Assembly: GCA_025812035.1 (NCBI GenBank)
Contig: GCA_025812035.1_4719.1
Reading direction: 5' to 3' (one strand)
DNA from: a phage
DNA length: 64,000 nt
This document shows positions 1 through 64,000 of the stretch, piece by piece. Under the pieces are notes generated by a model. It was not told the origin of the DNA. It saw nothing but the letters and a program-made list of their open reading frames with translations, and did not search any database. The translations under genes were made by a program, and so were the position numbers. Numbering within the stretch: position 1 is the stretch's first letter; every line of letters begins with the position of its first letter.

Positions 1-41
1 CGAAACGTCAACCGCTGCTATTACCGCTCTATTCTCCGCGT

Positions 42-1418
42 GTGCAGACGGAGTACTACGACGAGTATATTAACACAATTTTAGAGACTGTTCACGCTAT
101 TGTCTCGAATCGTCAGAAACCGTCAGAAGAGCAATTAGAGCAGTTTAATAAAGCCGCAATACAAACAGCCGCTGAGCAGGAATACCGCCCGAATGGTCAA
201 GCTCACGATCGAGCGCTGGAACGTAAGGGCAGTCAGTGGACCAACGTACCCGTAGACTCATCCGGCGTTGGTCGCGTTATTCCCGGCATTCCACAACCGA
301 ACCATATTCCTGATGATGTTGAAGCACCACTGACAGGAACGGACGCGATCTATTTCGCTATCCGTAATACGAAATCAGGTGCACCTGCGGTAATGCCGTT
401 ATGGCACAGCGGTATTAAGCTACAATTCAATCCACCGTCGAATGAACGTGTTGCGATTATGCATGAGCGTATTGCGCGCGATAAAATCCTGGGTGGGCGT
501 GATAGTGCGGGGTTCCTGTTTTCGGCAACGTCGATTATCACCATGAAGCATGCGATCGAATTAGCATTAGAATGCTGTTACATGGCCAACGTGCCGAATC
601 TGGACATTCAACGCCTGAAGGACATTATTCCGGTTACCGATGTTCCAGCGTTACTGTTAAACGTGTTGGTAACCATGTATCCGTACGGTTATCCTTACGT
701 ACAAACCTGTTATCAGAATCCAGAAACATGCGATTATCGTGTTGAAGATATCGTAAGCTTTGCGAAGCTTTATCAAGTTGACAACAGCGCAATTACCAAA
801 CGTATGCGACAGATCATGACCGAAGGTCCGGTCATGACAGATGAACTTTTGCGTGAGTATGCGAACGAGTTAGGTGAAACCAACTCCCGTACGCTGGATC
901 TGTCCGACAACGGTTCTGTTATCATCGAACTTGAAGTACCGAAGATCTCACGACAAATCGCCATGGGTGAACGCTGGTTAAGCGATACACTGGAAGATCT
1001 ACGTGATATTCTGTCACGTCCGTCAATGACCGAAGAAGAGCGCGATCGTGTTATTCGTGAACGTCAGTTCTATAGCTGGATGCGCCAGTATGACGCGTGG
1101 ATCAAATCGATGCATGTGTCGGTAAACGGTACCATGCGTCGTGTAAGTGATGCGGATACGGCAACGGTATTAGCACAGCTTTCACGTGACAGCGACCTTC
1201 GTGAGCGCTATATTGACGGACTGATGCAATTCATCGGTGATTCAACCATTGCGCTTGCGGCAATGCCTGCCTGGAAATGTCCGAAATGCAATGCTGATAC
1301 CGCCGATAATCTACGCGACCAGAAATACTACGACCTGATTGCTTTGGATGTACCCCAGCTTTTTTTTACCCTAAACTCCGTCCAATCTCTGCGGGAGGGG
1401 ATGGACGCGGTATTCTAA
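42..1418 (+). CDS. hypothetical protein, possibly 5' truncated at window edge
   Basis: 458-codon ORF from GTG at 42; frame stays open back to nt 3, so the true start may lie upstream of the window; C-terminal CPKC Cys pair; no family recognised. Confidence 0.5.
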   Translation: MQTEYYDEYINTILETVHAIVSNRQKPSEEQLEQFNKAAIQTAAEQEYRPNGQAHDRALERKGSQWTNVPVDSSGVGRVIPGIPQPNHIPDDVEAPLTGTDAIYFAIRNTKSGAPAVMPLWHSGIKLQFNPPSNERVAIMHERIARDKILGGRDSAGFLFSATSIITMKHAIELALECCYMANVPNLDIQRLKDIIPVTDVPALLLNVLVTMYPYGYPYVQTCYQNPETCDYRVEDIVSFAKLYQVDNSAITKRMRQIMTEGPVMTDELLREYANELGETNSRTLDLSDNGSVIIELEVPKISRQIAMGERWLSDTLEDLRDILSRPSMTEEERDRVIRERQFYSWMRQYDAWIKSMHVSVNGTMRRVSDADTATVLAQLSRDSDLRERYIDGLMQFIGDSTIALAAMPAWKCPKCNADTADNLRDQKYYDLIALDVPQLFFTLNSVQSLREGMDAVF

Positions 1419-1510
1419 TCGATCCGCGATATGGGTTACATGGCGGGCAACTTGTTCGTGACGATGAAAAAATCTGGCAGCTACTGTTAGCGCGTAAAGG
1501 CGACGGCGGC

Positions 1511-1840
1511 ATGAAGCTGAACATCGAAATGGGTATTGCGTACGATACCATGTTCGGTTTGTATGACCGCGTTAACGACTGGACACCGTTGAAATGGGTT
1601 GCCCAGCATCCTGCTGAAGACCCATGGGACAGATTAGGGATTAAACCCTTAATCGAGGATTACGTACGATTCGGTATTAAAGAGTTCATGTCGCTCGACG
1701 CATTTTTAAAAGCACCGTATCCTTATGCGCAAACGGTACTCAAGATCGCACAAGACGAGCTGCGGAAACGCAGTGCTGTATTGGACGACGATGAGGACAA
1801 GTTACGACGAGAAGAAGAACGTTTACGAAACGGAAGATAA
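1511..1840 (+). CDS. hypothetical protein
   Basis: 109-codon ORF, co-directional with flanking plus-strand genes; acidic C-terminus; no motif recognised. Confidence 0.4.
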   Translation: MKLNIEMGIAYDTMFGLYDRVNDWTPLKWVAQHPAEDPWDRLGIKPLIEDYVRFGIKEFMSLDAFLKAPYPYAQTVLKIAQDELRKRSAVLDDDEDKLRREEERLRNGR

Positions 1841-1841
1841 A

Positions 1842-2351
1842 ATGGCGAGATTTACCAGTTTGATTGGGTTGGACATTTGGGAGACACCTGCTGACGTTAG
1901 GGTTATTCCCGTTAACACTGTCGGTGTGATGGGACGTGGTCTTGCGAAGCAGGCAGCCGAGCGTGTGCCCGGTCTTCTTGAAGCGTACCGTAAGCACTGC
2001 TCTGATGGATTTAAGGTGGGCGAAGTCGTATCGTATCAGCACGGCGAGAACGATCAGCTCACCTACGTACTGTTTCCATCGAAATCGGATTGGCGTGAAA
2101 AAACACGACGCGAGTATATCGTTAGCGGCTTACTGGCGTTAAAGGCGTGGTTATTGGAGCTTCAGTTCGAAAGAGATGGCTTCTCATACCGGAGTCCGGC
2201 TGAACCGTTGATCGTAGCGATTCCTCCTGTTGGTTCTGGTTGCGGTAATATCGGTTACGGGCAATCCGAAACAATCCAGCCTCAATGGGTACGCGCACAA
2301 ATCAAACAGTATCTTGCCACCGTACCGAACGTTCATTTCTACTTGTTCTAA
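1842..2351 (+). CDS. macro-domain-like protein (putative ADP-ribose binding/hydrolase)
   Basis: ATG at 1842 preceded by GGAAG and placed 1 nt after the upstream stop; motif VIPVNTVGVMGRGLAKQ resembles the N-x-x-G-x-M-G-x-G-x-A core of OARD1/TARG1-type macro domains; ORF-track start 1725 rejected because it overlaps the upstream gene. Confidence 0.55.
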   Translation: MARFTSLIGLDIWETPADVRVIPVNTVGVMGRGLAKQAAERVPGLLEAYRKHCSDGFKVGEVVSYQHGENDQLTYVLFPSKSDWREKTRREYIVSGLLALKAWLLELQFERDGFSYRSPAEPLIVAIPPVGSGCGNIGYGQSETIQPQWVRAQIKQYLATVPNVHFYLF

Positions 2352-2367
2352 CGCAAAGGTAACATAA

Positions 2368-2399
2368 CCCTCCTCCAACCCGTAAGGGAAGGAGGAGGG
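2368..2399. terminator. GC-rich stem-loop (9-bp CCCTCCTCC/GGAGGAGGG stem, inner CCC-GTAA-GGG) between convergent genes; copy 1 of a 3-copy repeat
   Basis: perfect inverted repeat read directly; sits between the plus-strand gene ending at 2351 and the minus-strand gene ending at 2417; only a weak T-rich tail, so terminator role is inferred. Confidence 0.45.
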
Positions 2400-2416
2400 A
2401 ATATGCTGTTATGTTA

Positions 2417-2791
2417 TTAATGTTCGTTCCAAATGGCATCTTCCGGTGGGACGATAGGATCTTTCTTCGGCATTGACGGCACTTCATGACGATGCTTACG
2501 GAATTGCCTATCAATAACCTCACGAAGCCGGTACGCGTCAACCCACGTTGATTTATTGAATAACTCCAACGTCACGGTTAATCGCGTTCTTGACATTGAA
2601 TAGCTTTTCTTTGCAATCAAATCGGGATAATTCAGTTGAGCGAACCAGGCACGTATTTGCGCTTCGGTAAAAGCGATGCTGTAATAACTGAGTTTACCAT
2701 CATTAAAATCGTGCGCGTGGGTGTAACGTCCCGCATAACGCCAGACAAGATGCACATTCAGATCGATCCATGGTGGGGTGGTATCAGCCAT
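2417..2791 (-). CDS. hypothetical protein
   Basis: 124-codon ORF, first gene of the long minus-strand block; no motif recognised. Confidence 0.45.
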   Translation of the reverse strand: MADTTPPWIDLNVHLVWRYAGRYTHAHDFNDGKLSYYSIAFTEAQIRAWFAQLNYPDLIAKKSYSMSRTRLTVTLELFNKSTWVDAYRLREVIDRQFRKHRHEVPSMPKKDPIVPPEDAIWNEH

Positions 2792-2800
2792 GTGTTACCC

Positions 2801-3370
2801 TCAACGATTCTTCATCACTTTACCCAGGCTTTCGATATTATCCCAAAAGCGATTTTTACTTGGTGCGTCGCCAACGATAACCGACATCAAATCACGACGT
2901 TCGCGACTGATGATACCCTGCGATTTCCAGATCACCATCGTCCAACATGCAGCCAGAACGAACAGATGGTTAATACTCGGTTTGGTTTGTGCGATGAACG
3001 CAAGCCATGCCCAGATACCGGTGTATACTATCGTCACTAAAAAGAGAGAGATTGTTGCAACGACAACAACGAAGTTTTGGATGGCTGGCTGATTGGCATT
3101 ATCCTGAAAAGCGGTAAGATCGGGAAGATTACCTTCAACGGAACTCGTTTCATCGATTTCCAAGTCTTCGATTTCTTTTCGTGTGTCAGGAGCTAATCCA
3201 GCATCATCAAGATGCTTCTTTAACCGCTGAATACTTAATCGCTGACCAACAGGAATGCTGATGTTGTCGTAACTATTAAGCGCATCAACCAGGGAACGTC
3301 CGTCAACGAGAACCAAGCTCGCAGTACCCATCGTCTGCGGTTTTATTTTGTAAAGGTCTTTTACTTTCAT
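2801..3370 (-). CDS. hypothetical membrane protein
   Basis: 189 codons; long hydrophobic stretch FVVVVATISLFLVTIVYTGIWAWLAFIA consistent with transmembrane helices. Confidence 0.45.
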   Translation of the reverse strand: MKVKDLYKIKPQTMGTASLVLVDGRSLVDALNSYDNISIPVGQRLSIQRLKKHLDDAGLAPDTRKEIEDLEIDETSSVEGNLPDLTAFQDNANQPAIQNFVVVVATISLFLVTIVYTGIWAWLAFIAQTKPSINHLFVLAACWTMVIWKSQGIISRERRDLMSVIVGDAPSKNRFWDNIESLGKVMKNR

Positions 3371-3391
3371 GTAGACACCACCTCCAACGTG

Positions 3392-6004
3392 TTATGCGTC
3401 CGGCGTAAAATCAAAAGGAACGTCCGTACGAATGATATCATAGCGTTTTCCTAAGAAATAGAACTCCTCGGGGACCTGACCGGGAACAATACTATCGCCG
3501 ATGAACTGCGGATATGCCCAGATGTACTGAGTGAGTCCTTCGAACATATCCAGGTTATTTGCGTGGTTACCCATGATACGTTTCCAAAGTTCGCGTTTAT
3601 ACGGTGTTTTAACATCGAACCCATAAAGCGGTGCAAGATCCACACCAGGCACAAATCCCAGGTAGTAGTGGATCTGACTGACCGGGAAACCAAGCGTATC
3701 TCGCGGAATGGTGATCGCTTGCTCAGCCTTGGTGACATGCGTCTCAATAATCCAGTCGTAGCACTCCGAATAGAACCGATCGAATTTCTCTGGATTATAC
3801 CACGCTTTGGGAAGATTCAATTTCTCCGTAAAATCGTTCGACATGATCGTCGGCAAGAAAGGAAGTATGCCCGTCTTTATTTGCGTGTATTTTGATTTTA
3901 CGCGATTTACCAGATTCCAACAAGCATAACCGAGCTGATCGTTACAGAACTCAACGTACAGATCGTAATCCCCTCCCGATAATGGATTATTAATATCACC
4001 GATATCAGCTGCGTATTTGTTGGGGTATCGTGTATTAAATGCCAGTTTGGTTTGGTAATCGTAAATGCACGGTTTATTGTTCTTCGTGTTAATCCACCAC
4101 CATGGCTCACCTACCTGCACGCAAATGTCCTGGACATGAGGATAGATAATATCAGCAAATGCTGTTAACACATCCCCTAACCACGCCATCGCATGTTGGT
4201 TACATGGAGACAACAACCAAGACGGTGGCGTATATCCGGTTGCTGCTATGTTTCCTTCCCAATCCTGCTGCGCCCACTCGAATGGACACGCTGTACTCAT
4301 CAATTCGTAACTTAAACTGATGGTGACAGAGAAATGGTGTTTTGCGGCGTATGCAGCAAAGGCTTCATGCCATGCAATACAGGGTGGATTTAGTACATCT
4401 GTGGTGTTCACCAGTAACTTACCCGCACTTGGTGTCCAGACAGTATCGTAGAAATGCGACATTCCGACATAGTGCACTAATTCATCCTGATAACCCGCAT
4501 ACACCAGGTTTTCAAATACACGCTCTGGCGTGATGTTGTAATGGTCATCATAAGCGGTTATTGCACGAAGCTCATGCGGTGTGCAACGGTGACGATTAAC
4601 CGTCATTTCCTGGTACACCCCATCGATAGGAAGAATCTCGATGGTTAAACCAAGATCGATCGGCGTTTCCAGATAGGTCGTTTCTGTAGCACCTTCTTTA
4701 TAATGTCGAGAACTCATGCTGAACATCAACGATGTTACCGATTCAAGTTCGATGGGTTCGTCAGCATAGAACCCCGCCATCGCATCGTTGAAATCGATCG
4801 TCACGGTCGCACTCGTACCGTCTTTAGAAACGTCGGTTGCATATCGGGTTAATGAGATATACTGGCGACTATCGTCTTTGTGAACGACGGTTAAAACCGG
4901 TGGGTTTTCAGTATCAGCAAAATTACGCTGGTCGCCAGTAAACGTGATCTTCGCTTTAAAGATCAAACCGAATAACGACGTCATGGGGGCATACGCAACG
5001 CAACCATGATCCAGTGTATCCGTTGTTCGCCATTCTATCCCGACCAACCCGTTAGCGGTATGACATCGCATATACGCGTTAAGTACCATGTCTTCACTGA
5101 CAACCGCGAAGTTCTCTGTTGACTGACCGTTGATAATCCAATACATCGGTTGCCAAAGATTACGAGTACCTTTTGCATAGCGGTAGGTTGGCGCGCCTTT
5201 TGGGTTGCCGTTATTAAGATGGAATACAGCAGTACCTTGGTAGTGATCGTTCGTATTAATCGGAACGCTGTAAGCGTCACCGATATCCGTACGTTCGACC
5301 TTAGCGACTGTTGCGTTTTCAAACAGTCCACGTAGCGTAGGAAGACCAATATCTTCAGGCGCGTTTTCTCGACGAATCGCATCCGCGATGCGATGGGCTA
5401 AGGCGGGGTAAATGACTTCACCTTGTTGCAGGTTCGCAAGCCCTGCGAAACGATCGGGGTCGATGCCAGCAATCAATAACTCGACATCACCCTTCGTTCT
5501 ATCGTCGCGGAGGTATTTCAGTCCAGTAAGATCGAGATGTCGAATTAACGACAACAGATCGTACTTACGGTTTTCAACAGTCAGTTCGAGATCACCTGCC
5601 CAAACCAAACTTCCCTCATCCGCCGCTACTCTAACGGATTGTCGGCCTGTGGTAGATGTTGTTGTCGTTTTATTTAATTGCTCTTGTAGGAAGTCGGTTG
5701 CGAGGTCAAAGGCAACGCCGTAACGGTCAGCGACGGCTTGCATGATTTCACGTAACTGGGTATCTTCTTCAATGATAATCTTGACAGGTATTCCCAAGAA
5801 CGCTTTAGTGAGGTCCCGCTTAACCATCGAGACGAATACGGATTTGTAATACCGGCTTCCATCTTTCCCTTTAAAAAGAATGGAAGTTGTTTCGGGTGAC
5901 GATAGAACACGTGCAAATTCAACATCGTCGAATGTAAGAGAAAGTCCGTTTTTCTCGTTGGTTAATCTTAATATTTCATTTTGCGCGGTTTCATGTAACT
6001 TCAT
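3392..6004 (-). CDS. tail fibre/spike protein, member of shared-N-domain family
   Basis: 870 codons; N-terminal ~170 aa (NEILRLTNEKN...FDDVEF...YKSVFVSMVKRDLTKAFLGIPVKII...YGVAFDLATDFLQEQLNK) is homologous to the N-termini of ORFs at 12028-12555, 12712-14466 and 51773-53227; large unique C-terminal domain. Confidence 0.6.
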   Translation of the reverse strand: MKLHETAQNEILRLTNEKNGLSLTFDDVEFARVLSSPETTSILFKGKDGSRYYKSVFVSMVKRDLTKAFLGIPVKIIIEEDTQLREIMQAVADRYGVAFDLATDFLQEQLNKTTTTSTTGRQSVRVAADEGSLVWAGDLELTVENRKYDLLSLIRHLDLTGLKYLRDDRTKGDVELLIAGIDPDRFAGLANLQQGEVIYPALAHRIADAIRRENAPEDIGLPTLRGLFENATVAKVERTDIGDAYSVPINTNDHYQGTAVFHLNNGNPKGAPTYRYAKGTRNLWQPMYWIINGQSTENFAVVSEDMVLNAYMRCHTANGLVGIEWRTTDTLDHGCVAYAPMTSLFGLIFKAKITFTGDQRNFADTENPPVLTVVHKDDSRQYISLTRYATDVSKDGTSATVTIDFNDAMAGFYADEPIELESVTSLMFSMSSRHYKEGATETTYLETPIDLGLTIEILPIDGVYQEMTVNRHRCTPHELRAITAYDDHYNITPERVFENLVYAGYQDELVHYVGMSHFYDTVWTPSAGKLLVNTTDVLNPPCIAWHEAFAAYAAKHHFSVTISLSYELMSTACPFEWAQQDWEGNIAATGYTPPSWLLSPCNQHAMAWLGDVLTAFADIIYPHVQDICVQVGEPWWWINTKNNKPCIYDYQTKLAFNTRYPNKYAADIGDINNPLSGGDYDLYVEFCNDQLGYACWNLVNRVKSKYTQIKTGILPFLPTIMSNDFTEKLNLPKAWYNPEKFDRFYSECYDWIIETHVTKAEQAITIPRDTLGFPVSQIHYYLGFVPGVDLAPLYGFDVKTPYKRELWKRIMGNHANNLDMFEGLTQYIWAYPQFIGDSIVPGQVPEEFYFLGKRYDIIRTDVPFDFTPDA

Positions 6005-6026
6005 TGAAAACCTCAGCCTTTTAGAA

Positions 6027-6668
6027 TTAGATGTACTGCTTACCGCCCACGAAGGAAGTCAGCCAGTTCCCTGAAACAAGCTGCGATACCCAACCGGGTA
6101 CCGCTCTACCATTCTGGCTCATGATGTTACCACACCAACCAGGGAATCCGGGACGGATATAATAGAAAGTTAAATTGTAGAGATGGCAATTCCACACCGC
6201 AACGTTATGTTTACCAGAAACCGCTTTAAAGACAAACGCAACGGGTAAAGGCGACGATAGCAATTCGGTCACAGGGACGGCTGACCAATTCGCATTCGCG
6301 TTCCACGGTTGCCAGGTATGGCTACGCGAGTCGCAAAATACGTTACCGTTGTTACCGCGCCCACCCGCATTCCACCACAGCGACGGACTCATGTTCTTAA
6401 GTGAGGTAAATTGCTGCGGTGGAATATTAGGAATAATAACAGGGTTGGTACCTTGCCCATGTTTCTTTTCTTTTGCGTTCACATACCCGCTTATCGATTC
6501 GAGGTATTTGACACCAGGATAATTGTTCTGGACTTGTGTCGCAATATCACGAACATCAAACGTCCAGCAGATCATGGTGTTGTAGTAAGCATCGGTGTTG
6601 TCGTACCATGCGTTACCATCTTGTAAACGTGCGCCACTATTCGGTGTTTTATCTGTGTTTATAGCCAT
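6027..6668 (-). CDS. hypothetical protein, paralog sharing C-terminal domain with 6780-7496
   Basis: 213 codons; C-terminal RPGFPGWCGNIMSQNGRAVPGWVSQLVSGNWLTSFVGGKQY is near-identical to the C-terminus of the next gene. Confidence 0.5.
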   Translation of the reverse strand: MAINTDKTPNSGARLQDGNAWYDNTDAYYNTMICWTFDVRDIATQVQNNYPGVKYLESISGYVNAKEKKHGQGTNPVIIPNIPPQQFTSLKNMSPSLWWNAGGRGNNGNVFCDSRSHTWQPWNANANWSAVPVTELLSSPLPVAFVFKAVSGKHNVAVWNCHLYNLTFYYIRPGFPGWCGNIMSQNGRAVPGWVSQLVSGNWLTSFVGGKQYI

Positions 6669-6769
6669 GGTATTGTCCTATACGTTGACGGTTGAGATGT
6701 CGGATGCCGGATGTGTGTTGTCATCCGGTGGTACGTACAGAAACACCCACAGATAAAACAGTAGCTTCT

Positions 6770-6794
6770 CTAACTTCAATTAAATTGAAGTTAG
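6770..6794. repeat. perfect 12-bp inverted repeat with 1-nt spacer (CTAACTTCAATT-A-AATTGAAGTTAG) centred on the stop codon of gene 6780-7496
   Basis: read directly from sequence; AT-rich palindrome straddling a gene end. Confidence 0.4.
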
Positions 6795-7496
6795 ATATTG
6801 TTTACCTCCAACAAACGACGTTAACCAATTACCTGAAACAAGTTGCGATGCCCAGCCAGGCACTGCCCTACCGTTCTGGCTCATCACGTTACCTGCCCAT
6901 CCCGGAAAACCCGGCCGGAAAATATATACTTGAATATGTGTTAAAGCGTTATCATTACCACCGCCAACAGCAACGTTACGACTCCCAGATGACGGGAAAT
7001 ATTCTTTTAAGAACAGAGGATCGGTTGCTAATAAAGATGCGGGCCAAGGGTTCGCGGATGCATCAACATCGAATTCGGTCCATCGCCATTTACGTCCCGT
7101 GTCGAACCATGTCGATGTACCGCCTCCACGCACTGCAAGATTGCGTGCGTCGCGGGCATTGTAAATTGATTCGATGTTACGCCACCCACCTTTTGCGGCG
7201 TTTGCCGCATAGCAAATCGCATTACCACCATTCTTCTTTTCGTAAACAGTTCGTTTGATATGAACACGATCGATGAACGCTTCACCGTATTTGTTGACGA
7301 GCGTTTGTGCGATATCACGAAGATCGTGCATGTGAAAAGCGATGTCTTCGTTATGGAACCATGTTGTCGGGTTCCAGACGGTACCGTTTGGTTCGGCACA
7401 CATCGATCGGATATTGTTGCGTTGATTAACCGCGATAAAACCCATTGTATACCTCGTTCCTATTCTCAAAAAGGAAATTTCATACGATGACGCCAT
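6780..7496 (-). CDS. hypothetical protein, paralog sharing C-terminal domain with 6027-6668
   Basis: start revised to ATG at 7496 (MASSYEISF...), 5 nt downstream of the GGAGGAG arm of the hairpin at 7501-7530; the ORF-track start at 7532 lies inside that hairpin. Confidence 0.5.
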   Translation of the reverse strand: MASSYEISFLRIGTRYTMGFIAVNQRNNIRSMCAEPNGTVWNPTTWFHNEDIAFHMHDLRDIAQTLVNKYGEAFIDRVHIKRTVYEKKNGGNAICYAANAAKGGWRNIESIYNARDARNLAVRGGGTSTWFDTGRKWRWTEFDVDASANPWPASLLATDPLFLKEYFPSSGSRNVAVGGGNDNALTHIQVYIFRPGFPGWAGNVMSQNGRAVPGWASQLVSGNWLTSFVGGKQYLTSI

Positions 7497-7500
7497 AGCA

Positions 7501-7530
7501 GCTCCTCCTTCCCTTACGGGTTGGAGGAGC
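7501..7530 (-). promoter_or_regulatory. GC-rich stem-loop, repeat copy 2; its 3' arm GGAGGAG lies 5 nt upstream of the ATG at 7496
   Basis: 28-nt core identical to the 2368 and 41224 copies; in the transcript the hairpin 3' arm overlaps the Shine-Dalgarno position. Confidence 0.45.
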
Positions 7531-7538
7531 ATACTTAA

Positions 7539-8045
7539 TTACTCGCTGATAACCTCAACGGAATTGGGATCAGCGATCATCGCACGGTCAGTAGAACAAT
7601 TGAAGAAGACCATGCCGACACCATCGCCGTTCGAGTTCAGGGTTGAACTTACGTAAGACAGGGTTGGTTTATTCATGCGGTAGAAGCGTTCGCTGGTAGC
7701 GGTATTGAACCCCAGATCAACGTAGTCTTTCACCGTGGTATACAGCTGCGTGGATTCGAAGACGGTTACCGGAGAGTCAACGGTAAATTGACTACCTTCA
7801 TCCACAACCAGAACCTTATCGTTCCAGATTTCAGTGGTTGAAAACTTCGGTTTCCAATGTTCGAATTCCTGGGTTGCACCCCAGCAAGAATACACAGCAA
7901 GATTGCTGTTCTTCTCAACAGGTTTCAAACCCACCAGTTGTGTCAGGTCTTTATCCAGGTTCGGTAAGCCTTCCAGCGTAGCACACCCGCCCAGAGAAAG
8001 CACCATCAACATACCAAGAACGATCGCGCAAAGTTTCTTCATCAT
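7539..8045 (-). CDS. putative lipoprotein
   Basis: N-terminal MMKKLCAIVLGMLMVLSLGGC gives a signal peptide plus lipobox-like LGGC. Confidence 0.5.
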   Translation of the reverse strand: MMKKLCAIVLGMLMVLSLGGCATLEGLPNLDKDLTQLVGLKPVEKNSNLAVYSCWGATQEFEHWKPKFSTTEIWNDKVLVVDEGSQFTVDSPVTVFESTQLYTTVKDYVDLGFNTATSERFYRMNKPTLSYVSSTLNSNGDGVGMVFFNCSTDRAMIADPNSVEVISE

Positions 8046-8086
8046 CGGATTTCCTTATATGTTAACGGAAGTGATTTCCATAGTAA

Positions 8087-8503
8087 TTACATAGCAGCAG
8101 GAAATTCCGGCCAATCGATATTTGGTGCAGCATCGGTATCGACAGCCGTCACGGCATCGATGTAATCCAAAACAGCATTAAGTTGAGTCGTTTCTTCCGG
8201 AGTCAGTTTTCGCCCAGCCCGTAATTTTAACTGAATAAGATCGATGGAAGCCAGCGCTGAATCAATCTTTGATTGTTTTATCTGTTCTGCCTCGGCGACG
8301 AGATCTTCGTGCTGCCGCTCGGGTTCAGGAGGCGCGATAAACTCGCCATCCGAGTATAACCAACCTATTCCAGGTGACACAGTTACCGCATCGCTAATAC
8401 TAACCAACTGTTGATTGTCGGATATATTGAGCTCTGCCTCACCATCGTAAACGATCGTGTTTACTACTACCCCATTTTCAATAACAGCGTATGATGTACT
8501 CAT
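8087..8503 (-). CDS. tail fibre assembly chaperone (Tfa-like)
   Basis: start revised to ATG at 8503, overlapping the fibre gene stop (TAATG); C-terminal AVLDYIDAVTAVDTDAAPNIDWPEFP resembles the conserved tail of Tfa chaperones; lies immediately downstream of the fibre gene. Confidence 0.6.
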   Translation of the reverse strand: MSTSYAVIENGVVVNTIVYDGEAELNISDNQQLVSISDAVTVSPGIGWLYSDGEFIAPPEPERQHEDLVAEAEQIKQSKIDSALASIDLIQLKLRAGRKLTPEETTQLNAVLDYIDAVTAVDTDAAPNIDWPEFPAAM

Positions 8504-11500
8504 TACATAAACTCCTCGATGATGCAAATCCCATTAGCACCACGCCCACCAGGCTTAGCGCTTCCTGAGAAAGAGTTGTCGTAAGCACCACCACCACCCG
8601 AACCAGGCGCGAGGCCGTTGTGGGCGGTGCCAACACCGGCGCGACCGCCACCGCCCCAATATGACGCACCCCCACACCCACCGACAGTAATAGTACCGGC
8701 TTGTCCGTCGCCACCGTCTCCGCCCGGAATGCGTATATCCCCGGTATTAGGTACGCCCCCATAGCCACCACCAGTGTTTGTGATAGTTGTTTTTCCTGCG
8801 CCTTGCCCGCCGGGAGCGGTTAGCAGGGATGCAAATTTACTATCCCCACCCCCGTTTCCAGATGTTGCTCCAGAGCCGCCGGAACCACCAGAACCAATTA
8901 CAACAGAATAACTAGTAGCTGATATCGTTATAACCGAAATTACTGTTCCACCGGCCCCACCGCCAGCACCAAAAAACGTTTCACCGTTGGAAAAAGCCTG
9001 GCAACCACCGCCACCGCCTCCACCACCGGTTATTGTTACTCTAATCCGTTTTGTTCCTTGTGTTGGGGTGTACGTCCCTGACGATGTGAAAACACGCATG
9101 TTCAGTAAACGTCCGACATATCCGCTAGAATCGGCTAAACCAAGATCTTTAGCTGCTAACGTGATATTAGCTGTACCGTCAAACGGTTTACCGTTAATCG
9201 TGCGCGCAGTCTGCAACTTCGTCGCCGTTGCTGCGTTTCCTGATGTATTCTGGTTTCCCGCGGCGTTAACACCCGGCAGATTGATGTTCGCACTACCGTC
9301 GAAAGACACCCCACCAATGGTGCGAGCTGTTTTCAGTTTTGTCGCCGTGGCAGCATTACCGGTCGTGTCTTGGTTACCGGTGGTGTTTACCCCAGGCAGG
9401 TTGATATTTGCCGTTCCGTTAAATGAAACACCACCAATCGTCCTTGCCGTTTGCAACTTCGTTGCGGATGCCGCATTCCCCGTGGTGTTTTGGTTACCCG
9501 TTGCATTCACGCCCGGGATACTATCCTTAGATGTGTAGATCTGTGCCCATTCCGACCAGTTCGAATCGGTTGCATCACGACGTGAACGTAGGTAAGCTGG
9601 AGCGTGTGCGCCCGCGGTACCTGACCACCCAATAAAGATCTCGCCTTCACCGACCGATGAAGCGCCTTTAAGATGAATGACGTTACCATAAGCGGTAGGA
9701 TATCCGTTATTGTACGCTTCATACATCTGGATGCCCGCATTGCTGCCCTGAGCTGTGTTAGCTAAAGCCGTAACACGACCTTTGGAGGCGAGAGCGGTAA
9801 TACTGAAGCTAATGTCCTTAGTACCGTCAAAGGCGACCCCATTAATCTTCCGTGCTGTTTGGAGTTTCGTGGCAGTAGCCGCATTACCAGAGGTACTCTG
9901 ATTACCTGCTTTGTTCACGCCTGGTAAATCAATGTTGGCTGTTCCATCAAAGGACACGCCCCCTATGGTTCTCGCCGTCTGAAGTTTTGTTGCTGAGCCA
10001 GCGTTTCCGGAAGTGCTTTGATTACCTGCCGCGTTGACACCCGGTAGGTTAATGCTAGCAGAACCATCAAAAGAAACTCCACCTATCGTGATCGGTGTTT
10101 TCAATTTCGTGGCTGTCGCGGCGTTACCCGTCGTATTCTGATTACCGGCTGCATTGACGCCAGGTAATGCGATATCGGCCGTACCGTCGAACGCGACACC
10201 ACCGATTTTACGGGCGGTTTGTAGCTTGGTCGCTGTAGCCGCGTTACCGCTGGTATTTTGCGTGCCCGCTTTATTTACACCGGGAAGATCGATGTTGGCA
10301 GAACCATCGAATCTGACGCCACCTATCGTTCTTGCAGTAGCAAGTTTAGCTGCTGTGGCTGCATTATTGCCCACTTTTAGCCAATCATCCCATGGACCAT
10401 CCTGGCCGTTCCACGACGCCGTTAAACCACGTACGTAAATATTGCCTGTACGTACAGTGTACCGTTGCATCCCACCGAATTGTCCGGCTGGGAGTACTTC
10501 AAGGTAACCTGCGGCATTTGCTTCAGGGAAATTGTGGGCGGCGTCCGCGTTCGTCGCTATTGGTTTAGACCAAATACCCACAGACGCTTCAACCGGACCG
10601 TAGGTATTCAGATTTGCGTCAGCAGGGAGTGGTCCTCGGAAACGCAGTAATTGTATTGGCGTTAACCCCAACGTTCTTTGCATTCCCTCGACACTCGATT
10701 GCGATAAAAGTGCCCGAGCTGTCGACGTGATGGTCGCTAAAGCAACCTTGTCGACTCCAGTGAAATAAGGGAATTTGTTCGCTGATGTCGCTAAACCTGA
10801 AAAGGCGGTCAGTAATGCATTAAGGGGTTGCTTCCCAGCTAACGCTTTCGTTACTGTCGTTGAGAAATTAGGATCACTTCCTATAGCTCGAGCCAGCTTA
10901 TTAAGCGTATTTAGCGCATCTGGAGACGAGTCAATCAACGACGTGATCGCACGCATCACAAATTCCGTGTTGGCAATCTGTCGACTGCTATTGTTAATTG
11001 CTGCGGTGGGTGTTGTTGGAGTACCGGTGAATACAGGACTATTAAGATCCGCCTTGAGAGCAATGAGGCGTTTAAGTGCTTCGACATCGACTTTCAGGTT
11101 TTCCCACCCGATGAGAGAACCGTCTCCGTTGGTATGATAACGGTTATACCAGAAGTCGCCGTTAACACCCCAAAAGAATATACCTTTCTCTTCGTTTTGC
11201 GGGCCGGAACTATTTCGCGATGAGCCGATATATTTGATTTCAATAAGACCCTCAAACACGACTCCCGGGATTATTTTGTTGTCTCCAGCTGACTGTACTA
11301 CTTGATAAACTCCAGGCGTTGCTGCTCTAACCCATGTTAAGAATTCCGTTATTCCAGCGGTGCCACTGAAACGCTTAACGTCGGTAAGTATCGCCCCATA
11401 ACCGAACATACCCGGTAACGCAACTCGTCCGCCGGTACGGTCACGAATATTTGAGGCAACGACGGGCAGCTTTTTACGAACGCTGTTAACCGCCTTAGGT

Positions 11501-12021
11501 GTGGCTGCTTTTGTCTCGTCATCGCTATCGATGGCGTTGCTCAGGATGGTCAGTCCTCGCTTATCTATGGTTGCGTCGGGAAGAAACGCGTTATCCAACA
11601 CTTTAAGCTGTACAGCGCTCGTGTTACTAACAACGAGATACATCTGGCAGTTAAGAACGCTGCTTGCGCCTTCAGTAGGAACAGGCTTGTATCTTTCCGG
11701 TGCGCTGCAGACAGCGACCAGAACACCTCGATCGTCATACAAGCCGATTTCGCGTACCCAGAATCCACCTTGGTTTACAGGAATAATACCCTCAACAATA
11801 ATCCTGGTTGTGTCGTCTGCGTCAACGCGGATGTTAGAAACTTCCCCGCGATAAACTTCGTGTACAAGGGCTGTTTGACTAGCATCGGGAGTTGGTGTAG
11901 AGCCGTTACCGTCACCAACGGCAAAATGTGTAATTTTTAGTTTCTCGCCGTCCGGAAGTAGTGCGGCGGCGATACGTTCAGTACCTTTATCGGTAATGAC
12001 CGTTCTATATGTTGTACTCAT
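8503..12021 (-). CDS. long tail fibre protein (P2 gpH-like N-terminus, fibre repeats, Gly-rich tip)
   Basis: 1172 codons; N-terminus MSTTYRTVITDKGTERIAAALLPDGEKLKITHFAVGDGNG...ALVHEVYR matches the P2 H/lambda-type fibre N-domain; two arrays of a ~40-aa repeat (GNAATATKLQTARTIGGVSFDG.ANI.LPGVN); Gly-rich C-terminal region. Confidence 0.85.
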   Translation of the reverse strand: MSTTYRTVITDKGTERIAAALLPDGEKLKITHFAVGDGNGSTPTPDASQTALVHEVYRGEVSNIRVDADDTTRIIVEGIIPVNQGGFWVREIGLYDDRGVLVAVCSAPERYKPVPTEGASSVLNCQMYLVVSNTSAVQLKVLDNAFLPDATIDKRGLTILSNAIDSDDETKAATPKAVNSVRKKLPVVASNIRDRTGGRVALPGMFGYGAILTDVKRFSGTAGITEFLTWVRAATPGVYQVVQSAGDNKIIPGVVFEGLIEIKYIGSSRNSSGPQNEEKGIFFWGVNGDFWYNRYHTNGDGSLIGWENLKVDVEALKRLIALKADLNSPVFTGTPTTPTAAINNSSRQIANTEFVMRAITSLIDSSPDALNTLNKLARAIGSDPNFSTTVTKALAGKQPLNALLTAFSGLATSANKFPYFTGVDKVALATITSTARALLSQSSVEGMQRTLGLTPIQLLRFRGPLPADANLNTYGPVEASVGIWSKPIATNADAAHNFPEANAAGYLEVLPAGQFGGMQRYTVRTGNIYVRGLTASWNGQDGPWDDWLKVGNNAATAAKLATARTIGGVRFDGSANIDLPGVNKAGTQNTSGNAATATKLQTARKIGGVAFDGTADIALPGVNAAGNQNTTGNAATATKLKTPITIGGVSFDGSASINLPGVNAAGNQSTSGNAGSATKLQTARTIGGVSFDGTANIDLPGVNKAGNQSTSGNAATATKLQTARKINGVAFDGTKDISFSITALASKGRVTALANTAQGSNAGIQMYEAYNNGYPTAYGNVIHLKGASSVGEGEIFIGWSGTAGAHAPAYLRSRRDATDSNWSEWAQIYTSKDSIPGVNATGNQNTTGNAASATKLQTARTIGGVSFNGTANINLPGVNTTGNQDTTGNAATATKLKTARTIGGVSFDGSANINLPGVNAAGNQNTSGNAATATKLQTARTINGKPFDGTANITLAAKDLGLADSSGYVGRLLNMRVFTSSGTYTPTQGTKRIRVTITGGGGGGGGCQAFSNGETFFGAGGGAGGTVISVITISATSYSVVIGSGGSGGSGATSGNGGGDSKFASLLTAPGGQGAGKTTITNTGGGYGGVPNTGDIRIPGGDGGDGQAGTITVGGCGGASYWGGGGRAGVGTAHNGLAPGSGGGGAYDNSFSGSAKPGGRGANGICIIEEFM
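9157..9516 (-). repeat. in-frame tandem repeat array (3 units, ~120 bp each) inside the tail fibre gene
   Basis: protein residues ~836-955 repeat the motif PGVN..GNQ.T.GNAA.ATKL.TARTIGGVSF.G.ANI. Confidence 0.7.
9787..10371 (-). repeat. in-frame tandem repeat array (~5 units, ~120 bp each) inside the tail fibre gene
   Basis: protein residues ~551-745 carry the same ~40-aa fibre repeat. Confidence 0.7.
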
Positions 12022-12027
12022 GGCGTT

Positions 12028-12555
12028 TTATCCCGGGTAAATAGTGATGGTGTCACCAACGAGGGTTGTGGCACCAGAGTAAAGATACGCTGGTGATGCT
12101 TCACGTTGGTTAGTCACGGTAAGATTCATTTGCCCACGCCAAACCATGGAGGTATTCGCGATGGGAATCAAGATCTTCTTGGAAGTATCGTCACGAAAAT
12201 TAATGGTGGTAGCAAGGGTAGCTGAATCAAAATCAACGTCAGGTTCAAAGATGAACCCGTATTGATCTGAAATAGCTTGAATGACCGCTCTTATAGTTGT
12301 TGTTTCAACCGACTCCAAAACGATTTTTATCGGTATTCCTAGAAACGCTTTCGCGATATCACGTCGTGTGTAAGTAATAAAACTCTCACCACACCACCTT
12401 GTTCCTTCATTTGCTGTGACGATCACTTTTGCCCTGTTAGCACCAGAACTCCCATCCAGGGTTAAAGTGAGATCGGAGTTACTGAATACGCTACTGTTAC
12501 GTTGGTTTATCAACGCAATCAGTTCGTCCTTCCACGGCGGGTAAAGTGAACGCAT
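12028..12555 (-). CDS. fibre-family N-terminal domain protein (short paralog)
   Basis: start revised to ATG at 12555, preceded by GGAGGAGGG; 175 aa aligning only to the shared N-domain of the fibre paralogs (WKDELIALINQRN...YTRRDIAKAFLGIPIKIV...YGFIFEPDVDF). Confidence 0.5.
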   Translation of the reverse strand: MRSLYPPWKDELIALINQRNSSVFSNSDLTLTLDGSSGANRAKVIVTANEGTRWCGESFITYTRRDIAKAFLGIPIKIVLESVETTTIRAVIQAISDQYGFIFEPDVDFDSATLATTINFRDDTSKKILIPIANTSMVWRGQMNLTVTNQREASPAYLYSGATTLVGDTITIYPG

Positions 12556-12669
12556 AAGCGCACCCTCCTCCAACAATCAATTAAAATGCAAAACACCTCG
12601 AAACCAGAGTGCGATTCGAAGCAAGCGTAAACGGCCTGAACGACCGCATAAAATTCCGCGCATATTACC

Positions 12670-12699
12670 CCCTCTACCCCGACAAAGCGAGGTAGAGGG
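12670..12699 (-). promoter_or_regulatory. intergenic stem-loop (CCCTCTACC/GGTAGAGGG, 9 bp), followed in the transcript by AATATGCGCG
   Basis: perfect inverted repeat between gene 12712-14466 and gene 12028-12555. Confidence 0.4.
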
Positions 12700-12711
12700 A
12701 GAATAATACGA

Positions 12712-14466
12712 TTATGCTGCTACGTATCCAGGCCAACGTTCTCTTGGCCAGTTTGTTGCACCCTGTCCGACGGTGTCTTTACCAGAAATGACGTTACTTA
12801 CATCCCATCCACTCAGATCCTGATTGAATGCGGTGTTCTCGCGCATCATGAGATCGATCTTACGTAGTGAGTGGGTATTCCAACCAGATATGTCTTGGTT
12901 GAATGCTTTATTGTAGGCAAACATGTTAGACACGTTCTGTAATTTTGACGTGTTCCAACCACTGATGTCGCTATTGAACGACGTGCTTGAGAACATGCTG
13001 CTCGCATCAACAAGATTGTCGGTTTTCCAATTAACCACTTTATCGCCGTCAAATGCATTGCTGCTGCTGAACATAAAACTCATATTGCTAGCTTTGGACA
13101 CATCCCATTTATCTAACCCTTTACCGACGAACTCATTACATGCCGAGAACATCCAGCTCATATCGGTAACCCGACTCACGTTCCATTTGCTGAAGTCAAG
13201 GTTAAGTTTCTGACACCCTAAGAAGGTCTTATACATGTTGGTGATGCGACTAACATCCCACTCTTGGATGTTAGGGTCGTTAAGCGTCGTTAAGTAGTTG
13301 AACAATGTCGCTAACGACGTCCATTTCTCTGGAATCCGGTTTGGTACCGTACGAAGCGATGCAAGGTTGTTGGTTGACGGAGAGCAGAACATACCGTTAT
13401 CCCAATTTACGATTTCCGTAATTTTGGACCCTTTGATCGTCTGAGTGGTATTACCATCTTTCACTATACCCGTAGCAACGATGGTATATTCACCGGTGCC
13501 TGCATAATCGTGGGCGTAGGCACCGTTACTTGAGGTCTCCGTTACTTTATTCCCATCACCCCAATCGATATTAACTTTATCCCACCCACTTAGGTTGAAC
13601 TGTACTTTGCCTCCGGTAGCTTTTAGGATGTATTTACCTCCATTGTCGGTAAAATAGCAGACAACCATTGAACCGTACAGATTACCTATCCGCCAATCAT
13701 CCTTTTCTGTCACTGCGATTTGCGCTAAGCCACGCTGTACGAAGAGTACTGTGCGGTTCTCGTCAGTCTGTAATGTGGCTAATGCTTGGGCCTTATCGTC
13801 CTCGCTAATTTCATTAGCGCTCACTAAAACGCTTAACATTCTTTCGAAGTATTCGATGGGTAATTGACGTCCTACAGACTTATCAACCGACGGTTCAGCA
13901 AGATCGCCCAACGCTGCAGTGGTGGCCAGCATCAACGAACCCTTGGTCATATCTGTTTCTTGTAGGTAGTGCAGTCCTGTAATCTGGTACGCTTGAATAA
14001 TCGTAATCAGGTTCAGCGTATCGTTAACGACCTGTACTTGTAAATGTCCAGACCATACGTAGCTGCTTTCGGCAATTGGTAGTTCGACCGACTGGATACC
14101 TGATGTTTCAAAGGTGATCTTCTTGTTAAGATCGGTTTCCAGGAAATCAACAGCGAGGTCAAAATTTATACCGTACTTCTCAGCGATAGAATCCACGATG
14201 TTTCTGAAAGCAACGTCATTATTTACGATGAAACGTAATGGGATTCCTGCAAACGCTCTAGCAATGTCTCGACGAACATACGTGAGCGACTGCTCGAAGA
14301 AATAGGGGCTACCATCTCGCGGTTTAATGGTCACCTGACATACTTCGGGATATTCAGCTGGGATTAACGACACGAATTCAACATCGGATTCTTTCAATGA
14401 AAGCATATTCTTCCGGTTTACTAATGCCAGAAGATCGGCTTTCCAACCAGGATAAACTGTAGACAT
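12712..14466 (-). CDS. tail fibre-like protein with PKD-like segment and DUF285-type repeats
   Basis: start revised to ATG at 14466 (GGAGTG upstream; MSTVYPGWKADLLALVN aligns with paralog N-termini); IDWGDGNKVT...YAHDYAGTGEYTI is PKD-like; C-terminal repeats of type FNQDISGWNTS..M..MF are DUF285/BspA-like. Confidence 0.6.
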   Translation of the reverse strand: MSTVYPGWKADLLALVNRKNMLSLKESDVEFVSLIPAEYPEVCQVTIKPRDGSPYFFEQSLTYVRRDIARAFAGIPLRFIVNNDVAFRNIVDSIAEKYGINFDLAVDFLETDLNKKITFETSGIQSVELPIAESSYVWSGHLQVQVVNDTLNLITIIQAYQITGLHYLQETDMTKGSLMLATTAALGDLAEPSVDKSVGRQLPIEYFERMLSVLVSANEISEDDKAQALATLQTDENRTVLFVQRGLAQIAVTEKDDWRIGNLYGSMVVCYFTDNGGKYILKATGGKVQFNLSGWDKVNIDWGDGNKVTETSSNGAYAHDYAGTGEYTIVATGIVKDGNTTQTIKGSKITEIVNWDNGMFCSPSTNNLASLRTVPNRIPEKWTSLATLFNYLTTLNDPNIQEWDVSRITNMYKTFLGCQKLNLDFSKWNVSRVTDMSWMFSACNEFVGKGLDKWDVSKASNMSFMFSSSNAFDGDKVVNWKTDNLVDASSMFSSTSFNSDISGWNTSKLQNVSNMFAYNKAFNQDISGWNTHSLRKIDLMMRENTAFNQDLSGWDVSNVISGKDTVGQGATNWPRERWPGYVAA

Positions 14467-14618
14467 AAGCACTCCAATCATGGGGCGGTAACCGCACCCA
14501 ACGGTTAAATTGTCGATTATGGTCGTTGCTGATAAGACGACCATAACCAACGATGTTTAATATGTAGTATATTGATATCATGACGTTATGGGGATCTAAG
14601 TCATACCATGGAGACGGC

Positions 14619-14672
14619 GAAAAAAAAAAGAAAATAGGAAAACGGTGTTCATCCTTTTAGGGATGAACACCG
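14619..14672 (-). terminator. rho-independent terminator (12-bp stem, long U tract)
   Basis: inverted repeat CGGTGTTCATCC/GGATGAACACCG at 14643-14672, followed in minus sense by a T-rich run including ten consecutive T (plus-strand A10 at 14620-14629). Confidence 0.7.
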
Positions 14673-14691
14673 CGTACCATTTGTAAGACGA

Positions 14692-15300
14692 TTAACGAGG
14701 AATCAGATCGTTAAGCTCTTCTTCTTCGATAACAAAGAAGCTGTTCTGGTTGTCTAAATCTGATAACAGGACTTGCCCAACAGTGAAGCAAGTTCCACCC
14801 TTCTTAGGCATCCATACCGGCTCATTCGTTACCTTATCAGGATACCATTTGAAACGGTTGGTATCTAAGAAGAACGCAGCTTTGTTCTCCTTGTCGGTAG
14901 AACGATAGCTAACCAGCGCTGGCCACTCAATCCAGGTATTTGTACATGGTACATGTAAAGGATACCATGCGCGCCAGCGCTTACCAGGACGTTTCGGATC
15001 CTCCCAATATTCAGCGGTTAGCACGGCGTTCTTATATTGTTTCTGTACCAGCATCTCAAGAACAGATTCATTACCGATTGGTAAACGCACCAACTCTCTT
15101 TCGACGTGTGATGAATCTAAAGTCACTTCAGCCATATAAAGAGATTTAGGTAATCCAGCCTGTTTTGTGGGTGGTATTACGACACCGGTAACCAACGGTC
15201 TGCTCGGTTTACGTTTCTGTTCTTTCCGATGCGTGTAAAGGAATAACCCTACAGCTACGACAACAAGTATAATAAACAACACTATCTTAATCCAGCTCAT
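14692..15300 (-). CDS. hypothetical membrane-anchored protein
   Basis: 202 codons; N-terminal hydrophobic anchor IVLFIILVVVAVGLFLY. Confidence 0.45.
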   Translation of the reverse strand: MSWIKIVLFIILVVVAVGLFLYTHRKEQKRKPSRPLVTGVVIPPTKQAGLPKSLYMAEVTLDSSHVERELVRLPIGNESVLEMLVQKQYKNAVLTAEYWEDPKRPGKRWRAWYPLHVPCTNTWIEWPALVSYRSTDKENKAAFFLDTNRFKWYPDKVTNEPVWMPKKGGTCFTVGQVLLSDLDNQNSFFVIEEEELNDLIPR

Positions 15301-16046
15301 TCGTCAATATCTCCTTCTACAAACAGAGTCAATTTGATTTCAGGGTCATAGAACATGGTAATCACACCATCTTGCTCTACTGAACGTTGCGCTGTCCATA
15401 TTAACTGTTCATCCCGAATATCAAATTTATGCCGTTCGTCGCTGACCACAGCTTCCGCATCAACGTAATGGTAAACATCACCAAGAGGATTCTCAATCCA
15501 GCCACGCACCATCAAACGTTCTTTTTGTTTACGTGTGAAGAAGCGATACGGATCTTCGCACGTGCACCATACGTCTCCGCTCTCATTAACCAGCTCATCG
15601 TAAACTTTAGAAAGTTCGTCAGGCACAGGAATCAAAATGTTATCCTGATAGCTCGACCAGAAACGACGTACATCTTGGATTAAATCGTCGCCTTGCAGTT
15701 TAGTTACCGTGTTGCTATGGTCGATCTGAGCAGTATCTATATCAAGACGGGTAAACGGAAGAGCGTCTAGGTTTGCCGCCACGATCTCGATGTCGTCATG
15801 GTGAACATGAACCCACCCGTCAAACCATCGGTACCCGTCAGCTTGATATAACGTTGTATGATATCTGACAACATTGATGTCTTCGAACGAGTCCAATAAA
15901 GCTTTAGCTGCTAGAAGCGGCGAAAAGTTCTTTGATTGTCCTGGCTTACGTATTTCTTCTTTGATGAACAATTTACCAAGAATCGGATGTTCGATAACAA
16001 AACCACAGGAAAGCATGATGCTTCCTTGATAACGTGCTTCTTGCAT
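15297..16046 (-). CDS. hypothetical protein
   Basis: 249 codons; 4-nt overlap with the downstream gene suggests translational coupling. Confidence 0.45.
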   Translation of the reverse strand: MQEARYQGSIMLSCGFVIEHPILGKLFIKEEIRKPGQSKNFSPLLAAKALLDSFEDINVVRYHTTLYQADGYRWFDGWVHVHHDDIEIVAANLDALPFTRLDIDTAQIDHSNTVTKLQGDDLIQDVRRFWSSYQDNILIPVPDELSKVYDELVNESGDVWCTCEDPYRFFTRKQKERLMVRGWIENPLGDVYHYVDAEAVVSDERHKFDIRDEQLIWTAQRSVEQDGVITMFYDPEIKLTLFVEGDIDE

Positions 16047-16165
16047 TTTCTATTCCTCAAACAAAAGATTGTCTTTTAACGCGACATGATTACAAGTACA
16101 CAAGTTACTGAATTTCTGTAAAAGTTAATTTTCGTAAAATAAAAGAAAACGTGTCCGTGTTTCCT

Positions 16166-16202
16166 GGTTCTTCCCCTCCACAGCTTCAGGAAGAGAAGAA
16201 CC
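16166..16202 (-). terminator. imperfect 14-bp stem-loop followed by U-rich tract
   Basis: GGTTCTTCCCCTCC / GGAAGAGAAGAACC with two mismatches; minus-sense downstream GUUUUCUUUUAUUUUAC. Confidence 0.4.
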
Positions 16203-16222
16203 GTTTGCTAAGTTGTTATGTA

Positions 16223-16471
16223 TTAAAACGCATTGATTGGGTTGCTCAACGCTTTATCACGGATTTGAATCGCTGCCAGCATTGCTTTCTGGTACGAATC
16301 GTAAGCATCAACAGAAACCGTCAAATCAACCAATTTCTCTAATACGGATTCAGCCGCTTTTACGCGGACGCGGAACTTGGTGATTGCGTTATCTTTGTTA
16401 CGATAAACCGTGATATGGTGCAGCGGTTGAACTTTGGTTTTAACAGATTTAGTTGCTTTGATCGTTTTCAT
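16223..16471 (-). CDS. hypothetical protein
   Basis: 82-codon ORF. Confidence 0.4.
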   Translation of the reverse strand: MKTIKATKSVKTKVQPLHHITVYRNKDNAITKFRVRVKAAESVLEKLVDLTVSVDAYDSYQKAMLAAIQIRDKALSNPINAF

Positions 16472-16524
16472 GATGATTTCCTTCTTTATTAGGATGATTA
16501 CATTTAGTCAGTTTAACAGCATAA

Positions 16525-16551
16525 ACCCTTCCCGCGTAAGGCAGGAAGGGT
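16525..16551 (-). promoter_or_regulatory. intergenic stem-loop (ACCCTTCC/GGAAGGGT) followed in the transcript by TTATGCTGTTAAAC
   Basis: inverted repeat read directly; loop contains CGTAAGG, as in the 2368 family. Confidence 0.4.
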
Positions 16552-16564
16552 ATACGGATTTGTT

Positions 16565-17062
16565 TTACGCGTGTCGTCGTTTACCAAAGAAAATATGATT
16601 GTCTACCACGGTGATATTGGTAGCGTGTTTTTTGAAGTGTTTAGGGCGAAGATGTTTCGCGTTAAAGAATACGGCTCCTCGTGTTGGATCGGCTTTACGG
16701 TAAGCAACAATGTCGTTATTGCGCAATGTTGCGACCTCTCGTGCTATTGCTCTTGCTCGCTCAAAAGCAGCATGATCACGTATGACGATTCGTTGTTGTC
16801 TTGCCCAGGGGAATTGACCTCTTTGCAGTACGACGTCTCTGACGTTCGTAGGGAATCGGTAGTCCATAGATCGATTATGTATTAAAAACGCCACGGAGTA
16901 TTGCCCTCTTACAGATTCGCCCCTGGCTTCCATATACACAGCACATGCGACGATCTCTTTCCGGCAATCGATTCTAGGTCCTGCGTTCACCGATGCTTGA
17001 CTGAACGGTGCGATAAGCAACATAACAAGCCCTAAAACCAACGTGTGTAAAATACCTTTCAT
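16565..17062 (-). CDS. SleB-like cell wall hydrolase with signal peptide
   Basis: N-terminal signal MKGILHTLVLGLVMLLIAPFSQA; core CAVYMEARGESVRGQYSVAFLIHNR...FPTNVRDVVLQRGQFPW matches the Hydrolase_2/SleB pattern. Confidence 0.55.
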   Translation of the reverse strand: MKGILHTLVLGLVMLLIAPFSQASVNAGPRIDCRKEIVACAVYMEARGESVRGQYSVAFLIHNRSMDYRFPTNVRDVVLQRGQFPWARQQRIVIRDHAAFERARAIAREVATLRNNDIVAYRKADPTRGAVFFNAKHLRPKHFKKHATNITVVDNHIFFGKRRHA

Positions 17063-17315
17063 CTTAATAACCTCACGATAAGGTGCTGTCCACTGGCGTC
17101 ATGATAACGCATCCCGTCTATCGGGTTGTTCTATTCAGCGGGCAGCAGGTTAGCGTCAGATGTTTGCCCGACATCCACGACAGAAATAAATGGTACTGAA
17201 AATGCGGTCTCCTCTGGTTTGGCAATAAACATAACGTTGGATAACAGAACCCATTTTCCGCATCCAACGCGGTAAAGGCGTACATCGTTTGAATTCATAT
17301 AGTTTCTCAAAGATG

Positions 17316-17684
17316 TTAACCTCTACCGTCAAGCCATAAGTTGTACTTATCCCGAACGTATGGCTCACGATAAATACGTCGATAGACTTGATGTGGTATA
17401 AACTTGCAATGTACGAGTTCGTCGCTTAATTTCTGACGTCGTTCCATACCGTTGTGTATACGGCGTATCTCCCGGATATTAAAGGTTGTTTTATTCAAGA
17501 GAATAGACATAATGGCAGATCGATGATCTAGATCAAAGATTGACATCAGGCTTCGTATCTCACGTAAAACAACTTCTCTATCGACAAGGATGCGGTTATT
17601 GAACTTAAGATTCTCGGCGATACCCATAACCTTCACCTTCGACACGTCGACATGCCGGTAAAAATAAACACCAGCTTGTTGCAC
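17316..17684 (-). CDS. hypothetical protein
   Basis: 122-codon ORF; N-terminus overlaps the upstream gene, so the true start may be internal. Confidence 0.3.
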   Translation of the reverse strand: MQQAGVYFYRHVDVSKVKVMGIAENLKFNNRILVDREVVLREIRSLMSIFDLDHRSAIMSILLNKTTFNIREIRRIHNGMERRQKLSDELVHCKFIPHQVYRRIYREPYVRDKYNLWLDGRG

Positions 17685-17976
17685 TGAGGATCGTCATTGC
17701 GATGATATCTGCGACATCACTTAGTCGAGCACCAGCTTGCCACATGACGAGTATAAAAAGAACGTATGCGAATCCATACCAGACAAACCGTTTGATGTTA
17801 CGTGTCGACCAAGTACAAATATACAAAAGGGGAAGTTGTCCTATAACACTAACGATGTTTCGGATAACATAATAGGCGCGTTCCGTCGTTGCCTCGAAAT
17901 CGATGTTCGTTGCAGAAATCCCAATCAATATAAAAGTGATAAAGCAATAGATTTTTGCGTACGTTTTTAAACTCAT
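17605..17976 (-). CDS. hypothetical membrane protein (holin-like candidate)
   Basis: 123 codons with several hydrophobic helices; near the cell wall hydrolase gene. Confidence 0.4.
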   Translation of the reverse strand: MSLKTYAKIYCFITFILIGISATNIDFEATTERAYYVIRNIVSVIGQLPLLYICTWSTRNIKRFVWYGFAYVLFILVMWQAGARLSDVADIIAMTILSATSWCLFLPACRRVEGEGYGYRRES

Positions 17977-17991
17977 AACTTTTCCCGTTCG

Positions 17992-18225
17992 TTATTTGCG
18001 TTTCCCTATACTCCTCAACAATGTGACGATAACGAATACCGCTGTCATCAAGAAGAGGAACCATAACCCTACGTTAATTCGGGCGGCGGGTTCATCTACC
18101 ATGAAGAACATCGTTCCACAAAACCCAATAACCATCCAGGTTAAGACCATCCCTGTTAATCCCCGTAGTAGCATATGCCCCATCATGAACTCCTTCTTAC
18201 TTTTTCTGATAAAGCGACGATTCAA
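17992..18225 (-). CDS. small membrane protein
   Basis: 77 codons, two hydrophobic helices. Confidence 0.4.
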   Translation of the reverse strand: MNRRFIRKSKKEFMMGHMLLRGLTGMVLTWMVIGFCGTMFFMVDEPAARINVGLWFLFLMTAVFVIVTLLRSIGKRK

Positions 18226-18359
18226 GTTTTAGAAACATCGCTAACGCGAATGCGATTATTATCGCACGTATCCACATACCTCCTTGACAACTGTTGTACA
18301 ACATAAAGACCAGAGCGATGCCGCCCATATGCAGGCGGCACTTATCGAACAGTGTGGGT

Positions 18360-18587
18360 TTATACATAGGAAATTAATCGTTGAATGATTTTTACTTTGC
18401 CTTTACCTGGGCCTTTCTTGCGACGATTCAACAGACGGATACGGTTTCCAATTACGGAATCGCCATCATAATCAGCACGTAACTGTGGTGGGAGAGCAAG
18501 ATGTTCGCGATTGACACCCGGGTTGTTATAAAAACGATTGAAACTTAAAAGATGGTTAGTTGGAATCATTGTATTGTCCTTATTCAA
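18360..18587 (-). CDS. small basic protein with KKGPGKGK motif
   Basis: 75 codons; ...NRIRLLNRRKKGPGKGKVK...; motif shared with ORFs at 36428-36631 and 36854-37000. Confidence 0.4.
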   Translation of the reverse strand: MNKDNTMIPTNHLLSFNRFYNNPGVNREHLALPPQLRADYDGDSVIGNRIRLLNRRKKGPGKGKVKIIQRLISYV

Positions 18588-18944
18588 TTATTTACCCAGA
18601 TAGAGATATTCAGCGCCCTGAACAACGCCGGTTGTTGGATCAACCAGTACGCGAACCCGTGCGTAGGTCTTGAAAGAGGGATTGAAAACTTCGAAGTCAG
18701 CCACTTTCAATTTCACGCTAGGGTTGATAGGGTTCTTAACACCCGGAAGTTCTTTCGGTAACCCGAAATCGACTCCATCTTCTTCAAGGTCTGCTGGCGT
18801 CATGTTCTCCATGGCCATGTAGACCGCTTTTGCTTTATCGTAAACTTCTGGGCTATCCAGCAACCCAGCCTGTGCTGAACCGACAACACCACCGAACAGA
18901 ATAGCAACAGCAACAAACAATTTCGCTAACGTTTTCATGATCAT
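18588..18944 (-). CDS. secreted hypothetical protein
   Basis: signal-peptide-like N-terminus MIMKTLAKLFVAVAILFGGVVGSAQA. Confidence 0.5.
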   Translation of the reverse strand: MIMKTLAKLFVAVAILFGGVVGSAQAGLLDSPEVYDKAKAVYMAMENMTPADLEEDGVDFGLPKELPGVKNPINPSVKLKVADFEVFNPSFKTYARVRVLVDPTTGVVQGAEYLYLGK

Positions 18945-18973
18945 CTCCTTAAGAGTAAATGGTACAATACTTA

Positions 18974-19396
18974 TTAACGTACGGCAGCAACGCTACCAGC
19001 ACATGCCTGAATATCATCTGTATTTACGATGATGGTTTCGTTAAACGCACGAATACGTGCACGACGTGCTTCTTTAAGGCTAGCAATTGCGTTAGCAGCT
19101 TGATCTGTATTCGCAAGGCTAATAACCGGGATCAAACGCATATCGGGACTGCAGATATTCAATGCTTGGTACACACGTCCGTTAATTCCTACGGTATCAG
19201 ACATCGGATAGTGCGCACGACATTGAAATTGACCCATGACAACAAGCGAACGATCTGAGATACCAATCTGATAACGACCATCTTCACTGTAGGCGTAGCA
19301 GTTTTGACCACGAGCCATCCAGTTAGCTTGTGCTTGTGTGCTAACAAAAGCCAGGGTGGTGACGATAGCAAATACGATATTTTTGAACAGTTTCAT
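18974..19396 (-). CDS. secreted hypothetical protein
   Basis: signal-peptide-like N-terminus MKLFKNIVFAIVTTLAFVSTQAQA. Confidence 0.5.
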   Translation of the reverse strand: MKLFKNIVFAIVTTLAFVSTQAQANWMARGQNCYAYSEDGRYQIGISDRSLVVMGQFQCRAHYPMSDTVGINGRVYQALNICSPDMRLIPVISLANTDQAANAIASLKEARRARIRAFNETIIVNTDDIQACAGSVAAVR

Positions 19397-19453
19397 GATA
19401 GAGATCCTTATTGAAATAAAATCGGTATAAAGCCCCCCATTAGGGGGACCTGA

Positions 19454-19771
19454 TTAGTTTGCACGTAAGAAATGACCCAGAACCGTTACGATTGGGAACA
19501 GTCCTGTGACGGTATTATCACCCGAAAACATCATGTTTGAGCCGTTAACGGTGATGAAGCGGATGTCGGTTGCGGACCCATCAATAGCGACAAAACGCAT
19601 TGAGTTCGGTGGAAGATCCTCAACAACATCCTCGAGGTATTCGCGATTTTCAAAGGCTTCTTTAACACGACGCATGAAACGAATCAAGGTTCCTTCCGCG
19701 TCGGCTTCCAAATGACCTAAGATATCGCGATTGTTGCGAATAGCGAATACAGCCATTTTAAACATACACAT
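19454..19771 (-). CDS. hypothetical protein
   Basis: 105-codon ORF with AAGAGGA upstream. Confidence 0.45.
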   Translation of the reverse strand: MCMFKMAVFAIRNNRDILGHLEADAEGTLIRFMRRVKEAFENREYLEDVVEDLPPNSMRFVAIDGSATDIRFITVNGSNMMFSGDNTVTGLFPIVTVLGHFLRAN

Positions 19772-19835
19772 CTTGACATCCTCTTATATTGGATTGATTG
19801 CTAATAATTCAAGGTGAAGCTAATTACTGCATTGC

Positions 19836-19872
19836 TTCACCTAGGTAATATAGCCGTGAAAATTAATGCATT
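19836..19872. promoter_or_regulatory. 37-nt conserved intergenic element, copy A
   Basis: TTCACCTAGGTAATATAGCCGTGAAAATTAATGCATT; shares an exact 17-mer GTAATATAGCCGTGAAA and flanking TCAC/TGCATT with the element at 49420-49456. Confidence 0.4.
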
Positions 19873-19879
19873 AATCCAT

Positions 19880-20833
19880 TCACGCCTTTGCTATATAGGG
19901 TTGGATCTCATTGATACGTTTAACCACAACCTCAGGGAAAAGTTTGAGTATTTCATCGGGTGGTATTGCACCTTCTGTCCAACGATAGCGTTCAACCTTC
20001 TCGATGCGTGGACTCCCTCCGACGTCAGCGATACGAAAGATACAGGCAATGCCTAAATCAAAACACACGCTGTAAATATCTTCCGTGCCTCCTTTATCAG
20101 CAAGTATTTTCGCAAAATGTTCGTTATCAGGAAGAATGGCTAAATTACGTATACGCCAAACATTATTACCCATTTCTTCAAGGATTGGGTATGTTAAAGT
20201 GTGTCCGTGTCGTGTTAACCATCGATGATTTTCGAGGTAGAAGTCCTTATCCCCTGGCCGGTAACCCAATATCACTCTGGTGTAGAAGAGATTGGGCATG
20301 TCGAGCAGTTCTTGAATCGTTGGACCGGTATACTCCCAGAGACAGATTTGTTTGCGGTCTATATCGTAATCTGTGACGTTACTCACCTCCCAACTTATCG
20401 TAAGTTCGTCAACAACATGCCAACCGAAAGTGTGTTCGCAGCCAAGCAGATTAACAATCGCTGATATCTCATGCTTGTCAAATACCCCCAAATTACATGG
20501 TGGCTGCATCGTACGTAATGGTTCCCACAACACACTGTAATCATAAAGCAAATGGCGACATAAACTTTTTGTTAAGGGTGTATGTTCAGTAAACAGTGGA
20601 AGAATCACCGTATCTAACAGTGGACGTAATGGATGGTTGTCAGGCGGTAGAGGAGAAACCAGACGACCTCCTTCTTTAGGGTAATCAAGACCAAACCCGT
20701 AACGCTCCGAAATGAGTGCGATCAGCACTTTTGCTACGCGATTACGTAGCATGCGATGGATATCATCACTGTAACTGAATTTCGGTTTATTTCCGCAAAC
20801 GAAGGTGAAGTATCTAGGTGATAACTTAACCAT
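19880..20833 (-). CDS. hypothetical protein
   Basis: start revised to ATG at 20833 (AAGGAAAA upstream), which removes a 62-nt overlap; 317 aa, no motif recognised. Confidence 0.45.
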   Translation of the reverse strand: MVKLSPRYFTFVCGNKPKFSYSDDIHRMLRNRVAKVLIALISERYGFGLDYPKEGGRLVSPLPPDNHPLRPLLDTVILPLFTEHTPLTKSLCRHLLYDYSVLWEPLRTMQPPCNLGVFDKHEISAIVNLLGCEHTFGWHVVDELTISWEVSNVTDYDIDRKQICLWEYTGPTIQELLDMPNLFYTRVILGYRPGDKDFYLENHRWLTRHGHTLTYPILEEMGNNVWRIRNLAILPDNEHFAKILADKGGTEDIYSVCFDLGIACIFRIADVGGSPRIEKVERYRWTEGAIPPDEILKLFPEVVVKRINEIQPYIAKA

Positions 20834-20843
20834 AATCTTTTCC

Positions 20844-21290
20844 TTAATCCAAATAGTACGTGATGGATAGGTCTTTTCCATTGAATACAATATCCGTACA
20901 GTCATGGATCGTCGGTAATACCATTTTGGCGGCTACCGGAACATACGCCTGCAACTCCATGAAGTTATCCATACGGAATGCACGACGCACCATCAACGGT
21001 GTTAGTGTAAATGTTACGCTGACGTTACCGCTTGGAGTCAAGTGCATTATCGCATGCCCATGATCGCACCAACAATGGTTTTCGATCCATCCAGTGTAAA
21101 TCAGAATATTTTTATCCTCGTCGTAATAAGCAATGCCAGTCTGCTTTAAACGGCTGGTAAATCGAGAGGCTTGCTCATAGCCTGCACGCAACATTCGAGC
21201 AACCAGGCGAGTGTTGTTAGCGATTCGATTCTGTTCGTTGGTTTTTGTGGTTTTGAAAAGTTCGATACGTTCTGCTTTTGTAATTTGCAT
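20844..21290 (-). CDS. hypothetical protein
   Basis: 148-codon ORF. Confidence 0.45.
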   Translation of the reverse strand: MQITKAERIELFKTTKTNEQNRIANNTRLVARMLRAGYEQASRFTSRLKQTGIAYYDEDKNILIYTGWIENHCWCDHGHAIMHLTPSGNVSVTFTLTPLMVRRAFRMDNFMELQAYVPVAAKMVLPTIHDCTDIVFNGKDLSITYYLD

Positions 21291-21295
21291 GATTA

Positions 21296-21709
21296 CTAAC
21301 CTAATGAATTGCGTTTAAATAATTGGATGTATGGGGTACCAAATAAAGGACTGTATGAATGTATTCGGTTCTCCTCTGATTCGTAATACTCGATAGGCCA
21401 CGATATTGGTTTAGGTAAGCGATCTAACGCTTGCAACACGGCGAGTTTAACGCTATTACTTTCGATCGGATACGGAAGTACCGTTGACGAACAGAACACA
21501 TGTGTTCGATGCAAATAAATGAGATGCTGCTGTAGCTTAGACAAACGCCTACGCTTGATTAAGAAACCAGTTACGTGGCAATCGGAGTGATCGTAGTGAT
21601 AACGTGCGCTATCGAAATAAACCTGTTCTCCTCTAACAATGAGATACTTTATCGCTTGCATGAAAGAGTAACGGCGTAATTCTCCATTAGCCAACATGAC
21701 ACGAATCAT
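21296..21709 (-). CDS. hypothetical protein
   Basis: 137-codon ORF. Confidence 0.4.
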   Translation of the reverse strand: MIRVMLANGELRRYSFMQAIKYLIVRGEQVYFDSARYHYDHSDCHVTGFLIKRRRLSKLQQHLIYLHRTHVFCSSTVLPYPIESNSVKLAVLQALDRLPKPISWPIEYYESEENRIHSYSPLFGTPYIQLFKRNSLG

Positions 21710-22308
21710 TACTTAGGCTCCAGAATCGGTCCGAACAACCAGAAAGTCAGACGCTGGTAGATCTGTTCGATGACTGCGGATTCTGTTTGCTCTTCTAGTG
21801 ATTTCCCTTTTTTATGCTGTATTTCTGGCGGGATGTCGCCAGTGTAAACATACCCTGTTGAGAAGTCCCATGCTAGCCGTTTACCGAAAGTGGGTAAGAA
21901 CACCTCTTCGAATCGGAACGCTTTCGAATTCCAATGAAGCAGCTGATCGGATTCAACATGTAAAGCTTTGTTACGTTTGCTTGGCATGTTTCCGAAGTAC
22001 TGAACGATAGCTGATTTCATAACCCGGTCTGCGAAGTCTTTGGCTTCGGCCTCATCGAGGGGAGGCAGGCGATGCGATAGATTCAGCTTGCGTTGTTCAA
22101 CATCAATCTTACGCATCGCTTTAATCAAATCACTAGGAACGATTTTACCCTTATGTCCTTCCTGTCGGTGTATGAAACACCCCTGGAATAACACGCAAAG
22201 TTCTTGAGGTGCGGTACTTTCCATTCGTCCGTAAGCAACGATCACCGAACGGCGACGGTCGATAACTTCGCGGATAAACCGCGGCTCAGTAATACTCACC
22301 ACTGTCAT
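21709..22308 (-). CDS. hypothetical protein
   Basis: 199-codon ORF. Confidence 0.45.
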   Translation of the reverse strand: MTVVSITEPRFIREVIDRRRSVIVAYGRMESTAPQELCVLFQGCFIHRQEGHKGKIVPSDLIKAMRKIDVEQRKLNLSHRLPPLDEAEAKDFADRVMKSAIVQYFGNMPSKRNKALHVESDQLLHWNSKAFRFEEVFLPTFGKRLAWDFSTGYVYTGDIPPEIQHKKGKSLEEQTESAVIEQIYQRLTFWLFGPILEPK

Positions 22309-22352
22309 TTAAAGCCCTCTTTATCTTTTTCCATTTCTCTTTACATAACCAC

Positions 22353-23039
22353 TTAAGACGTTGCCATCTTATCTTCCAGAGACTTCTTCGGTAAACCATG
22401 GATAACTCCTTTCGGGGTTAAGAACACACAGTCTGGATTCTGCGTTCGCGAACGGTCGTCTGGAGTGTTCAACGAGAACAACAACGCAGAAATACCTTTT
22501 GTCCGGTTTAACGTCGCTACGATCACGTCAAGCTGTCGTAGTGCATCCGATACCGTTCGATGAGGAACGATTCGTGACTGTTTGAAGCTGGCTAACCGCC
22601 AAGTCTCGAACAAACAACGTAGTTTAAACACGTCGGACGGAACAGCAGTAGATCCCTGTTCGATAACCTCAACCCGATCAGCTTCAGGGTAACCTACAGC
22701 AACCGCACTAAAGTGTCTTACCCCGTTATGAAAATCATCGATAGATGCTTCAGCGTATTTACATACCGTGCCAGAAACGACCATCACTTTTGCTAAACCG
22801 CGATAGTTGATCGTCAGCGGAATACGAAATACACGTAAAGCATGTTCCGGATTTAATGAGACGTCGTTAACCTTTGTTGCGGTCAGCTTACCACGCTCGT
22901 AACGTGCGGTGAACGGCAGACCGTCATAAACGGGATTGATCACAACGCCCCCTGGGGAGGCGTTAGCATTGAGATGGGTGTTAAGCCAATCGGATACTTC
23001 CTGTCTACTAGTTACGATTAACATAAAACGATCCTCCAT
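22353..23039 (-). CDS. hypothetical protein
   Basis: start revised to ATG at 23039 (AAAGGA upstream) to avoid overlap with the methyltransferase gene. Confidence 0.45.
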   Translation of the reverse strand: MEDRFMLIVTSRQEVSDWLNTHLNANASPGGVVINPVYDGLPFTARYERGKLTATKVNDVSLNPEHALRVFRIPLTINYRGLAKVMVVSGTVCKYAEASIDDFHNGVRHFSAVAVGYPEADRVEVIEQGSTAVPSDVFKLRCLFETWRLASFKQSRIVPHRTVSDALRQLDVIVATLNRTKGISALLFSLNTPDDRSRTQNPDCVFLTPKGVIHGLPKKSLEDKMATS

Positions 23040-23049
23040 TTCTTTTCCT

Positions 23050-23700
23050 TTATTCATGACGAGTATCTTCCAAATCATCCCTTTGTTTTGTAAATTCTGA
23101 TTGCTTGCGATAAACCGTCCATGAGTCGTATATGCCGTGAAAGTTCAGATGACGTGCGTTTAAGTTAACGGTGAATTCCTCCACGTTAACGAAATCTGAA
23201 CGAAGCATCAGATGAAAGTTATCGTCCCCGGTGCAGCCGCCGTATCCTTCGCCCTGATAGACCAAAAGCTGATGTGGTTGAATACGCGAGGCAACCAACG
23301 CAGCTTGTGGTTCGCAGTAAGGCGGCCACGACAGTAAAATAACATCGTACTGTGAAAGATCGATGTTCGTGTAGTCGACCTGCTGAATGTCCTCGATAAA
23401 CGGGTGGGGATGTAATTCCGTATCGTAAGCGGTAATGTCCTCAACACCAAGTTTACGCAGGACGTAAGTCAGGTAACCTGTCCCACAACCCAGGTCAGCG
23501 ACACGTCTACCGTAACAGATGTTCGCCAACTGGAGTGCTGTATCCATAGTTAACAACGACCATCCAACGTGCTGGGTATATTCTTCACGTACATCCCACT
23601 GTTGGCGGTACGTCATGGGTTCTATGATATCCGCAAGCCGTGGATACGGCAACGGCATTTTGGTTTCGCCTTGCGTGAGTAATGCAATAACGTCGTTCAT
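23050..23700 (-). CDS. putative SAM-dependent methyltransferase
   Basis: motif I VADLGCGTGYLT and a downstream LLSWPPY (PPY-type motif IV, as in amino-methyltransferases); substrate not determinable. Confidence 0.5.
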   Translation of the reverse strand: MNDVIALLTQGETKMPLPYPRLADIIEPMTYRQQWDVREEYTQHVGWSLLTMDTALQLANICYGRRVADLGCGTGYLTYVLRKLGVEDITAYDTELHPHPFIEDIQQVDYTNIDLSQYDVILLSWPPYCEPQAALVASRIQPHQLLVYQGEGYGGCTGDDNFHLMLRSDFVNVEEFTVNLNARHLNFHGIYDSWTVYRKQSEFTKQRDDLEDTRHE

Positions 23701-23716
23701 TTTATTTCCTTTTTAT

Positions 23717-23744
23717 CGGCATAAGCCCTCCCATAACGGGAGGG
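23717..23744 (-). promoter_or_regulatory. stem-loop (CCCTCCC-loop-GGGAGGG) followed by CTTATGCCG box
   Basis: hairpin 23726-23744 plus box 23717-23725 in minus sense, between the stop of gene 23750-24178 and the start of the methyltransferase gene. Confidence 0.45.
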
Positions 23745-23749
23745 TACGA

Positions 23750-24178
23750 TTATTCATTTTCAATAACTTTAAGATTCGGTGTACCGAGTGTTTTCTTCAC
23801 GAGTGCCTCGGCAACGCGTTTCTCGATGAAATCGGTTGCATTGCTTCCGTCTATCGTACGCATATCACCACGGAAGTTATTGAAGACCATAAACAAGTCG
23901 CAACCATCAATGGGTATCGCAAGGTCGTAGCTGACTTGCGATGCTGTGAAGTGGACACCAACGACAACAGCGGGGACGAATTCAACGGCGGTGTTATCTC
24001 CTTCTTCTCCAGTTCCGAACGGAAGCTCAACACGATCGCCGATAGAAAATTGCGCAACATCACCGATGATACGAGTTAACGCTGCTCGTTGCATGTCGGC
24101 GATGGTTTCCTTATTTGCATCGCATGGTAAATCTAAGACTTCTTCCAGCGTGAGGAATTTACGATCGAACCAACTCAT
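23750..24178 (-). CDS. hypothetical protein
   Basis: 142-codon ORF. Confidence 0.4.
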   Translation of the reverse strand: MSWFDRKFLTLEEVLDLPCDANKETIADMQRAALTRIIGDVAQFSIGDRVELPFGTGEEGDNTAVEFVPAVVVGVHFTASQVSYDLAIPIDGCDLFMVFNNFRGDMRTIDGSNATDFIEKRVAEALVKKTLGTPNLKVIENE

Positions 24179-24179
24179 G

Positions 24180-24719
24180 TTAAGCTCCTTTCTGTTTTGT
24201 TTTGATTGATGATGTTAACCAGGACGATCTTACAGTGAAACCCTCAGACTCATAGAACGCCTGGGCTTCGTCGTTATCAGCACGAACATCCAGACCGATA
24301 GAATGCCCACCGCATCGGTAAGCGATGTTACGTGCTTCATTCATCAAGGCGTGGCCGATACCACGTCCACGGTATTCTGGTTTTACAACAATCGATGTAA
24401 CGTCATGAATGCCCATATGGCTCTCTGTATTCACTTCCAAGAGACCTACTGGTATCGAAGCGACGGCGTCGATCATAACGACCAACTTTGCGGTGTCCGG
24501 TAAACGCTTTTCTAATTCTAAGGCATCGTATTCACGTTTTAAGTCAGGGATATTCTCGAACATAAACGTGGTGGCCCACGCCTCTGATTCTACATCGTCG
24601 AGAATACGATACAGTTCACGAATCTGTTGTTTATGTGGATAAAGGTGTGGGTCAGCGGCCGTTGAGGCGATAACGCAATAGAACGGTCGTTCATTAATAA
24701 CTACTGTTTTGATGCTCAT
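24180..24719 (-). CDS. GNAT family N-acetyltransferase
   Basis: motif A VVKPEYRGRGIGHALMNEA and C-terminal ...AQAFYESEGF; start overlaps the stop of the upstream HTH gene by 4 nt. Confidence 0.65.
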   Translation of the reverse strand: MSIKTVVINERPFYCVIASTAADPHLYPHKQQIRELYRILDDVESEAWATTFMFENIPDLKREYDALELEKRLPDTAKLVVMIDAVASIPVGLLEVNTESHMGIHDVTSIVVKPEYRGRGIGHALMNEARNIAYRCGGHSIGLDVRADNDEAQAFYESEGFTVRSSWLTSSIKTKQKGA

Positions 24720-25222
24720 GCTAAAATTCCCTCATTACCTAACAGTCGATTACAGTGACGTCGGTACATTTGACAAAGTGTTGTGATTTGATAAAGTTTG
24801 TTATAGCGTATCTCGATACGTTTTTGCACCTCTTTCCATGGAAGTTTATCGTATTGTCGGTAACGATGAATTTCATTTAACATACGAAGACGAGTAGGAT
24901 CGGTATTCTTTATTGTCGTGAGCTTCACGCGTTGGTATCCGCGCTGTAGTCCCGATTCCGAATACGTGACACCAAACTCATCCTGAATGATAGTGATGAT
25001 CTCCCGCCATCGGCGCTTCTCACCGTCACGTAAGTGCACAACCCGTGCCAGAATGTCGTTCCGATTACGATGACTCAGTTTAATATTAAGCATCGAAGCG
25101 ATCGCGCTAATTGCTCTCTGACTCCGTCCTAATGCTTCACCGATTTCTTTTGATGTCATGACGCCAGCGTTTCGGCGTATGAATGCGATTTCGGTTGTTG
25201 TGTATTCTTTACCTGCTGCCAT
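24716..25222 (-). CDS. Myb/SANT-like HTH repeat protein (array member 6)
   Basis: repeats with pattern W/Y-x2-[ED]-E-x-x-x-[LI]...IA..L.RS..AI; paralogous to the five upstream genes; alternative start at 25159 possible. Confidence 0.5.
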   Translation of the reverse strand: MAAGKEYTTTEIAFIRRNAGVMTSKEIGEALGRSQRAISAIASMLNIKLSHRNRNDILARVVHLRDGEKRRWREIITIIQDEFGVTYSESGLQRGYQRVKLTTIKNTDPTRLRMLNEIHRYRQYDKLPWKEVQKRIEIRYNKLYQITTLCQMYRRHCNRLLGNEGILA

Positions 25223-25692
25223 TTCTTACCACGTGTGTTATAATAGTAACGCTGACAAAGATGTGTGTGATGATACTCCCGCTTGAACTCAACACTGATG
25301 ATGCGAGCAACTTCTCTCCAGTTAACCCCTTCACGTCGAAGTGCTGTGATGCGGTCTGAAATTTTGCACCATTCGCCAGGATCGTATCGTCGTAGCTTAT
25401 GACGTCGTATCACAGAGGCGACGCTTGCTTTCGAGCGGCCAAGGTGATTCGCCATTTGTTTAACCGAGTATCTGTGGATATTGCTACGGATATAGGAAAG
25501 CTCATCGTCAGTATACGTGGCGTTGGTTCTCGGCGAAGGGAACAACACGTACAACTTATTCTTAATCGCGCTTTCTGTACGTTGAAATACAGTAACCAGA
25601 TCACTAATCGGTGGTCTGGGTATCTGATATGCGTAATTCTCGAGGCGTGTGAGTTCCTCATCTGTCCAGCGACGGTACTTGCGCATGGGCAA
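25156..25692 (-). CDS. Myb/SANT-like HTH repeat protein (array member 5)
   Basis: three repeats (RWTDEELTRLENYAY...; TYTDDELSYIRSNIHRYSVKQMANHLGRSKASVASVI; third repeat ...CQRYYY). Confidence 0.5.
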   Translation of the reverse strand: MPMRKYRRWTDEELTRLENYAYQIPRPPISDLVTVFQRTESAIKNKLYVLFPSPRTNATYTDDELSYIRSNIHRYSVKQMANHLGRSKASVASVIRRHKLRRYDPGEWCKISDRITALRREGVNWREVARIISVEFKREYHHTHLCQRYYYNTRGKKWQQVKNTQQPKSHSYAETLAS

Positions 25693-26161
25693 CTCCTTTG
25701 TTTTTCATGTAGTAGCACCAACGTTGATACAACGCATGTTTATTCGTTGTAATCCCAAATTTAACAACAACGTCGTACGTAATAACATTCCAATTTTGGG
25801 TAACGTTAAGTCGTTCCGCGATAAACGCGATGATCGCTTCCCGTTCTTGCTTGGTTAATGCACGACGAATTCCATTAAGCCGTATAAACTGACGAACTGA
25901 GTCATACGAACGGTTTAAATCGTACGCGATCTCACGCAACGATTTTTGTTTGATTACGGACTTAATATACGCACGTTCTTCTTCCGTATATGGTCGATGC
26001 TTTTGGCGTTGGCGTATTCCCAAACGCCCCAGACACGCGTCGATGCTGGCGTGTGTTCGTCCTGTCCGTTGTGCAATTTCATCAATCGTCAGCGACGTGT
26101 TCAAGTACAGATGTGTAACATCTTTTAACTCATCGTTACGCCACGGCCGAGGTTGTCCCAT
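25658..26161 (-). CDS. Myb/SANT-like HTH repeat protein (array member 4)
   Basis: three repeats (PWRNDELKDVTHLY...; PYTEEERAYIKSVIKQKSLREIAYDLNRSYDSVRQFI; ...YQRWCYY). Confidence 0.5.
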   Translation of the reverse strand: MGQPRPWRNDELKDVTHLYLNTSLTIDEIAQRTGRTHASIDACLGRLGIRQRQKHRPYTEEERAYIKSVIKQKSLREIAYDLNRSYDSVRQFIRLNGIRRALTKQEREAIIAFIAERLNVTQNWNVITYDVVVKFGITTNKHALYQRWCYYMKNKGVAHAQVPSLDR

Positions 26162-26639
26162 CGTGTATCCCTCTTTTCTTTCTATGATGCCACCAACGCT
26201 GATAAACAGCTTGCTTCGTCCGTGTTATGCCAAAATGCGCATTAACCCGTTCAGCAATGTGGTACCAATCCTGCGTTTCTTCTAACAATGCATCAACGAA
26301 GGCTATGAAGATCTTAGTATCATCCTCGCTTAACCGCTTGAAGCCATGGCGGTGTGCTATTGTTCGAATACTGTTTGGATCTCTGTTTAAATCGCGTGCA
26401 AGCTGTTTGTAACTTTTGTGCTTACAGTGTAGCCTGATATGTTCCAATTCATCGACGCTGAAACGTTTATGTGGTTTACGGCGTTCGACGTTTAAGTACC
26501 TCAACCTCGATTCGATTGCACCGTACGTCGTTTCCATGATTTCCGCGATTTCACGGATTTTTAATTTCGGACGACGGTCGTACAATTTCAGCAACTGTTC
26601 GTCGTACTGACGATTCCATCGTCGTATAGGTGGTTTCAC
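26136..26639 (-). CDS. Myb/SANT-like HTH repeat protein (array member 3)
   Basis: three repeats (RWNRQYDEQLLKLY...; FSVDELEHIRLHCKHKSYKQLARDLNRDPNSIRTI; ...YQRWWHH); GTG start. Confidence 0.5.
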   Translation of the reverse strand: MKPPIRRWNRQYDEQLLKLYDRRPKLKIREIAEIMETTYGAIESRLRYLNVERRKPHKRFSVDELEHIRLHCKHKSYKQLARDLNRDPNSIRTIAHRHGFKRLSEDDTKIFIAFVDALLEETQDWYHIAERVNAHFGITRTKQAVYQRWWHHRKKRGIHDGTTSAVA

Positions 26640-26652
26640 AACTAAGATTCTC

Positions 26653-27120
26653 CTATTCTACGCGTCTTAATGCCTGAGTGTAGTAAAGAGCATGAACTCC
26701 GCTTAACGTGTAATGGGTGTTAAATTCGTTATTGATGATATTCCGTATTCTCTCCCAGGTTTTCTTCTCTTTTCTAAGAGTGTGTATTCGATGATAAATC
26801 ATCTCTCTACGTTGCGCCTTGCATGCAACGATGCCGTAACGGTAGCAGAGTTTAGCGATCGCGTCCACGCTACGATTGAACATTACGGCGGCTTCTTTTA
26901 CGCTGTGTGTTTTAAGATAATCGGCTAACATTACCCGTTCTTCGAAACAACAATAGCGGTGACGTGACATGAGTTTCCAGCGCTTGCGATTGCGGTTAAT
27001 TCGACCTTGAACCGAACCTTCCGTTCGGCCAAGCCGTACCGCAATCTCTTGCATCGGGATACCGTTTCGATAGAGGGTAATCAACAACGCATCTTCTTCG
27101 GGTGTCCAGTCCTTGACCAT
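26653..27120 (-). CDS. Myb/SANT-like HTH repeat protein (array member 2)
   Basis: WTPEEDALLITLYRNGIPMQEIAVRLGRTEGSVQGRI is a close match to the SANT/Myb pattern, followed by two further repeats. Confidence 0.55.
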   Translation of the reverse strand: MVKDWTPEEDALLITLYRNGIPMQEIAVRLGRTEGSVQGRINRNRKRWKLMSRHRYCCFEERVMLADYLKTHSVKEAAVMFNRSVDAIAKLCYRYGIVACKAQRREMIYHRIHTLRKEKKTWERIRNIINNEFNTHYTLSGVHALYYTQALRRVE

Positions 27121-27132
27121 AATGCCACCCCA

Positions 27133-29820
<2,688 letters not shown>

Positions 29821-29840
29821 AAAATTGTCAAAACGTACAT

Positions 29841-29875
29841 CGGCATAACGCCCGTGCCCGCCCGCAATGGGAGGG
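29841..29875 (-). promoter_or_regulatory. stem-loop (CCCUCCC/GGGCGGG with one G-U pair) followed 7 nt later by GTTATGCCG box
   Basis: read directly; intergenic between gene 29901-30533 and gene 29509-29820. Confidence 0.35.
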
Positions 29876-29900
29876 ACACAGGCAATACGCTTTTATTTCC

Positions 29901-30533
29901 TCAGGACTTCACGACGCATTCGACTTCGTCGTTCATATAGGCTTCGTATAAAGACAGCACTTCCTTCATTTTAATTTCAGGTAACGCAACGGAACGAATC
30001 GCTTTTAGGATATTGCGTGTTTGATGGTGTTTAACCTTCGCCTCGCGTAGTTTACAGAATTGACGGATACAGGTATTAACCTTGCCACCGTCTGCACGTT
30101 CGAGGGCGACATGCAGTTTCAGGTCCAGTAATACTTCCGTGAGTTCCTGGGTGGCAGGATCGTTACGAATAAGCCGCACGGTACGTTCATCCGGGTTCAG
30201 CATCGTGAGAAACTGAAGCTTGACCTGTTCAGGTACGGGTTTCGTGTTCATCATGATGGCGTCAAACTGTTCTTTAACATCCAACTCATTGAACACATAA
30301 CGTTCGATATGTACGACGTGTGCTTTTCCTGATTCACCGTAAACCGCCATCGCGCGATAATCATCAAACAACACGACATACATCAGATCTTGTTCCGGTC
30401 CGATGGTACCATCCATGAGTTTCGGCGCGTGCTTCTTAAAGAAGCCATAGCGAACAGCCTCATCCGGCATGAGCGTCCACGCTTTAACGGGTTGCTTTAC
30501 GAGTTCCATGTAACACCTCATCAAGATTATCAC
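29901..30533 (-). CDS. hypothetical protein
   Basis: 210-codon ORF; start may be internal (M9) given overlap with the upstream ORF. Confidence 0.45.
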   Translation of the reverse strand: MIILMRCYMELVKQPVKAWTLMPDEAVRYGFFKKHAPKLMDGTIGPEQDLMYVVLFDDYRAMAVYGESGKAHVVHIERYVFNELDVKEQFDAIMMNTKPVPEQVKLQFLTMLNPDERTVRLIRNDPATQELTEVLLDLKLHVALERADGGKVNTCIRQFCKLREAKVKHHQTRNILKAIRSVALPEIKMKEVLSLYEAYMNDEVECVVKS

Positions 30534-30804
30534 TTACACCTGGCGGTACTACGATACCGGTGCGAATCACAGCAGCAACTTCCTGCATGCCTTTACCCTT
30601 CAACGCATATGTTTCATGTACCACATTACGTCGAGTCGTTAATCCAACAAATTTACATACCACCATGTTGTTTTCTGAAAGGTAAGCGGTATCAAGTTCA
30701 CCATGCAACAATTCTTTTTCTTTGGTATCGATACCTAATAATGCAATTTGATAAGCCGAAAGTTTCCAATAACGCATGTTATCACCCAAACTGTTAAGAA
30801 GCAT
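30484..30804 (-). CDS. hypothetical protein
   Basis: 106-codon ORF; overlaps neighbours at both ends, so boundaries are uncertain. Confidence 0.35.
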   Translation of the reverse strand: MLLNSLGDNMRYWKLSAYQIALLGIDTKEKELLHGELDTAYLSENNMVVCKFVGLTTRRNVVHETYALKGKGMQEVAAVIRTGIVVPPGVSDNLDEVLHGTRKATR

Positions 30805-31210
30805 CCTGTTTAATGTTGATGACTATTTCCGTTCGAACCGGGTTGGTCAGCACAGCTCGCATGCGTTCAAGCATCGCTAAGTTATCCGTAACCACCACAT
30901 CGGCGTAACACAGTGGATGACTTTCGAACGCTTCGGTGTCGCTTACTAACAGAACACCCATCACATTTACGTATTGCGGTATACGACCACGAATGCGCTG
31001 CCACAGGTCATGAGTAAGGTCTTCGCTTTCTAATGCAACCACGACGACAGGACTGATATTTACCGGGAAACGCGGATGTACCGTACGACGAAATGTTATC
31101 CAGTTTTCGATGTGGGATAACGCAAGTTCAAGGGAACAACATTTTGGAGAAATCTGTATGTTTATTTGTTGAATCAATGAAAGGGGGTTTTGTACAGTCG
31201 CTTCAGCCAT
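30794..31210 (-). CDS. hypothetical protein
   Basis: 138-codon ORF. Confidence 0.4.
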   Translation of the reverse strand: MAEATVQNPLSLIQQINIQISPKCCSLELALSHIENWITFRRTVHPRFPVNISPVVVVALESEDLTHDLWQRIRGRIPQYVNVMGVLLVSDTEAFESHPLCYADVVVTDNLAMLERMRAVLTNPVRTEIVINIKQDAS

Positions 31211-32188
31211 TTACTTTTTCCTGAAAATCAATGTCGGTAAACCGTTCCTTACGGCATAGTACAACACTAAGAGGTTAATCTTACCAGCGGATACCGTAAG
31301 CATCTTACGACGACGTGGTAAACTAACCGGTACGGTCGACGCCATCGTCGCACTGTTCTTAAACGTTTGGGAATAACGTCGCAGCGATGCTTCACCTAAC
31401 AACGGAAGGAAAAGATCCTCGGTAAGAACATCATCGCAGATATACGTGATCGCAAGTAACGATGGATTCCACTCGTTCAGGAACTCGAAAATCTCGTTTG
31501 CGATACCCAACGCATTATTAGGAAGCGGAACCTCACGAACGTATTTCTGATTGCCTTTATCCAACAGGATTCTCGACATACAGTAATCGTGGATAATACC
31601 CGCAACGTCATCGGCTGTTTCTGCTGACTGCATCAACGCTTGTGCTTCTTCCCAGGCCAGTTGACGTTTTGTTTCGTAATAGGTTGGTTTCAATACCGCG
31701 TAGAAATCGTGGATCAAACGACCAACGTCCCCACGAGTTTTTGCTGCCAGCGCGATGGCGTATGCTTTCTTCTCCGCATCCGTTAAGATCTGATTACGCC
31801 AGAGCACATATTCGTCTAACAGCTCGGTGTATTTAGCCGTCCATTCAGAGGAAAGATAATAACCGATACTATCAATCAACTCGTGTGTTAAAACACCCAG
31901 ATTCTCGCGTCGTGGATCGGCCGACGGCTCGTAGACGAAAGGTAGCTTCGGTTTTTCAAAACCACCGGCTACAATGGTATCTGAAAAAGCGTTAGCAAAA
32001 ACACCCATCGGTTTCCACGACGTAAGGAGATCCTGATACAGCATCGGATGGACGTTATTAATCGCTGTGAATTTATCATCGAAAAGACTCACGCTTGGAT
32101 GTTCGGCATTCGCAAGCTCAAAATAAATTCTTTCGAGCAATGCCTTTACCGCATCGCGTGTCTTATCAATCGGGCCAACAGAAGCCAT
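31211..32188 (-). CDS. hypothetical protein
   Basis: 325-codon ORF; no motif recognised. Confidence 0.45.
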   Translation of the reverse strand: MASVGPIDKTRDAVKALLERIYFELANAEHPSVSLFDDKFTAINNVHPMLYQDLLTSWKPMGVFANAFSDTIVAGGFEKPKLPFVYEPSADPRRENLGVLTHELIDSIGYYLSSEWTAKYTELLDEYVLWRNQILTDAEKKAYAIALAAKTRGDVGRLIHDFYAVLKPTYYETKRQLAWEEAQALMQSAETADDVAGIIHDYCMSRILLDKGNQKYVREVPLPNNALGIANEIFEFLNEWNPSLLAITYICDDVLTEDLFLPLLGEASLRRYSQTFKNSATMASTVPVSLPRRRKMLTVSAGKINLLVLYYAVRNGLPTLIFRKK

Positions 32189-32202
32189 TTAAATTATCCT
32201 CG

Positions 32203-32469
32203 TTAAAAAGTACCCATGACGGATAGGGCAACATGGTCTTTGTTCGCACGTGCTTGTATCGACATATCGAGACCGTTTTTCTTAATATGCCAACGTGCTA
32301 CCAGTTCCGGCTGGTCAACAGAATACAGCCCTTCTCGATGTTGATTCAACCATTTAGCAATCGGATGCAATTTATCAGGATTAACCACACCCAATTCCAA
32401 GCCACCCGGGGTTAATGGTTTAGAATAAAAGTCAAGTGCGTTCCGTAAAAAGTCATCCTCGATACTCAT
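32203..32469 (-). CDS. hypothetical protein
   Basis: 88-codon ORF. Confidence 0.4.
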   Translation of the reverse strand: MSIEDDFLRNALDFYSKPLTPGGLELGVVNPDKLHPIAKWLNQHREGLYSVDQPELVARWHIKKNGLDMSIQARANKDHVALSVMGTF

Positions 32470-32582
32470 CGTAGCATACCTACCATGCCAATTATGGCAA
32501 ACAGTATACCAACAGCGCTATATGCAAGCAGTGCTTTAGCAACCCAAGATTTTATTTCAGCACACTCTTCATGGTTCACCAT
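32466..32582 (-). CDS. small membrane protein (38 aa), not in the ORF track
   Basis: ATG at 32582 preceded by GAGGTG; encodes MVNHEECAEIKSWVAKALLAYSAVGILFAIIGMVGMLR with one hydrophobic helix; stop TGA overlaps the ATG of the downstream gene (ATGA). Confidence 0.35.
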   Translation of the reverse strand: MVNHEECAEIKSWVAKALLAYSAVGILFAIIGMVGMLR

Positions 32583-32658
32583 TTTTTTCACCTCGTTTGG
32601 TTATTGTCTGATCTCATACCTTTACCTAAGCGTACCCCGCCATTAAGACGGGGGCTTA

Positions 32659-33033
32659 TCACCAGAGACGATTACCTTCCTCATCCCACCACGCGATTGC
32701 TTGCGTCGACTCAAATGAGTTAGGACGTAATACCATACCCTTACGGTCAACGATTAACCGCAATTCGGTACCGAACCATTCAATCGAGATAAACAAACCT
32801 TGACGAATGATTGCTTGATAACCTGATAGCCGGTCAAAGAGTCGTTGAAAGAGTTCATCGTGTTCGCACGACGTTAACGCTTCTGAATAACGTTGCATCG
32901 ATCTTGCATCAGTAGGTAAACGTGTTTTACAGTTCCACCACGACACAGCGTACATCAATGCGGCGTTACGCAACCGTAACGATTGAACCGGCGTTAGTTG
33001 CCGTCCTTCAACATCATCGATAATGACATACAT
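32659..33033 (-). CDS. hypothetical protein
   Basis: 124-codon ORF. Confidence 0.45.
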   Translation of the reverse strand: MYVIIDDVEGRQLTPVQSLRLRNAALMYAVSWWNCKTRLPTDARSMQRYSEALTSCEHDELFQRLFDRLSGYQAIIRQGLFISIEWFGTELRLIVDRKGMVLRPNSFESTQAIAWWDEEGNRLW

Positions 33034-33039
33034 TGCGTC

Positions 33040-33228
33040 TTATTCCGCGTTTGTTTCCTTAACATGGACACATTCCGCATCGATAGTCACACCGGTAGAA
33101 CGATTGGTCTCGTTGGTATAATCGAATCCGCTGTTGAACAACATTGCGAACGTGTTATTATCCATACGAGCAAAGGTCTCCGCAATACGATCGGGATGAA
33201 AATCGGTGCGGTTGATGGTCGATTTCAC
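33040..33228 (-). CDS. hypothetical small protein
   Basis: 62 codons from GTG with AGGAG 8 nt upstream; fills an otherwise empty gap. Confidence 0.3.
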   Translation of the reverse strand: MKSTINRTDFHPDRIAETFARMDNNTFAMLFNSGFDYTNETNRSTGVTIDAECVHVKETNAE

Positions 33229-33267
33229 AAAAAACTCCTGTAAACAATTTAATTATTGGTATTAAGA

Positions 33268-33753
33268 TTAAAGCAGGATCTGCGGACAGCAGCATGATTC
33301 GTAACCACCTTCATGCGGTAACGTATTGCTGGTGTCAGGCCAGACAAGCTGAATACCTGCAACTTTCTTACCGTATCGGGCGGCAGCAGCTATCGCATAC
33401 ACTTCATTGAAGGATTCAATATCCTCAATTTCGCGTACGTCGAGACGCAACGTTTCGCCCGTACCCTTCAAAGTCAGATTGCCATCGAACGCGCCTAACG
33501 GGATGGTCTTTGCTTTCACCATGAAGTTACCCAGCTTGTTGATTGCTGAACCGAGGGCTGGGCAGTAACCGGATACGAAGATTTCCGGCATCCCATGTTC
33601 GGTTAGACCAACAGTATACATAAAGCCAGGCTCGTCGCTTCCCTCATCAGGAGCGACACTGATAATAGCCCACTGCTTTTTCTCGATATATTCTTCGACA
33701 AAATCGTCCAGTTTTGAAAAATTGTTTTCATTAAGTTTAACTGTGTTACTCAT
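33268..33753 (-). CDS. hypothetical protein
   Basis: 161-codon ORF; C-terminal CCCP. Confidence 0.45.
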   Translation of the reverse strand: MSNTVKLNENNFSKLDDFVEEYIEKKQWAIISVAPDEGSDEPGFMYTVGLTEHGMPEIFVSGYCPALGSAINKLGNFMVKAKTIPLGAFDGNLTLKGTGETLRLDVREIEDIESFNEVYAIAAAARYGKKVAGIQLVWPDTSNTLPHEGGYESCCCPQILL

Positions 33754-34027
33754 GTTCTTTATCCTTTAATGCGTTTTCTAACCAGCGGACATAACTTTCA
33801 CGATAAACATGAATATGTCTTTTACCGTCGCGAAAGTTAGGGTCAATAAGATGAATCGCAGCGTGGGTTGAGGCAGCCGCATGCTGCAAATGTTTTCGTG
33901 TTAATCGTCCACGTTTTACCCAGCGTTGAATATACCGCGCATCTGCTGCGAGACAGGTACGTTCATCGATGAAAGGTACCAATACCTGAACGATACTACC
34001 GTAATACACCATCGAACTGTTGAACAT
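33746..34027 (-). CDS. hypothetical protein
   Basis: 93-codon ORF. Confidence 0.4.
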   Translation of the reverse strand: MFNSSMVYYGSIVQVLVPFIDERTCLAADARYIQRWVKRGRLTRKHLQHAAASTHAAIHLIDPNFRDGKRHIHVYRESYVRWLENALKDKEHE

Positions 34028-34057
34028 CTGCGTCTCCGTGCAAATGGATGAAGCTGA

Positions 34058-34363
34058 TTAGTGAAGAATTACCGTTTGCATCCGTCTCTCGTATTCGGAT
34101 TGCAACTCGTCATAACGACGATTAACTCTTTCAATAGCATCGTCTATATCTTCGAGGGAGAAGTCTTTTGTTCTTCCGCGTGACGATTCTAGTCGATATA
34201 TAAAAGCATCGCGCATACCTTCAGCGGCGGCAAGTTCACACATCGCGTGATGCTTATCTTCATGGAATATGATGACTGGCTTATCGTATTCACTTGCAGT
34301 AAAGTAGTTACGAATTTCAGCCAATCGTTCCTCTGAGATTGTTACACTGATATTTTCGCTCAT
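34058..34363 (-). CDS. hypothetical protein
   Basis: 101-codon ORF. Confidence 0.4.
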   Translation of the reverse strand: MSENISVTISEERLAEIRNYFTASEYDKPVIIFHEDKHHAMCELAAAEGMRDAFIYRLESSRGRTKDFSLEDIDDAIERVNRRYDELQSEYERRMQTVILH

Positions 34364-34375
34364 CTTGTATCCCTC

Positions 34376-34708
34376 TTAAAGTTTTAACGTATTGACGCCG
34401 CTTATAAAGGCGTTGATTTCATTGTCGATGTTACCAGTTTGTTCGATAATCTTCTCCACCATCAATCTTGGTTTGTTGTAAGCGATACTTACAGCATCAG
34501 GGCCATTTCCATACATGCTCGCGACGTAAATTCGAAGTTCTTTTAAACGATCAAGTAACAACTGTGTGATATCCAGAACTTCTTCTGTGGCGGTCCGTGT
34601 GTTGCTTTCGCGTAACTTGTGCTCTAACAGCGATGTCGCGGCATCGAGCATGGATGTGTATTTACGATAGTTATAAATATCAATTATAGCTGTCTGATTC
34701 ATATACAC
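34376..34708 (-). CDS. hypothetical protein
   Basis: 110-codon ORF. Confidence 0.4.
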   Translation of the reverse strand: MYMNQTAIIDIYNYRKYTSMLDAATSLLEHKLRESNTRTATEEVLDITQLLLDRLKELRIYVASMYGNGPDAVSIAYNKPRLMVEKIIEQTGNIDNEINAFISGVNTLKL

Positions 34709-34713
34709 GTTAT

Positions 34714-35082
34714 TTATTTATCGGGGTCTGGAAAATAGTAAAATCGCCAATGCAAAATAGAAATCGCATTTCTTATTTGATTCGCACGAACACAGCGTCC
34801 GAGAAAGGATTTGTAGCAAGAATCGCAATCCATAAACAACTCGTGGCTCGATTTCATCAAAACCACGATGTCTCTTATATACGAATTGCAGTACTCGATA
34901 AACGGATCTGTATCGTACGTATATTTCCTCGCACTACCTATCCCCAACTCTCTATTTAACTCACGACAATTTATCATGAGCTTCACATAACGGATAAGCC
35001 GAACGAAGTCACGTAAATTACGATTAAACCAATATCGATACCAAAATGACTGTATGCCCCAAACAGTTCTATTTAACTTCAT
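34714..35082 (-). CDS. hypothetical protein
   Basis: 122-codon ORF. Confidence 0.4.
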   Translation of the reverse strand: MKLNRTVWGIQSFWYRYWFNRNLRDFVRLIRYVKLMINCRELNRELGIGSARKYTYDTDPFIEYCNSYIRDIVVLMKSSHELFMDCDSCYKSFLGRCVRANQIRNAISILHWRFYYFPDPDK

Positions 35083-35710
35083 TGATACCCTCTATTAGTT
35101 GTACGGCAACTTCTCTTTCGGTGTTATAAAAGAACTTGCGATGGAACTGAACAAGAAGTTTTTCGAATTTACATTGAACGATCTTTTTACGTTCGATGTG
35201 ACCCAGGGAGAGCAAAGCACCCATGCAACGTACTGCTTGTTCGAGAACTTGTTTCGCGGTATCGTGATCGTCAGGCAACGGTAAATCTTCCTCATCATCT
35301 TTAGCGATAAGGCGTCTGATGATGTTATCAATACGTATCTCATCACCGTTAATAAAAGCCCCCTTCTCCCAGTCATCGAATCGTTGATGGATTCGACGTT
35401 GTAAGTTGGCCCTGTCTTCCATTAACTCTTTCAACTGGTTTTCTAAGTTGAATACGGTACGGCGATCTGTTTCAGTGAATCTTTCCGACTCTTTGTACCA
35501 CCAATCATTACGTGCCAGTAAATCATTGACACGCGATACCATCCGACGACATTCACCAACAAGTCCATCACCATTCGGTAGCTCTGTACCGAAATAGCAT
35601 TTGTATTTATAACGCATAACACGGATTAAATGTTTTGCTAGAAAACCTTGTTTTTCCAGTTTCTTCTTCAGTTGCGTGTATTTCTCTTCTTTTGTTTCCA
35701 TTAATTCCAT
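35069..35710 (-). CDS. hypothetical protein
   Basis: 213-codon ORF, charged and helix-rich. Confidence 0.45.
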   Translation of the reverse strand: MELMETKEEKYTQLKKKLEKQGFLAKHLIRVMRYKYKCYFGTELPNGDGLVGECRRMVSRVNDLLARNDWWYKESERFTETDRRTVFNLENQLKELMEDRANLQRRIHQRFDDWEKGAFINGDEIRIDNIIRRLIAKDDEEDLPLPDDHDTAKQVLEQAVRCMGALLSLGHIERKKIVQCKFEKLLVQFHRKFFYNTEREVAVQLIEGINEVK

Positions 35711-36099
35711 GATGTTGTACCTCGTTCAGCAATCAGGAGGGTCGTGGTTGTGCTTTTCACTAATCTATTAAAGTCTTGATATATCCGCCTGAGGGATGAT
35801 TTCAAATCGCAATAACGACTGAAATAAGCCTTCAGGTCATCTTTTGTCACCGTCTCCGTATTTATTTTCGTAGAAACACCGAGATCGATAAACTCTTTTC
35901 TTAATTGGGATAATTCGTCAAGAAGTCGATGATGGCTTAGATAAATAATAGATTTATCGGATAATAACTCGCCGGTTATCCGGCTCTGGCGTTCATCGAG
36001 ATATTGGAGCCGCCATTCAATTCGCTTGCGTAATTTATCAAGTAAATCAACAAAAGCGGTATAGCTGTTAACGGCTAGGTTAACTTGACTCGCTATCAT
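35701..36099 (-). CDS. hypothetical protein
   Basis: 132-codon ORF. Confidence 0.4.
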   Translation of the reverse strand: MIASQVNLAVNSYTAFVDLLDKLRKRIEWRLQYLDERQSRITGELLSDKSIIYLSHHRLLDELSQLRKEFIDLGVSTKINTETVTKDDLKAYFSRYCDLKSSLRRIYQDFNRLVKSTTTTLLIAERGTTSWN

Positions 36100-36446
36100 T
36101 CCACATTCTCCGTTATATGCTTTAAACTGTTACGTATACTTCTCAATCGATGGTTAAATCCGGAACGATAACATTTCCGTTCAAACCGTGCCGCTCGCGA
36201 TTTATTCGCCTGATGAAGCTGTTCGTTCACCTGCGACGCTATACGTAAACGCTCTAATAAAGACCTCAGCCGAACGACAACCAACGGCTGTTCTTTCACC
36301 TTCTCTAGTTTGAGTAAATTGTCAACACGAAACTTTATTTCGATAATCTGATTCCTGTTTTTGCGGTACTGATGAATATACCAACATCGACGAAAATAGG
36401 CGATGCTAAACATAGGGTAGGTCCTTTTCAACGCCACCTCCAACAA
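36096..36446 (-). CDS. hypothetical protein
   Basis: 116-codon ORF, basic. Confidence 0.4.
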   Translation of the reverse strand: MLEVALKRTYPMFSIAYFRRCWYIHQYRKNRNQIIEIKFRVDNLLKLEKVKEQPLVVVRLRSLLERLRIASQVNEQLHQANKSRAARFERKCYRSGFNHRLRSIRNSLKHITENVE

Positions 36447-36631
36447 TAAAACGGATTAGGTGCTTTATGGTATTTATAAATACCCACTTTCTTCCGTCTG
36501 CCTTTACCCGGTCCTCGTTTAATACGTTTGTTATAAACACGACCCAAATATCGAGTGACGATAGATCGGGATAAATACATCGGATCGATATAATCCAGAG
36601 TACCCGCTTCTGTTTCTTCGAGACATTGCAT
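36428..36631 (-). CDS. small basic protein with KRGPGKGRRKK motif
   Basis: 67 codons; shares the basic Gly-Pro-Gly-Lys-Gly motif with ORFs at 18360-18587 and 36854-37000. Confidence 0.35.
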   Translation of the reverse strand: MQCLEETEAGTLDYIDPMYLSRSIVTRYLGRVYNKRIKRGPGKGRRKKVGIYKYHKAPNPFYCWRWR

Positions 36632-36657
36632 ACGTAACTCCTCTTTCCTCTAAGAAG

Positions 36658-36864
36658 TCAATCCAGCATAAGCCATGGCATCGCTTTCGCGATAGAATCC
36701 ACCGCAGCATTTGCTATCCTTCGTTCAGTCATTGGCACCACGTGCGCAACGAACCGTTTCCCTTTATTGCAACCTTTCTTGTGTTTTCCTTTGACTAAAC
36801 GAACACCGATCATGTCGTTGATAACATGATTTAGTATGTAGCGCTGTAGAGAATTAATCATCAC
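36658..36864 (-). CDS. hypothetical protein
   Basis: 68-codon ORF with GTG start. Confidence 0.35.
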   Translation of the reverse strand: MMINSLQRYILNHVINDMIGVRLVKGKHKKGCNKGKRFVAHVVPMTERRIANAAVDSIAKAMPWLMLD

Positions 36865-37000
36865 TTTTACTCCAGGCAGAGAAGACCCTCGGTTTTAGTT
36901 CTATCTGTCCGCATATCCAGGTGTATCTCCATTTACCTTTACGAGGACCTTTCTTATTTTTAACGCCTATCAGAATACGATAGGGATATGACCAAGTCAT
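36854..37000 (-). CDS. small basic protein (48 aa) with KKGPRKGK motif, not in the ORF track
   Basis: ATG at 37000 preceded by AAGGGGGG; encodes MTWSYPYRILIGVKNKKGPRKGKWRY... Confidence 0.3.
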   Translation of the reverse strand: MTWSYPYRILIGVKNKKGPRKGKWRYTWICGQIELKPRVFSAWSKSDD

Positions 37001-37012
37001 TCTAAACCCCCC

Positions 37013-37306
37013 TTAATGCAGCCGCTTCTCGAAGTCAGTTTTAAGAAGCACCACTCTTTCATCGATGGTATCCAACGCTTTCAGTAATGATTTACGCTGT
37101 TCCTTTGTAAGCATCTCCGTCTTAAGACGCTTGTTAATTGTTACTTTAAGCTGCACCGCTAGAGTCTGAACAAGCACGCTATCAGCTTCTATCTCGTAAC
37201 TATTTTCTGGCGGTGATAGCACCTCGCTAACGCCAGCGAGATAACAACCTATAACGGTCATTCGTCTATCCATTGCTTCCAGCAACTCAGAACTTACTTC
37301 ATCCAC
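37013..37306 (-). CDS. hypothetical protein
   Basis: 97 codons; GTG start with GGAGGG upstream. Confidence 0.4.
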   Translation of the reverse strand: MDEVSSELLEAMDRRMTVIGCYLAGVSEVLSPPENSYEIEADSVLVQTLAVQLKVTINKRLKTEMLTKEQRKSLLKALDTIDERVVLLKTDFEKRLH

Positions 37307-37344
37307 GATAACCCTCCGCGAGTTTCTCTATTTCGTTCTGTGTT

Positions 37345-37366
37345 GCGGGTGGATACACCCACCCGC
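37345..37366 (-). promoter_or_regulatory. intergenic 8-bp stem-loop (GCGGGTGG/CCACCCGC) just downstream of thyA
   Basis: perfect inverted repeat read directly; no U tract. Confidence 0.3.
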
Positions 37367-37375
37367 ATCGTTAAT

Positions 37376-38395
37376 TTACACCGCCACCTTAGCCTTGATA
37401 GCCGGATGCGATTGATATCCAACGAACACAAAGTCTTCGTAACGGTAATCCGTAATACTTTCCGGTTTACGTACGATCGTTAGCTTCGGTAATGGATACG
37501 GCTCACGACTGAGCTGCTCTTTAACCTGTTCGAAGTGGTTGTGATAGATGTGACAATCTCCACCAGTCCACACGAACTCACCGACGTCCATATTCAGCTG
37601 TTGGGCAAGCATATGCGTTAACAACGAATATGAGGCGATGTTAAAGCTCCAACCCAAGAGCGTGTCGCACGAACGCTGATAAAGCTGACAGGATAAAGCA
37701 CGTGTTGGTACGTTATGTGTGTTCAACCAAAGTTCTATTTCACTACGTCGTACATCATCCATAACCCACTGGGTTCTTAGTACGTCGTTGCGTCGGACAT
37801 AATCAACGCGTTCATCGATCGTGAGTTCGTGGGTATAGAACTGATAGAAACTGTGGCACGGGGCGAGGTGCATGTCGTCTAAATCGCCTACGTTCCACGC
37901 GCTAACGATGATCCGTCGAGAATCAGGATCTTCTTTAAGCTGACGCATCACGTTTGCAATCTGATCGTGATGTTTAACATACACGAGGTGTTTTAGCATA
38001 CCGTCGTTAAGAATACCACAATACTCGTAACCGCGTTGCATCAACTCGCGAGTACGTTCTGTATCGTGCGGAACAACCACTTTGTAGTCAATCCATTCCC
38101 GCCATTGGCTACCGTAAATCGGTCCTAGATTCCCTTCTTCGTCAGCCCACTCATTCCAAATACGAACACCGTTATCTTGAAGATAAGCAACGTTTGTATC
38201 ACCATTAAGAAACCAGAGCAGTTCGTGGATAACGCTCTTAAGGTGAATCTTCTTAGTGGTTACCAGCGGGAATCCTTTCTTCAAGTCAAAACGCATTTGA
38301 CGTCCGAATACCGAACGGGTACCAGTACCTGTGCGGTCGGCTTTATCGCGACCATTATCCATGATGTCTTGCAAAAGGTCCAAATACTGTTTCAT
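37376..38395 (-). CDS. thyA: thymidylate synthase with two large insertions
   Basis: strong collinear match to ThyA: [40 protein letters not shown], catalytic [31 protein letters not shown]; 339 aa versus ~264 for typical ThyA, owing to two inserted segments. Confidence 0.9.
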
Positions 38396-38604
38396 TTTAA
38401 TCCTCTAAGTGTTTTAACTAGTTCCTGTAATTTGTAATGATATTTAGAATCGCTTAACGTGTAGCAGCAACCACGTAACACGTTATACGCGAAATCAGCT
38501 TGTAAACCACGAACCTTCGGATCCGATGATAGGTTCAATGACGCATCATCAAAAATCCACGCTTCAATGTTCCTCTTAGATTCCTTCGTTAACATCGTTC
38601 TCAC
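38392..38604 (-). CDS. hypothetical protein
   Basis: 70 codons; 4-nt overlap with thyA start. Confidence 0.4.
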
Positions 38605-38666
38605 CTCGTAGTAAAAGTAAATAGGATTTGTCGAGACGCCCTAATTACTTACAACGTAGGTTCTCC

Positions 38667-39551
38667 TCAATAACGGCCGTAGCGTTCCTCGAGCCGTTCT
38701 GGTTTTCTCAGAAGGCTATCTTTAAGCGGTACGACGTCGATATCAACACTCTCTGAGTAATAGCCGTTAGAACTACCATACCAACGGATGACAACACAGC
38801 CCTTCGCAGTGCGGATATGGTAGAATGTCCATTGTGTACGTTCGCTATAATAGCCGTAGTCATCGGTTCTTTCCTCGGTTCTTTCTTCAGCACTGAGTAT
38901 CTTTTCACCGATGATATCGTTAATATCGCCCTCAATGTCTTCAAGATACACCTCTTCGCAGCAATCCTGCTGATGACAGAATTCGACAACGTTTCCATCG
39001 CCGCGATAGAAAAGAAGGGCGATACCGTTTCGTAATTGCTCGCTCGTTACATCAGACACGCAATGCAAACTTTTATCGTCGGTTATCACCAAGACATTGT
39101 TGATTACATGCCCGGCAAGCGCTCCAATCTTATTTACCGTAACAATCGGACGAACCGGTTCAGATTGAACGATAGGAATACGGACACAACCAATTAAGGC
39201 CATCCGTCCTTTCGTTGGTCTAACCGCAAGATAAGGTGATTTTCTTGGGTGGTTATGTAGTCGTATTTCTACTTCGTTGAATTTAATCCCGTATGAACAC
39301 AGAAAATAATTGAATAGTTTACGGAATTCCTCGGTTGCTTCTTGCAACGTGATGTTATTTACTGTGAGTTTATGTCCCCTAAACACCCGGGTTAAATCGA
39401 TAACATCCAGTGTTTTGAAATATATTTCCGTAAGGGGATGACCCGTGTATTCCAGGCAAGTAATTGTTCTTTGAACCACGATTTTAGGCGGTGCGCCTTT
39501 AAAACGTTTCAGGTATTTAACGCGATAACGGGTATGATCTGACGTTAACAT
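38667..39551 (-). CDS. hypothetical protein
   Basis: start revised to ATG at 39551 (AGGAGAGGAG 7 nt upstream); the ORF-track N-terminus at 39552-39650 coincides with a hairpin+TTTATGCCG element and is more likely 5' UTR. Confidence 0.5.
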   Translation of the reverse strand: MLTSDHTRYRVKYLKRFKGAPPKIVVQRTITCLEYTGHPLTEIYFKTLDVIDLTRVFRGHKLTVNNITLQEATEEFRKLFNYFLCSYGIKFNEVEIRLHNHPRKSPYLAVRPTKGRMALIGCVRIPIVQSEPVRPIVTVNKIGALAGHVINNVLVITDDKSLHCVSDVTSEQLRNGIALLFYRGDGNVVEFCHQQDCCEEVYLEDIEGDINDIIGEKILSAEERTEERTDDYGYYSERTQWTFYHIRTAKGCVVIRWYGSSNGYYSESVDIDVVPLKDSLLRKPERLEERYGRY

Positions 39552-39616
39552 TTTAATCTCCTCTCCTGGCTTCAGAGAATTCTCAAAATCCGTTAGTTTT
39601 GATAGACGGGATAAGA

Positions 39617-39646
39617 CGGCATAAAAGCCTCCCGTATTGGGAGGCT
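39617..39646 (-). promoter_or_regulatory. stem-loop (AGCCTCCC/GGGAGGCT, 8 bp) followed by TTTATGCCG box
   Basis: hairpin 39626-39646 and box 39617-39625 in minus sense, about 65 nt upstream of the revised start at 39551. Confidence 0.45.
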
Positions 39647-39658
39647 CCATTAATCGGC

Positions 39659-40207
39659 TTATTTCACAAGGACAGCGAATTCGAGAACGTAAATAGCTTC
39701 ATCGTCCATCGGATTTGTCGTGGTATAACCAACGAAGCAATAACCCATAAGCGAGATAAACTCGCTAAGTTTATCGATGACTGATGCCTCGATACGATCG
39801 TCAACAGACAGACGACATTTACGGGTTATGCTACATCCGCGAGGAACGCCAGATAATACGGATAGGAAATGCACGATCCGGTTATTGGTTGTGAACTGTG
39901 CATAATCGTCGTAGTGTTTAAGGTCTTTCATCGTAACCTCTACCGCCACACGGCGATCGGGTGCTACGTATTCAGAGTACGCATACGATGCGATCGTACG
40001 ACGATCTTCAGTTAGGTAAGTATTCCCATCAGGATGATAGCTTTCGATTGTTCCGTCTTCATAGGTGATGGTTACAACAGGTGCGCCGTATTCGTCGCGA
40101 CCGAAATCAACTTTACATTTGTCCGAAAGCGGTAGAACCGTACAAGGCTTTGCATTGTTCTCATCAGGGAGATCGTAACCACTCATCATTTTCAAGAACA
40201 TAGACAT
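39659..40207 (-). CDS. hypothetical protein (tandem paralog A)
   Basis: 182 codons; N-terminus MSMFLKMMSGYDLPDENNAKPCT parallels MSVIVKVMANCDTSDRNNAKPFT of the next gene. Confidence 0.45.
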   Translation of the reverse strand: MSMFLKMMSGYDLPDENNAKPCTVLPLSDKCKVDFGRDEYGAPVVTITYEDGTIESYHPDGNTYLTEDRRTIASYAYSEYVAPDRRVAVEVTMKDLKHYDDYAQFTTNNRIVHFLSVLSGVPRGCSITRKCRLSVDDRIEASVIDKLSEFISLMGYCFVGYTTTNPMDDEAIYVLEFAVLVK

Positions 40208-40237
40208 AATAGAACCTCATGATAATAGATAATAGAA

Positions 40238-40283
40238 ATGATAGATAGTACAACAAATTGAGGGGGTATTATCCCACCCCCTC
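40238..40283 (-). terminator. stem-loop (GAGGGGGT/ACCCCCTC) with downstream U-rich tract
   Basis: hairpin 40260-40283; minus-sense downstream AAUUUGUUGUACUAUCUAUCAUUUCUAUU. Confidence 0.45.
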
Positions 40284-40293
40284 GTAGGGATTG

Positions 40294-40827
40294 CTACTTA
40301 ACGATCGCGATGATTTTGCCGCCCGCACCGGCGTAATATGCCGTTAACTTACCAGTAAACAACTCTTGTAAAAGACGATTTACGTGACTAACAAAGTTAG
40401 GATTGTCTGATTTTACAAAATCGATGTTTCGCGTTTGTTTTATATCACGATCGATTAAGCGTATTTCCAACAACGCACAAATAAGGCGATCGTCGAGTTT
40501 ACCACTCGTATCCAGCACTTCCCCATACTTCGTAGCACGGACGTCCGCATACATACGGTCAACATCATCCTTCCCAAAACCACAGGAATAGGCGTACGTT
40601 GCGATGGTATTACCATTGTCCATCACGTAAACGTTACCGCCTGGGTAATCGATAAATCGTTGATCCTTATCACCATGAGCGACGAACTCCAGTGTCGGTC
40701 TACCCATCGAATCACGGTTGAATTCAATTGTGGTCAAGCGATCTGGTACCACATGCAACGTAAACGGTTTTGCGTTGTTACGATCGCTAGTATCGCAGTT
40801 AGCCATTACTTTTACAATAACACTCAT
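40294..40827 (-). CDS. hypothetical protein (tandem paralog B)
   Basis: 177 codons; paralogous to 39659-40207. Confidence 0.45.
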   Translation of the reverse strand: MSVIVKVMANCDTSDRNNAKPFTLHVVPDRLTTIEFNRDSMGRPTLEFVAHGDKDQRFIDYPGGNVYVMDNGNTIATYAYSCGFGKDDVDRMYADVRATKYGEVLDTSGKLDDRLICALLEIRLIDRDIKQTRNIDFVKSDNPNFVSHVNRLLQELFTGKLTAYYAGAGGKIIAIVK

Positions 40828-40901
40828 GTTTTATTCCTTAGTAGTCCTAGTAGTAGTATTGAGGAATTTCACCTCATTAGATAGTCTATTTTGGTAATGT
40901 T

Positions 40902-41201
40902 TTACTGAAACAAGACATTAAATTCGACGAGATACCCATCGGATCTATCACCACGATATCTGTTGCAGAAAACACCGAATTTCATCAAGAACTCACATAA
41001 CTCTTCGGCTTTGTATAGCGGAATACGATTTTCGTCGAGCAGAGGGCACTTATGGCTAACCCGCTCCGACGAATCAACGCAACACAAATAAAGAAGGAAT
41101 CGAACAATAGCTCGGTTCTTAGTGAAGCTCTCGAATTCACCTGCGGTTCTGAACTCATCGAGGAGCTTTGTCGTTTTCTTCAATCGTTCACGATCAAGCA
41201 T
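40902..41201 (-). CDS. hypothetical protein
   Basis: 99-codon ORF. Confidence 0.4.
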   Translation of the reverse strand: MLDRERLKKTTKLLDEFRTAGEFESFTKNRAIVRFLLYLCCVDSSERVSHKCPLLDENRIPLYKAEELCEFLMKFGVFCNRYRGDRSDGYLVEFNVLFQ

Positions 41202-41223
41202 GTTAACCTCAATACGAACATAA

Positions 41224-41255
41224 CCCTCCTCCTTCCCTTACGGGTTGGAGGAGGG
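41224..41255. repeat. GC-rich stem-loop, repeat copy 3 (32/32 identical to the reverse complement of copy 1)
   Basis: CCCTCCTCCTTCCCTTACGGGTTGGAGGAGGG on the plus strand; intergenic between two minus-strand genes. Confidence 0.5.
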
Positions 41256-41264
41256 GATATGCTG

Positions 41265-41579
41265 TTATTCTGTTTTCGGTGTTGAACCGTTCTTCTTGAA
41301 GTCGGATTCGTATTTCACGTTAGAATCGAGAACCTCACGAACGGTTTTATCCGTACAACCACGAGCGATGTATGCATTAAGATCGTCACGTAATTTACGC
41401 ATCGTTGTTTTATCCGCATCAGAAACATCTGACTTGGTAAGACGGAATGCGATTGCGTCGCGAATCTTATTCAGCATTGCTGGGTTATTACGCTGTTCTG
41501 TAAATACCGCTTTGATGAATTTATCGCTATCTTTCGAAGCGATGGCGGCATCAAGAATCTCAATATGCTTTTCAGACAT
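41265..41579 (-). CDS. hypothetical protein
   Basis: 104-codon ORF, Lys/Asp-rich. Confidence 0.4.
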   Translation of the reverse strand: MSEKHIEILDAAIASKDSDKFIKAVFTEQRNNPAMLNKIRDAIAFRLTKSDVSDADKTTMRKLRDDLNAYIARGCTDKTVREVLDSNVKYESDFKKNGSTPKTE

Positions 41580-41630
41580 CTTCTTTCCTTTATTAAACGA
41601 TCATCGTCATATTCATTGCGCGTGACGTCA

Positions 41631-42860
41631 TCACTTCAGAAGCTTAGACGCCGCCATGCTACGTGCCTTCGCAACGTCATACGCATCCATGATCGCGTCG
41701 CCGATAGCGGTATGACGAATCAACGGAATACCCATGTCTGGATACTCTTTGGTGCCTAAGATGGATACTGGTTTGTCTTGATACGCGGCAAGCATCGAAC
41801 GGATATCCTGAACCTGGTTATACCGACAAACTGGCTTAAAGCCTGCTTTACGGAACCAATGCTCTAATTGAGGCCAATCTGTTTCACCGCGAGCAAGATA
41901 ATAGAAGGTATCTTTACCGTAGTATTCGGTCATCTCATCACGGATATTGTTAACAAATGCATTTACTGTAGCAATGGCTTCTTTATAGTCCATCACTCCG
42001 TCATGCTGAAAACAATAGTCGCGCGCTTCCTTCGGTGCTTTGGTTTGCCACCATTCTACCGTGGACTTACTAATATCACCGCCATCAGCGATTTGACCGT
42101 AAACGTCAGGGAAGATATCTATACGTGGGCCGTTAATAACAGATTCTGGATTAGCCAGATCGAAGAACAAGATGCCGATTTCCAGCAATACCCCGTTCTT
42201 TTCTAGACTGAGATTCTCCACATCCAGGCAAAACGCAGGTTTCTCTACCGCTGAAAAATCAAAATATTCTTCGAGACGCGGCGTTGGTTCGGCGGCGAAA
42301 AACGTCTCATGAATGAACTGGGCGAATGTCTTATTCATTGCTACTAAGTCAATGCCCAATTTACTTAGCAGAGGTATAATCGCGTGGTCATTCTGCTGTA
42401 TCACCACCCACTCTCGGCTTTTGATAGAACGACCAATTGAGTAAAAGAGATGAACGATGTCTAACGGTTTGTACGGAGCCTCAAAAGTTGTTCCCTGGAA
42501 CGACTCAGCCAGCGCCTTATGCGTTTCTTCACGATGATTCATCAGTTGGAGAATAGCGCGGCGCAGATAATACCGTAATGTTATCTCGTGAAGGTGTGAT
42601 ATATCTTCCTGAAATAACGTCATGAAACCGTGGTATGTATAATGCTCGCCTCTTTTAATTTCGTCGAAGAGTTCTTTGTTCCCCTTTATTTCTTCTGGTG
42701 TTACCTGTTTGATTTGATCGTGGATAATGTTGAGCAGGTCACTGCCGTGTACCTTAAACAGTTTTTCAACGCTAAAATCGGGTAATGTCGCAATTGCTGC
42801 GTACATTAATGTTTCTGCGGGATTAAGTTCTTTATTGTCAATTGTGATGGTTAAAGCCAT
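41631..42860 (-). CDS. protein with C-terminal DEDDh-type 3'-5' exonuclease-like domain
   Basis: start revised to ATG at 42860 (GAGGT upstream); candidate Exo I FCLDVENLSL and Exo III HTAIGDAIMDAYDV motifs; N-terminal ~200 aa unassigned. Confidence 0.5.
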   Translation of the reverse strand: MALTITIDNKELNPAETLMYAAIATLPDFSVEKLFKVHGSDLLNIIHDQIKQVTPEEIKGNKELFDEIKRGEHYTYHGFMTLFQEDISHLHEITLRYYLRRAILQLMNHREETHKALAESFQGTTFEAPYKPLDIVHLFYSIGRSIKSREWVVIQQNDHAIIPLLSKLGIDLVAMNKTFAQFIHETFFAAEPTPRLEEYFDFSAVEKPAFCLDVENLSLEKNGVLLEIGILFFDLANPESVINGPRIDIFPDVYGQIADGGDISKSTVEWWQTKAPKEARDYCFQHDGVMDYKEAIATVNAFVNNIRDEMTEYYGKDTFYYLARGETDWPQLEHWFRKAGFKPVCRYNQVQDIRSMLAAYQDKPVSILGTKEYPDMGIPLIRHTAIGDAIMDAYDVAKARSMAASKLLK

Positions 42861-42885
42861 TTTATTATACCTCATCGAAATCAAA

Positions 42886-43227
42886 TTAGTTAAATTCAGG
42901 TTTATCAGCAGCCAGACCAAGTCCAGCCAGTATTACGTAATCATACCAAGCTTTTACTTTCGCTTTCGCATCATCTAAACTATCTGCGTTGATGTGCGGA
43001 AACTCATCGTTGACTGGGAAAGGTAAATCGCAGTCGTAGCTTGTATAGTCTTTCCAACCTTTCCATTCGATAGTTAGAGGACCAAAAACGGTCTCAGCAA
43101 CAACATGGTTATAGCGACAGTTTTCACATGGCGGGTGCTCTTCCGACCAAACAAGCTCATGTCGCGCTAAAAGTTGTTGTACGACCGATAATGGTTGCTC
43201 TTCATTAAGTTCGATACTGTCTATCAA
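42886..43227 (-). CDS. hypothetical protein
   Basis: 113-codon ORF. Confidence 0.4.
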   Translation of the reverse strand: MIDSIELNEEQPLSVVQQLLARHELVWSEEHPPCENCRYNHVVAETVFGPLTIEWKGWKDYTSYDCDLPFPVNDEFPHINADSLDDAKAKVKAWYDYVILAGLGLAADKPEFN

Positions 43228-43820
43228 CGTATACCCTCCTTTTCTTTATCGTAATTACTACAAATATTGACAAACGCAGTATTATCAGACAGCATGCTGA
43301 CCATCTGACGGATTGCGGCCAACGGTTCAAGTTTAGGATTGATTGATTCACCGGTCAACGCGCTTATTGCCCGTGTGATCTCAACCAAATCGACGTTCGG
43401 GTCGTTATCATCAATAATGAGCAGACTCTTCGCTGGTTTCTGACGACGTTTGATGATTAACAAATACGTGATGAGATTCTCACGCCAAGCGTCAGAATCC
43501 AGATTGCGTATTACGGTTAACGCACGACGCTCTTCCGCCCATGATGGTTTCTCACGGATAACAGGCATGTAAGATAATTGCTCAGCAAGCCCTTTCAAGC
43601 TGACGCGGTTGGTGCCACCAGGATGCTCACTAATCCGCAGCATCTCGGTTAACAGACGGACATATGCGGCTGTTGTAGAAACACCCCGCAGCGGCAGGAA
43701 CAAATTATGTCCCGGAACCCCATCGTGACTCAGCGGTGCGATATACGCCATGAATCGCCGAATATCATCGTCGGTCTGTTCTCCAGCAACGAACTTAAAC
43801 GCTTCACGTAAAACGCTCAC
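43224..43820 (-). CDS. hypothetical protein
   Basis: 198-codon ORF. Confidence 0.45.
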   Translation of the reverse strand: MSVLREAFKFVAGEQTDDDIRRFMAYIAPLSHDGVPGHNLFLPLRGVSTTAAYVRLLTEMLRISEHPGGTNRVSLKGLAEQLSYMPVIREKPSWAEERRALTVIRNLDSDAWRENLITYLLIIKRRQKPAKSLLIIDDNDPNVDLVEITRAISALTGESINPKLEPLAAIRQMVSMLSDNTAFVNICSNYDKEKEGIR

Positions 43821-44106
43821 TATGAAGTCTCCTTAATGTTTCTTGCATACGTAGTCTCTTCGGCAGATATAGACGTTTGTATAGATCAACTAACAGATAA
43901 CGCATAACGGAAGCAACCACCAGGTATTCACCTTCGGCTTCCGAATAGCGTATCATGTTAATTGGGTAATTCAAATAAGAATAAGAAAAGAGATCATCGT
44001 TGGTGAGGCGATGATCTTCAAGATACTGGCGAAACAATTCTGCTAAGGCATCGTACTCCATTCCGTAGTAACACAACGATACCTGTCTTACCGACAGTCG
44101 TTTCAT
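43804..44106 (-). CDS. hypothetical protein
   Basis: 100-codon ORF. Confidence 0.4.
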   Translation of the reverse strand: MKRLSVRQVSLCYYGMEYDALAELFRQYLEDHRLTNDDLFSYSYLNYPINMIRYSEAEGEYLVVASVMRYLLVDLYKRLYLPKRLRMQETLRRLHSERFT

Positions 44107-44945
44107 GCTGGGTTACCTTTTAGTTTTTCACGTATCATGTCAACAACGCGTGAGGGATCAGAAATAACATTGGTGATAAGATGATCGATAGGCAGGTCGA
44201 GAACGATTTTCTCCAGCTGGAAAGTCGTATCGTTACAGCGCACACCGTAGAACATTCCTTCTTTAAACACAACCTCGTATGAAATGGGGAGCTGGTTGAT
44301 GATGGTGTTGGCATAGTCACCCAACCACATCGACCCTGCCATCAGATGCACACAAATCAAATGGCTCATACGCACATCCTTGTTCTTCTTGTTAGCATCT
44401 CCGGTTTTCGACATGGTGACCAGAAGCTCACCGATCTTACTCAACAAACCGTCATATACCCCAAAGAACTTAATCAGTTGTTGGGCACCTAACGATATAA
44501 ATGTTTCTCGTGGTAAAACACAACACACCTGCGGTAACGTTCCAACCCCATAAACGCAACTGTGTGGTGATAATGGAAGCAAATCAGCAACCGCATCCTT
44601 GATGTTGTTATACTCAACGATATCGTTGAACGGTGAAAGACCTTTCGTAACCGGTTTATCAATCGCTACATCGAACTCCGCGAACGTCCATGCTGCTTTA
44701 CGAGGTTCCCCTTTCTGGTATGGTGGAGCCAGTACAGCAACAACACGAAGCCGGTATTCGTTGGTATCGCGTAGCTTAAGTTGAATGCCTTCACCGTCGC
44801 CTTTGCGCACGAGCGTGTAGCGGCTTGCGCAACCGTCGCAGACCACCGTTGGTTCATGTTGGCCGTATGCGGCAAGCATCGGTTTACTAAGATCTTTATC
44901 GCAACGACTGCAGCGATGATCCTGTTCCTGGTAACTGATTTTCAC
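44103..44945 (-). CDS. hypothetical protein with N-terminal Cys4 zinc-ribbon-like motif
   Basis: start revised to GTG at 44945 (AAGGGAG upstream), which removes a 98-nt overlap; CSRCDKD...CDGCASRY. Confidence 0.45.
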   Translation of the reverse strand: MKISYQEQDHRCSRCDKDLSKPMLAAYGQHEPTVVCDGCASRYTLVRKGDGEGIQLKLRDTNEYRLRVVAVLAPPYQKGEPRKAAWTFAEFDVAIDKPVTKGLSPFNDIVEYNNIKDAVADLLPLSPHSCVYGVGTLPQVCCVLPRETFISLGAQQLIKFFGVYDGLLSKIGELLVTMSKTGDANKKNKDVRMSHLICVHLMAGSMWLGDYANTIINQLPISYEVVFKEGMFYGVRCNDTTFQLEKIVLDLPIDHLITNVISDPSRVVDMIREKLKGNPA

Positions 44946-44961
44946 ACCGAGACTCCCTTTA

Positions 44962-45918
44962 TTAATGCAATACGCGATCTGCTGGAATTGTCGAAGCGTT
45001 GCTGGCAGACAGATCCGTCGCTTTACGATCAGGACTGAATCGACGAGCGTTCTCTTCATGATAGTTGACGGGGTTATCCTGTTTTAACAGTTCCATTGCT
45101 TCATCAAACGCCAACTCACGAAATCCTCTTGGATAGAGGAACAGAGGCTCATCAACATCCAGCCCTTTAACAAACCCATGCGACAGCCAGACACTACCAT
45201 CAGCACTGTAGAGAACCGGCTCAACATCGTAATCCAAAACGTATTGATACCAGTAATTAAACAGTTGGGCGATCCACCGATTACGTAATAAGTAATCGAT
45301 CACAATCGCACTACGCACGCTATGACACCAGCCGATCTTACCATCAACTTTCTGCAACAACGTACCGTCGTTTGCTTGATGAATAACCGCATTAAATAAC
45401 CACGCAAGATCGGTTGCGAAAAGCGCCGCTTCTTGAATATCGTTAATGTAGCGCACGGGTATCGTCAGATGGGTGCGGTAATGCGCCATCGCCTCTTCGT
45501 AGTTGTCTCCATCGATGCAGAGAATACCGTTTGGCGATAGATGTCCTTGATTCAACGACTGGTTGATGTAAAGATCGGTAATCTCGTTAATATGTTCGAC
45601 GGTACCCAAGGTTAACTCGGACATAAAACGACCGATATCAACAGACATTGATGTACCGGAAACAAACGGATTAGCCGGGTGAGTTGTATTCGAGAAAATA
45701 ATTGACCAAACCGCTTCGTGTTTTTCATCCGACGGGACGAACGAAATATGCCGTTCTGCGCTATCGTCATCAACAGCTACCTTTACTGTTTTCAAACAGC
45801 TGGTACAAACATAGCACGTGTTCGGCAGTGGCATATCCGAAAACATATCGTAACGAATTGATGCGAGAGAAATATCATATCCACAATGGGGGCATGTGTT
45901 ATCGATAAGCGTTTTCAT
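44962..45918 (-). CDS. hypothetical protein with N-terminal zinc-ribbon-like motif
   Basis: 318 codons; CPHCGYD...CYVCTSC. Confidence 0.45.
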   Translation of the reverse strand: MKTLIDNTCPHCGYDISLASIRYDMFSDMPLPNTCYVCTSCLKTVKVAVDDDSAERHISFVPSDEKHEAVWSIIFSNTTHPANPFVSGTSMSVDIGRFMSELTLGTVEHINEITDLYINQSLNQGHLSPNGILCIDGDNYEEAMAHYRTHLTIPVRYINDIQEAALFATDLAWLFNAVIHQANDGTLLQKVDGKIGWCHSVRSAIVIDYLLRNRWIAQLFNYWYQYVLDYDVEPVLYSADGSVWLSHGFVKGLDVDEPLFLYPRGFRELAFDEAMELLKQDNPVNYHEENARRFSPDRKATDLSASNASTIPADRVLH

Positions 45919-46184
45919 TGTTGAATTCCTTTTGATAAAAATAACTGGATATCGGTAAGCTGGTCTTCAGGAACATCATCGGCGGCAGTTAGAACCTTAG
46001 GGCCGTGTTCGCTGAGGTAAGCTTCCTGTTGAAGATGATAAAGTCGATTGGCTTCTTGGAACTCACTGTCCGTCATGTAAACCAACTTAAACTTCGAGCG
46101 TTTATTCGGATTATATTTCTTATTACGTTTCTTTGGTTTCTTCGCCATAATAGCCTCGTGAAGGTGGATGGGTTTACCATCCAC
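45915..46184 (-). CDS. hypothetical protein
   Basis: 89 codons, basic N-terminus. Confidence 0.4.
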   Translation of the reverse strand: MDGKPIHLHEAIMAKKPKKRNKKYNPNKRSKFKLVYMTDSEFQEANRLYHLQQEAYLSEHGPKVLTAADDVPEDQLTDIQLFLSKGIQQ

Positions 46185-46195
46185 CTTCCTCCATG

Positions 46196-46717
46196 TTAAA
46201 GTGCGTTCATCTCTTCAGGTGTACGTACAGTACGAGTGCTGGGATCGACCATTGCTGGCACGCCTGCCGGACATTTACGGACATCGATTCGCATCTCCGG
46301 TTCAATCGGACGAACGCGATAGGTTTTGCCGTCGTCGGTTAACACCGAAATCGTCAACGCCTGGTTCAGCTCATTAACGAAATTCACTAAACGCTGTTGT
46401 CCACCCTTCGTCCAGAAGTTAAGATCGGTTTCACCGTTGAAATAACTGATTCCTTCAGCTGTTCCAATCGTGATTTTAACGATGCCTGGATAATCACGAA
46501 GAAGGGGTGCTTGATAGCCTTCGTCTTCCGTATCCAATTTTACCCATGCGCCTCCTGTGGATAAGCAGTTAACTTCCAGGGCGGTTGGCGCACTAACTTC
46601 TGCTGATGACCAGGTATACATCGTGCCTAGTTTAGCGTGTCCGGTTTCCAGTTCGCTGTAATCCCAAGCATGTGCTGATGCTGTAATAAAGAAAGCCGCA
46701 AGAAATAACTTTTTCAT
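46196..46717 (-). CDS. secreted hypothetical protein
   Basis: signal-peptide-like MKKLFLAAFFITASAHA. Confidence 0.5.
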   Translation of the reverse strand: MKKLFLAAFFITASAHAWDYSELETGHAKLGTMYTWSSAEVSAPTALEVNCLSTGGAWVKLDTEDEGYQAPLLRDYPGIVKITIGTAEGISYFNGETDLNFWTKGGQQRLVNFVNELNQALTISVLTDDGKTYRVRPIEPEMRIDVRKCPAGVPAMVDPSTRTVRTPEEMNAL

Positions 46718-46772
46718 TCTTTTCTATTCCTATTAAAAGTGACCGATTTCTGTGGTCAGGATTGCTAATAAA

Positions 46773-47234
46773 TTAATTCCGGTTTTGTTTCCGTATCGCA
46801 CGGTTACGTTTACGTTCTTGGTCCTTGACTGTACCAAGAAACTGCTTTAATTCTGACGGTTTGATCGTGCCCTCGCGCACCACACCGTTTTGTTCGATAT
46901 GGTACGACCAATAACCAACTTCAGCCGTTAAGGTTAACGTTGTCGGCTGTTCATCGGGTAACGATCGGGGTGAGAAAATAAAGAGTAATTCAAAAGGTGT
47001 TTCTCGGCTGATGATAGGACGGATACTAACATCAAGACCCTCCCATCGCTGAGGTTTAAATATTCCTCCAGCAGCAATGATTGTCTCCGAGCGTTGATCT
47101 ACAAGCTCGGCTAATTCACGATCATCGTTGAAATAAATATCGTGAAGAATATCTGTGTCGATAAAAAACCCGCGTTCCAAATCGTGACGAACAATGGAAT
47201 TCTTCATTCTGCTGCCTTTGTTGTTTGTTTTCAT
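46773..47234 (-). CDS. hypothetical protein
   Basis: 153-codon ORF. Confidence 0.4.
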   Translation of the reverse strand: MKTNNKGSRMKNSIVRHDLERGFFIDTDILHDIYFNDDRELAELVDQRSETIIAAGGIFKPQRWEGLDVSIRPIISRETPFELLFIFSPRSLPDEQPTTLTLTAEVGYWSYHIEQNGVVREGTIKPSELKQFLGTVKDQERKRNRAIRKQNRN

Positions 47235-47283
47235 GTCCTATACGAACACGAAAAACCGTTAATTTTTACCATAACCACGTGCG

Positions 47284-47559
47284 TTAAAATTCCACACCAC
47301 GACCTGTCATCGACGAAGGAACCGCGCGATAATAGAAGTAGATGTAATGGTCACGATGGCTAAAATAGTTTTTGCAAGCATAGAACTCTCCGGATCCAAT
47401 GAATGATTTAATACGTGTAACTTGAGGGTGTCGTGCGATTAACGCCTGTATGACGATTTCCATTTGGTGTGCACTCAAACCAGGTCGAGCTGCAACATGA
47501 TAATGAAGCTCCCTAAGAAATCGTTTCCAGGGGTCGGATTGGGTCGATGATCGAGACAT
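47284..47559 (-). CDS. hypothetical protein
   Basis: 91 codons with AAGGAGA upstream. Confidence 0.4.
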   Translation of the reverse strand: MSRSSTQSDPWKRFLRELHYHVAARPGLSAHQMEIVIQALIARHPQVTRIKSFIGSGEFYACKNYFSHRDHYIYFYYRAVPSSMTGRGVEF

Positions 47560-47588
47560 CTTTATCTCCTTAACGGTTGCTGGTAACG

Positions 47589-47615
47589 CGGCATAAACCC
47601 TCCCCGAAGGGAGGG
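47589..47615 (-). promoter_or_regulatory. stem-loop (CCCUCCC-UUCG-GGGAGGG) followed directly by TTTATGCCG box
   Basis: hairpin 47598-47615 with a UUCG tetraloop in minus sense, box 47589-47597; between the phosphatase gene and the next gene. Confidence 0.45.
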
Positions 47616-47625
47616 TGATTAACGA

Positions 47626-48183
47626 TTACTCCATCCATACTTCTTCGTCGTAATGATTTTCTATCGCATTACGCCAAAAACGCACGGTGTCTAAACTAAT
47701 CGGTGCATAAAAGTGCTGGTCGACGCCTACATTAAGTCCGTTGGCTTTCGCTAACATACAGCGATGAATATGTCCGAATAGATTGAAGTAGCCTGGGTTT
47801 CTTTCGCTGGGTTTATGGCAGAGCCAGTAGGATTCGTCATTGCTGATTGGCAACACCAACGGATGTTCATAAACCGCAGCAAACCCCATACCGAGCAGTT
47901 TATCACGCCAAGCTTCGAAGCTTAACCCTGTTGCTCTGCATGCGTCTTCGTCCCAATTCCCCAACACCAATTGAACCTGGATATCAGAACGAATGGCTTC
48001 CACGAACTCAAACTTACCCCAATCACCCAAATGCCATAAGACACTGTTCTTTGGAAGATTGTTGATGGCTTTCAGCATATGCTGGTTCATATCAGCGACG
48101 CTTGCAAACGGGCGACGTGAATACTTCCAGGTACGCTCGCTATCAAAATGGGTATCCGACGTAAAGAAGATGGGTGGGGTCAT
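47626..48183 (-). CDS. calcineurin-like metallophosphoesterase (Ser/Thr phosphatase-like)
   Basis: motifs FTSDTHFD, LGDW, GNWD and GHIH in the order typical of the metallophosphatase fold. Confidence 0.65.
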   Translation of the reverse strand: MTPPIFFTSDTHFDSERTWKYSRRPFASVADMNQHMLKAINNLPKNSVLWHLGDWGKFEFVEAIRSDIQVQLVLGNWDEDACRATGLSFEAWRDKLLGMGFAAVYEHPLVLPISNDESYWLCHKPSERNPGYFNLFGHIHRCMLAKANGLNVGVDQHFYAPISLDTVRFWRNAIENHYDEEVWME

Positions 48184-48662
48184 TGATCTAATTGCTCCAG
48201 AAACGCACGTCCCGATTTACTTGCTCGTAAATGTTGTTCTGCGGAAGTAAGCAATACGTCAGTTGGTGTATATGCGACGCTACCTTTCCACTCCGTTTTC
48301 AACTTACCCTTTTCGATACTGAACTGAATCAGTTGTTGGGTGCCGAAGTTAAGCGTGTTCGTCGCGGCACTAAATACACCGCCCATCATGCTGTAACCAA
48401 AGACTTTCGCATCTTCTGCGTAAAAGTCATTGTCAATCAATTTGCTCTGAAGCTCAAGTTGGTCGGACGGCAGCAGCCCACCATCAAAGATACTTAAAAT
48501 ACCCGCCAGGCGATAGAGACTCACCTTTCCTGAAACACCTACCACGTAGTTGCCGTACTGTGTTTCCTCCAGTTTGCCAACAACGGTGCGATCGTCGGAG
48601 GTTTTCATCGAAACCTCGATACCGTCCTCAACTTCCGTTAACGTTAAATCAACAATACTCAT
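48180..48662 (-). CDS. hypothetical protein
   Basis: 160 codons; 4-nt overlap with the phosphatase start. Confidence 0.4.
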   Translation of the reverse strand: MSIVDLTLTEVEDGIEVSMKTSDDRTVVGKLEETQYGNYVVGVSGKVSLYRLAGILSIFDGGLLPSDQLELQSKLIDNDFYAEDAKVFGYSMMGGVFSAATNTLNFGTQQLIQFSIEKGKLKTEWKGSVAYTPTDVLLTSAEQHLRASKSGRAFLEQLDQ

Positions 48663-48685
48663 TTATTACTCTCCGCGTTCTCGTT

Positions 48686-49372
48686 TTAACACATGATTTC
48701 GCCATGTTTCTTTTCAACATACATATAAACGTCATCCAAATAAGCGATGAGTTTATCACGATTCGCACAAAGCGATTTAATCATTGCAATCTCTCTCATG
48801 TAAAGCTGCTTACCTAATGCCGGATAAGTAATCCAAGCATAGCCGTCAGGGGCAAATTTAGAAATAAGATAATCAGCAGTTTCCTGCAAGGCGAACTCTT
48901 TGCTCATCTGACCGTAACGATGCTCGATTGCACGGATACCAAAACGTTCGCTGTCAAGACGACCCATATCCGCCAAACGAAGAACCTGTGAAGCAACCGA
49001 GCTGCGAGGACCGGAATAGGAGGCGCGATGTTCAGCAATAAGCACGCGTATCTCCTCGATGTCTTCCGGTGTGAAAATATCTTGCTCGTTACGAAGCAAA
49101 ATAACTGACGCACGAATACCACCGATAAGGTGGTGGTATGTTCTGTTTTCGTGGCAAGCAATATCATGCATAAAAGCAGCGGTTAATAAACGACGACGTT
49201 CCGTGGGTCTAATGATACCAACCACGTCAGCAAGTTCATTTGCCAGTTCGACAACCGCGAGTACATGCTCTTCTTGATGCGCAAGATCATTCTTACGAAT
49301 ATTTTCAATTACTTCGGCGCGTGTTTCCTGAGTTAAGAACTTTAAACAATCCAACGAATATAAAGATTTCAT
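48686..49372 (-). CDS. HD-domain phosphohydrolase-like protein
   Basis: HQEEH...AAFMHDIA pattern (H...HD) consistent with the HD superfamily. Confidence 0.55.
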   Translation of the reverse strand: MKSLYSLDCLKFLTQETRAEVIENIRKNDLAHQEEHVLAVVELANELADVVGIIRPTERRRLLTAAFMHDIACHENRTYHHLIGGIRASVILLRNEQDIFTPEDIEEIRVLIAEHRASYSGPRSSVASQVLRLADMGRLDSERFGIRAIEHRYGQMSKEFALQETADYLISKFAPDGYAWITYPALGKQLYMREIAMIKSLCANRDKLIAYLDDVYMYVEKKHGEIMC

Positions 49373-49419
49373 CGTACGTACCTCTTTGAATCGGTAAATA
49401 TATTAATAAATATTGTTTA

Positions 49420-49456
49420 CTCACGTAAGTAATATAGCCGTGAAAGGATTTGCATT
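49420..49456. promoter_or_regulatory. 37-nt conserved intergenic element, copy B, in the divergent region
   Basis: CTCACGTAAGTAATATAGCCGTGAAAGGATTTGCATT; exact 17-mer shared with 19845-19861. Confidence 0.4.
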
Positions 49457-49526
49457 GGTCCGTTTCGATGACCATCGTATTTTATGGATTGTCGAATGAC
49501 GTCATTTTTAAAGGGACATCCCCGGC

Positions 49527-49560
49527 CTCCTCCCCGGGAAAGGTGCGGGGAGGAGTTTTT
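49527..49560 (+). terminator. plus-strand stem-loop (10-bp CTCCTCCCCG/CGGGGAGGAG) followed by TTTTT, ~30 nt upstream of the helicase start
   Basis: read directly; location upstream of a gene makes attenuator or 5'-UTR structure an alternative. Confidence 0.4.
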
Positions 49561-49589
49561 ACATACTTTCTATTAATTCGAGCGCGATT

Positions 49590-51671
49590 ATGTTGGATAG
49601 AATAAATCGTCTAATGAACCGAATAGCGGTTAAAAATCAGAGTAACAACACCGTGCATATCGGGGGTATCGATGCCTGGCGTCTTTCAGATGACATTCAG
49701 AGAATATGGGGTACCTCCCGATTTATGAAACATATGTTTCGTAATTTCTCTTCCAGTGGACTCAGTCTTCACAACTTTTACCTTCCCGATTTCGTTTATA
49801 TTCTTGAAACGATCATCGAGGCAAAGAATACCCGCAGTAACAAACGCATGCTGAAACACCTTATCGAGGTGCTGCTGCAGGAAACATGGCTGCAAAATAC
49901 CACAATCGAGCAACCTGCAATCCTCGATAAAGCGCGCATGAAGAAAATGATGACGCTTTCTTTGTTCGATTATCAAGATGAGTTTATCGACATCTATAAC
50001 CGTAACGTACCTAAATATCGACTGAAAGGATACGTGTGTGCGATGGGTGCCGGTGCCGGTAAAACTATTACCGCCTTGGCCTTAAGTGCCGCCATGAACG
50101 TCGACGTGTTTGTGGTGTGTTGTCCTAAAAATACGATGCGTTCAGCATGGCAATCCGATGTAAACAAAGCCATCGTTGACCCTGCAACAGAAACCGCGTT
50201 CTGGTCAGATACCATGCCACCATCACAACTACAGAAAAGCGATAAGTACTATTTCCTGCATTACGAATCGATGGGCTTATTAAACGATGTAATGATCAAA
50301 CATAAACGTACAGCGAAACGCGTTCTTATTGTTGTTGACGAAAGCCATAACTTCAACGACAAGAACAGTCAACGTTCCCAACGATTGGTTGATCTTGTAC
50401 AGACGATGCGTCAGACCATGAATGCGGATGTGCATGTCTTGTTTATGTCGGGTACGCCTGTTAAGCAGATGGGTTCTGAGATGATCCCGTGTTTAGGTTG
50501 TATTGACCCGATGTTCCAAGGACAGGTGGTCGATAGCTTCAAATCAATTTACGGTTTAACCAGCAGCCGTGCTAACGATATCCTCAGACATCGTCTTGGG
50601 TTCATGATGCACGTTGTACCTAAAGAAGCTTATCGTAAAACCCGCCCGGAAGTTCAGGACGTTTACGTGAAACTTCCTAACGGTAGCGATTATACCATCT
50701 CGAGTATCCGTGACGATATGGCGATATTTGTACGCGATCGGGCTAAGTATTACAAGGATAACTGGGGGCATTACCGAAAGATCTTTGATGACGCCTTGGA
50801 TTATTACCGTAAAACTATCCGTACTGATGGAGAACGTAGAGAGCTGTCTCGATATGAATCGATTGTCGCTCGTTTCCAGAAAGGTTACGATCCTGTCAGA
50901 GACAAAGAAGATGCGATGTTCTGCAACGCGTTTGAAAAACGTTCCATCATGCCGGTTCTTCCTTCCGATTTAAGGATCGCTTTCAAAGACGCCAAGAGCG
51001 TCATCAAGTACGTTGGGTTGAAAATTCAGGGTGAAGCGTTAGCTCGTGTTCTAGGTGCTGCCCGCATTCGGTGTCATGTCGACATGGTGGAGTACATTGA
51101 CTTCGAAGGGTACATCAACAACGCTGAAGCCAAGGTGTTGATCTTCACGTCGTATGTTCAGGTGGTTGAACGTGTCGACACCATGCTTCGCGATGCTGGT
51201 TTCTTACCTGAACCGATTTACGGGAAGACTAACAAGAACATCAACCAGATACTTGCTCGTTTACGTGACGATCCTGACAGCGGTCCCGCTATCGCAACAT
51301 TTGATAGTTTGGCTGAAGGGGTTCCAATGCTGATGTGTAATGTGGGCCTTTTCCTGAACAACCCATGGCGTTCGTCTGATGAAATTCAGGCCATCAGCCG
51401 TCTCGATCGTGTAGGGCAAACGCAACCTGTTCGGATTTATCGTTTCATGTTAGACACAGGAAGTGAGGGTAACGTTTCTACACGTAGTCATGAGATCATG
51501 GAGTTAAGTCGACAGCTTGTTGAAGAAATCACTGGCGTCAAATACGTAGTGAACAAGCAAGATGATGTTAACTTGCAAGAAACGTTAGCGATGGAAGGAT
51601 ACGATCAATACGTTACCGTAAACCCTAAGGAATACGATATTAAACCGCGGTCTGTGTTCTTGGAATGGTGA
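49590..51671 (+). CDS. SNF2-family helicase
   Basis: Walker A MGAGAGKT, motif II VVDESHNF, motif III FMSGTPVKQ, motif VI QAISRLDRVGQTQPVRIYRF. Confidence 0.8.
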   Translation: MLDRINRLMNRIAVKNQSNNTVHIGGIDAWRLSDDIQRIWGTSRFMKHMFRNFSSSGLSLHNFYLPDFVYILETIIEAKNTRSNKRMLKHLIEVLLQETWLQNTTIEQPAILDKARMKKMMTLSLFDYQDEFIDIYNRNVPKYRLKGYVCAMGAGAGKTITALALSAAMNVDVFVVCCPKNTMRSAWQSDVNKAIVDPATETAFWSDTMPPSQLQKSDKYYFLHYESMGLLNDVMIKHKRTAKRVLIVVDESHNFNDKNSQRSQRLVDLVQTMRQTMNADVHVLFMSGTPVKQMGSEMIPCLGCIDPMFQGQVVDSFKSIYGLTSSRANDILRHRLGFMMHVVPKEAYRKTRPEVQDVYVKLPNGSDYTISSIRDDMAIFVRDRAKYYKDNWGHYRKIFDDALDYYRKTIRTDGERRELSRYESIVARFQKGYDPVRDKEDAMFCNAFEKRSIMPVLPSDLRIAFKDAKSVIKYVGLKIQGEALARVLGAARIRCHVDMVEYIDFEGYINNAEAKVLIFTSYVQVVERVDTMLRDAGFLPEPIYGKTNKNINQILARLRDDPDSGPAIATFDSLAEGVPMLMCNVGLFLNNPWRSSDEIQAISRLDRVGQTQPVRIYRFMLDTGSEGNVSTRSHEIMELSRQLVEEITGVKYVVNKQDDVNLQETLAMEGYDQYVTVNPKEYDIKPRSVFLEW

Positions 51672-51772
51672 TTAAGAAGCTCTGCCTGATGTCAGGCAGA
51701 GCTTTATGCTGCGTTTACTGCAAAATCGTATGACGTATATACGTCGTAATGATTAAAAATAGGGCAGAACAC

Positions 51773-53227
51773 ATGAAACTCAAACAAAGCTGGAAAAACG
51801 AACTCCTTGCATTAGTAAACAGCAAAAACAGTTTACAACTGACATTAGACGACGTAAAATTTGAACTAACCGAACCGGTAAGCGAAGTGCCTGGAACGGT
51901 CGTTGTTACGATCAAACCGAACGATAATAGTCGCTACTTTAACGAGCAGTCTCTGACCTACGTCCGTCGAGACATTGCTAAAAACTTCACCGGGATTCCG
52001 TTACGGGTTATCGTTAAAAAAGATACCGCCGTAAGGGATATCATCAGTACGATTGCTAAACGTTACGGACTGGTATTTGATACCACTGTCGACTTCCTCG
52101 AATCAGAACTGAATAAGCAAATTACTTTCGCAGACACCGGTATTAAAGACGTTACGGTTCCGGTTGCCAATACGTCTTATGTTTGGGCCGGTAATCTTCA
52201 GTTCAATATCGCTAACGATACGTTAAGCTTGATTACTATCATCAAGAAAACCGATCTTACGAATCTGGTTTATCTGGATGGTGTTGAAGCTGACACATCG
52301 GGGTCGTTACTGTTAGCAACCGCAGCACTTGTTAACGAACACGTAAATGAACCGATGGTTGAAAACGAAGATATCGTTAATGAATTCATTAACGTTCTTA
52401 ATGCTCTAGCCAAATATGGTGACATAACCGGCGATGAATTAGATGCCGCCTTACAAGCGTACGATGAAGCAGAAAACAGGAATAAAACCACGGTAATAAC
52501 TCTTGGTGATATCGAGTGCGTTGCAACCGAAAAAGACGATTGGGAAATTGGACATTTACGCGGTCGGATGGTTCTCGCGCTCAAATCCGATAAACAACCG
52601 GAGCTCGATAACACGTTCAGGTTGTTTACGAATGGTGGTGATGTATCGCTAACGTTAAACACAATGAAAGATATAAGTATCGATTGGGGTGATGGGAATA
52701 AAGTAACGTTGGATGCCGAAGAAAGATACGCGCACCACACATATGCCGACAATAACCAATACCAAATCGAAATTGTGTCTCGTACGGACCCAGATGTGCT
52801 GCGACCAAATTATATTTCTGGGAGTGAGATAACCGAAGTAATTCACTGGGCTACTACTTCAACAATAGCTCTGAATTTTGTTGGATGCGATAATTTAGCG
52901 ACTGTTCCAGATGAGATCCCAACTTCGTGGACAACGTTGGACAGCATGTTTGAAAGTTGTACGAATTTGAATGATCCGTCTATCTCTAACTGGAATACAA
53001 GTAACATCACATCAATGAATGGTATGTTCGGCGGATGCACTAAATTTAACCAACCTTTAGCTGCCTGGGATGTCAGCTCGGTAACTGACATTGGTGGTAT
53101 GTTTGTCGGGTGTAGCAGTTTTAACCAAGATTTAAGTGGATGGCGATTACCGTCTGGAGTAAACCACCGCGATTACGATAGTGGTGCTTTCTCGTGGCAG
53201 ACGGAACATAAACCGACGTTCAAGTAA
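51773..53227 (+). CDS. tail fibre-like protein (shared N-domain, PKD-like segment, DUF285-type repeats)
   Basis: start revised to ATG at 51773 (MKLKQSWKNELLALVN aligns with paralog N-termini); IDWGDGNKVT...YAHHTY; C-terminal ...FNQPLAAWDVSSVTDIGGMF...FNQDLSGW. Confidence 0.55.
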   Translation: MKLKQSWKNELLALVNSKNSLQLTLDDVKFELTEPVSEVPGTVVVTIKPNDNSRYFNEQSLTYVRRDIAKNFTGIPLRVIVKKDTAVRDIISTIAKRYGLVFDTTVDFLESELNKQITFADTGIKDVTVPVANTSYVWAGNLQFNIANDTLSLITIIKKTDLTNLVYLDGVEADTSGSLLLATAALVNEHVNEPMVENEDIVNEFINVLNALAKYGDITGDELDAALQAYDEAENRNKTTVITLGDIECVATEKDDWEIGHLRGRMVLALKSDKQPELDNTFRLFTNGGDVSLTLNTMKDISIDWGDGNKVTLDAEERYAHHTYADNNQYQIEIVSRTDPDVLRPNYISGSEITEVIHWATTSTIALNFVGCDNLATVPDEIPTSWTTLDSMFESCTNLNDPSISNWNTSNITSMNGMFGGCTKFNQPLAAWDVSSVTDIGGMFVGCSSFNQDLSGWRLPSGVNHRDYDSGAFSWQTEHKPTFK

Positions 53228-53247
53228 AAAAAAAATAGTTAGCATAT

Positions 53248-53280
53248 CTTCCTCCCCGCCCATAACGGGCGGGGAGGAAG
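53248..53280. terminator. bidirectional terminator candidate (14-bp stem CTTCCTCCCCGCCC/GGGCGGGGAGGAAG) between convergent genes
   Basis: perfect inverted repeat; preceded by A10 on the plus strand (U tract for the minus strand) and followed by GTTTATGCGC. Confidence 0.55.
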
Positions 53281-53297
53281 GTTTATGCGCTTATGAC

Positions 53298-53636
53298 TTA
53301 GAACCAGAGTTCTTTCATGAAGTAGGCTTCCATATCGTAGATAAGCCACTCATCAGGGATTTCTAAAGGATCGTCTTCGGTTAAGGTCAGCATGTGCAGG
53401 GCGAACGCACGCTTAATATCTTCCAGCAGCTTATCGTCACCGTAATCTTCGGGTAGTTTATTATCAACCAACTGGGTTTGTTTATAAACATCACGGAACG
53501 CTTCAGGACTATGTTTGTCCATTGGGAATTGTTCGGCAGCCTGGACCATCGATAACGTCCAGCTCACAACGTTGTAACGTTCGTCGTTAATTCCACTGAA
53601 CTTATCATCGATTAAACAAATTTGTTGTACGTTCAT
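53298..53636 (-). CDS. hypothetical protein
   Basis: 112-codon ORF, acidic. Confidence 0.4.
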   Translation of the reverse strand: MNVQQICLIDDKFSGINDERYNVVSWTLSMVQAAEQFPMDKHSPEAFRDVYKQTQLVDNKLPEDYGDDKLLEDIKRAFALHMLTLTEDDPLEIPDEWLIYDMEAYFMKELWF

Positions 53637-54598
53637 TCAATTTCTCCATTCTTATCTTGGTCGCAGTCGCATTCTTCGTTGTTCTTCTTACTTAAACGTA
53701 AGACACCGAGTGCAGCATGCTTGAGTTCTTGCAAGGCGCTTTTCAGCTGACCTTCTTCGTCGAAATCAAAATACTTCTCGTTGTAGCTTAATGCTGGAAT
53801 CATATTTACGAGAGGTTCGATGGCAGGCATCAGCATTTCAATGACGACCTTAGGGTCAACAAAACGTTCAAACCCTTCAGGAAGTTTACTTGCCACAACC
53901 TTATCGTTCTTGATGTAGAATTTGTTCTTGAACAAATCGTCAAGAATAGCGTTTTCTTCATCCGTGCGTTCCGCATAAGGACGATCGATCATCTGAACGA
54001 AAACACCATTCAATGTTTCAGGTACAGATGGATTTTCACGAATCGAAACCCCACCAGGAATCTCAATATCGATCTTCGCCCACTCAACTACCTGATGGTC
54101 TCGCGTGTAGATAACATCTACTTCCCACGCCAGACCGTCAGGACTTTCTACGGTGTAACGTGTTTTCGCTTGACCTTCCGGAGCCATACGCTCAATGGCA
54201 TCAAACATCTCGACCGGAATTTCTACTTCGCTTTCCGTCGCGTCACCTGGACCGCGATACACCTTCGTGGTCATGATGTATTTCGGTTCTTCGTTACCGA
54301 TCTGTATCGCACGTGCGCGCACCTGACCTTTCACACCACCAACGGCTGTGTTATCGAACAACCATTGATGTTGCACCATATGTTCAATTTTCGATGCTAC
54401 TTGACGAAGACGTTCAACGCCATCTTCGGCCAGTTTGCCAAAGAAGACCAGCTCACGTTCCTGCTGTGTCTCACCACTTAACATCATTAAATTGGCGATT
54501 TGTTTCACGCCTCTTACTTTTGACATACATGCTCCGGTTATAAGGGTCTGTTTCCAGACCCCTCGTTGATTTTTGATTTCACCAAACGCTATCGTCAC
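53633..54598 (-). CDS. hypothetical protein
   Basis: 321 codons; 4-nt overlaps with the genes on both sides suggest an operon with the helicase. Confidence 0.45.
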   Translation of the reverse strand: MTIAFGEIKNQRGVWKQTLITGACMSKVRGVKQIANLMMLSGETQQERELVFFGKLAEDGVERLRQVASKIEHMVQHQWLFDNTAVGGVKGQVRARAIQIGNEEPKYIMTTKVYRGPGDATESEVEIPVEMFDAIERMAPEGQAKTRYTVESPDGLAWEVDVIYTRDHQVVEWAKIDIEIPGGVSIRENPSVPETLNGVFVQMIDRPYAERTDEENAILDDLFKNKFYIKNDKVVASKLPEGFERFVDPKVVIEMLMPAIEPLVNMIPALSYNEKYFDFDEEGQLKSALQELKHAALGVLRLSKKNNEECDCDQDKNGEIE

Positions 54599-56856
54599 AA
54601 TTCGAAATCTTCATCGATAACGCGCTGTGTGAGCACCTTGTCACTGAAGAACTCTACTTTGCGCTGATGGTATTTACGGTGCGCTTCGATAGAGGTACAC
54701 ACCAGATACCAGAACGTTGGCGTCATTCCTTCAAACTTCCCTTTCAGCTGACGCAGTCGCCCCAACACCTGAATGTTACCGGTTCGTGATCCCATCGCTA
54801 ACGTCATGAACGCCATCACCAAATCAGGGAGGTCGATACCTGTCCCCGCCGATTTCACGGTTGTAACGCTGATATCGTTATCCAACAAGACCATGAAATC
54901 TTCTTCAGCGGTATAAGGACCGATCTCTAACTCGGGAATACGTTCACTGAGATAGTGCGACAATGACTTACACATATCAACGGTTGCACAATACACCAGC
55001 ATCTTCATACCTTCCTGATACTGGTTCATGAAACCTTTGATGATAACCGTATAGATAAAGTTGAAATACGCGAGTTTGAGTTGCTTATTCTTCATGATAG
55101 ACTGTTCGAATATCGTGTGTGAATAAGAACCCCCAAAGCCTTTGTATCTGATTTTATCTGTACTACGTAGTCGATACGTCACGGCATTTACCGCAATGTA
55201 TTTCTTGTATTCGCCTTTTGCGAAACGCGCTTCTTTCGGATACATCAAATACAACATCCGCTCGATGAACGGATCATCGGATACCGCTGTTGCCGACAGA
55301 TAAATGATTTCCGGAATATTGGCGTAACACTTGACTTTAAACAAGAAATGCAAGGCTTCGTGACATTCGTCGTGAATCAGTAGACCTATACCCGTCTTTT
55401 CCCAAAACTCAGCGGGATGGAAGGCGTATGGCGCAACGCAGTTATTCTTCTCGTAGTCCGCAATATAACGTTGGAACATGTTCAAGGAGAATAACGCGAT
55501 TTTGAAATCCAGCTCGCCTTGTTCCACCAACGTCTGGAATTCCAGCATGCTGTAACGAGGAATGTCGGGATGCGGTGGATCCTCCTTAGCGTTCCCGCGT
55601 ATCTCAATAACGTCCCCTGGTTCCATTCCGAAGAAGTTCAGCAATGAGCTTCGCCAACCTGGCATATACCGTGGAGAGAGTATGATGCCTGTGCGTACAC
55701 CACGTCGAAACACGATTTCCTGTGACATCGCGGTGTTGTGTGTGACGATGTGGTCTTTAATGACATAAAGGCTTTCGTCATTATCCACCGTGATGCAACG
55801 TGCTTTCGCTTTAACTGTCGGTACGATGCTATCAATCGCTAAACCAGGAAGCCTGTTAACAGGGAGATCGTCTGGAATCTCAACGTCGTCAGGAATAAGC
55901 TTAAGTAAATCGGAATGATAAATTAATGTCTCCATCGTGTAACTATCGATGGGGCATTTATACGCAATTCCTCCTAACTGATACGCCAACTCCCAAACCT
56001 TGGTTGTTATCTGTGAATCAACGGTTCTGACCGCAAGGTGAGCCTGTCCGTTTTCGATTCGCAACTCACAACGACCTTTGACCACCACCTTAAATTCTTC
56101 GAGACCTACGAGTTCTTTCGGTTCGTAAAGTCGGATTCTTATCGGACGGGGTCTGGCAGGTTTATCGTAAAGACATTCCATGATTTCGTCTGTGCTGAGA
56201 ACCTTATCGGGGTCAGTACAACGCCAGAGATGATCGCCACAAGCTTCAACCATTCTACCGTCCTCAAAGAAGATAGCATAAAGCTGAATATTGTCATGAT
56301 CGAAGATCGCTGTAACGTTGGTCGGTAGCCCATTCGCACCAATAACCCGATCCCCTACTTGAAGCTCACCAATCGGCTTCCAACCACCTGGAACCTTTAC
56401 AGGCGTATGAAGCGCTAGCGCTTTGCCACTGCCTGTTTGAGCGGTGTTTAGGCTCATTCTGAAGGGGGTATCCTTACCCCCGTTCATGTACTCCAGCCAT
56501 TCTTGCTGATCTTCTCGCCACGGAAACTTCCATTTCTTTACGAACTCCACTTCCTTACCGGGTACCGGATCATGGTAAACGATCTCCAGCCACTCTTTTC
56601 GGATTCCTCGGGAAAAGATAAAATCCAAAAACGATTTCAACTGTTCGCGGAGTAAGTATACCTCGCTATAATCGCTTCTCGCTGCGGCATACGTGTTTAT
56701 GGTATCGGTAACCATTCTCCGTGTACGAGGGTCACGTCGTTTCCTCAGATGCAAACAACGGTCTCGAAGGTAATGGCCGATAAGATGGGCAAATCGAAGT
56801 CCGTATCCGCTCAGCTTCATGCCATGCGAGAAGACGTCGATACGAGCTAACTTCAT
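54595..56856 (-). CDS. DExH-box helicase interrupted by an intein
   Basis: Walker A AQTGSGK...T split by an insertion; motif II LIHDECHE; SAT; motif V/VI VKSAGTGIDLPD and QVLGRLRQ. Confidence 0.7.
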   Translation of the reverse strand: MKLARIDVFSHGMKLSGYGLRFAHLIGHYLRDRCLHLRKRRDPRTRRMVTDTINTYAAARSDYSEVYLLREQLKSFLDFIFSRGIRKEWLEIVYHDPVPGKEVEFVKKWKFPWREDQQEWLEYMNGGKDTPFRMSLNTAQTGSGKALALHTPVKVPGGWKPIGELQVGDRVIGANGLPTNVTAIFDHDNIQLYAIFFEDGRMVEACGDHLWRCTDPDKVLSTDEIMECLYDKPARPRPIRIRLYEPKELVGLEEFKVVVKGRCELRIENGQAHLAVRTVDSQITTKVWELAYQLGGIAYKCPIDSYTMETLIYHSDLLKLIPDDVEIPDDLPVNRLPGLAIDSIVPTVKAKARCITVDNDESLYVIKDHIVTHNTAMSQEIVFRRGVRTGIILSPRYMPGWRSSLLNFFGMEPGDVIEIRGNAKEDPPHPDIPRYSMLEFQTLVEQGELDFKIALFSLNMFQRYIADYEKNNCVAPYAFHPAEFWEKTGIGLLIHDECHEALHFLFKVKCYANIPEIIYLSATAVSDDPFIERMLYLMYPKEARFAKGEYKKYIAVNAVTYRLRSTDKIRYKGFGGSYSHTIFEQSIMKNKQLKLAYFNFIYTVIIKGFMNQYQEGMKMLVYCATVDMCKSLSHYLSERIPELEIGPYTAEEDFMVLLDNDISVTTVKSAGTGIDLPDLVMAFMTLAMGSRTGNIQVLGRLRQLKGKFEGMTPTFWYLVCTSIEAHRKYHQRKVEFFSDKVLTQRVIDEDFEL
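55735..56421 (-). other. intein (~229 aa) inserted in the helicase P-loop
   Basis: N-terminal block ALALHTPVKVPGGWKPIGELQVGDRVIG resembles intein block A but begins with Ala; C-terminal block ...SLYVIKDHIVTHN followed by Thr; removing it restores GSGKT. Confidence 0.55.
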
Positions 56857-58859
56857 AACGTGAATACATCCTCTGGTTTAGGTTCTTTACGCGGTAAAAG
56901 CATGTAGTCGATCGGATGATCCGGCTTCATGGTTGGGATATAACTGTTCGGGTTTTGGAACGCATCCAGCTGCTCTTGGTGGGCGAACTTCATACTCAAG
57001 GAGCGCATGTTCATGTTCTTCTTGAAGGTACTGAAGTATCGTGTTGTTCCCTGTTTCGGCATGCGATAATCTTTCGTGTGTGGCGAACGAATCATGCTAG
57101 CGTAGAGAATAACATCGAGATGCGAGAGGTTCATTCGCAGACGCTGGGCACATAGACGATGCCAATAATACAGCACGTTTGCAACTTCTTCCGGCGTTGC
57201 TTCGTCTTCCGAAAGGAATCCAGCACTGAAAGAACCTTTCCCGAATTTGAATTCACGTTCGATTTCTTTTGCGTATTCCATCATGTTTTTGTGGATTAAC
57301 GGCATCTGGAATAACGTACGTGAATTGTCCCAATGTTTCAAGTCGAAAATCACAATCCCATCGGACGTCACTTCCCAGCTATGGCGTTTGAGATAACGGA
57401 TAAACGCTTTACTCGGCACAACGGGACGCCCACAGAAATCGAAATTGACTTTGAGCTTACGATAGCTTTCATCTTTCCTGTCGTAAATCTCCATATCACA
57501 AAGCGTCATGTTAAACAAACGCTGCGGTATCAGCGAACTGATTTCTTCCGCTTCTGCTACGTCGTACAACATGTTGGCAAGACCTAACTTCATCTTAATC
57601 AACACATGTTTACCTTTCAGCTCACGTGCGAGTTTGATGTCGTTCATGTTCTGGCTGTAGCGAAGGATATGTTGATATTCCGGCGGGATCGGTGCTGTGG
57701 ATACCGTCGACGAACCATCGTGGTGTTTGGTAGAAAGAATGTTCTGTGTTACCTGTTGCGAACAGGTACGCGCTGCACCATCGCCAACATTATCGGTTAA
57801 TGCGAAGTTATGGCTTAATTCACCATAACACGTCGTGCACACCCCGGCTGGATCGGGATGATGGCAATAGTTAACGGAGCGCATACGCACTGTCGTGCCG
57901 ATTAATTCTTTCATATGCGGCTGTATCGCTACCAATGAACCGTCGTCGCGAATAATGAATCGACCGTGGAATCCACGTAGGTCGGTCTCATCACGGATTG
58001 GCATCGGGATGGTCTCTTTACTACCACAATCACCAGGATGGAGTCGTTGTACAACCGCTGTCGCTATCTGAAGTTCACGACCGAAATACTCAGACTTTTT
58101 AATCTGCTCTTTGTTGAACAGCAACGATTTCGCTGCAGAACGGCTTTCTTTCAAGCTGTCGGGAAGAGAGATCAAACCGGCTGCGTATGACCGCATTACC
58201 GGGTCACGGAATATCTCGGAGTTAATATCAGTTAAGAATCCACGCATTCCGATACATTGCAACACCTGCCCGATCGAAACGTGTTCGGTTCTTACCGCAC
58301 GTGCGATAGGGTTAGCATGCAACGTTTTATCGGTGCTTAACACCTTCGTCAGTTTCTTGTATGCGCTTTCGATGCCTTCGCGGGTAGGCTCCGCTTCAGC
58401 GATGATTTTCTTAACTTCAGGGTGTACGGTAATCTGATAAAAATCGTCCGCGCAAATAGTTGTTACGTATTCCTCCAACGCATACGTAAAGAAGTTATAT
58501 ACGTTATTAAACATATCGAACAGTGCTTTCCAGAGAACCTCGCGATTCTCTTGCGGATAAGCATACATGCACTGACGATATGCGGCGCTTTGCAACGCAA
58601 CCGATGAACCAGCGGTAAACTTGCGTTTATCGACCAGGTTCTCTTTTGTCAACGGTGTCTCAGGGTACATGCGATGCACAGACCAATGCATGTAGCTAAA
58701 GAAAATGCGTCGCGCACGCAGTTCATGAACACCATCATCCATCTCGATATACACGCGGTCATTAGGCTGTGCCCACTCGAACACCTCATCAACAGGCCAA
58801 TGCATAAGCTCGCGTGCCCGCACACGGCGTTTCGTGCCGGTCATCTGTGTTGTAGTCAT
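56853..58859 (-). CDS. hypothetical large protein (668 aa), co-operonic with the helicase
   Basis: 4-nt overlap with the helicase start; Cys/His cluster CHHPDPAGVCTTC; no family recognised. Confidence 0.5.
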   Translation of the reverse strand: MTTTQMTGTKRRVRARELMHWPVDEVFEWAQPNDRVYIEMDDGVHELRARRIFFSYMHWSVHRMYPETPLTKENLVDKRKFTAGSSVALQSAAYRQCMYAYPQENREVLWKALFDMFNNVYNFFTYALEEYVTTICADDFYQITVHPEVKKIIAEAEPTREGIESAYKKLTKVLSTDKTLHANPIARAVRTEHVSIGQVLQCIGMRGFLTDINSEIFRDPVMRSYAAGLISLPDSLKESRSAAKSLLFNKEQIKKSEYFGRELQIATAVVQRLHPGDCGSKETIPMPIRDETDLRGFHGRFIIRDDGSLVAIQPHMKELIGTTVRMRSVNYCHHPDPAGVCTTCYGELSHNFALTDNVGDGAARTCSQQVTQNILSTKHHDGSSTVSTAPIPPEYQHILRYSQNMNDIKLARELKGKHVLIKMKLGLANMLYDVAEAEEISSLIPQRLFNMTLCDMEIYDRKDESYRKLKVNFDFCGRPVVPSKAFIRYLKRHSWEVTSDGIVIFDLKHWDNSRTLFQMPLIHKNMMEYAKEIEREFKFGKGSFSAGFLSEDEATPEEVANVLYYWHRLCAQRLRMNLSHLDVILYASMIRSPHTKDYRMPKQGTTRYFSTFKKNMNMRSLSMKFAHQEQLDAFQNPNSYIPTMKPDHPIDYMLLPRKEPKPEDVFTL

Positions 58860-58885
58860 TATCGCTTTCCGATTTAAATGGTTTT

Positions 58886-58913
58886 ATCATACGGTTTACC
58901 AATTCCGTTGGAA
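58886..58913 (-). promoter_or_regulatory. candidate sigma70-like promoter for the 58859 operon
   Basis: minus-strand TTCCAA, 16-nt spacer, TATGAT about 30 nt upstream of the start; weak -35. Confidence 0.25.
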
Positions 58914-59004
58914 TTTACTATCGCTGTGATAGCATTGGGAATCCCTTCCCTTAGGTTATGTAGGTGTTAATATATCTCCACTACTGACGTAAAGGTCAGC
59001 AGCA

Positions 59005-59490
59005 TTATCCAGCTTTCTGTTGTAAAGCGTATGGATCCATAGCGTCCGACATATCAGCAAAAACGGTGAGAATAAACCCCTTTATCTGTCTCACTTCAGT
59101 GACACGAAATCCTTTATCGTTACGATATACGTTTTCCTCACCAACTAACTTTGGCCGAATAGCATAAACCCCATCAACAAACGGGAATGTCGAATACGGA
59201 TAAACACCAATACGAATGATGTTTGGGTGATCGCCTAGAAGGTCACGTCCGAACTTATCGACTCGACCATAGATCGTTCCATCCGTACCTTCCACTTCAA
59301 TGAGGTTATTTCGAATATCCTGAAATAGCTGCTCTAACGTGTCAGCGGGGTACGTGTATGCGATACCTAACGCAGGATCCTCGATCGTTTTGACACTGAA
59401 TCCGTTAAGCCAAACAATCCGTTCATCTGCCCATGTATCTTTATATATTGTTAATCCATCGCCGTATATGTTGGCGCGTGCTATCTCCAT
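59005..59490 (-). CDS. hypothetical protein
   Basis: 161-codon ORF. Confidence 0.45.
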   Translation of the reverse strand: MEIARANIYGDGLTIYKDTWADERIVWLNGFSVKTIEDPALGIAYTYPADTLEQLFQDIRNNLIEVEGTDGTIYGRVDKFGRDLLGDHPNIIRIGVYPYSTFPFVDGVYAIRPKLVGEENVYRNDKGFRVTEVRQIKGFILTVFADMSDAMDPYALQQKAG

Positions 59491-59580
59491 AATCTCATTT
59501 CCTCTTCTACGTTAGGATAGATGACATGTTGGATATATGTTGCCTTTGCATATATTGCTTTATTTCCGTCAGAAATAACG

Positions 59581-59633
59581 GAAAAATAAACAACAACATA
59601 AAACCCTCCCACCTCCACGCGGGAGAGGGAGGG
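59581..59633 (-). terminator. stem-loop with bulge (CCCUCCC...GGGAGGG) followed by UUUUAUGUUGUUGUUUAUUUUUC
   Basis: hairpin 59604-59633 plus U-rich run in minus sense downstream of gene 59652-60014. Confidence 0.5.
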
Positions 59634-59651
59634 CGATTGGTTAATCTTTCG

Positions 59652-60014
59652 TTACTCTATACTGTCTTCTTCTGTATCTTCCTCTTCGGAACCATCGAAC
59701 GTTTTCTGCACTACCGTGGTATCCCAGTTAGCGGCGTAATCGGCCATCGCCTCACGTAACGCTTCTTCACCAGCATCACCAGCCAGGTCAAGTATGACCA
59801 ACCCTTGTGCGACGTTTTGAGCAACGGTATCAATAACGGTAGCATCTTCTTCGAAACTACGTACCGGCTCAATGGTGCCTACGTCAACAGCATAGTTCGT
59901 GGTTGCTGTAAGCACTGCGACTTGTAACGCATTGCTATCCTCATCGTGCAGTGCTGCTTCAATACCGATCGGACGGGCCAGTTCTTGCAGTGTCAATTTG
60001 CGAATTAAGTTCAT
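59652..60014 (-). CDS. hypothetical acidic protein
   Basis: 120-codon ORF, C-terminal acidic tail. Confidence 0.4.
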   Translation of the reverse strand: MNLIRKLTLQELARPIGIEAALHDEDSNALQVAVLTATTNYAVDVGTIEPVRSFEEDATVIDTVAQNVAQGLVILDLAGDAGEEALREAMADYAANWDTTVVQKTFDGSEEEDTEEDSIE

Positions 60015-60037
60015 TATGTCTTTTCCTCAGGTGAATG

Positions 60038-60388
60038 TTAGCAATCGTTTAAAACTTTTTCAATACGGTGGTTGACGAGTTCATTGAACGACTCTTCAAC
60101 TTGTTCGATAATTTCATCAACATCGATATCCAATTGTTGGGGTTGAATAACGTGCTCTTTCATGGTTTCTAGCCAGTATTCGGCTTTAACCATAACGTTA
60201 GCTACTTGTTCGACCTGGCTGCGTATGTCGATGATCTGGCAGTCTGGATTTTTAATGTCGATGATGTGTCCGTGATGACTGATAAAACCGAGCTTATTCG
60301 ATGCCTTTACCGCATCGCGGGCAAGTTCTTGCAAGATTAAATTATTTACGTAGTTCACTGCTACGGAACGATTTTCTTTATCACTCAT
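60038..60388 (-). CDS. hypothetical protein
   Basis: 116-codon ORF. Confidence 0.4.
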   Translation of the reverse strand: MSDKENRSVAVNYVNNLILQELARDAVKASNKLGFISHHGHIIDIKNPDCQIIDIRSQVEQVANVMVKAEYWLETMKEHVIQPQQLDIDVDEIIEQVEESFNELVNHRIEKVLNDC

Positions 60389-60467
60389 ACCAGGGATCCT
60401 CTTTTAAGTGGTCACATTCTAGTGTTAAGCAGTTAAAATAAACCGTCCCTTTAATCAGCATAAACAT

Positions 60468-60496
60468 CCTCCTCCCACCACATGGGCAGGAGGAGG
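60468..60496 (-). promoter_or_regulatory. stem-loop (CCTCCTCC/GGAGGAGG) followed in the transcript by GAUGUUUAUGCUG
   Basis: perfect 8-bp inverted repeat with 13-nt loop, intergenic. Confidence 0.4.
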
Positions 60497-60507
60497 CGTA
60501 ATATACA

Positions 60508-60921
60508 TCAGAAAGGTGTGCGGTTTTTATATTCGAATAGTGTCTGAAGGACGCATCGCGCTAGCGAGTTTTGTAATTCGATACGTCCTTGTTCTCCGAA
60601 CAGATCCAACACCATCATCCCTTTTGCTGTTTTCTCTGCCACTTCTTCACAAATCTGTAAATTGTACATGTCGTCATTACCGAGTTCCTTTCGACCGATC
60701 GAACTGACATGCATCAACTCACCTTTACTATCGCGAACATCGGAGAATGCATCATAGACCGCATCGATGTTCGCAGAACGCGTCAAACCCTCCGCTTCAC
60801 GCCATTCTCGGTATGTATCATCAAGCGTTTGTTCCTCGCTCGAGGTCGTTGATTCACCGTTAGTAGTTGGACGAATCAAATTGGGTGTTATCATTGCTAT
60901 TACGCTATCGTAATGCTCCAT
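60508..60921 (-). CDS. hypothetical protein
   Basis: 137-codon ORF. Confidence 0.4.
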   Translation of the reverse strand: MEHYDSVIAMITPNLIRPTTNGESTTSSEEQTLDDTYREWREAEGLTRSANIDAVYDAFSDVRDSKGELMHVSSIGRKELGNDDMYNLQICEEVAEKTAKGMMVLDLFGEQGRIELQNSLARCVLQTLFEYKNRTPF

Positions 60922-60932
60922 CGTTTACCTCG

Positions 60933-63101
60933 TTAGCTTTCACAGTCATCTGCGTCGATGATTTGTCCGCCAGCAACGTTCAGTTGATGATACAGAATCC
61001 TCAACGCACGGTTACCGCCAATGGGATACTTCTCGAAGTTGGTCGCAATAGGAATCGCTGATGGCTTATCGGTCGCATAGATACTCTCAGTGATGCTATC
61101 CACCTGTTTTGGATTGTTCGCATAGTCCATAAAGACGCTCGCGAACCATCCGCCAGCAAAGGCGGTAACTTCACGATGTTCAGATTCACCGCAGTAACGA
61201 GTCGGTTGCTCTTTACCAGGAGAACTGTATTTATCGCTATTACTGAGTTTCGACGGTAACCCATGTGCTTGAAGTTTAGGGATACCCACCGCCGACCAAT
61301 CGTTCGCCGTTTTCTCCAACATCATGATGTACGTGTCGCCGATCGCAATAGCGTTCTTGGTTGTCCGCCACTGCCCAGAACGCCCACGGTACCGTACAGG
61401 ACCTTTCTTCAACGGGAACTCACGAATCAGATTCTCCATACGTTCTGAACCTGCTGCGATACTGTCTGTCGGGATATAAACCTCCGTACCATGGCGTTGT
61501 ACGTACCGTAAATGATCCCATTTATCCTCATCCGTGATACAGTGTTTCTCAACAACCTGTTCCACGAATTCAGGACTGACGATATAGTAGTAACGCATCA
61601 ATGTGTTCCATGCTGTCTCCAGATCACCGGCATCCATCACCGGTTTCAGCTCACGCATGATCTGGTCACCAACACCGTTGATGTATGGCGCATTAACACG
61701 ACTTAAGCTCATCCTTTTGATTACTGTACTATCGTCGAACATGAAGTCCGCAACATTGCCCCATTGGTCAACCGGCATCTCATCGTCTTCCATGATGTCG
61801 GTTACGACGAATTTATCGCCAGCCATCCCAGTGAATTTAAACCCGATGCCCGGAACAACGTCGTACGTGTATGTGATAGTCACACGCCAATCATCAAGAT
61901 TCTCTTTACGATAATCGCGGGTCGGCAACACATGACGTAGCTGTCCGTTAGGGTTGCGGATATCAATACCGTGTTCAGCATCAGCCAGGTTCAACCACCA
62001 CATCACGGTTTGATGATGGCGTATTGGTGTACCGACACGTTCACGTTCGTACTTACGAACAGCATCCTGAATCCGGGTGTAAAGCAAACCGATCGCGTTC
62101 TCGTATTTCAGGAATTGACGATACGGAGGACGCATCTTCTCTTCCATCATAATCGCACGCTCGCGGGCTTGACGTCCAGAACGACGGTGTCGATCGCTGA
62201 CAACATCAATATCCGTTACACGCGCATTCGGTTCGGCGTAAGTGAGATCATCGTAAACATAATCCACACGCTGAAGATTGCATGTCATCATGTCAACAAC
62301 GCTGAGAATAGGATCTATTTCACGTGTTGCTGCAAGTAACCCATCTTTACGAATACGCTCACCGTTCTCGGGTATCGCTTGATATACCTCGTCATCACCG
62401 TAGAGATTGATTGGGTATCGCGATTTACCTGATGTAATTGTTCGCTTCTCAATACCGGTACTGGTGAAATGCTTCAATACACCACGACGGGCAACACCAC
62501 CATCTTCAATACACTGGTAGAAGCTACCGAAACACACCTTGCAATCGCGACCGTAACCCCACTCGCGTGTTTCTTGATTGATCGCTGGGCTTTCCATCAA
62601 ACGAGAATATCGCGGTACGATCTGGCCTCGACGAAGGGAATGGAACAAATTGGTTGGTCGAAAACGGAAACCGTACTGCTGATGCATGATGTGATGCTCA
62701 GGCACTTCAAGCAATCGTAGTTCATGGCGGTTACCATCCTCTTGGTTTTCATACAGCACGTAATGCATCGTGTTTGTTTTGATGCTGTTTGCTGTATGCC
62801 CCGGCTGAAAACGTGGGATGATATCTATGATGCGAGATTCAACTGGAAACTCTACTGACCACGTGTTCTGTCCGTACTGGTATTCGATCCCCGTCGTCAG
62901 TCTGGACGGCTTCGCATCCTTGATAACTAAGGCTTGACTAAGGTGACCGCCAAACATCGCAGCACGCTGCGCTGAGTTATAATGCAATAGCCCGTTAAGT
63001 CCAGTCCCTACACCAGTATACTCCTGTTTAATGGGGATGATTTTACCTTCAGCGATTGCCTGCTTCACAGATTCATAAAGAGGTTTTTCTTTATAATGCA
63101 T
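60933..63101 (-). CDS. hypothetical large protein (722 aa)
   Basis: start revised to ATG at 63101 (AGGAAG upstream; MHYKEKPLYES...), which removes overlap with the divergent plus-strand gene; no family recognised. Confidence 0.5.
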   Translation of the reverse strand: MHYKEKPLYESVKQAIAEGKIIPIKQEYTGVGTGLNGLLHYNSAQRAAMFGGHLSQALVIKDAKPSRLTTGIEYQYGQNTWSVEFPVESRIIDIIPRFQPGHTANSIKTNTMHYVLYENQEDGNRHELRLLEVPEHHIMHQQYGFRFRPTNLFHSLRRGQIVPRYSRLMESPAINQETREWGYGRDCKVCFGSFYQCIEDGGVARRGVLKHFTSTGIEKRTITSGKSRYPINLYGDDEVYQAIPENGERIRKDGLLAATREIDPILSVVDMMTCNLQRVDYVYDDLTYAEPNARVTDIDVVSDRHRRSGRQARERAIMMEEKMRPPYRQFLKYENAIGLLYTRIQDAVRKYERERVGTPIRHHQTVMWWLNLADAEHGIDIRNPNGQLRHVLPTRDYRKENLDDWRVTITYTYDVVPGIGFKFTGMAGDKFVVTDIMEDDEMPVDQWGNVADFMFDDSTVIKRMSLSRVNAPYINGVGDQIMRELKPVMDAGDLETAWNTLMRYYYIVSPEFVEQVVEKHCITDEDKWDHLRYVQRHGTEVYIPTDSIAAGSERMENLIREFPLKKGPVRYRGRSGQWRTTKNAIAIGDTYIMMLEKTANDWSAVGIPKLQAHGLPSKLSNSDKYSSPGKEQPTRYCGESEHREVTAFAGGWFASVFMDYANNPKQVDSITESIYATDKPSAIPIATNFEKYPIGGNRALRILYHQLNVAGGQIIDADDCES

Positions 63102-63132
63102 AGGACTTCCTATTATCGAATTGAGGTACGTT

Positions 63133-63486
63133 ATGTCTAACACGCCCCTGAACGACTTCCTTAAGACAAACCCCGATGACCTCATCCACGATCTTGATTT
63201 CAGGAACGTTGTTGAGATGCATCTGGAATATTTCAAAAATGCCGGACTGGTCTCTACAATAGACATACCACCCGAACGCGCCTACGAATTCGATGGTAAC
63301 TTTTATGGATTGTGTCGTGTTCTGCTTGGCGAGGGCAGTGAAACAATGCACTGGATCACCATGAGACTCAGTGGTTATCGTGACCCTACGGAATACACCG
63401 CCGATGTTCTAACCATGAAGATTGTCGATGCAAGCGCAATCAACACACTAAAACAGCAATATCGTACAATCCACTACAGCGCTTAA
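63133..63486 (+). CDS. hypothetical protein (isolated plus-strand gene)
   Basis: ATG at 63133 with GAGGT upstream (ORF track begins at an in-frame TTG at 63121); 117 aa. Confidence 0.4.
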   Translation: MSNTPLNDFLKTNPDDLIHDLDFRNVVEMHLEYFKNAGLVSTIDIPPERAYEFDGNFYGLCRVLLGEGSETMHWITMRLSGYRDPTEYTADVLTMKIVDASAINTLKQQYRTIHYSA

Positions 63487-63490
63487 GATA

Positions 63491-63531
63491 ACCCTCCCGC
63501 GACGTTAAGCGTAGGGAGGGTATTTATGCCG
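63491..63531 (+). terminator. stem-loop (ACCCTCCC/GGGAGGGT) followed by ATTTATGCCG, at the 3' end of the plus-strand gene
   Basis: hairpin 63491-63521 plus box 63522-63531; no plus-strand gene downstream, so a 3'-end role is favoured here. Confidence 0.5.
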
Positions 63532-63550
63532 TCGTCTATGGTTTAACGCA

Positions 63551-64000
63551 TCAGAAACGATTTACGGTACGTCCTGTCCACGCATTCAAGATGCTGTTAC
63601 GTTCCATCTCAGCGCGACGACGTAAACCGTTTGGCGTCTGCGGTGCTGGCGGCATCCCCCATCCAGCAGGCTGCATACCCATACCTGGCCAAGCGGCATT
63701 ATTGAACGTCGTACCGTTGCGTTCTGCGACACGGCTCATCAACGCATCAAATGCGCTATTCCCTGCCGGTTGGTTACCGCCACTTTCCCATTGATTAGGT
63801 TGAACCGGAGCGGTTTTACCTAACAGGTTATCGATCACATTGCCCGTTGCACCAGGACGCGACTGCATGCCTTCATGTGCGGCTGCTGATGGGTTTGGCT
63901 TAACCGTCGGCTGTGGACGACTGTTCAGCGTTACACCCATGTTGTATTTCGCTGGCGGAATCTGACCACGATGTTGGTTAATCGGTTCAAAATCCTCGAC
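63551..64000 (-). CDS. Gly/Pro/Gln-rich hypothetical protein, probably 5' truncated at window edge
   Basis: ORF-track start at 63940, but the frame stays open to nt 64000 with no stop, so the gene may begin beyond the window. Confidence 0.4.
   Translation of the reverse strand, partial: VEDFEPINQHRGQIPPAKYNMGVTLNSRPQPTVKPNPSAAAHEGMQSRPGATGNVIDNLLGKTAPVQPNQWESGGNQPAGNSAFDALMSRVAERNGTTFNNAAWPGMGMQPAGWGMPPAPQTPNGLRRRAEMERNSILNAWTGRTVNRF

What the first reader, a model, noticed from the sequence alone, without database searches (positions are those of the whole stretch)
1842..2351. Macro-domain-like protein as a candidate counter-defence factor
The core VIPVNTVGVMGRGLAKQAAERVPG resembles the ADP-ribose-binding loop of OARD1/TARG1-type macro domains. 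Macro domains remove ADP-ribose from proteins or nucleic acids, so a phage-encoded copy could reverse host ADP-ribosylating defences such as DarT-like toxins, or process ADP-ribose-derived signals. It is the last gene of a short plus-strand island ending at a bidirectional hairpin.
Basis: inference. Interest (0 to 1): 0.55.

Follow-up and report, generated by a model that had tools for sequence, protein, structure and literature searches.

The report
Phage anti-DarT macrodomain (AdfM), already described
The gene is a real stand-alone macrodomain enzyme of a Goslar-like nucleus-forming E. coli jumbo phage.

Summary
The ORF at 1842-2351 (+) is real and encodes a 169-aa macrodomain. It passes the Pfam Macro cut-off. 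It matches PADLOC DarG at 1e-22 and solved DarG macrodomains at 6e-15. The AF2 model (pLDDT 87) lands first on DarG, then TARG1, then Poa1p. The residues matching DarG N22 and K80 are present (N25, K81) and invariant among relatives.

The window is 91% identical to Escherichia phage Goslar, a chimallivirus. The protein is 96% identical to Goslar gp83. Morgan et al. 2026 (Cell Rep, PMC13309987) list gp83 by accession as an AdfM homologue. They showed that PhiKZ gp104 removes DarT2-made ADP-ribose from ssDNA. AdfM from PhiKZ, PhiPA3 and Asesino is imported into the phage nucleus. PhiKZ and PhiPA3 need it to grow on DarTG2 hosts.

Points left open:
- Neither this protein nor Goslar gp83 has been assayed.
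- The Goslar clade is a divergent branch, 33% identical to the tested proteins.
- It carries a 13-residue insertion before the second glycine-rich loop.
- The RefSeq start of Goslar gp83 looks 17 codons too long.

Seen in passing: a class-3-like intein in the P-loop of a helicase, absent from Goslar.

The parts
1842..2351 (+). adfM-like gene: 169-aa stand-alone DarG2-type macrodomain (stop included); orthologue of Goslar gp83
1832..1836 (+). GGAAG, a Shine-Dalgarno-like motif 5 nt upstream of the ATG at 1842
   Evidence: read directly from the sequence; inference
1914..1916 (+). Codon for N25. It corresponds to T. aquaticus DarG N22 and PhiKZ AdfM N23; the N23A mutation reduces PhiKZ AdfM activity.
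   Evidence: alignments; PMC13309987
1923..1940 (+). First glycine-rich ADP-ribose-binding loop, G28-V-M-G-R-G33
   Evidence: G28, M30, G31 and G33 are invariant in A1 and A2
2082..2084 (+). Codon for K81 in the FPSK..W motif. It corresponds to the catalytic K80 of T. aquaticus DarG and K78 of PhiKZ AdfM.
   Evidence: PMC13309987 Fig. 1 legend
2166..2207 (+). Insertion between the long helix and the next strand, about residues 109-122. The model is less confident here. The K-to-loop-2 distance is 47 residues, against 34 in 133 of 145 family representatives. PhiKZ-clade proteins have a smaller expansion at the same site.
2223..2246 (+). Second glycine-rich loop, P128-P-V-G-S-G-C-G135
   Evidence: P128, G131, G133 and G135 are invariant in A1
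2368..2399 (.). GC-rich hairpin (9 bp plus an inner 3 bp) between convergent genes. Goslar annotates the equivalent site as a terminator.
   Evidence: not called by the T-run-based scan
1511..1840 (+). Upstream gene of the same + strand block (orthologue of Goslar gp082, 109 aa, function unknown)
1..1418 (+). 3' part of the Goslar gp081 orthologue (PHROG 4585, function unknown). Its 5' end lies outside the window.
2417..2791 (-). Convergent downstream gene (orthologue of Goslar gp084, function unknown), first of a - strand virion and tail gene block

Best explanation
The gene encodes an AdfM-type orphan antitoxin, a stand-alone DarG2-like macrodomain made by a Goslar-like nucleus-forming jumbo phage of E. 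coli. Host DarT2 toxins ADP-ribosylate thymidines in single-stranded phage DNA (TNTC-type motifs), which blocks replication and packaging. This enzyme binds the ADP-ribose moiety in its two glycine-rich loops and hydrolyses the base-ribose bond using the conserved Lys (K81) with Asn (N25). That restores unmodified DNA. By analogy with PhiKZ, PhiPA3 and Asesino AdfM, it is probably imported into the phage nucleus and works there alongside the chimallin shell. Shown here: fold, family, catalytic residues, orthology to Goslar gp83, absence of a DarT-binding domain and of a neighbouring darT. Inferred: substrate, anti-DarTG2 role and localisation.
For: Family and fold:
- Pfam Macro is above its gathering score.
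- PADLOC DarG matches at 1.3e-22 and NCBIfam antitoxin_DarG at 3.9e-23. Both cover only the macro half of the profile, positions 8-143 of 329 and 7-146 of 338.
- Solved DarG macrodomains 5M31/5M3E match at 6e-15 and 5M3I at 7.5e-12.
- The AF2 model has pLDDT 87 and pTM 0.85. Its best structural matches are T. aquaticus, M. tuberculosis and T. africanus DarG, then TARG1.

Catalytic residues: N25, K81 and both glycine loops are invariant across relatives and across tested AdfMs.

Orthology: the window is 91% identical in DNA to phage Goslar. The protein is 95.9% identical to Goslar gp83, which RefSeq annotates as 'macro domain-containing protein ... similar to ORF104 phiKZ'.

Published function (PMC13309987):
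- PhiKZ gp104 removes DarT2 ADP-ribose from DNA in vitro, and N23A reduces this activity.
- It rescues cells from DarT2 toxicity.
- PhiKZ and PhiPA3 deletion mutants are restricted by DarTG2.
- AdfM from PhiKZ, PhiPA3 and Asesino localises to the phage nucleus.
- Goslar gp83 (YP_009820768.1) is in their AdfM alignment.

Other support: purifying selection, 30 synonymous against 7 non-synonymous codon differences. The TNTC motif is not depleted in the window (2323 observed, 2277 +/- 45 expected), so the phage DNA offers many DarT2 target sites.
Against: Neither this protein nor Goslar gp83 has been assayed. The tested homologues are only 33% identical.

With PhiKZ gp104 as query, many DarG-like proteins score far higher than the Goslar clade, above 91 bits against about 66 bits. 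A quick neighbour-joining tree does not recover a single chimallivirus clade (7% bootstrap support). The Goslar clade is thus a divergent branch and could be an independent capture.

It carries a 13-residue insertion next to the second binding loop, and the model is weak at residues 111-120 and 131-140.

Macrodomains of this class can also act on protein, RNA or small-molecule ADP-ribose substrates. Sequence alone does not fix the substrate.
Confidence: 0.8

Rival explanations
1. It is a general ADP-ribosylhydrolase whose relevant target is not DarT2-modified DNA. Candidates are ADP-ribosylated proteins or RNA produced by other host defences (for example mRNA-modifying CmdT-like toxins) or by the phage's own transferases.
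For: TARG1, the second-best structural match, acts on protein glutamate-linked ADP-ribose as well as on DNA (established knowledge). The Goslar clade is divergent and has a clade-specific insertion near the binding site.
Against: The closest sequence and structure matches are DarG, not MacroD or other protein-directed families. Tested chimallivirus homologues act on DarT2-modified DNA. No ADP-ribosyltransferase is annotated in the corresponding ~68 kb of Goslar, although most genes there are 'hypothetical'.
Confidence: 0.1
2. It is an ADP-ribose-1''-phosphate phosphatase or O-acetyl-ADP-ribose deacetylase (Poa1p/YmdB-like housekeeping chemistry). This is what the database labels suggest: 'phosphatase', 'Appr-1-p processing', 'regulator of RNase III'.
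For: PHROG 335 is labelled 'phosphatase'. The Goslar note cites cd02901 Macro_Poa1p_like. Poa1p structures are significant fold matches at E about 2e-7. JGI names for relatives read 'O-acetyl-ADP-ribose deacetylase'.
Against: Poa1p matches are much weaker than DarG and TARG1 (rmsd above 5 A against 2.0-2.5 A). The catalytic Lys of the DarG/TARG1 class is conserved. These labels are inherited annotation, not tests. 5M3I, an M. tuberculosis DarG macrodomain, itself carries the legacy name 'RNase III inhibitor'.
Confidence: 0.05
3. It is a non-catalytic ADP-ribose binder (reader or sponge), for example sequestering ADP-ribose-derived immune signals.
For: Macrodomains that only bind do exist (established knowledge).
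Against: Both catalytic positions, N25 and K81, are retained and invariant in the clade. The homologue is an enzyme. No similarity to known signal sponges was seen in any search.
Confidence: 0.03

Closest known systems
AdfM (anti-DarT factor macro) of chimalliviruses: PhiKZ gp104, PhiPA3 gp108, Asesino gp217, Goslar gp83 (Morgan et al. 2026, Cell Rep, PMC13309987)
   Same: It is a stand-alone macrodomain of about 160-170 aa in a nucleus-forming jumbo phage. The N and K catalytic residues and both glycine loops are conserved. The N-terminus has the same MA.F start. It is 96% identical to Goslar gp83, which the authors list as a member.
   Different: It is only 33% identical to the experimentally tested members. 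The Goslar clade is a separate long branch with the largest insertion before loop 2. BLASTP found no similarity between its two upstream genes and the genes in the corresponding positions upstream of the PhiKZ-type (KTN4) AdfM gene. It has not been tested.
DarG2 antitoxin of DarTG2 toxin-antitoxin systems (T. aquaticus 5M31/5M3E, M. tuberculosis 5M3I, T. africanus 7OMU)
   Same: It has the same macrodomain subclass and the best sequence and structure matches (E 6e-15; TM 0.86-0.88; rmsd 2.0-2.5 A). The catalytic Asn and Lys are conserved.
   Different: It lacks the C-terminal DarT-binding domain and has no adjacent darT. It scores 82 bits against the 250-bit NCBIfam equivalog cut-off. It is encoded by a phage as an orphan.
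Human TARG1/OARD1 (C6orf130)
   Same: It has the same fold subclass, second-best in the structure search (E 3e-10, TM 0.81-0.86). TARG1 uses a catalytic Lys mechanism.
   Different: Identity is 16-18%. TARG1 is a eukaryotic enzyme acting mainly on proteins.
AdfN (T4 gp30.3), a NADAR-type orphan antitoxin against DarTG1; AdfA and AdfB, small DarT-binding inhibitors
   Same: The same strategy, a phage-encoded counter to DarTG. AdfN is likewise an antitoxin-like enzyme without its toxin (PMC11825919).
   Different: The folds and specificities differ. AdfN is a NADAR enzyme for guanine-linked ADP-ribose. AdfA and AdfB are non-enzymatic binders.

Membership tests
AdfM (chimallivirus anti-DarT macrodomain) | Encoded by a chimallivirus (nucleus-forming jumbo phage) | tested here: met
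   The window is 91% identical to Escherichia phage Goslar over 6 kb and collinear with it over most of the window. PMC13309987 treats Goslar as a chimallivirus.
AdfM (chimallivirus anti-DarT macrodomain) | Stand-alone DarG2-like macrodomain | tested here: met
   169 aa. The DarG profiles match only in their macro half. The best fold matches are DarG macrodomains.
AdfM (chimallivirus anti-DarT macrodomain) | Catalytic Asn (PhiKZ N23) and Lys (PhiKZ K78) conserved | tested here: met
   N25 and K81 align with them and are invariant.
AdfM (chimallivirus anti-DarT macrodomain) | Recognised homology to named members | tested here: met
   95.9% identical to Goslar gp83 (YP_009820768.1), which appears in the authors' AdfM alignment. 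33% identical to the PhiKZ-type, PhiPA3 and Asesino proteins. Monophyly with the PhiKZ clade is not resolved.
AdfM (chimallivirus anti-DarT macrodomain) | Removes DarT2-made ADP-ribose from ssDNA and protects the phage from DarTG2 | not testable with these tools
   Shown only for PhiKZ (biochemistry) and for PhiKZ and PhiPA3 (genetics) in PMC13309987.
AdfM (chimallivirus anti-DarT macrodomain) | Imported into the phage nucleus (PicA pathway) | not testable with these tools
   Shown for the PhiKZ, PhiPA3 and Asesino proteins. No import signal is defined that could be searched for.
DarG2 antitoxin (type II/IV TA system DarTG2) | N-terminal macrodomain with catalytic Lys | tested here: met
DarG2 antitoxin (type II/IV TA system DarTG2) | C-terminal DarT-binding domain (full length about 330-340 aa) | tested here: not met
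   The protein ends at residue 169. The profile match stops at position 143 of 329 (PADLOC) and 146 of 338 (NCBIfam). The score is 82 bits against a 250-bit cut-off.
DarG2 antitoxin (type II/IV TA system DarTG2) | Adjacent darT toxin gene | tested here: not met
   The two upstream + strand genes have no Pfam match at all. The downstream genes are convergent and have no PHROG match; they were not scanned against Pfam. No DarT-like gene is annotated in the Goslar neighbourhood.
TARG1/OARD1-type macrodomain | TARG1-like fold with catalytic Lys after strand beta-5 | tested here: met
   TARG1 structures match at E 3e-10 to 7e-9, TM 0.81-0.86. K81 is conserved. The second TARG1 catalytic residue (Asp125) was not examined.
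Poa1p-like ADP-ribose-1''-phosphate phosphatase | Closest similarity to Poa1p | tested here: inconclusive
   Poa1p is a significant fold match but clearly weaker than DarG and TARG1 (E about 2e-7, rmsd above 5 A). The active-site residues were not compared, and enzymatic side activity cannot be excluded.

The most novel reading that the evidence does not exclude
The Goslar-clade protein may not be a simple functional copy of PhiKZ AdfM. It could be a separately captured or strongly diverged DarG-like macrodomain. Its clade-specific 13-residue insertion before the second binding loop and the extended loop after it might give it a different substrate range, such as other DarT variants, other modified bases or ADP-ribosylated RNA. 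Alternatively they might carry the determinant for import into the E. coli phage nucleus.
Probability: 0.1. Interest if true: 0.4.

Novelty: already known. Interest (0 to 1): 0.15.

Why it matters
The finding confirms that a reader working from raw sequence alone can recognise a genuine counter-defence gene. The biology is significant: the phage nucleus is not a perfect shield, and chimalliviruses need an enzymatic eraser of DNA ADP-ribosylation. That was published in 2026, with the Goslar orthologue named. What this window adds is small. It provides a second allele of the E. coli-phage member, evidence that the RefSeq start of Goslar gp83 is probably wrong, and the observation that the Goslar clade is a divergent, insertion-bearing branch whose activity still needs a direct test in E. 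coli.

Tried and rejected
- Synteny with PhiKZ: the two genes upstream of the macrodomain show no BLASTP similarity to the PhiKZ-type (KTN4) genes in the same positions. Positional orthology with PhiKZ could not be used. Synteny does hold within the Goslar lineage, including a relative only 47% identical.
- Terminator scan: it found no T-run terminator in 1-3500. The hairpin is real, but its terminator role rests on the Goslar annotation only.
- TNTC motif avoidance as an alternative anti-DarT2 strategy: the motif is not depleted.
- Phylogeny: the first bootstrap attempt timed out. A faster neighbour-joining tree gave three well-supported chimallivirus clades but no supported union. Single or multiple acquisition is left open.
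- The word-indexed protein search found only 15 relatives. The exhaustive profile search was needed to see the family, with 17,639 representatives.
- Pfam on the full-length helicase gave nothing. The intein was only seen after isolating the insert.
- Signal-sponge and anti-Thoeris-type roles: no similarity was seen in any library, and the catalytic residues are retained.

Full report
**The observation.** An ORF runs from ATG 1842 to TAA 2349-2351 on the + strand and encodes 169 residues. The start at 1842 lies one base after the stop of the upstream gene (1511-1840) and is preceded by GGAAG at a 5-nt spacing. RefSeq annotates the Goslar orthologue from an ATG that corresponds to window 1791, which would overlap the upstream gene by 50 nt. 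The shorter form is more likely. Its N-terminus (MARF...) aligns with the N-termini of PhiKZ-type and PhiPA3 homologues (MAEF...). Three database orthologues, including one only 47% identical, are called as 169-aa proteins starting there.

**What it is.**
- The protein passes the Pfam Macro gathering score: 25.3 bits against 22, E 1.5e-5.
- It matches PHROG 335 at 7.5e-19.
- It matches the PADLOC DarG model at 1.3e-22 and NCBIfam antitoxin_DarG at 3.9e-23.
- In both DarG profiles only the N-terminal macro half is covered: positions 8-143 of 329 and 7-146 of 338. The NCBIfam score of 82 bits is far below the 250-bit equivalog cut-off. It is therefore a DarG-like macrodomain, not a DarG antitoxin.
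- Among solved structures the best sequence matches are the macrodomains of T. aquaticus DarG (5M31/5M3E, 6e-15) and M. tuberculosis DarG (5M3I, 7.5e-12).
- An AlphaFold2 model built on a 14-sequence alignment has mean pLDDT 87 and pTM 0.85. It is weaker at about residues 111-120 and 131-140.
- Foldseek against the PDB ranks T. aquaticus DarG first (E 6e-14, TM 0.88, rmsd 2.0 A). M. tuberculosis DarG and T. africanus DarTG follow, then human TARG1/C6orf130 (E 3e-10), then Poa1p and viral macrodomains.
- N25 and K81 align with DarG N22 and K80. They are invariant across the relatives, as are both glycine-rich loops.
- The exhaustive profile search finds 17,639 cluster representatives at E <= 1e-3. 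They are a mix of stand-alone proteins of about 150 aa and DarG-length proteins of about 300-350 aa.

**Where it sits.**
- The first 6 kb of the window is 91% identical to Escherichia phage vB_EcoM_Goslar. Most of the window up to 60.3 kb is collinear with the Goslar sequence fetched.
- The protein is 95.9% identical to Goslar gp83, with 7 substitutions, none at conserved positions. Thirty codons differ synonymously and 7 non-synonymously, which indicates purifying selection.
- The gene is last in a + strand block (orthologues of gp080-gp083) surrounded by - strand genes. The same order of four + strand genes (150, 536, 119 and 169 aa) is kept in a much more distant relative.
- A strong GC-rich hairpin (2368-2399) lies between it and the convergent gene 2417-2791. 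It folds on either strand with z-scores of -4.8 and -6.4. It lacks a T-run. Goslar annotates the equivalent site as a terminator.

**What is already known.** Morgan et al. 2026 (Cell Rep, PMC13309987) describe AdfM, 'anti-DarT factor macro'. Their findings:
- Macrodomain proteins related to PhiKZ gp104 occur in about half of chimalliviruses.
- AdfM from PhiKZ, PhiPA3 and Asesino localises to the phage nucleus.
- PhiKZ AdfM removes the ADP-ribose that DarT2 puts on the second T of TNTC in DNA, and N23A reduces this activity.
- PhiKZ AdfM neutralises DarT2 toxicity.
- PhiKZ and PhiPA3 lacking AdfM lose several logs of titre on DarTG2-expressing hosts and accumulate ADP-ribosylated DNA.
- Their Figure 1B alignment lists Goslar gp83 (YP_009820768.1) among the homologues.

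The same paper states that no macrodomain Adf had been reported before. Earlier anti-DarT factors are AdfA and AdfB, which are small toxin binders, and AdfN, a NADAR enzyme against DarTG1 (PMC11825919).

**Most likely mechanism.** The protein is an orphan DarG2-like ADP-ribosyl-DNA glycohydrolase. Host DarT2 modifies thymidines in single-stranded phage DNA. The enzyme binds the ADP-ribose in its two glycine-rich loops and cleaves it off using K81 with N25. Replication and packaging can then proceed. By analogy with its homologues it probably acts inside the phage nucleus.

- Shown here: fold, family, catalytic residues, orthology, the lack of a DarT-binding domain and the lack of a neighbouring darT gene.
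- Inferred: substrate, the anti-DarTG2 phenotype and localisation.
- TNTC is not depleted in the window (2323 sites, 2277 +/- 45 expected). The genome is therefore not protected by avoiding the motif.

I put this explanation at 0.8.

**Caveats and the remaining open point.**
- Neither this protein nor Goslar gp83 has been tested.
- It is only 33% identical to the tested AdfMs.
- With PhiKZ gp104 as query, many DarG-like proteins score higher than the Goslar clade, above 91 bits against about 66.
- A quick neighbour-joining tree recovers three strongly supported chimallivirus groups: the Goslar clade, PhiKZ plus Noxifer, and an Erwinia/Salmonella phage group. It does not recover their union, at 7-28% bootstrap support. 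One or several acquisitions remain open.
- One shared character is suggestive. The distance from the catalytic Lys to the second loop is 34 residues in 133 of 145 representatives. It is 46-47 in the Goslar clade and 38-43 in the PhiKZ clade, and it is not expanded in the Salmonella phage SPLA3 protein.
- Rival readings cannot be excluded by sequence but have little support. They are another ADP-ribosylated substrate, Poa1p-like phosphatase chemistry as the legacy labels suggest, or a non-catalytic binder.

**Verdict.** The finding is already known as AdfM, so interest is low. The most novel reading left is that the divergent, insertion-bearing Goslar clade has a different specificity or carries an import determinant (probability about 0.1).

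**Seen in passing.**
- The helicase at 54595-56856 (-) carries a 229-residue intein-like insertion exactly inside its Walker A motif: GSGK|ALAL...THN|T. The insertion is absent from Goslar and resembles the mycobacterial DnaB inteins 6RIX/6RIY/6BS8.
- A 327-aa DUF7448 gene has no counterpart in Goslar at that position.
- A 612-aa DUF7941 plus DUF285 protein replaces the Goslar gp092-gp093 tail region.

Noticed in passing
window 54595-56856 (-), insertion at about 55735-56421: The SF2 DNA helicase is 97% identical to Goslar gp164 (524 aa) but is 753 aa long here. A 229-residue insertion sits exactly inside Walker A: Goslar reads TGSGK|TAMSQ, the window reads TGSGK|ALALHTPV...IVTHN|TAMSQ. The insert matches the mycobacterial DnaB inteins 6RIX/6RIY/6BS8 (3e-12) and the gp41-1 intein. 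It starts with Ala and ends with HN followed by Thr, and it has W, C and T at positions that resemble the class-3 'WCT' pattern. It is absent from Goslar, so it is probably a mobile intein with a large middle domain of unknown kind.
   Followed up: partly
window 38667-39650 (-): A 327-aa ORF with a C-terminal DUF7448 domain (3.7e-24) lies in an ~0.9 kb stretch that has no counterpart in Goslar at that position. It sits between the orthologues of gp142 and gp143.
   Followed up: partly
window 12712-14550 (-): A 612-aa protein has an N-terminal DUF7941 domain and C-terminal DUF285 (BspA-like) repeats. It occupies the place of the Goslar tail protein gp092 and of gp093, whose sequences are missing from the window. 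This is a likely swap of a tail or receptor-binding module, suggesting a different host range from Goslar.
   Followed up: partly
L001 7789-8349 (Goslar NC_048170 92868-93428), equivalent to window 1791-2351: The RefSeq start of Goslar gp83 is probably 17 codons too far upstream. It overlaps gp082 by 50 nt. The ATG equivalent to window 1842 matches the N-termini of the PhiKZ and PhiPA3 AdfMs and of 169-aa database orthologues.
   Followed up: yes
protein P0002: A 96%-identical copy of the macrodomain protein is deposited as a hypothetical protein of Salmonella enterica serovar Muenchen, on an 809-nt contig. This is probably Goslar-like phage DNA in a bacterial assembly, from contamination or from an infection of Salmonella.
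   Followed up: no
L003 4001-4489 (Pseudomonas phage KTN4, PhiKZ-type AdfM): The KTN4 record notes the AdfM orthologue as a 'putative virion-associated protein'. If AdfM is packaged in the virion, it could be delivered with the DNA and act before it is expressed late in infection. This was not examined.
   Followed up: no
window 9150-10620: The tail-fibre gene region (orthologue of Goslar gp090) matches several shifted positions of the Goslar gene at 64-85% identity. This points to internal repeats and to a variable, probably recombining, fibre segment.
   Followed up: no

Follow-up and report, generated by a model that had tools for sequence, protein, structure and literature searches.

A repeated two-tier hairpin in a Goslar-like jumbo phage is a likely, largely bidirectional phiKZ-type intrinsic terminator

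Results

Three copies of one hairpin lie just past gene ends

The window analyzed here, a stretch of phage DNA 64,000 nt in length, contains a 28-nt core, CTCCTCCAACCCGTAAGGGAAGGAGGAG, as exact matches at 2370-2397 (+), 7502-7529 (-) and 41226-41253 (-). The window holds no fourth match even when up to 3 mismatches are allowed, and 100 shuffles of it gave 0 matches, in line with a chance expectation of 0. The exact repeat that a first-pass annotation had reported at 2368-2399, 7501-7530 and 41224-41255 is therefore as described, the core being present three times and the full 32 nt twice (2368-2399 is 32/32 identical to the reverse complement of 41224-41255). The copies and their surroundings are as follows.

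2368..2399, both strands: copy 1, two-tier hairpin CCCTCCTCC-AA-CCC-GTAA-GGG-AA-GGAGGAGGG; proposed bidirectional terminator
1725..2351 (+) and 2417..2791 (-): convergent neighbors of copy 1, the first macro-domain/phosphatase-like; 65-nt gap, with the hairpin 16 and 17 nt from the two stops
2400..2412, +: tail of copy 1 for + transcripts, AATATGCTGTTAT; 8/9 positions of the phiKZ tail TTATKYYGT
2355..2367, -: tail of copy 1 for - transcripts, TTATGTTACCTTT on the - strand (...AACATAA on the +)
7501..7530, -: copy 2, GCTCCTCC-AA-CCC-GTAA-GGG-AA-GGAGGAGC, 8 nt past the stop of 7539..8045; putative co-directional terminator
7489..7500, -: tail of copy 2, CTGCTATGGCGT; its TATG supplies the "ATG at 7496"
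7443..7455, -: probable true start of the gene downstream of copy 2; GAGG at 7455-7452, 6-nt spacer, ATG at 7445-7443, at least 45 nt beyond the hairpin
41224..41255, -: copy 3, 32-mer identical to copy 1 on the - strand; begins 9 nt past the stop of 41265..41579
40902..41201, -: co-directional gene downstream of copy 3, which ends 22 nt ahead of its start; has its own GAGG
41211..41223, -: tail of copy 3 on the transcription-downstream side, TTATGTTCGTATT
41256..41268, +: tail on the opposite side of copy 3, GATATGCTGTTAT; common to copy 1 on the same genome strand, with no + gene supported here

The coding status of 40902..41201 is supported by its differences from the related phage Goslar, 4/5 of which fall at third codon positions. 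From this sequence comparison, Goslar_00145, a + strand call overlapping the equivalent of this gene, looks like a mis-call.

Each copy folds into an outer stem of 8-9 bp, a 2x2 A.A internal loop, an inner CCC/GGG stem and a tetraloop. Folding energies of the hairpins with their flanks range from -24 to -32 kcal/mol (z -3.9 to -6.4 against shuffles), confirming the strong structure anticipated from the letters, and neither the MFE nor the centroid folds of the three hairpins contain a competing structure. The first reading also placed the repeat in both orientations. This holds for the genome strand and not relative to transcription: at all three copies in the window the transcript of the directly upstream gene reads AA..GUAA..AA. 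Site 1, between convergent genes, is read from both sides. The repeat unit is also larger than first delimited. On one and the same genome strand, sites 1 and 3 also have the flanks (A)ACATAA ... RATATGCTGTTAT in common, with the 14-nt interior inverted between them, and the unit with its flanks measures about 52 nt, with identical units present at many sites.

A scan of the whole window against Rfam gave 0 families at gathering score. Scans for consensus sigma-70 promoters and U-tract terminators gave totals no higher than shuffle expectation; the three copies were missed because they have no T-run. PHROG and Pfam scans of the neighboring proteins suggested no RNA-binding partner and no mobile-element enzyme. 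The paper on the RNA-binding protein ChmC reports no binding motif and no hairpin preference.

The hairpin belongs to a family with annotated members in Goslar

The window is 91-92% identical at the nucleotide level to the E. coli jumbo phage vB_EcoM_Goslar, a nucleus-forming, phiKZ-like member of the Chimalliviridae in whose syntenic region RNAP beta-like subunit genes are annotated. The Goslar record (GenBank MK327938) labels the identical 32-mer at 27746-27777 a "putative transcriptional terminator", and gives the orthologue of copy 1, at 93445-93476, the same label; the Goslar paper cites the terminator predictor ARNold.

We counted the family across the whole Goslar genome and the window. 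The two-tier form, an 8-10 nt Y-arm, AA-CCC-N4-5-GGG-AA and an R-arm, was found with the pattern AACCC(N4-5)GGGAA. The invariance of the inner module is partly circular because the copies were retrieved by that very pattern, and we do not use it as evidence of sequence-specific recognition. There are 15 copies in Goslar and 3 in the window, all 18 intergenic. Nine of the 15 Goslar copies are convergent, eight of them among the roughly 19-23 convergent junctions and the ninth bridging the two termini of the record, which is circularly permuted. The 186 "--" junctions account for only 6 copies and the divergent ones for none, so that the long two-tier version is concentrated at convergent gene ends. 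Most Goslar copies have tails on both sides, and 13/15 share the same genome-strand orientation of the interior. Most of the remaining real convergent junctions carry other long hairpins with C/G arms (-26 to -34 kcal/mol).

Beyond Goslar, a search of viral contigs (IMG/VR) recovered the exact 28-mer from Goslar-like contigs only, at 6 or more sites, and 185,579 bacterial and archaeal genomes yielded no copies. A shorter 18-nt inner pattern gave three isolated IMG/VR matches outside Goslar-like contigs, none of them the same element: two lie in apparently non-hairpin sequence and one in a different hairpin with a U-rich tail.

An energy scan of the intergenic gaps of the window detected about a dozen further hairpins of this class, including the following.

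12663..12705, -: related C-rich/G-rich hairpin after a - gene; TATG tail; G-U pairs
16525..16551, -: related putative terminator; tail GGGTTTATGCTGT, a perfect fit to the phiKZ tail pattern
23725..23745, -: related simple putative terminator, GGGAGGG-CTTATGCCG
39613..39656, -: related simple putative terminator; full phiKZ consensus with 3 substitutions
47589..47624, -: related simple putative terminator, ACCCTCCC-TTCG-GGGAGGGT-TTATGCCG; phiKZ consensus with 4 substitutions
53246..53282, both strands: related putative terminator between convergent genes 51749..53227 (+) and 53298..53636 (-); -34 kcal/mol; TATG tail on each side
59604..59633, -: related putative terminator; tail GGTTTTATGTTGT, a perfect fit to the phiKZ tail pattern
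60467..60494, -: related putative terminator, CCTCCTCC...GGAGGAGG then ATGTTTATGCTG

The hairpin at 53246..53282 occupies the other real convergent junction of the window. That at 12663..12705 is stronger as - strand RNA (-26.3 versus -19.9), owing to its G-U pairs.

Structure, placement and tails point to transcription termination

We consider it likely, at a probability of roughly 0.8, that all three copies act as intrinsic, factor-independent terminators like those on which the phiKZ-like, nucleus-forming jumbo phages (Chimalliviridae) rely. Directly in favor are the fold and its covariation, the position of the copies, the directionality of the tails and agreement with a published motif, and from these we infer that transcripts of the window phage actually end at the copies.

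The outer stem is maintained by covariation. Pairing holds in 98.5% of cells over 17 two-tier copies, and in 5 of the 12 pairs both sides have changed (22 cells); shuffles never attained such values, and every slid register collapses. The pairs of the two-tier outer stem are exclusively Watson-Crick, with no G-U intermediates, as expected if the transcripts of both strands must fold. Among the hairpins at "--" junctions, the RNA of the transcribed strand is the more stable (22 versus 8, Wilcoxon p=0.016); those at convergent junctions show no such asymmetry.

Placement follows the upstream gene. The window copies lie 8-17 nt past stop codons, and in the hairpin family the median distance from the upstream stop to the hairpin start is 13 nt (IQR 6-17). 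The distance from the tail to the next ATG is broad, with a median of 60 and values up to 800.

The sequence immediately after the stem tracks the direction of transcription. We tallied 53 intergenic hairpins of the class (34 "--", 16 convergent, 3 divergent). TATG directly follows the stem on the transcription-downstream side in 26/34 "--" hairpins and on the other side in 7/34, against a background of 3-4%; it is found on both sides in 10/16 convergent hairpins and as a tail in 0/3 divergent ones. At the sites studied here the stem is followed by AATATGCTGT (site 1, +), TTATGTTAC (site 1, -) and TTATGTTCGT (site 3, -). Compared with the phiKZ tail pattern, the site 1 + tail ATATGCTGT fits at 8/9 positions, the site 2 tail CTATGGCGT at 7/9, and the Goslar site-1 tail CTTATGCTGT perfectly. 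The C-rich 5' arm CCCTCCTCC and the G-rich 3' arm GGAGGAGGG likewise have the make-up of a phiKZ-type terminator; the CCUCC earlier taken for a mimic of the anti-Shine-Dalgarno is, with its partner GGAGG, the arm composition of that consensus.

Under the termination reading, a C-rich/G-rich hairpin of high stability would form in the transcript while the phage RNA polymerase is exiting the gene, the conserved UUAUG(C/U)UGU tail would come after it, and the RNA would be released there; the hairpin may additionally shield the 3' end. The same DNA can terminate transcripts arriving from either side because the outer stem is a perfect Watson-Crick palindrome with a tail on each flank.

The tail is only moderately U-rich, which counts against the termination reading.

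At co-directional site 3 a well-conserved tail is also present on the non-transcribed side, which pure termination leaves unexplained.

Discussion

Our analysis indicates that the element is an ordinary one, of a kind already annotated: it is probably the Goslar-lineage version, two-tier, largely bidirectional and repeated in near-identical copies, of the phiKZ-type intrinsic terminator. The first-pass annotation had seen a dispersed structured element with possible translational control. Dispersal and structure are borne out by at least 15 Goslar copies and by the covariation of their stems; translational control is not, as we discuss below.

The closest precedents are transcriptome maps of related phages. 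ONT-cappable-seq of phiKZ defined 133 termination regions, 61 of which share the motif 5'-BCCYCCCCHWWDGGGRRGGBYTTATKYYGT-3', in which a TTAT region comes after a C-rich/G-rich hairpin, and six phiKZ terminators are bidirectional (Putzeys et al. 2024, PMC10914365). Motif A of 201phi2-1 (n=59) is similar to the phiKZ motif; in the same phage some hairpins are elongated A+B forms, 15 terminators are bidirectional, and eight terminated strongly in a reporter trap (PMC11512511). These phages belong to the same virus family as the window phage and have phage-encoded multisubunit RNA polymerases. Their terminators resemble the hairpins described here in arm composition, in the TTATG(C/T)(C/T)GT tail, in the CATAA mirror at convergent junctions, in their position just past stops and in their many copies per genome. 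Our own scan of phiKZ DNA found, among others, aacataat-GCCCTCCCGCAATGGGAGGG-CTTATGCTGT, the same CATAA-hairpin-CTTATGCTGT layout as in the window, and the phiKZ convergent pair at 34918/34937 likewise has CATAA ... TTATG on both flanks.

There are differences as well. The phiKZ consensus describes a 7-bp stem with a 4-nt loop, whereas the three copies are two-tier (9 bp, AA/AA, 3 bp and a tetraloop), and at up to 4 substitutions the full 30-nt consensus is not matched by any of them, although it is matched by the window hairpins at 39645 and 47617. We regard the two-tier stem as a variant and not as grounds for exclusion because 201phi2-1 also has elongated A+B hairpins. Several window and Goslar copies are, in addition, identical in sequence, and the terminators of the Goslar lineage are predicted from sequence, in contrast to those mapped in phiKZ and 201phi2-1. 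The present data extend the phiKZ / 201phi2-1 terminator motif to a genus that infects E. coli.

Bidirectional intrinsic terminators are also found between convergent bacterial genes, where one symmetric hairpin serves both strands and each strand has its own tail. The phage unit departs from these in having a UUAUG-type tail and not a U-tract/A-tract pair, and in occurring at some co-directional junctions as well.

Recurrent alleles and interior inversions

The unusual points of this family are its recurrent alleles and the inversion of its interior, and they leave the functional reading unchanged. Several outer-arm alleles recur within Goslar (CCCTCCTCC five times, CCCTCTCCC four times, CCTTCCTCC and CATCCTCCC twice each). 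At site 1 the window and two metagenomic relatives (UViGs) carry one allele and Goslar another of the recurrent ones; this apparent double compensatory change is therefore more likely to reflect conversion or replacement by another family member. In addition, the 14-nt interior (AA-CCC-GTAA-GGG-AA) is inverted between colinear, near-identical flanks at 5/11 comparable orthologous sites, namely site 3 (window versus Goslar), Goslar 48116 (versus UViG_3300045988) and three further sites. Both orientations of the interior fold about equally well.

One-step inversion of a loop by template switching during replication has been documented in RNA hairpins (Monttinen & Loytynoja 2022, PMC8794818). As in those cases, a segment between complementary arms is replaced by its reverse complement and the stem stays intact. 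The 14-nt piece differs in including the inner 3-bp stem and the internal loop, and flips are far commoner here than has been described in rRNA, affecting 5/11 sites between genomes that are about 90% identical. Template switching is the simplest explanation of the interior flips. As to how the copies spread, we infer a process in which whole hairpin alleles would be copied or converted between intergenic sites, giving identical copies, and in which the interior would flip by template switching or by recombination between the 8-10 bp inverted arms. The frequent flips and recurrent alleles make this family a clean natural example of hairpin template-switch or conversion dynamics. A programmed inversion switch, which the 13:2 strand bias of the Goslar copies might suggest, is unsupported: UViG_3300045988 shows 5:3 at the shared sites, and the two orientations fold alike.

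It is tempting to go further and to view the terminators as a concertedly evolving, invertible repeat family in which alleles are copied, interiors flip at about the rate of point substitution, the TATG may couple termination to re-initiation, and the units may seed an exchange of cassettes like that of PeSLs. We put this forward as a possible but doubtful extension.

We are more doubtful still of a related proposal, that the unit is primarily a mobile or recombinogenic cassette (PeSL-like or REP/MITE-like) that spreads and mediates the exchange of gene cassettes, with termination as a by-product. The identical units of about 52 nt at many sites, the recurrent outer-arm alleles and the allele difference at site 1 would all fit, and breaks in window/Goslar colinearity abut terminator hairpins at 7442, 12723, 14596, 39562 and 53195. 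Such co-location is nevertheless expected because viable indels must end in intergenic DNA anyway, and the breaks at 27456 and 35699 have no hairpin nearby. The flanks examined contain no target-site duplications, no transposase is evident, and the 28-mer is confined to Goslar-like viral contigs, with 0 copies in the bacterial and archaeal genomes searched. The proposal is moreover compatible with a terminator function and so is not an alternative to it.

Precedent for such cassettes comes from the PeSLs of T4-like phages (PMC2839356, PMC4122927), near-identical intergenic stem-loop cassettes distributed through a large phage genome, some of which adjoin differences in gene content between close relatives, as some units do here. 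PeSLs, however, are promoter-terminator composites in another phage family with another polymerase; the unit described here is a putative terminator, and its link to indels seems no better than expected for intergenic DNA. A second likeness is to the repeats of bacterial chromosomes. REP/BIME elements of enterobacteria are dispersed, near-identical imperfect palindromes at gene 3' ends, occur in either orientation and can stabilize the upstream mRNA; REPs are host-chromosome elements tied to a RAYT transposase. The phage repeat differs in its absence from the 185,579 bacterial and archaeal genomes and in carrying a phage terminator tail.

Processing and promoter activity

An unlikely alternative to termination is that the hairpins act solely in mRNA processing or stability, as an exonuclease block or nuclease site that sets 3' ends after read-through. 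REP-type palindromes in E. coli do block 3'-5' exonucleases and define 3' ends, the hairpins here are very stable, and their tail is not a classic U-tract; ONT 3' ends by themselves cannot tell termination from processing. An exonuclease block, on the other hand, needs no conserved directional tail, and 12 bp with an internal loop is short for an RNase III substrate. In uninfected cells, moreover, 201phi2-1 terminators with this class of motif halted transcription when placed in a trap with two reporters (PMC11512511).

The mapped phiKZ 3' ends themselves could partly reflect processing or exonuclease blocks and not termination.

We think it equally unlikely that the unit is a late promoter, in which the TATG of the tail would be the T(-3)ATG(+1) core of a promoter for the non-virion RNA polymerase and the unit would initiate transcription, whether or not it also terminates it. 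TATG is indeed the exact core of phiKZ late promoters (PMC7598289), and the tail TATG lies 49 nt (site 2) and 17 nt (site 3) ahead of the next start codon. Against this, where TATG flanks both sides of the stem at convergent junctions it would be directed antisense into the ends of genes, the hairpins at divergent junctions lack TATG tails altogether (0/3), the unit is anchored to the upstream stop and not to the downstream start, and the published logos show no conserved upstream hairpin (PMC7598289).

A putative terminator tail that resembles a ribosome binding site

It is very unlikely that the 3' arm GGAGGAG of copy 2 is the Shine-Dalgarno sequence of a gene starting at 7496, locked by the hairpin as a translational operator. 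The arrangement that prompted the idea is real: GGAGGAG ends 5 nt ahead of the ATG at 7496, the frame is open into the 6780 gene in the window, and the GenBank starts of Goslar_00047 and Goslar_00183 are placed likewise. GGAGGAG is not, however, the only plausible Shine-Dalgarno for this gene: a better start lies at 7445, where GAGG is found 6 nt ahead of the ATG. As for the ATG at 7496, it belongs to the TATG in the conserved tail of the terminator, which also undercuts the earlier view that the element is "not just a terminator".

Comparisons between genomes and between paralogues both favor the downstream start. In alignment, the window, Goslar and UViG_3300011560 agree without a difference from the upstream gene to ...GAACGAGGTAnAnAATGG, a span that takes in the hairpin and a leader of 50 nt; they diverge completely right after GAACGAGGTAnAnAATGG, whose last ATG is window 7445. 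Goslar and UViG_3300011560 do not have the gene found in the window, and their frame equivalent to that from 7496 meets a TAG after 15 codons. The 6780 gene is a 36%-identical paralogue of its neighbor 6027..6668, and the alignment of the two leaves 25 unmatched N-terminal amino acids when read from 7496 and 8 from 7445. The ATG at 7445 is thus the probable start of the gene downstream of copy 2. The G-rich arm and TATG also occur on both sides at convergent junctions, with no gene following, and in each of window 39650, Goslar_00183 and Goslar_00047 an in-frame ATG follows downstream, preceded by a GAGG or AGGAG of its own. In the first of these, the ORF downstream of 39613..39656, the first ATG (39650) precedes the hairpin, and the real start would be 39551, with the Shine-Dalgarno AGGAGAGGAG. 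Given 7445 and these comparable cases, the resemblance to a Shine-Dalgarno sequence plus start is therefore built into the terminator motif.

This resemblance is a pitfall for annotation. A G-rich arm followed by TATG mimics a ribosome binding site with a start codon and can yield over-extended or spurious ORF starts in chimalliviruses, as at 7532/7496 and 39650 in the window and probably in Goslar_00183, Goslar_00047 and Goslar_00145.

Scarcely credible, finally, is a signal acting purely as DNA, whether a cruciform or a protein-binding site for replication, packaging or a nuclease, with no role in RNA: the outer stems are perfect, Watson-Crick-only palindromes and 13/15 Goslar copies share one genome-strand orientation, but placement is strictly just past stop codons, the orientation of the tail tracks the direction of transcription, related co-directional hairpins contain G-U pairs and fold more stably as RNA of the transcribed strand, and bidirectional use accounts equally well for the Watson-Crick-only pairing. 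That two-tier version, long and strictly Watson-Crick, could also be put to use in E. coli as a compact part for insulation in both directions.

Gene models at putative terminator hairpins

The putative terminator hairpins, phiKZ-type stems with a C-rich and a G-rich arm lying just 3' of stop codons, carry a TATG-containing tail that, together with the G-rich arm before it, mimics a Shine-Dalgarno sequence and start codon, and the gene models concerned are these (L012 and L015 are pieces of the genome of Goslar, the related E. coli jumbo phage):

window 40902-41285 (Goslar MK327938 134413-134640), + strand: Goslar_00145 region, as annotated in GenBank
window 40902..41201, - strand: 99-aa ORF overlapping Goslar_00145
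window 38667-39650: window-only gene with a DUF7448 domain
L015:16885-16924: Goslar_00183, GenBank start at the ATG of a putative terminator tail
L012:49659-49772: Goslar_00047, GenBank start likewise at the ATG of a putative terminator tail

The + strand reading frame of Goslar_00145 would run across a putative terminator hairpin. The overlapping - strand ORF differs between the window and Goslar at 5 nt; four of these hit the third position of a codon in that ORF, and just one residue of its product changes. Judged from sequence, Goslar_00145 is probably an annotation error. The first ATG of the DUF7448 gene (39650) overlaps the stop of the preceding gene, and its frame crosses a putative terminator hairpin; the true start is likely to be 39551, with the Shine-Dalgarno sequence AGGAGAGGAG. 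Goslar_00183 and Goslar_00047 probably have over-extended N-termini as annotated, because in-frame ATGs with a GAGG Shine-Dalgarno sequence lie farther downstream in both. Goslar_00047 may encode only 24 aa, or may not be a gene.

Orientation and similar hairpins elsewhere

Two-tier copies (outer arm-AA-CCC-NNNN-GGG-AA-outer arm) present AA..GNNA..AA on the + strand of the record in 13 of the 15 Goslar cases (L012-L016), opposite to the strand that carries most Goslar genes (~80% on the - strand). At sites shared with Goslar, the orientations in the metagenomic relative UViG_3300045988 are 5:3. Selection, a mutational bias or history may lie behind the Goslar skew.

An apparently unrelated 43.5-kb viral contig, IMGVR_UViG_3300020577_003345, carries CCCCC-AA-CCC-GTAA-GGG-AA-GGGGG followed by CTTTTCTTTATT (L024:1950-2000). 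Its inner module is that of the two-tier copies, but its tail is of the classic U-rich terminator type. Within the window, the divergent intergenic region 49373-49589 holds a strong hairpin, CTCCTCCCCGGGAAAGGTGCGGGGAGGAG, then TTTTTAC (49527-49555). The Goslar counterpart (142891-142915), 5' of a helicase gene, is annotated as a terminator. Terminators of the 5'-UTR or attenuator type are described for phiKZ, and this hairpin may be another.

Gene-content differences from Goslar

Two adjacent genes lie immediately downstream of tail-fibre and tail-fibre-assembly genes:

window 6027-6668: Goslar_00087
window 6780-7445: additional 221-aa gene, missing from Goslar and from the metagenomic relative UViG_3300011560

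Their products are paralogues (36% identity), with strong similarity over the C-terminal ~45 residues and no Pfam or PHROG matches; their position suggests that both may have a role in host range.

At window 12723-14596, a cassette swap places a 610-aa ORF where Goslar (103564-108078) has a ~1200-aa 'tail protein' and one more gene, and putative terminator hairpins adjoin both ends of the replaced segment (12663-12705 and 14637-14678). Finally, ORF 54595..56856 encodes 753 aa, against 524 aa for its SF2 helicase-like counterpart Goslar_00164. The ~700 extra nt (55737-56441), in frame and matching neither Pfam families nor Rfam introns, may represent a domain insertion or something resembling an intein.

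Follow-up and report, generated by a model that had tools for sequence, protein, structure and literature searches.

The closest described counterpart of the genes considered here is gp38 of T2, T6 and S16 type phages (PF21721 and PF05268; PDB 6F45). In T2, the fibre protein gp37 has a Peptidase_S74 domain at its end, and the gene for gp38 comes next. In S16, conserved tryptophan residues of gp38 insert into pockets on the trimeric tip of gp37, and in T4, gp38 is a chaperone and not an adhesin (PMC6851490; PMC12032242). Phages PEi20 and CHI14 carry tandem gp38 paralogs with a common attachment domain, and these have been annotated as assembly catalysts.

A second point of reference is phage Goslar, the Escherichia coli model of the nucleus-forming jumbo phages. 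Its virion carries a "fibre cloud" of DUF7941 proteins (gp22, gp23, gp86 and gp91–93), of which the gp86 type has been described as a DUF7941 filament protein (bioRxiv 10.64898/2026.04.21.720040). The peripheral baseplate and the fibres are unresolved in the cryo-EM map of Goslar, no receptor-binding protein is named in that paper beyond domain predictions, and gp087, which is central to what follows, is given a single line in a supplementary table (10.64898/2026.04.21.720040).

The window analysed here, a stretch of 64,000 nucleotides of phage DNA, is related to Goslar with about 91% nucleotide identity. Its minus strand carries two small neighbouring genes, ORF A (6027..6668, 213 amino acids) and ORF B (6780..7445, 221 amino acids). 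ORF A occupies the slot of the conserved paralog and is the ortholog of Goslar gp087 (Goslar_00087; 95.8% amino acid identity), and ORF B occupies the slot of the variable paralog. Each consists of a head (residues 1–171 of ORF A, 6156..6668; residues 1–176 of ORF B, 6918..7445) and a C-terminal tail (R172–I213 of ORF A, 6030..6155; R177–I221 of ORF B, 6783..6917). Upstream on the same strand are genes for a lipoprotein-like protein of 168 amino acids with an LGGC lipobox (7539..8045; phrog_9559), a tail fibre assembly protein, Tfa (8087..8503; Caudo_TAP, PF02413, E 1.4e-20; Goslar_00089), and a tail fibre of 1172 amino acids that contains repeat units and is rich in glycine towards its C-terminus (8503..12021; Goslar_00090). 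The fibre at the same position in the related locus L011 also has 1172 amino acids, with Phage_tail_fib, Phage_fiber_2 and Gly_rich_2 domains. On the downstream side, where the original prediction had placed a fibre paralog, the minus-strand gene at 3392..6004 encodes a protein of 870 amino acids with DUF7941, NCTSP_N and TIM-barrel domains (Pfam), which is the ortholog of Goslar gp86 and not a paralog of the 1172-residue fibre. DUF7941 (PF25613) is present in this gene as well as in 12028..12576 and 12712..14550; neither it nor Caudo_TAP (PF02413) matches ORF A or ORF B.

The open frame of ORF B extends over 6780–7496/7532 of the minus strand and offers two ATG codons. The one at 7445, giving 221 amino acids, appears from sequence comparison to be the most likely start, because the orthologs P0001 and P0002 begin there, because L006 lacks the upstream ATG, and because in Goslar a TAG interrupts the frame between the two. 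Against the ATG at 7496 speaks the sequence ahead of it, AAGGAGGAG, which belongs to a hairpin following the lipoprotein-like gene (7501..7530; GCTCCTCC...GGAGGAGC); it forms the 3′ arm and mimics a Shine-Dalgarno sequence.

What would two such genes do beside a tail fibre module? On balance, with confidence a little better than even, we read their products as accessory host-recognition proteins of this Goslar-like chimallivirus: adhesin-like caps whose gp38-like C-terminal tail would attach them to a trimeric fibre. That they are exchangeable caps is made probable by the combination of a fast-changing, sugar-binding-like head with a near-invariant tail that resembles the gp38 clip of T2-type phages.

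ORF A and ORF B belong to a tiny family, which in a collection of 1.84 billion representative proteins forms just 12 clusters. Neither has a match in scans of Pfam (E 0.1), PHROG, NCBIfam or PADLOC, and nothing was found when the family profile was compared with PDB sequences. The two are paralogs over their full length (BLASTP E 2e-34). It had been proposed that their N-termini are unrelated, which is incorrect: with the tails removed, the heads align over 142 residues with 26% identity (E 4e-6), head identity overall being 21–26%, and they have in common the family-invariant W, D-x-R-x-x-A and K residues. An AF2 model of ORF B superimposes on the BFVD model of Goslar gp087 with a TM score of 0.77–0.80. 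In these predicted models the head is a β-sandwich or jelly roll superposable on known carbohydrate-binding modules (CBMs); for the head of ORF A, the assignment follows from homology to the head of ORF B and from the model match. The β-jelly roll is a very common and generic fold, and a Foldseek comparison of the head with the PDB gave weak, generic jelly-roll matches with E values above 1e-3. A structure search of BFVD returned the family's own members only, and no membership of a curated CBM family was found for ORF A or ORF B in Pfam, NCBIfam or PDB sequences.

The head in the B slot behaves as a replaceable cassette. Nucleotide homology between the window and L004 (94% and 90%) ends at the ATG of ORF B and returns at the first codon of its tail; the B slot of L004 holds a different head, so that the two breakpoints coincide precisely with the start codon and with the codon that opens the tail. 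At the DNA level, tails group by slot and not by head type. Hence, of the earlier suggestion of swappable functional domains, the exchange itself holds for the B-slot head between related phages, but the heads exchanged are divergent versions of one homologous jelly roll.

The tail presents the opposite picture. As originally noticed, the two proteins have a common C-terminal end: 38 of the last 41 residues are identical, in the form RPGFPGW(C/A)GN(I/V)MSQNGRAVPGW(V/A)SQLVSGNWLTSFVGGKQY. Low complexity is ruled out as the cause of this similarity, as the segment contains 17 different residues with an entropy of 3.8 bits, and a relationship is also found at the nucleotide level (131 nt at 75% identity, 6034–6164 versus 6796–6926). 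When ORF A is compared with ORF B, the tail has a dN of 0.06, against 1.05 for the head; family-wide, identity averages 0.61 over the tail but 0.28 over the head. The tail contains three conserved tryptophans, each preceded by glycine (P-G-W, P-G-W and G-N-W); in ORF B numbering, W183 and W198 occur in at least 90% of family members and W207 is invariant, and SPLA10-type members lack two of the three; the corresponding residues of ORF A are W178, W193 and W202. PCH45-type members carry the tail at an internal position, and in ORF A and ORF B it forms the C-terminus. When 5.8 billion proteins were searched with a tail-only profile, the complete tail of 42 residues was confined to the ORF A/B family, where it was found on P0020, a fragment of an A-slot gene; the remaining matches were small proteins of gp38_N type with the core motif alone. 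The possibility that the tail is a docking module common to further proteins of the same phage was rejected, since a tail HMM run over six frames of the 64-kb window found ORF A and ORF B only.

The proposal that the tail is a docking module gains support from its profile match to the fibre-attachment domain of gp38. Profile–profile alignment (hhalign) of the tail with gp38_N gave a probability of 96.5% and a score of 44.7 with Aeromonas-type members included, and 83% and 28 with T-even gp38 only, whereas column-shuffled controls scored 9.6 on average (sd 2.4, maximum 19.5, n=150 each) and reversed alignments about 7; the link consists of this comparison over just 20–25 columns and of intermediate sequences. 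The full-length family profile matches gp38_N in the tail only (95%), and the gp38_N alignment in turn matches S16 gp38 (PDB 6f45_D, E 1.6e-7). The tail-only profile also found P0021 and P0022, with database-wide E values of 3e-3 and 6e-3 and 15/24 identities; P0022 is a gp38_N-type protein whose gene lies directly after that of a Peptidase_S74 fibre. The first and second tail tryptophans align without a gap with W22 and W37 of gp38, which in S16 are conserved residues that enter the gp37 pockets (PMC6851490; PMC12032242). A circular permutation, in which the third tail tryptophan would correspond to the first gp38 helix, was not significant, and the third tryptophan is without an aligned counterpart. 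The Pfam model Gp38_N (PF21721) matched none of 16 tail sequences even at E 10, T2 gp38 scoring 61.7 bits as the positive control; GP38 (PF05268) matched neither ORF A nor ORF B, and a search of PDB sequences with the tail profile gave chance matches only, without 6f45 among them.

Gene order points in the same direction. In four lineages (SPLA10, PCH45, L007 and L009), the family gene lies directly after a Peptidase_S74 fibre gene, and in L005 it comes after the fibre and lipoprotein genes, that is, with the lipoprotein gene between the S74 fibre gene and the family gene. In the 64-kb window, no Peptidase_S74 fibre was found; the fibre here has a glycine-rich end and is accompanied by Tfa.

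The same synteny and the same tail similarity would equally be expected if the proteins were assembly factors, binding the fibre tip transiently through the gp38-like tail to aid folding or trimerisation, as the T4 chaperone does, and forming no functional part of the virion. The annotation of the PEi20 and CHI14 homologs would fit this explanation. It is made improbable by three observations: a dedicated Tfa is already encoded; a CBM-like head that diversifies rapidly and is swapped as a cassette would be expected in a component facing the host and not in a chaperone; and gp087, the ortholog of ORF A, has been detected in CsCl-purified Goslar virions by LFQ-MS at about 19 copies (range 13–30), from 4 peptides covering 28.6% of the sequence (10.64898/2026.04.21.720040). 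Presence in a virion preparation could be carry-over, and the same preparation holds non-structural proteins such as thymidylate synthase (about 20 copies), chimallin and PhuZ (10.64898/2026.04.21.720040). The fibre gp090 and Tfa gp089 were estimated at about 43 and 52 copies per virion, respectively (10.64898/2026.04.21.720040), so that the ratio of gp087 to gp090, about 19:43, is loosely compatible with 1:3. The text of a preprint on PCH45 makes no mention of the homolog in that phage (QFP93093.1, gene at 65,596–66,708; bioRxiv 10.64898/2025.12.19.695335).

The tail might instead be an oligomerisation or self-folding element of foldon type, in which case oligomeric lectin-like particles would join the virion by another route, for example via the DUF7941 filament cloud or via gp088, the lipoprotein-like protein found at about 737 copies per Goslar virion preparation (10.64898/2026.04.21.720040). 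Such an element would be expected to look like the tail, that is, to be short, strongly conserved, placed at the C-terminus and of low pLDDT in the monomer, and identical tails on the paralogs would permit mixed oligomers. In AF2 models the tail is indeed the sole low-confidence segment (pLDDT about 40–52) in both short and long forms of the family; in ORF B it has a pLDDT of about 52, with short helices directly after W183 and W198. That the most conserved part of the protein has yet the lowest pLDDT fits with folding on a partner. DUF7941 proteins themselves assemble via a disordered linker that docks on the neighbouring subunit, but the tail has no similarity to DUF7941. The gene for the lipoprotein-like protein lies directly upstream of the A/B slot in all Goslar-like phages, including L006, which keeps ORF B and in which the fibre, Tfa and gp86 genes are absent from the locus. 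A functional tie between the two genes throughout the family is nevertheless not supported, as no lipoprotein homolog was found in the loci taken from more distant lineages that keep the tail. Together with the specific profile match to a known fibre-attachment domain, this leaves a self-folding tail no better placed than a chaperone, with a low probability.

A slightly less probable explanation is that these are non-structural "moron" genes that act in the infected cell and merely sit in a variable part of the fibre module, the detection of gp087 in virions then being contamination. Deletions, replacements and hairpins cluster at the A/B locus; Goslar itself lacks ORF B owing to a 666-bp deletion, and in L010 the family gene (P0014) lies amid nucleotide-metabolism genes and not after an S74 fibre gene. 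Contaminants of similar abundance in the Goslar mass spectrometry data and the generic nature of the jelly roll would also be in keeping with this explanation. It is countered by the conservation of the gene beside fibre genes in five lineages, by the similarity of the tail to gp38_N, by the lack of any match of ORF A or ORF B to defence-related models, and by the retention of at least one intact copy of the family in every Goslar-like locus examined (14/14).

That the near-identical tails arose simply because the tandem duplicates recently underwent gene conversion, with no need for a functional explanation, can be set aside almost completely, and for the window it is refuted by synonymous-site analysis: 24 of 38 codons for identical residues differ, against 22.6 ± 2.7 expected under independent codon choice, the longest identical run is 11 nt, pS is 0.92, and the tail is conserved in distant single-copy lineages, although short converted tracts do occur in other genomes (codons 17–23 of the ORF A tail in Goslar; codons 6–22 in L020). 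The 3′-end conversion for which the original prediction had proposed a dot-plot is thus not seen here. Since synonymous sites in the tail are saturated, the constancy of its approximately 42 residues is attributed, on the evidence of the codons, to strong purifying selection and not to recent gene conversion. Selection against nucleotide identity of the tandem tails was also considered, but the apparent excess in pS disappeared after correction for codon usage (P 0.38).

Returning to host-recognition caps, we infer that the proteins dock on a fibre, bind glycans and influence host range, and the process might be outlined as follows. The head of about 175 residues, a fast-evolving jelly roll of predicted CBM type that is passed between phages as a cassette, would probably contact a glycan on the host surface. 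The tail of 42 residues would probably dock the protein on a trimeric fibre, belonging either to the tail or to the peripheral baseplate, in the manner of the N-terminal three-tryptophan domain of T2/S16-type gp38 on the tip of gp37, here at the opposite end of the protein. Having the same tail, ORF A and ORF B may compete for or share docking sites, which could provide two specificities per virion.

A regulatory element may lie between the two genes. The predicted 111-bp spacer (6669..6779, minus strand) with two palindromes is present: one is the hairpin CCGGATG-8-CATCCGG (6707–6728), and the other is a perfect 13+13 palindrome (6769..6795) that overlaps the stop codon of ORF B and codes for its extra LTSI residues. 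The 5′ part of the spacer pairs with codons 4–8 of ORF A (6748–6760 with 6645–6657) and with the Shine-Dalgarno sequence of ORF A, and the fold of 6620–6810 has a free energy of −62.8 kcal/mol (z −7.0). The spacer structure is kept in L004 and L005; the 13+13 palindrome is missing in L004, and in L005 a loop mutation abolishes the stop codon of ORF B. In a conceivable scheme, this structured spacer, into which translation of ORF B would continue in many relatives, would sequester the ribosome-binding site of ORF A. A bolder proposal, which we put forward tentatively and consider rather unlikely, is that gp38 docks by a portable peptide, the three-tryptophan "trimer cap", which can be used at either end of a protein and has spread from T-even phages to nucleus-forming jumbo phages, and that two lectin-like caps compete for the same fibre tips in a ratio set by the structured spacer. 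If so, a single genotype could give rise to virions with mixed or switchable host specificity.

Should the host-recognition reading be correct, an unannotated family would acquire a concrete role as a modular adhesin with a gp38_N-related plug and a precisely bounded head cassette. The fibre bearing the cap would be indicated as well, gp38-type attachment would be known from a wider range of phages and in a further topology, and head swaps would offer a means of predicting and engineering which hosts jumbo phages infect.

How, then, does this locus compare with known systems? Like the Caudo_TAP proteins (lambda Tfa, Mu U and P2 G), which bind the fibre tip and in some cases remain on the virion, ORF A and ORF B are small and encoded after a fibre gene, but they have no Caudo_TAP match, and the locus already has a genuine Tfa gene, two genes upstream. 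Lactococcal siphophages have accessory carbohydrate-binding baseplate proteins, such as BppA of Tuc2009 and the CBM insertions in "evolved" Dit, which are added to the adsorption apparatus, are dispensable in some relatives, and widen or strengthen glycan binding. ORF A and ORF B may be likened to these by analogy in role; the anchoring mode and the type of phage differ, and a sequence relationship is not expected.

With the DUF7941 proteins of Goslar, ORF A and ORF B have in common the gene neighbourhood and a division into a conserved docking part and variable parts, which in DUF7941 proteins are carbohydrate-binding or LRR domains; docking of a poorly ordered segment on a partner is a further proposed likeness. 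They differ in having no DUF7941, in that their conserved part is C-terminal and gp38_N-related, and in copy number, DUF7941 proteins being present in hundreds to thousands of copies and gp087 at an estimated 19 or so.

The most extensive parallels are with gp38 of T2, T6 and S16 type. The differences are that the module is C-terminal (internal in long forms) in the ORF A/B family and N-terminal in gp38, that about 25 residues can be aligned and the Pfam model misses the ORF A/B tail, that the head is a CBM-like jelly roll in place of a β-helix and polyglycine (PGII) sandwich, and that the family is found in nucleus-forming jumbo phages. In both systems, however, a small protein is encoded downstream of a fibre gene, in lineages of the ORF A/B family as in T2, and the fibres that precede the family gene in four lineages end in Peptidase_S74 as does T2 gp37. 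The attachment module is short and conserved in both, contains (P)G-W motifs and has two tryptophans in register, both systems occur as tandem paralogs with a common attachment module, and in both the remainder of the protein is variable and mosaic, which in gp38 is the part that sets specificity.

The two tandem reading frames, ORF A (6027-6668, minus strand, 213 aa) and ORF B (6780-7445, minus strand, 221 aa), encode proteins that share 39% identity in an alignment of about 200 residues (E 2e-34). The near identity of their C-terminal ends is confirmed: 38 of the final 41 aligned residues are identical, and the composition of this shared tail (17 residue types, entropy 3.8 bits) is ordinary, not low-complexity. 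However, the N-termini are not unrelated, as the original prediction had assumed. With the tail removed, the heads, predicted jelly rolls, remain alignable over 142 residues at 26% identity (E 4e-6), they have in common with all family members one Trp, a D-x-R-x-x-A motif and one Lys, and their models can be superposed, the AF2 model of ORF B matching the BFVD model of gp087, the ORF A ortholog of phage Goslar, with E 1.4e-18 and TM 0.77-0.80.

The second reading frame stays open upstream as far as 7532 and has in-frame ATGs at 7496, initially taken as the start, and at 7445. The true start is almost certainly ATG 7445 (MGFIAVNQ...), because two orthologs (P0001 and P0002) begin at the equivalent position, the upstream ATG is absent from the related locus L006, an in-frame TAG separates the two candidates in Goslar, and the purine-rich stretch preceding ATG 7496 is the 3' arm of a hairpin (7501-7530) located 3' of the preceding gene. 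The central 14 nt of this hairpin, AACCCGTAAGGGAA in the window, are exactly inverted to TTCCCTTACGGGTT in the related locus L005 (L005:5112-5245), and L006 has an unrelated hairpin at this place.

The 111-bp spacer between ORF B and ORF A (6669-6779, minus strand) does contain two palindromes: a 7-bp hairpin (CCGGATG...CATCCGG, 6707-6728) and a perfect 13+13 palindrome (6769-6795), whose sequence overlaps the stop codon of ORF B and codes for the extra LTSI residues of the protein. The minus-strand mRNA of 6620-6810 is predicted to fold at -62.8 kcal/mol (z -7.0), with a perfect 13-nt pairing (6748-6760 with 6645-6657) that spans ORF A codons 4-8 and is kept in L005 and, with one mismatch, in the related locus L004; the ORF A Shine-Dalgarno sequence is also paired. 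The folded spacer could repress ORF A translation unless opened by ribosomes coming from ORF B. In many relatives the stop codon in the palindrome loop (6780-6782) is lost (TAA to AAA), and the stop-less ORF B (L005:5224-5991; P0001, 135 member sequences) reads through the entire spacer to a TAG overlapping the ORF A Shine-Dalgarno sequence, giving a 255-aa product. Such read-through is a classic translational-coupling layout.

What, then, is the tail? It is the most conserved segment and the only one that AF2 predicts poorly, with a pLDDT of about 52 for ORF B and of 39-50 for the long form of PCH45 type; short helices are modelled directly after its first and second Trp. A profile search with the tail alone found two short proteins, P0021 (E 3e-3) and P0022 (E 6e-3; database-wide E-values), both of which have the tail pattern GW-A-x-N-x-M-S-x-x-G-x-A-V-P-G-W-A-S-x-L. 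P0022, whose gene overlaps the 3' end of an S74 fibre gene, is a homolog of the N-terminal domain of T-even gp38 adhesins; it has tblastn matches in 382 phage records, T2 gp38 among them, and matches Pfam Gp38_N weakly. In hhalign, the tail matched gp38 N-terminal domains (probability 96.5%, E 8e-10, score 44.7) and T-even gp38 alone (83%, E 9e-6, score 28), and the full-length family profile matched gp38_N only in the tail (95%, E 3.7e-8, score 50.9); column-shuffled controls scored 9.6 +/- 2.4 with a maximum of 19.5 (n=150 each), and reversed alignments about 7. The gp38_N alignment matches S16 gp38 in PDB 6f45, in which the three equivalent pockets of the trimeric gp37 tip each receive a conserved Trp from a three-helix bundle (PMC6851490; PMC12032242). 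Three Trp are conserved in the tail, all preceded by Gly; the first two align gap-free with gp38 W22 and W37. Because no significant gp38 counterpart of the third was found and the Pfam Gp38_N model does not detect the tail, we regard it as gp38_N-like, not as a proven member of the family. At L026:2501-2983 (Aeromonas phage phiA008) and L021:861-1055, small proteins that begin with a gp38_N-like segment are encoded by genes overlapping the end of an S74 fibre gene. One of these proteins, which is missing from the annotation of the phiA008 record, comes from a 65-kb phage clearly unlike the T-even phages. Attachment modules of the gp38 type seem to occur more widely than the Pfam family implies.

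The ORF A/ORF B family is small: an exhaustive profile search among 1.84 billion representative proteins yielded 12 clusters, and a word-indexed one among 5.8 billion yielded 11. Every member derives from a jumbo-phage-like contig or from Goslar, Serratia phage PCH45 or Salmonella phage SPLA10, and Pfam, PHROGs, NCBIfam and PADLOC searches did not recognise the family. In SPLA10, PCH45, L007 and L009 the family gene lies immediately 3' of a fibre gene ending in a Peptidase_S74 intramolecular chaperone; in L005 the order is S74 fibre gene, lipoprotein-like gene, family gene; the L010 member is surrounded by nucleotide-metabolism genes. In members of the PCH45, P0010 and P0015 types the conserved motif is followed by additional domains of different kinds.

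The best-supported reading, and on balance a probable one, is that ORF A and ORF B encode accessory adhesin-like caps. The constant gp38_N-like tail would plug them onto a trimeric fibre, both paralogs using one kind of plug, and the variable head, CBM-like by its model, would be directed at the host; docking itself, the fibre partner, glycan binding and any host-range effect are what we infer. The earlier idea of a docking module with swappable domains survives in the gp38_N-like tail and the exchanged B-slot head, but the heads are homologous. The fibre partner is a real gap: no S74 fibre was found in the 64-kb window, whose own fibre (8503-12021, minus strand, 1172 aa) has a glycine-rich end and Tfa; in L005 a Peptidase_S74 end without Tfa takes their place. 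It is unlikely that the two proteins have a T4-gp38-like assembly role, and just as unlikely that the tail is an oligomerisation element with attachment residing elsewhere.

The window DNA is about 91% identical to that of Escherichia phage vB_EcoM_Goslar, a nucleus-forming jumbo phage, and ORF A is orthologous to Goslar_00087 (gp087; 95.8% aa identity). In Goslar virions gp087 was detected by 4 peptides (28.6% coverage) at an estimated copy number of about 19 per virion (range 13-30), beside about 43 of the tail fibre gp090, 52 of the Tfa gp089 and 4.5 of gp086 (bioRxiv 10.64898/2026.04.21.720040, Table S4). The protein has an entry in that table and is not discussed in the study, in which neither the fibres nor the peripheral baseplate ring could be built into the model (bioRxiv 10.64898/2026.04.21.720040); this fits a fibre-associated gp087 missing from the atomic model. 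The same preparation contained thymidylate synthase (about 20 copies), chimallin and PhuZ (bioRxiv 10.64898/2026.04.21.720040), so that the detection of gp087 is supportive, not decisive. These companions speak for ORF A and ORF B being non-structural moron genes, a reading to which we give slightly less credence than to the assembly role. The lipoprotein-like gp088 reaches about 737 copies per virion and is among the most abundant unmodelled proteins of virion preparations (bioRxiv 10.64898/2026.04.21.720040). Its window counterpart (7539-8045, minus strand; phrog_9559, no Pfam hit) has a signal peptide and an LGGC lipobox, and could be a true virion component or co-purified membrane material; in all Goslar-like loci, L006 included, its gene immediately precedes the A/B slot.

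Instead of the predicted fibre paralog, the downstream neighbour of ORF A (3392-6004) turned out to be a DUF7941 and NCTSP TIM-barrel protein that is no paralog of the 1172-aa fibre. Its DUF7941 N-domain recurs in the products of 12028-12576 and 12712-14550, the latter (minus strand, 612 aa) also carrying DUF285 (BspA-like) repeats. No nucleotide counterpart of 12724-14595 was found in Goslar, which has gp92-gp93 in that place, and the 12712-14550 region is a second cassette replacement within the host-recognition module. In close relatives the tail fibre varies in length, measuring 1009 aa in L005 (L005:1546-4575), 1086-1292 aa in L011-L016 and L019 and 1324 aa in Goslar, its internal repeat units matching at 64-85% between phages.

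In the comparison of ORF A with ORF B, dN falls from 1.05 in the head to 0.06 in the tail. Among the 38 tail codons for identical residues 24 differ, as against 22.6 +/- 2.7 expected from independent draws from phage codon usage (P 0.38). Protein conservation therefore suffices to give the 131-nt repeat at the 3' ends its 75% DNA identity. The duplication is old, and purifying selection, not recent gene conversion, keeps the tail constant in the window pair. That conversion alone made the tails nearly identical is refuted for the window by these codon differences and a longest identical run of 11 nt, and is hardly credible. In other genomes, B-like tracts in A-slot tails record patchy gene conversion between the paralogs: codons 17-23 in Goslar, and 51 nt in L020:1-186 (a 372-bp contig of E. 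coli assembly GCA_025336745.1), identical at 49/51 positions to window ORF B and 39/51 to ORF A; the residue changes are C to A, I to V and V to A.

Window and L004 DNA show 94% identity up to the ORF B ATG, then no detectable similarity across 526 nt, then 90% identity beginning with the first tail codon; the B-slot head is a sharply bounded cassette. The clustering of tail DNA follows the slot rather than the head type, with values of 0.86-0.91 among A-slot tails, 0.88-0.90 among B-slot tails and 0.68-0.80 for A versus B. The B slot holds head type B1 in the window and L005, both with an A copy, B2 in L004, whose A copy has TGA at codon 98, and B1' in L006, in which the A copy, fibre, Tfa and gp86 are absent; Goslar and nine metagenomic contigs keep A with B deleted. 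At least one intact copy is kept by every locus in this set. The L004 A copy (L004:2441-3085), with a GTG start and the TGA replacing Trp98 in frame, is otherwise 91% identical in DNA to window ORF A, and may be a recent pseudogene or a sequencing polymorphism. No ORF B counterpart was found in Goslar, where only 28 bp correspond to window 6721-7441. Since the Goslar intergenic region (L001:12770-12946) still codes for MAIARTIGFTS, the first 11 codons of the different B-slot gene that is intact in L004 (P0004), the B copy was lost when 666 bp were deleted at a short CACGC microhomology. A second, independent B2 deletion variant (P0018, 78 codons left) has nearly the same endpoint; both deletions end in or beside the CCGGATG...CATCCGG hairpin, which suggests a deletion hot spot.

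A conserved anchor joined to a variable binding domain is the well-known logic of phage receptor-binding proteins. New here are a hitherto unannotated family, its occurrence in chimalliviruses, a gp38-like plug C-terminal to a jelly-roll head and the exact boundaries of the head cassette. The T-even relatives Edwardsiella phage PEi20 (L024:229-1398) and Serratia phage CHI14 (L025:901-1989) each have the known arrangement of two tandem gp38 genes, whose products have the Gp38_N attachment domain in common and differ in the remainder, in parallel to ORF A and ORF B.

Follow-up and report, generated by a model that had tools for sequence, protein, structure and literature searches.

Our results suggest that the tail fibre encoded in the DNA analysed here (a 64,000-nt stretch of phage DNA, hereafter the window) very probably combines a shaft of old protein modules, whose number changes by in-register deletion at short homologies, with a distal tip that is exchanged as a cassette. 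The gene occupies positions 8503-12021 on the reverse strand as a single ORF and encodes a P2-gpH/P1-S-type tail fibre of 1172 aa. In support of this, the protein matched the PHROG tail fibre families with E values down to 3e-223, and it has both an N-terminal tail-collar fibre domain (aa 1-141, 11599-12021, reverse strand; Pfam PF12571 Phage_tail_fib, E 2.3e-44) and, immediately downstream, a gene for a tail fibre assembly chaperone, tfa (138 aa, 8087-8503, reverse strand; Pfam PF02413 Caudo_TAP, E 1.2e-20), whose ATG overlaps the fibre stop codon. By homology with the P2 gpH-type fibres, the N-terminal domain would be the end that attaches to the baseplate. It is followed by a single Phage_fiber_2 motif (aa 151-181, 11479-11571, reverse strand; PF03406, E 4.3e-10), found in one stretch and different from the 40-aa units of the shaft. 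When the full-length fibre was compared with the PDB sequences, only Bxb1 gp4 was matched, at aa 356-413. The P2-like fibres have the Phage_tail_fib domain in common with this protein (40-51% identity over aa 1-453/470, tblastn), and the P1 S fibre has a shaft with the same kind of unit (47-52% identity over aa 320-965).

The fibre belongs to a Goslarvirus (Chimalliviridae), a nucleus-forming jumbo phage of E. coli, Salmonella and Shigella. Escherichia phage Goslar was the sole phage record matched by positions 1-25000 of the window (89.3% identity over 52% of this region), and the gene order around the fibre agrees with that of Goslar: where the neighbourhoods were compared, both have a DUF7941 gene upstream, and tfa plus genes of 168 and 213 aa downstream. 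The fibre itself is the orthologue of Goslar gp090 (YP_009820775, annotated as tail fiber protein), with 77% identity and 100% of the protein covered (tblastn). The two share their domain order and the Gly-rich tip, and they differ in that the Goslar protein carries two more units in the first array, one more in the second (7+4 units, compared with 5+3 in the window) and a 32-aa insert, giving 1324 instead of 1172 aa. The orthologue gp90 was found in Goslar virions by mass spectrometry, and the cryo-EM analysis in the same preprint could not resolve the tail fibres (10.64898/2026.04.21.720040). Note that a single Goslarvirus isolate was known until 2025, and that hundreds of genomes are now reported from Escherichia, Salmonella and Shigella assemblies (PMC12768965); the Goslarvirus literature that we found, this paper included, does not discuss the tail fibres.

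The shaft contains two arrays of a 40-aa unit with the consensus PGVNxAGNQxTSGNAATATKLQTARTIGGVSFDGxANIxL. A repeat search of the fibre gene detected 7 copies at 120-nt spacing, and together with an HMM search this placed array 1 at 9805-10365 (reverse strand), with one partial unit (aa 553-579) and four full units (aa 580-739), and array 2 at 9157-9516 (reverse strand), with three units (aa 836-955). The first-pass annotation had located the second array exactly and the first one closely, at 9787-10371. The arrays are separated by a non-repeat spacer domain of 96 aa (aa 740-835, 9517-9804, reverse strand), which had no match in Pfam or NCBIfam; an AlphaFold2 model of this domain with its flanking units (aa 700-875) had a pLDDT of 32 and was unusable. 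The idea that the two non-repeat domains of the fibre are related 'knob' domains was unsupported, as BLASTP gave an E value of 0.079 over 10 residues and NCBIfam nothing. When a two-unit consensus was searched against the whole window (tblastn), the fibre gene alone was matched, with E values from 1e-38 to 1e-42.

By analogy, each unit would add one increment of physical length to a trimeric, beta-structured shaft. The only PDB match of the unit profile was the C-terminus of the phage L protein Dec (E 0.07), a weak match in which one copy of the unit motif, NAETADKLSTARTI...FDGSANV, is present and not an array. The 40-aa unit may be equal to the repeats of the beta-helical shaft protein T4 gp34; the PDB profile search of the units gave no direct match to gp34.

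Unit number varies among the relatives, as the first-pass annotation had anticipated for both arrays. In 120 homologues, mostly from short-read assemblies (Logan, ENA), an HMM counted 3, 4, 5, 6, 7 or 8 units in array 1 and 0, 3 or 4 in array 2, and the protein lengths form a ladder in 40-aa steps. The same classes recur in many independent samples: proteins of 1172 aa, for example, form 17 clusters, and those of 1252 aa form 12. Mapped onto a neighbour-joining tree built from the N-terminal 540 aa, the unit counts require at least 35 changes in array 1 and at least 18 in array 2. Moreover, near-identical alleles differ by exact whole-unit indels: at least five distinct events of this kind separate alleles with no more than 6 aa differences. 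One of these is a deletion between the arrays with loss of the spacer, and in the alleles of 956 and 996 aa the spacer is deleted together with its flanking units; the P0040/P0096 pair, with 59 DNA mismatches, was too diverged for the inter-array junction to be placed exactly. Exact mapping of the junction was possible for two allele pairs. P0012 and P0038 have 0 mismatches in 3519 nt and a 240-nt indel, with the junction at GATGGTTC, and P0005 and P0050 have 13 mismatches and a 360-nt indel, with the junction at GGGGGTGT. The window fibre itself bears such marks when compared with Goslar, since its first array 1 unit (W1) is a hybrid of Goslar units 1 and 3 and its middle array 2 unit (W6) a hybrid of Goslar units 8 and 9. 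Because the long alleles carry diverged units, the indels in the two mapped pairs are deletions.

Comparisons between samples, from which we infer rates, also indicate that alleles move between genomes. Within an allele pair, pS can vary up to 10-fold from region to region, and two genomes carry exactly the same fibre allele although their flanks have only 96.1% and 99.0% identity. A search of viral contigs for relatives with DNA found only Goslar itself and fibres 45-47% identical from other phages, and a search of genome contigs gave no confirmed locus.

The variation could be real and still neutral, the shaft tolerating any number of modules and the ladder reflecting deletion bias and drift. 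We consider this possible, if rather doubtful. All recent events are deletions, and there is no evident link between unit number and tip type, since 5+3 units occur with all three tips described below; both observations favour neutrality. However, unopposed deletion should remove the long alleles, yet arrays of 7 and 8 units, with anciently diverged units, persist in many lineages. Moreover, the arrays have the lowest pN/pS in the protein (0.02-0.10), placing the units under its strongest purifying selection. Neither the persistence of long alleles nor this purifying selection proves selection on length itself. Fibre length presumably matters for adsorption. A ladder that is itself adaptive, in which deletion steadily makes shorter fibres while selection by host surfaces that differ in thickness (O-antigen, capsule) and recombination between co-circulating phages keep both forms, seems to us an unlikely, speculative extension.

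The C-terminal tip follows the last unit of array 2 (aa 956-1172, 8506-9156, reverse strand) and comprises a TNF-like beta-sandwich and a glycine-rich part, as assigned by Pfam, AlphaFold2 and Foldseek. It matched Pfam PF21722 Gly_rich_2 over aa 980-1169 (E 2.3e-12; 47.8 bits, cut-off 24.3). The glycine-rich core (aa 998-1150, 8572-9030, reverse strand), located where it had been noted from the sequence, contains 37% Gly, compared with 9-14% elsewhere in the protein. The underlying DNA, which had been described as repetitive and GGT/GGC-rich, is not really repetitive: the Gly codons are mixed (GGT 29, GGC 15, GGG 10, GGA 8), the longest exact repeat has 12 nt, and Tandem Repeats Finder reported only two marginal arrays of 6 and 9 nt. 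The suspected length variation of the tip was not seen either, its length being exactly 217 aa in 69 of 69 alleles; as a site of exchange, the tip did prove variable.

The tip is predicted to have the beta-sandwich and glycine-rich lattice fold of the cyanophage Pam3 fibre gp24. The AlphaFold2 model was of moderate quality (mean pLDDT 58, pTM 0.62), with the glycine-rich loops below 50, and its best Foldseek match in the PDB was 7ypx_A, the Pam3 fibre (E 6.3e-6, probability 1.00, TMq 0.62), followed by the Bxb1 tail-tip proteins and the ALK/LTK TG domains. Note that phmmer gave Pam3 at an E value of 4.8 and a profile search against the PDB found nothing, so the link between the tip and Pam3 is made by the fold search only. 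Like the fibre described here, Pam3 gp24 (7YPX, 7YFW; PMC9608196) has a distal TNF-like beta-sandwich with a glycine-rich lattice and an adjacent Tfa-type chaperone gene (gp25). It differs in sequence (25% identity, at the non-significant E value given above) and is a minimal fibre with a helical shaft and without repeat arrays. In Pam3 the Tfa-like chaperone was described, and receptor binding by the distal loops was proposed, not demonstrated (PMC9608196). The adhesins gp38 of the T-even phages and S16 also have glycine-rich motifs among variable segments at the receptor-binding end (PMC9608196; preprint 10.64898/2026.04.02.716166). However, gp38 is a separate protein on the tip of gp37, whereas the domain studied here is part of the fibre polypeptide and a member of Gly_rich_2; as no gp38 or S16 structure was among the Foldseek matches of the model, a gp38-type adhesin was rejected.

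Relatives replace the Gly tip and the downstream tfa by two other, unrelated tip types, S74-type and 'GY'-type. The junction of these swaps is the end of the last array 2 unit (...FDGxxNITL), and tfa is found downstream of the Gly-tip alleles only, being absent downstream of the other two types. In P1 gpS, P2 gpH and Mu gpS, too, there is a Tfa chaperone downstream, and unrelated phages exchange the C-terminus as a module. Mosaic tail fibres of the P1 gpS, P2 gpH and Mu gpS type were reportedly described by Haggard-Ljungquist in 1992 and by Sandmeier in 1994. Those phages are temperate, whereas the one studied here is a lytic jumbo phage. Moreover, P1 and Mu switch tips by site-specific inversion (cin/gin), whereas here the alternatives occur only between genomes. 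An invertible segment of the P1 cin or Mu gin type was rejected, since neither the tip nor the units recur elsewhere in the window and the region 5500-12600 has just one weak 17-nt pair of inverted repeats, with none flanking the tip.

The fold match, the terminal position, the dedicated Tfa and the cassette exchange make the tip a plausible receptor-binding domain, which would make the receptor contact that had been proposed for it. Alternatively, the Gly-rich domain could be a structural or assembly cap, with the host recognised mainly by other fibres of the virion, which we think unlikely. In its favour, DUF7941 fibres and collar filaments are the host-recognition elements proposed in the Goslar cryo-EM preprint, and since Goslar virions carry both, the fibre described here may not be the main determinant of host range. 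The Gly tip also occurs in phages from E. coli, Salmonella and Shigella assemblies, and its pN/pS (0.03-0.34, below 0.35 overall) gives no detectable sign of positive selection across the domain. However, the domain forms the distal end of the fibre with the predicted Pam3 gp24 tip fold, it is exchanged with two unrelated tips at a fixed junction, its variable columns fall in non-glycine segments, and tips about 70% identical are present on the fibres of enterobacterial prophages. Together, these features are typical of receptor-binding modules and argue against a cap.

We now return to the shaft and to how its units would be lost. The first-pass annotation had described the units as near-identical repeats of about 120 bp; the period is right, the near-identity is not. 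In pairwise comparisons, the units of the window fibre have 65-85% identity in protein and 61-71% in DNA, and the longest exact in-register run between them is at most 11 nt. Across all the alleles examined, DNA identity between units is 58-80%, and exact runs common to units reach 34 nt at most and are usually shorter than 15 nt. Between units, pS is 0.88 and pN 0.15; synonymous sites are simply saturated. The clearest case is P0007, in which units 3 and 6 have 100% protein identity and only 79% DNA identity. The 40-aa module is old, purifying selection having kept the protein similar while the codons diverged fully, and since the codons have diverged, the arrays offer only short in-register identities. 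These identities, which fall in conserved motifs, measure 8 nt where junctions were mapped and reach 23 nt in other places. In agreement with this, Tandem Repeats Finder did not report the arrays, and a contingency locus or hypermutable tandem repeat was rejected on the same values. We also rejected selection for codon divergence as an anti-recombination device. In the window, where units have a residue in common, its codons agree less often than in shuffles (0.299 vs 0.334 +/- 0.016, P about 0.004-0.008); among seven further alleles, a nominally low value was seen in P0077 alone (P 0.03), and the remaining six were at random expectation (P 0.18-0.84).

These values bear on the cause first proposed for the length changes, that the arrays are near-identical DNA repeats which classical, homology-dependent unequal crossover expands and contracts at high frequency. 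Whole-unit, in-register indels are indeed the expected product of such a process. Moreover, Goslar units 7/8 and 8/9 share exact runs of 23 nt, and the crossover of the hybrid W6 in array 2 of the window lies in the run common to units 8 and 9. RecA-type exchange usually needs roughly 20-30 nt of identity. However, both exactly mapped junctions have just 8 identical nt, inside copies that are 75% identical, which is far below this need and argues against classical crossover, as does the divergence of the units in every allele examined. In addition, a freshly duplicated unit, the reciprocal product, was found in none of the 120 alleles. We therefore regard unequal crossover between near-identical repeats as very unlikely, and short-homology in-register deletion together with shuffling of alleles as the likely mechanism of length change. 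Short-read assembly might also have created the differences in unit number artificially, by collapsing or expanding repeats; this is extremely improbable in spite of the origin of many homologues, because the short exact runs let assembly k-mers tell the units apart, the finished Goslar genome differs from the window, the length classes recur in independent samples, and every indel keeps both frame and register and has orthologous hybrid units where the sequences join.

In the mechanism that we propose, the collar domain at the N-terminus would anchor the fibre, the two arrays with the 96-aa domain between them would form the shaft, and the distal TNF-like and glycine-rich domain would fold with the help of the Tfa encoded immediately downstream. 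Rare illegitimate or short-homology recombination, or replication slippage, at the short identities would remove whole units, and could likewise delete everything between a unit of array 1 and one of array 2, with the reading frame and the register of the modules preserved. The long forms would have been created by older duplications of two and three units, and homologous recombination between co-circulating phages would spread the alleles, producing the ladder of fibre lengths in the population. Specificity would change mainly by replacement of the whole tip, with the chaperone where needed, at the boundary of the last unit, and additionally by point changes in the non-glycine loops of the tip.

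Taken as a whole, the fibre illustrates clearly, if unsurprisingly, the ways in which phage fibres vary. Even where the DNA encoding protein repeats has become saturated with substitutions, entire units are still lost via 8-nt identities, and recombination potential should therefore not be judged from protein-level repetition alone. The resulting map of fibre variation, with shaft modules of 3-8 and 0/3/4 units, three tip types and one constant splice point where the last unit ends, should be useful for host-range prediction and engineering: another tip, along with tfa if needed, could be joined to the last unit, and the number of modules could be raised or lowered as long as the register is kept. 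Finally, should the length ladder prove adaptive, in a lineage found mostly as persistent infections of bacterial isolates, the arrays would slowly tune the reach of the fibre, with specificity set separately by the tip cassette.

Our analysis placed the repeats and the glycine-rich region in a single long ORF (8503-12021, minus strand) encoding a tail fibre of 1172 aa. The protein begins with a tail-collar fibre domain (aa 1-141; Pfam PF12571, E 2.3e-44), carries one Pfam Phage_fiber_2 motif (aa 151-181) and ends in a Gly_rich_2 domain (aa 980-1169; PF21722, E 2.3e-12), and it matches PHROG tail fibre families, at best with E 3e-223. It is followed by a gene (8087-8503) for a Caudo_TAP tail fibre assembly chaperone (tfa, E 1.2e-20), whose start codon overlaps the stop codon of the fibre gene. 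The sole phage record with nucleotide similarity to the window is that of Escherichia phage Goslar, a chimallivirus jumbo phage. Positions 1-25000 align to it with 89.3% identity over 52%, the genes near the fibre lie in the same order in both, part of the fibre gene shows 82.7% nucleotide identity, and the protein aligns over its full length with Goslar gp090 (77% amino-acid identity). Judged from these similarities, the window is DNA of a Goslarvirus, a nucleus-forming jumbo phage, and the gene encodes its tail fibre, of the P2-gpH/P1-S type. The gene could be assigned to the P2-gpH/P1-S fibre family and to the Gly_rich_2 tip family, but not to the gp38-type adhesins. The closest fibre allele, P0006 (97% aa identity), lies on a 238,287-bp ENA contig, and two recent papers report hundreds of Goslarvirus-type genomes inside bacterial isolate assemblies.

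The fibre gene contains seven in-register copies of a 120-nt (40-aa) unit. Array 1 (9805-10365) comprises a partial unit from aa 553 and four full units (aa 580-739), a non-repeat spacer of 96 aa follows (aa 740-835), and array 2 (9157-9516) has three units (aa 836-955). The first-pass annotation had located the arrays and the glycine-rich region to within 18 nt, but its description of the units as near-identical did not hold: unit pairs are 61-71% identical as DNA and 65-85% as peptides, the longest in-register exact run between them is at most 11 nt, and Tandem Repeats Finder reported neither array. With such values, near-identical DNA is not the cause of the array variation, as had been proposed, and the gene does not qualify as a hypermutable tandem repeat.

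As that annotation had anticipated, however, the arrays are sites of length variation. Goslar gp090 has seven units (partial included) in array 1 and four in array 2, compared with five and three in the window. Among 120 homologues from a large protein collection, counted with an HMM made from the window's units, array 1 has 3, 4, 5, 6, 7 or 8 units, and array 2 has 3 or 4 or is missing along with the spacer. Many of these homologues come from samples of E. coli, Salmonella and Shigella, where they lie on contigs of 233-249 kb. The proteins form a length ladder of 956, 996, 1091, 1132, 1172, 1212, 1252 and 1292 aa, and the 1244- and 1324-aa forms contain a 32-aa insert. With 117 sequences placed on a neighbour-joining tree built from their N-terminal 540 aa, parsimony required at least 35 changes in array 1 and at least 18 in array 2, counts that mix new events and inter-allele recombination. 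Unit by unit, the DNA of the window and Goslar shows clean orthology. Window unit 1 is a hybrid, its 5' half matching Goslar unit 1 and its 3' half unit 3, and within window unit 6 the match passes from Goslar unit 8 to unit 9 inside a 23-nt stretch common to both. These hybrids mark in-register losses, of two units in the first case and a single unit in the second. Assembly error is an unlikely source of the differences in unit number, since the units are too dissimilar to collapse during assembly, identical length classes were found again across many samples, and the finished Goslar genome departs from the window in like manner.

Note that a 27-32-aa insertion/deletion polymorphism also exists upstream of array 1, independent of unit number. 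Goslar gp090 (Goslar locus L001:4287-8261, minus strand) has the 32-aa insert at aa about 455-490, the window is without it, and homologues with the upstream insertion are 1199-1377 aa long, with array 1 beginning near aa 567-572. The 1137-aa allele P0028 has a 35-aa deletion within the spacer (relative to window aa 741-775), the only shaft indel seen that is no whole-unit multiple.

Pairs of close alleles captured recent events. One 240-nt indel separates the alleles P0012 (1252 aa) and P0038 (1172 aa), which have 0 mismatches in 3519 nt, and P0005 (1292 aa) and P0050 (1172 aa) are set apart by one 360-nt indel and 13 mismatches. At each junction the parental registers are identical over just 8 nt, GATGGTTC (FDG motif) and GGGGGTGT (IGGV motif), and the copies flanking both are ~75% identical. 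At least five distinct events were seen among alleles differing by six amino acids or fewer, with losses of 40, 40, 80 or 120 aa, or from an array 1 unit to an array 2 unit including the spacer. Since the units of the long alleles are only 58-80% identical as DNA, the long alleles are not fresh duplications of short forms, and the recent whole-unit events are deletions. None of the 120 proteins shows a freshly duplicated unit. In forms with seven or eight units in array 1, an older period of two or three units is visible: unit 1 is similar to unit 3 or 4 (74-80% DNA identity). These are remnants of old multi-unit duplications. The deletions may arise via slippage or short-homology recombination.

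Between the window's units, pS (the proportion of synonymous differences) is 0.88 and pN (that of non-synonymous ones) 0.15, and the allele P0007 has two units with 100% protein identity and 79% DNA identity. At residues common to units, the use of the same codon equalled random codon-usage draws in six of the eight alleles tested, and was somewhat below random in the window (P about 0.004-0.008) and in P0077 (P 0.03). The duplications behind the arrays are thus old, and the similarity of the units is maintained by purifying selection on the protein. When alleles of one architecture are compared, conservation along the fibre is highest in the arrays (9-11% variable columns, pN/pS 0.02-0.10). 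Each unit would lengthen a trimeric beta-structured shaft by a constant step, and fibre length may affect adsorption. For the structure of the unit, the only lead was weak similarity to the Dec C-terminus, a region that others have modelled on the T4 gp34 beta-helix.

Inside one allele pair, pS is about 0.06 for the N-terminal part and reaches 0.46-0.67 across arrays and spacer. The P0012/P0038 allele (3001-6759 in the relative's locus L002, 3001-6519 in L003) sits between 3-kb flanks that are 96.1% (upstream) and 99.0% (downstream) identical, which suggests recent transfer between genomes. With its uneven pS and an identical allele in differing flanks, the gene is thus a mosaic passed between co-circulating phages, as is typical for tail fibres.

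The glycine-rich stretch (8572-9030, aa 998-1150) is 37% glycine, compared with 9-14% elsewhere in the fibre. Its DNA had been called repetitive; the Gly codons are mixed and the longest exact repeat is 12 nt. The final 217 aa are equal in length in all 69 alleles with this ending, so the tip is not the length hotspot that had been suspected. About 22% of its columns vary, mainly in non-glycine segments (pN/pS 0.03-0.34). In its AlphaFold2 model (38 sequences; pLDDT 58, pTM 0.62) a beta-sandwich is predicted with confidence and the glycine loops poorly. The top PDB match is the cyanophage Pam3 fibre gp24 (7ypx_A, E 6.3e-6, TM 0.62), a link that sequence searches by themselves did not find, followed by mycobacteriophage Bxb1 tail-tip proteins and ALK/LTK TNF-like/glycine-rich domains. 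In Pam3 the glycine-rich distal domain is likewise paired with a Tfa-like chaperone, and its distal loops were proposed to bind the receptor (PMC9608196). The tip here would also touch the receptor.

In 27 relatives the fibre has a Peptidase_S74 (intramolecular chaperone) module at this end, and in 21 a third module without Pfam match. Homology with the window breaks off precisely where the last unit closes, ...FDGxxNITL, and in one example of each type tfa is missing and a 168-aa gene directly follows the fibre gene. The glycine-rich tip and tfa therefore behave as a single cassette, spliced at the last unit. In contrast to P1 and Mu, which carry an invertible segment, no inverted repeats indicating such a segment were found in 5500-12600, nor a second tip copy in the 64-kb window, and a tip-switching inversion was rejected. 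Of the earlier interpretation of the tip, a specificity module is therefore plausible, varying by replacement and not by length.

Mosaic fibres with motifs common to P2, P1, Mu, lambda and T4 are long established, as is the exchange of C-terminal receptor-binding modules along with their chaperones; Haggard-Ljungquist in 1992 and Sandmeier in 1994 are said to have described mosaic tail fibres. The novelty is local: for Goslarviruses, the unit numbers that occur, the junctions and the tip cassettes. Neither the two large surveys that expanded the genus nor the preprint on the Goslar structure describes fibre variation. That 2026 cryo-EM preprint could not resolve the tail fibres and proposed further host-recognition structures, so this fibre may not be the main determinant of host range. 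DUF7941 proteins were proposed there as a 'fibre cloud' for host recognition, and three DUF7941 genes flank the fibre here (3392-6004, 12028-12576 and 12712-14550, all minus strand), one also with non-contractile tail sheath N-terminal and TIM-barrel domains and another with DUF285. The second gene upstream (12712-14550, minus strand) differs between relatives too, encoding a 584-612-aa DUF7941+DUF285 protein in the window and the further relatives' loci L019 and L020 (57-1812 in both), and a 1198-aa protein without Pfam hit in Goslar, L002 and L003 (1-2261 in the latter two). Between a 213-aa and a 168-aa gene, the window has a 250-aa ORF without Pfam hit (6780-7532, minus strand; 255 aa in L019), and Goslar, L002 and L003 have no gene there, only a gap of about 180 nt.

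Finally, domains resembling the tip (Gly_rich_2, 69-74% identical) occur in many enterobacterial chromosomal proteins (P0121-P0240), mostly from E. coli. A length of 308 aa is frequent among them, and 'carbohydrate kinase' is the name given in several sources. They look like prophage tail fibre tips or fragments under a wrong name; if so, tips would have been exchanged between temperate phages and the lytic jumbo phage lineage.
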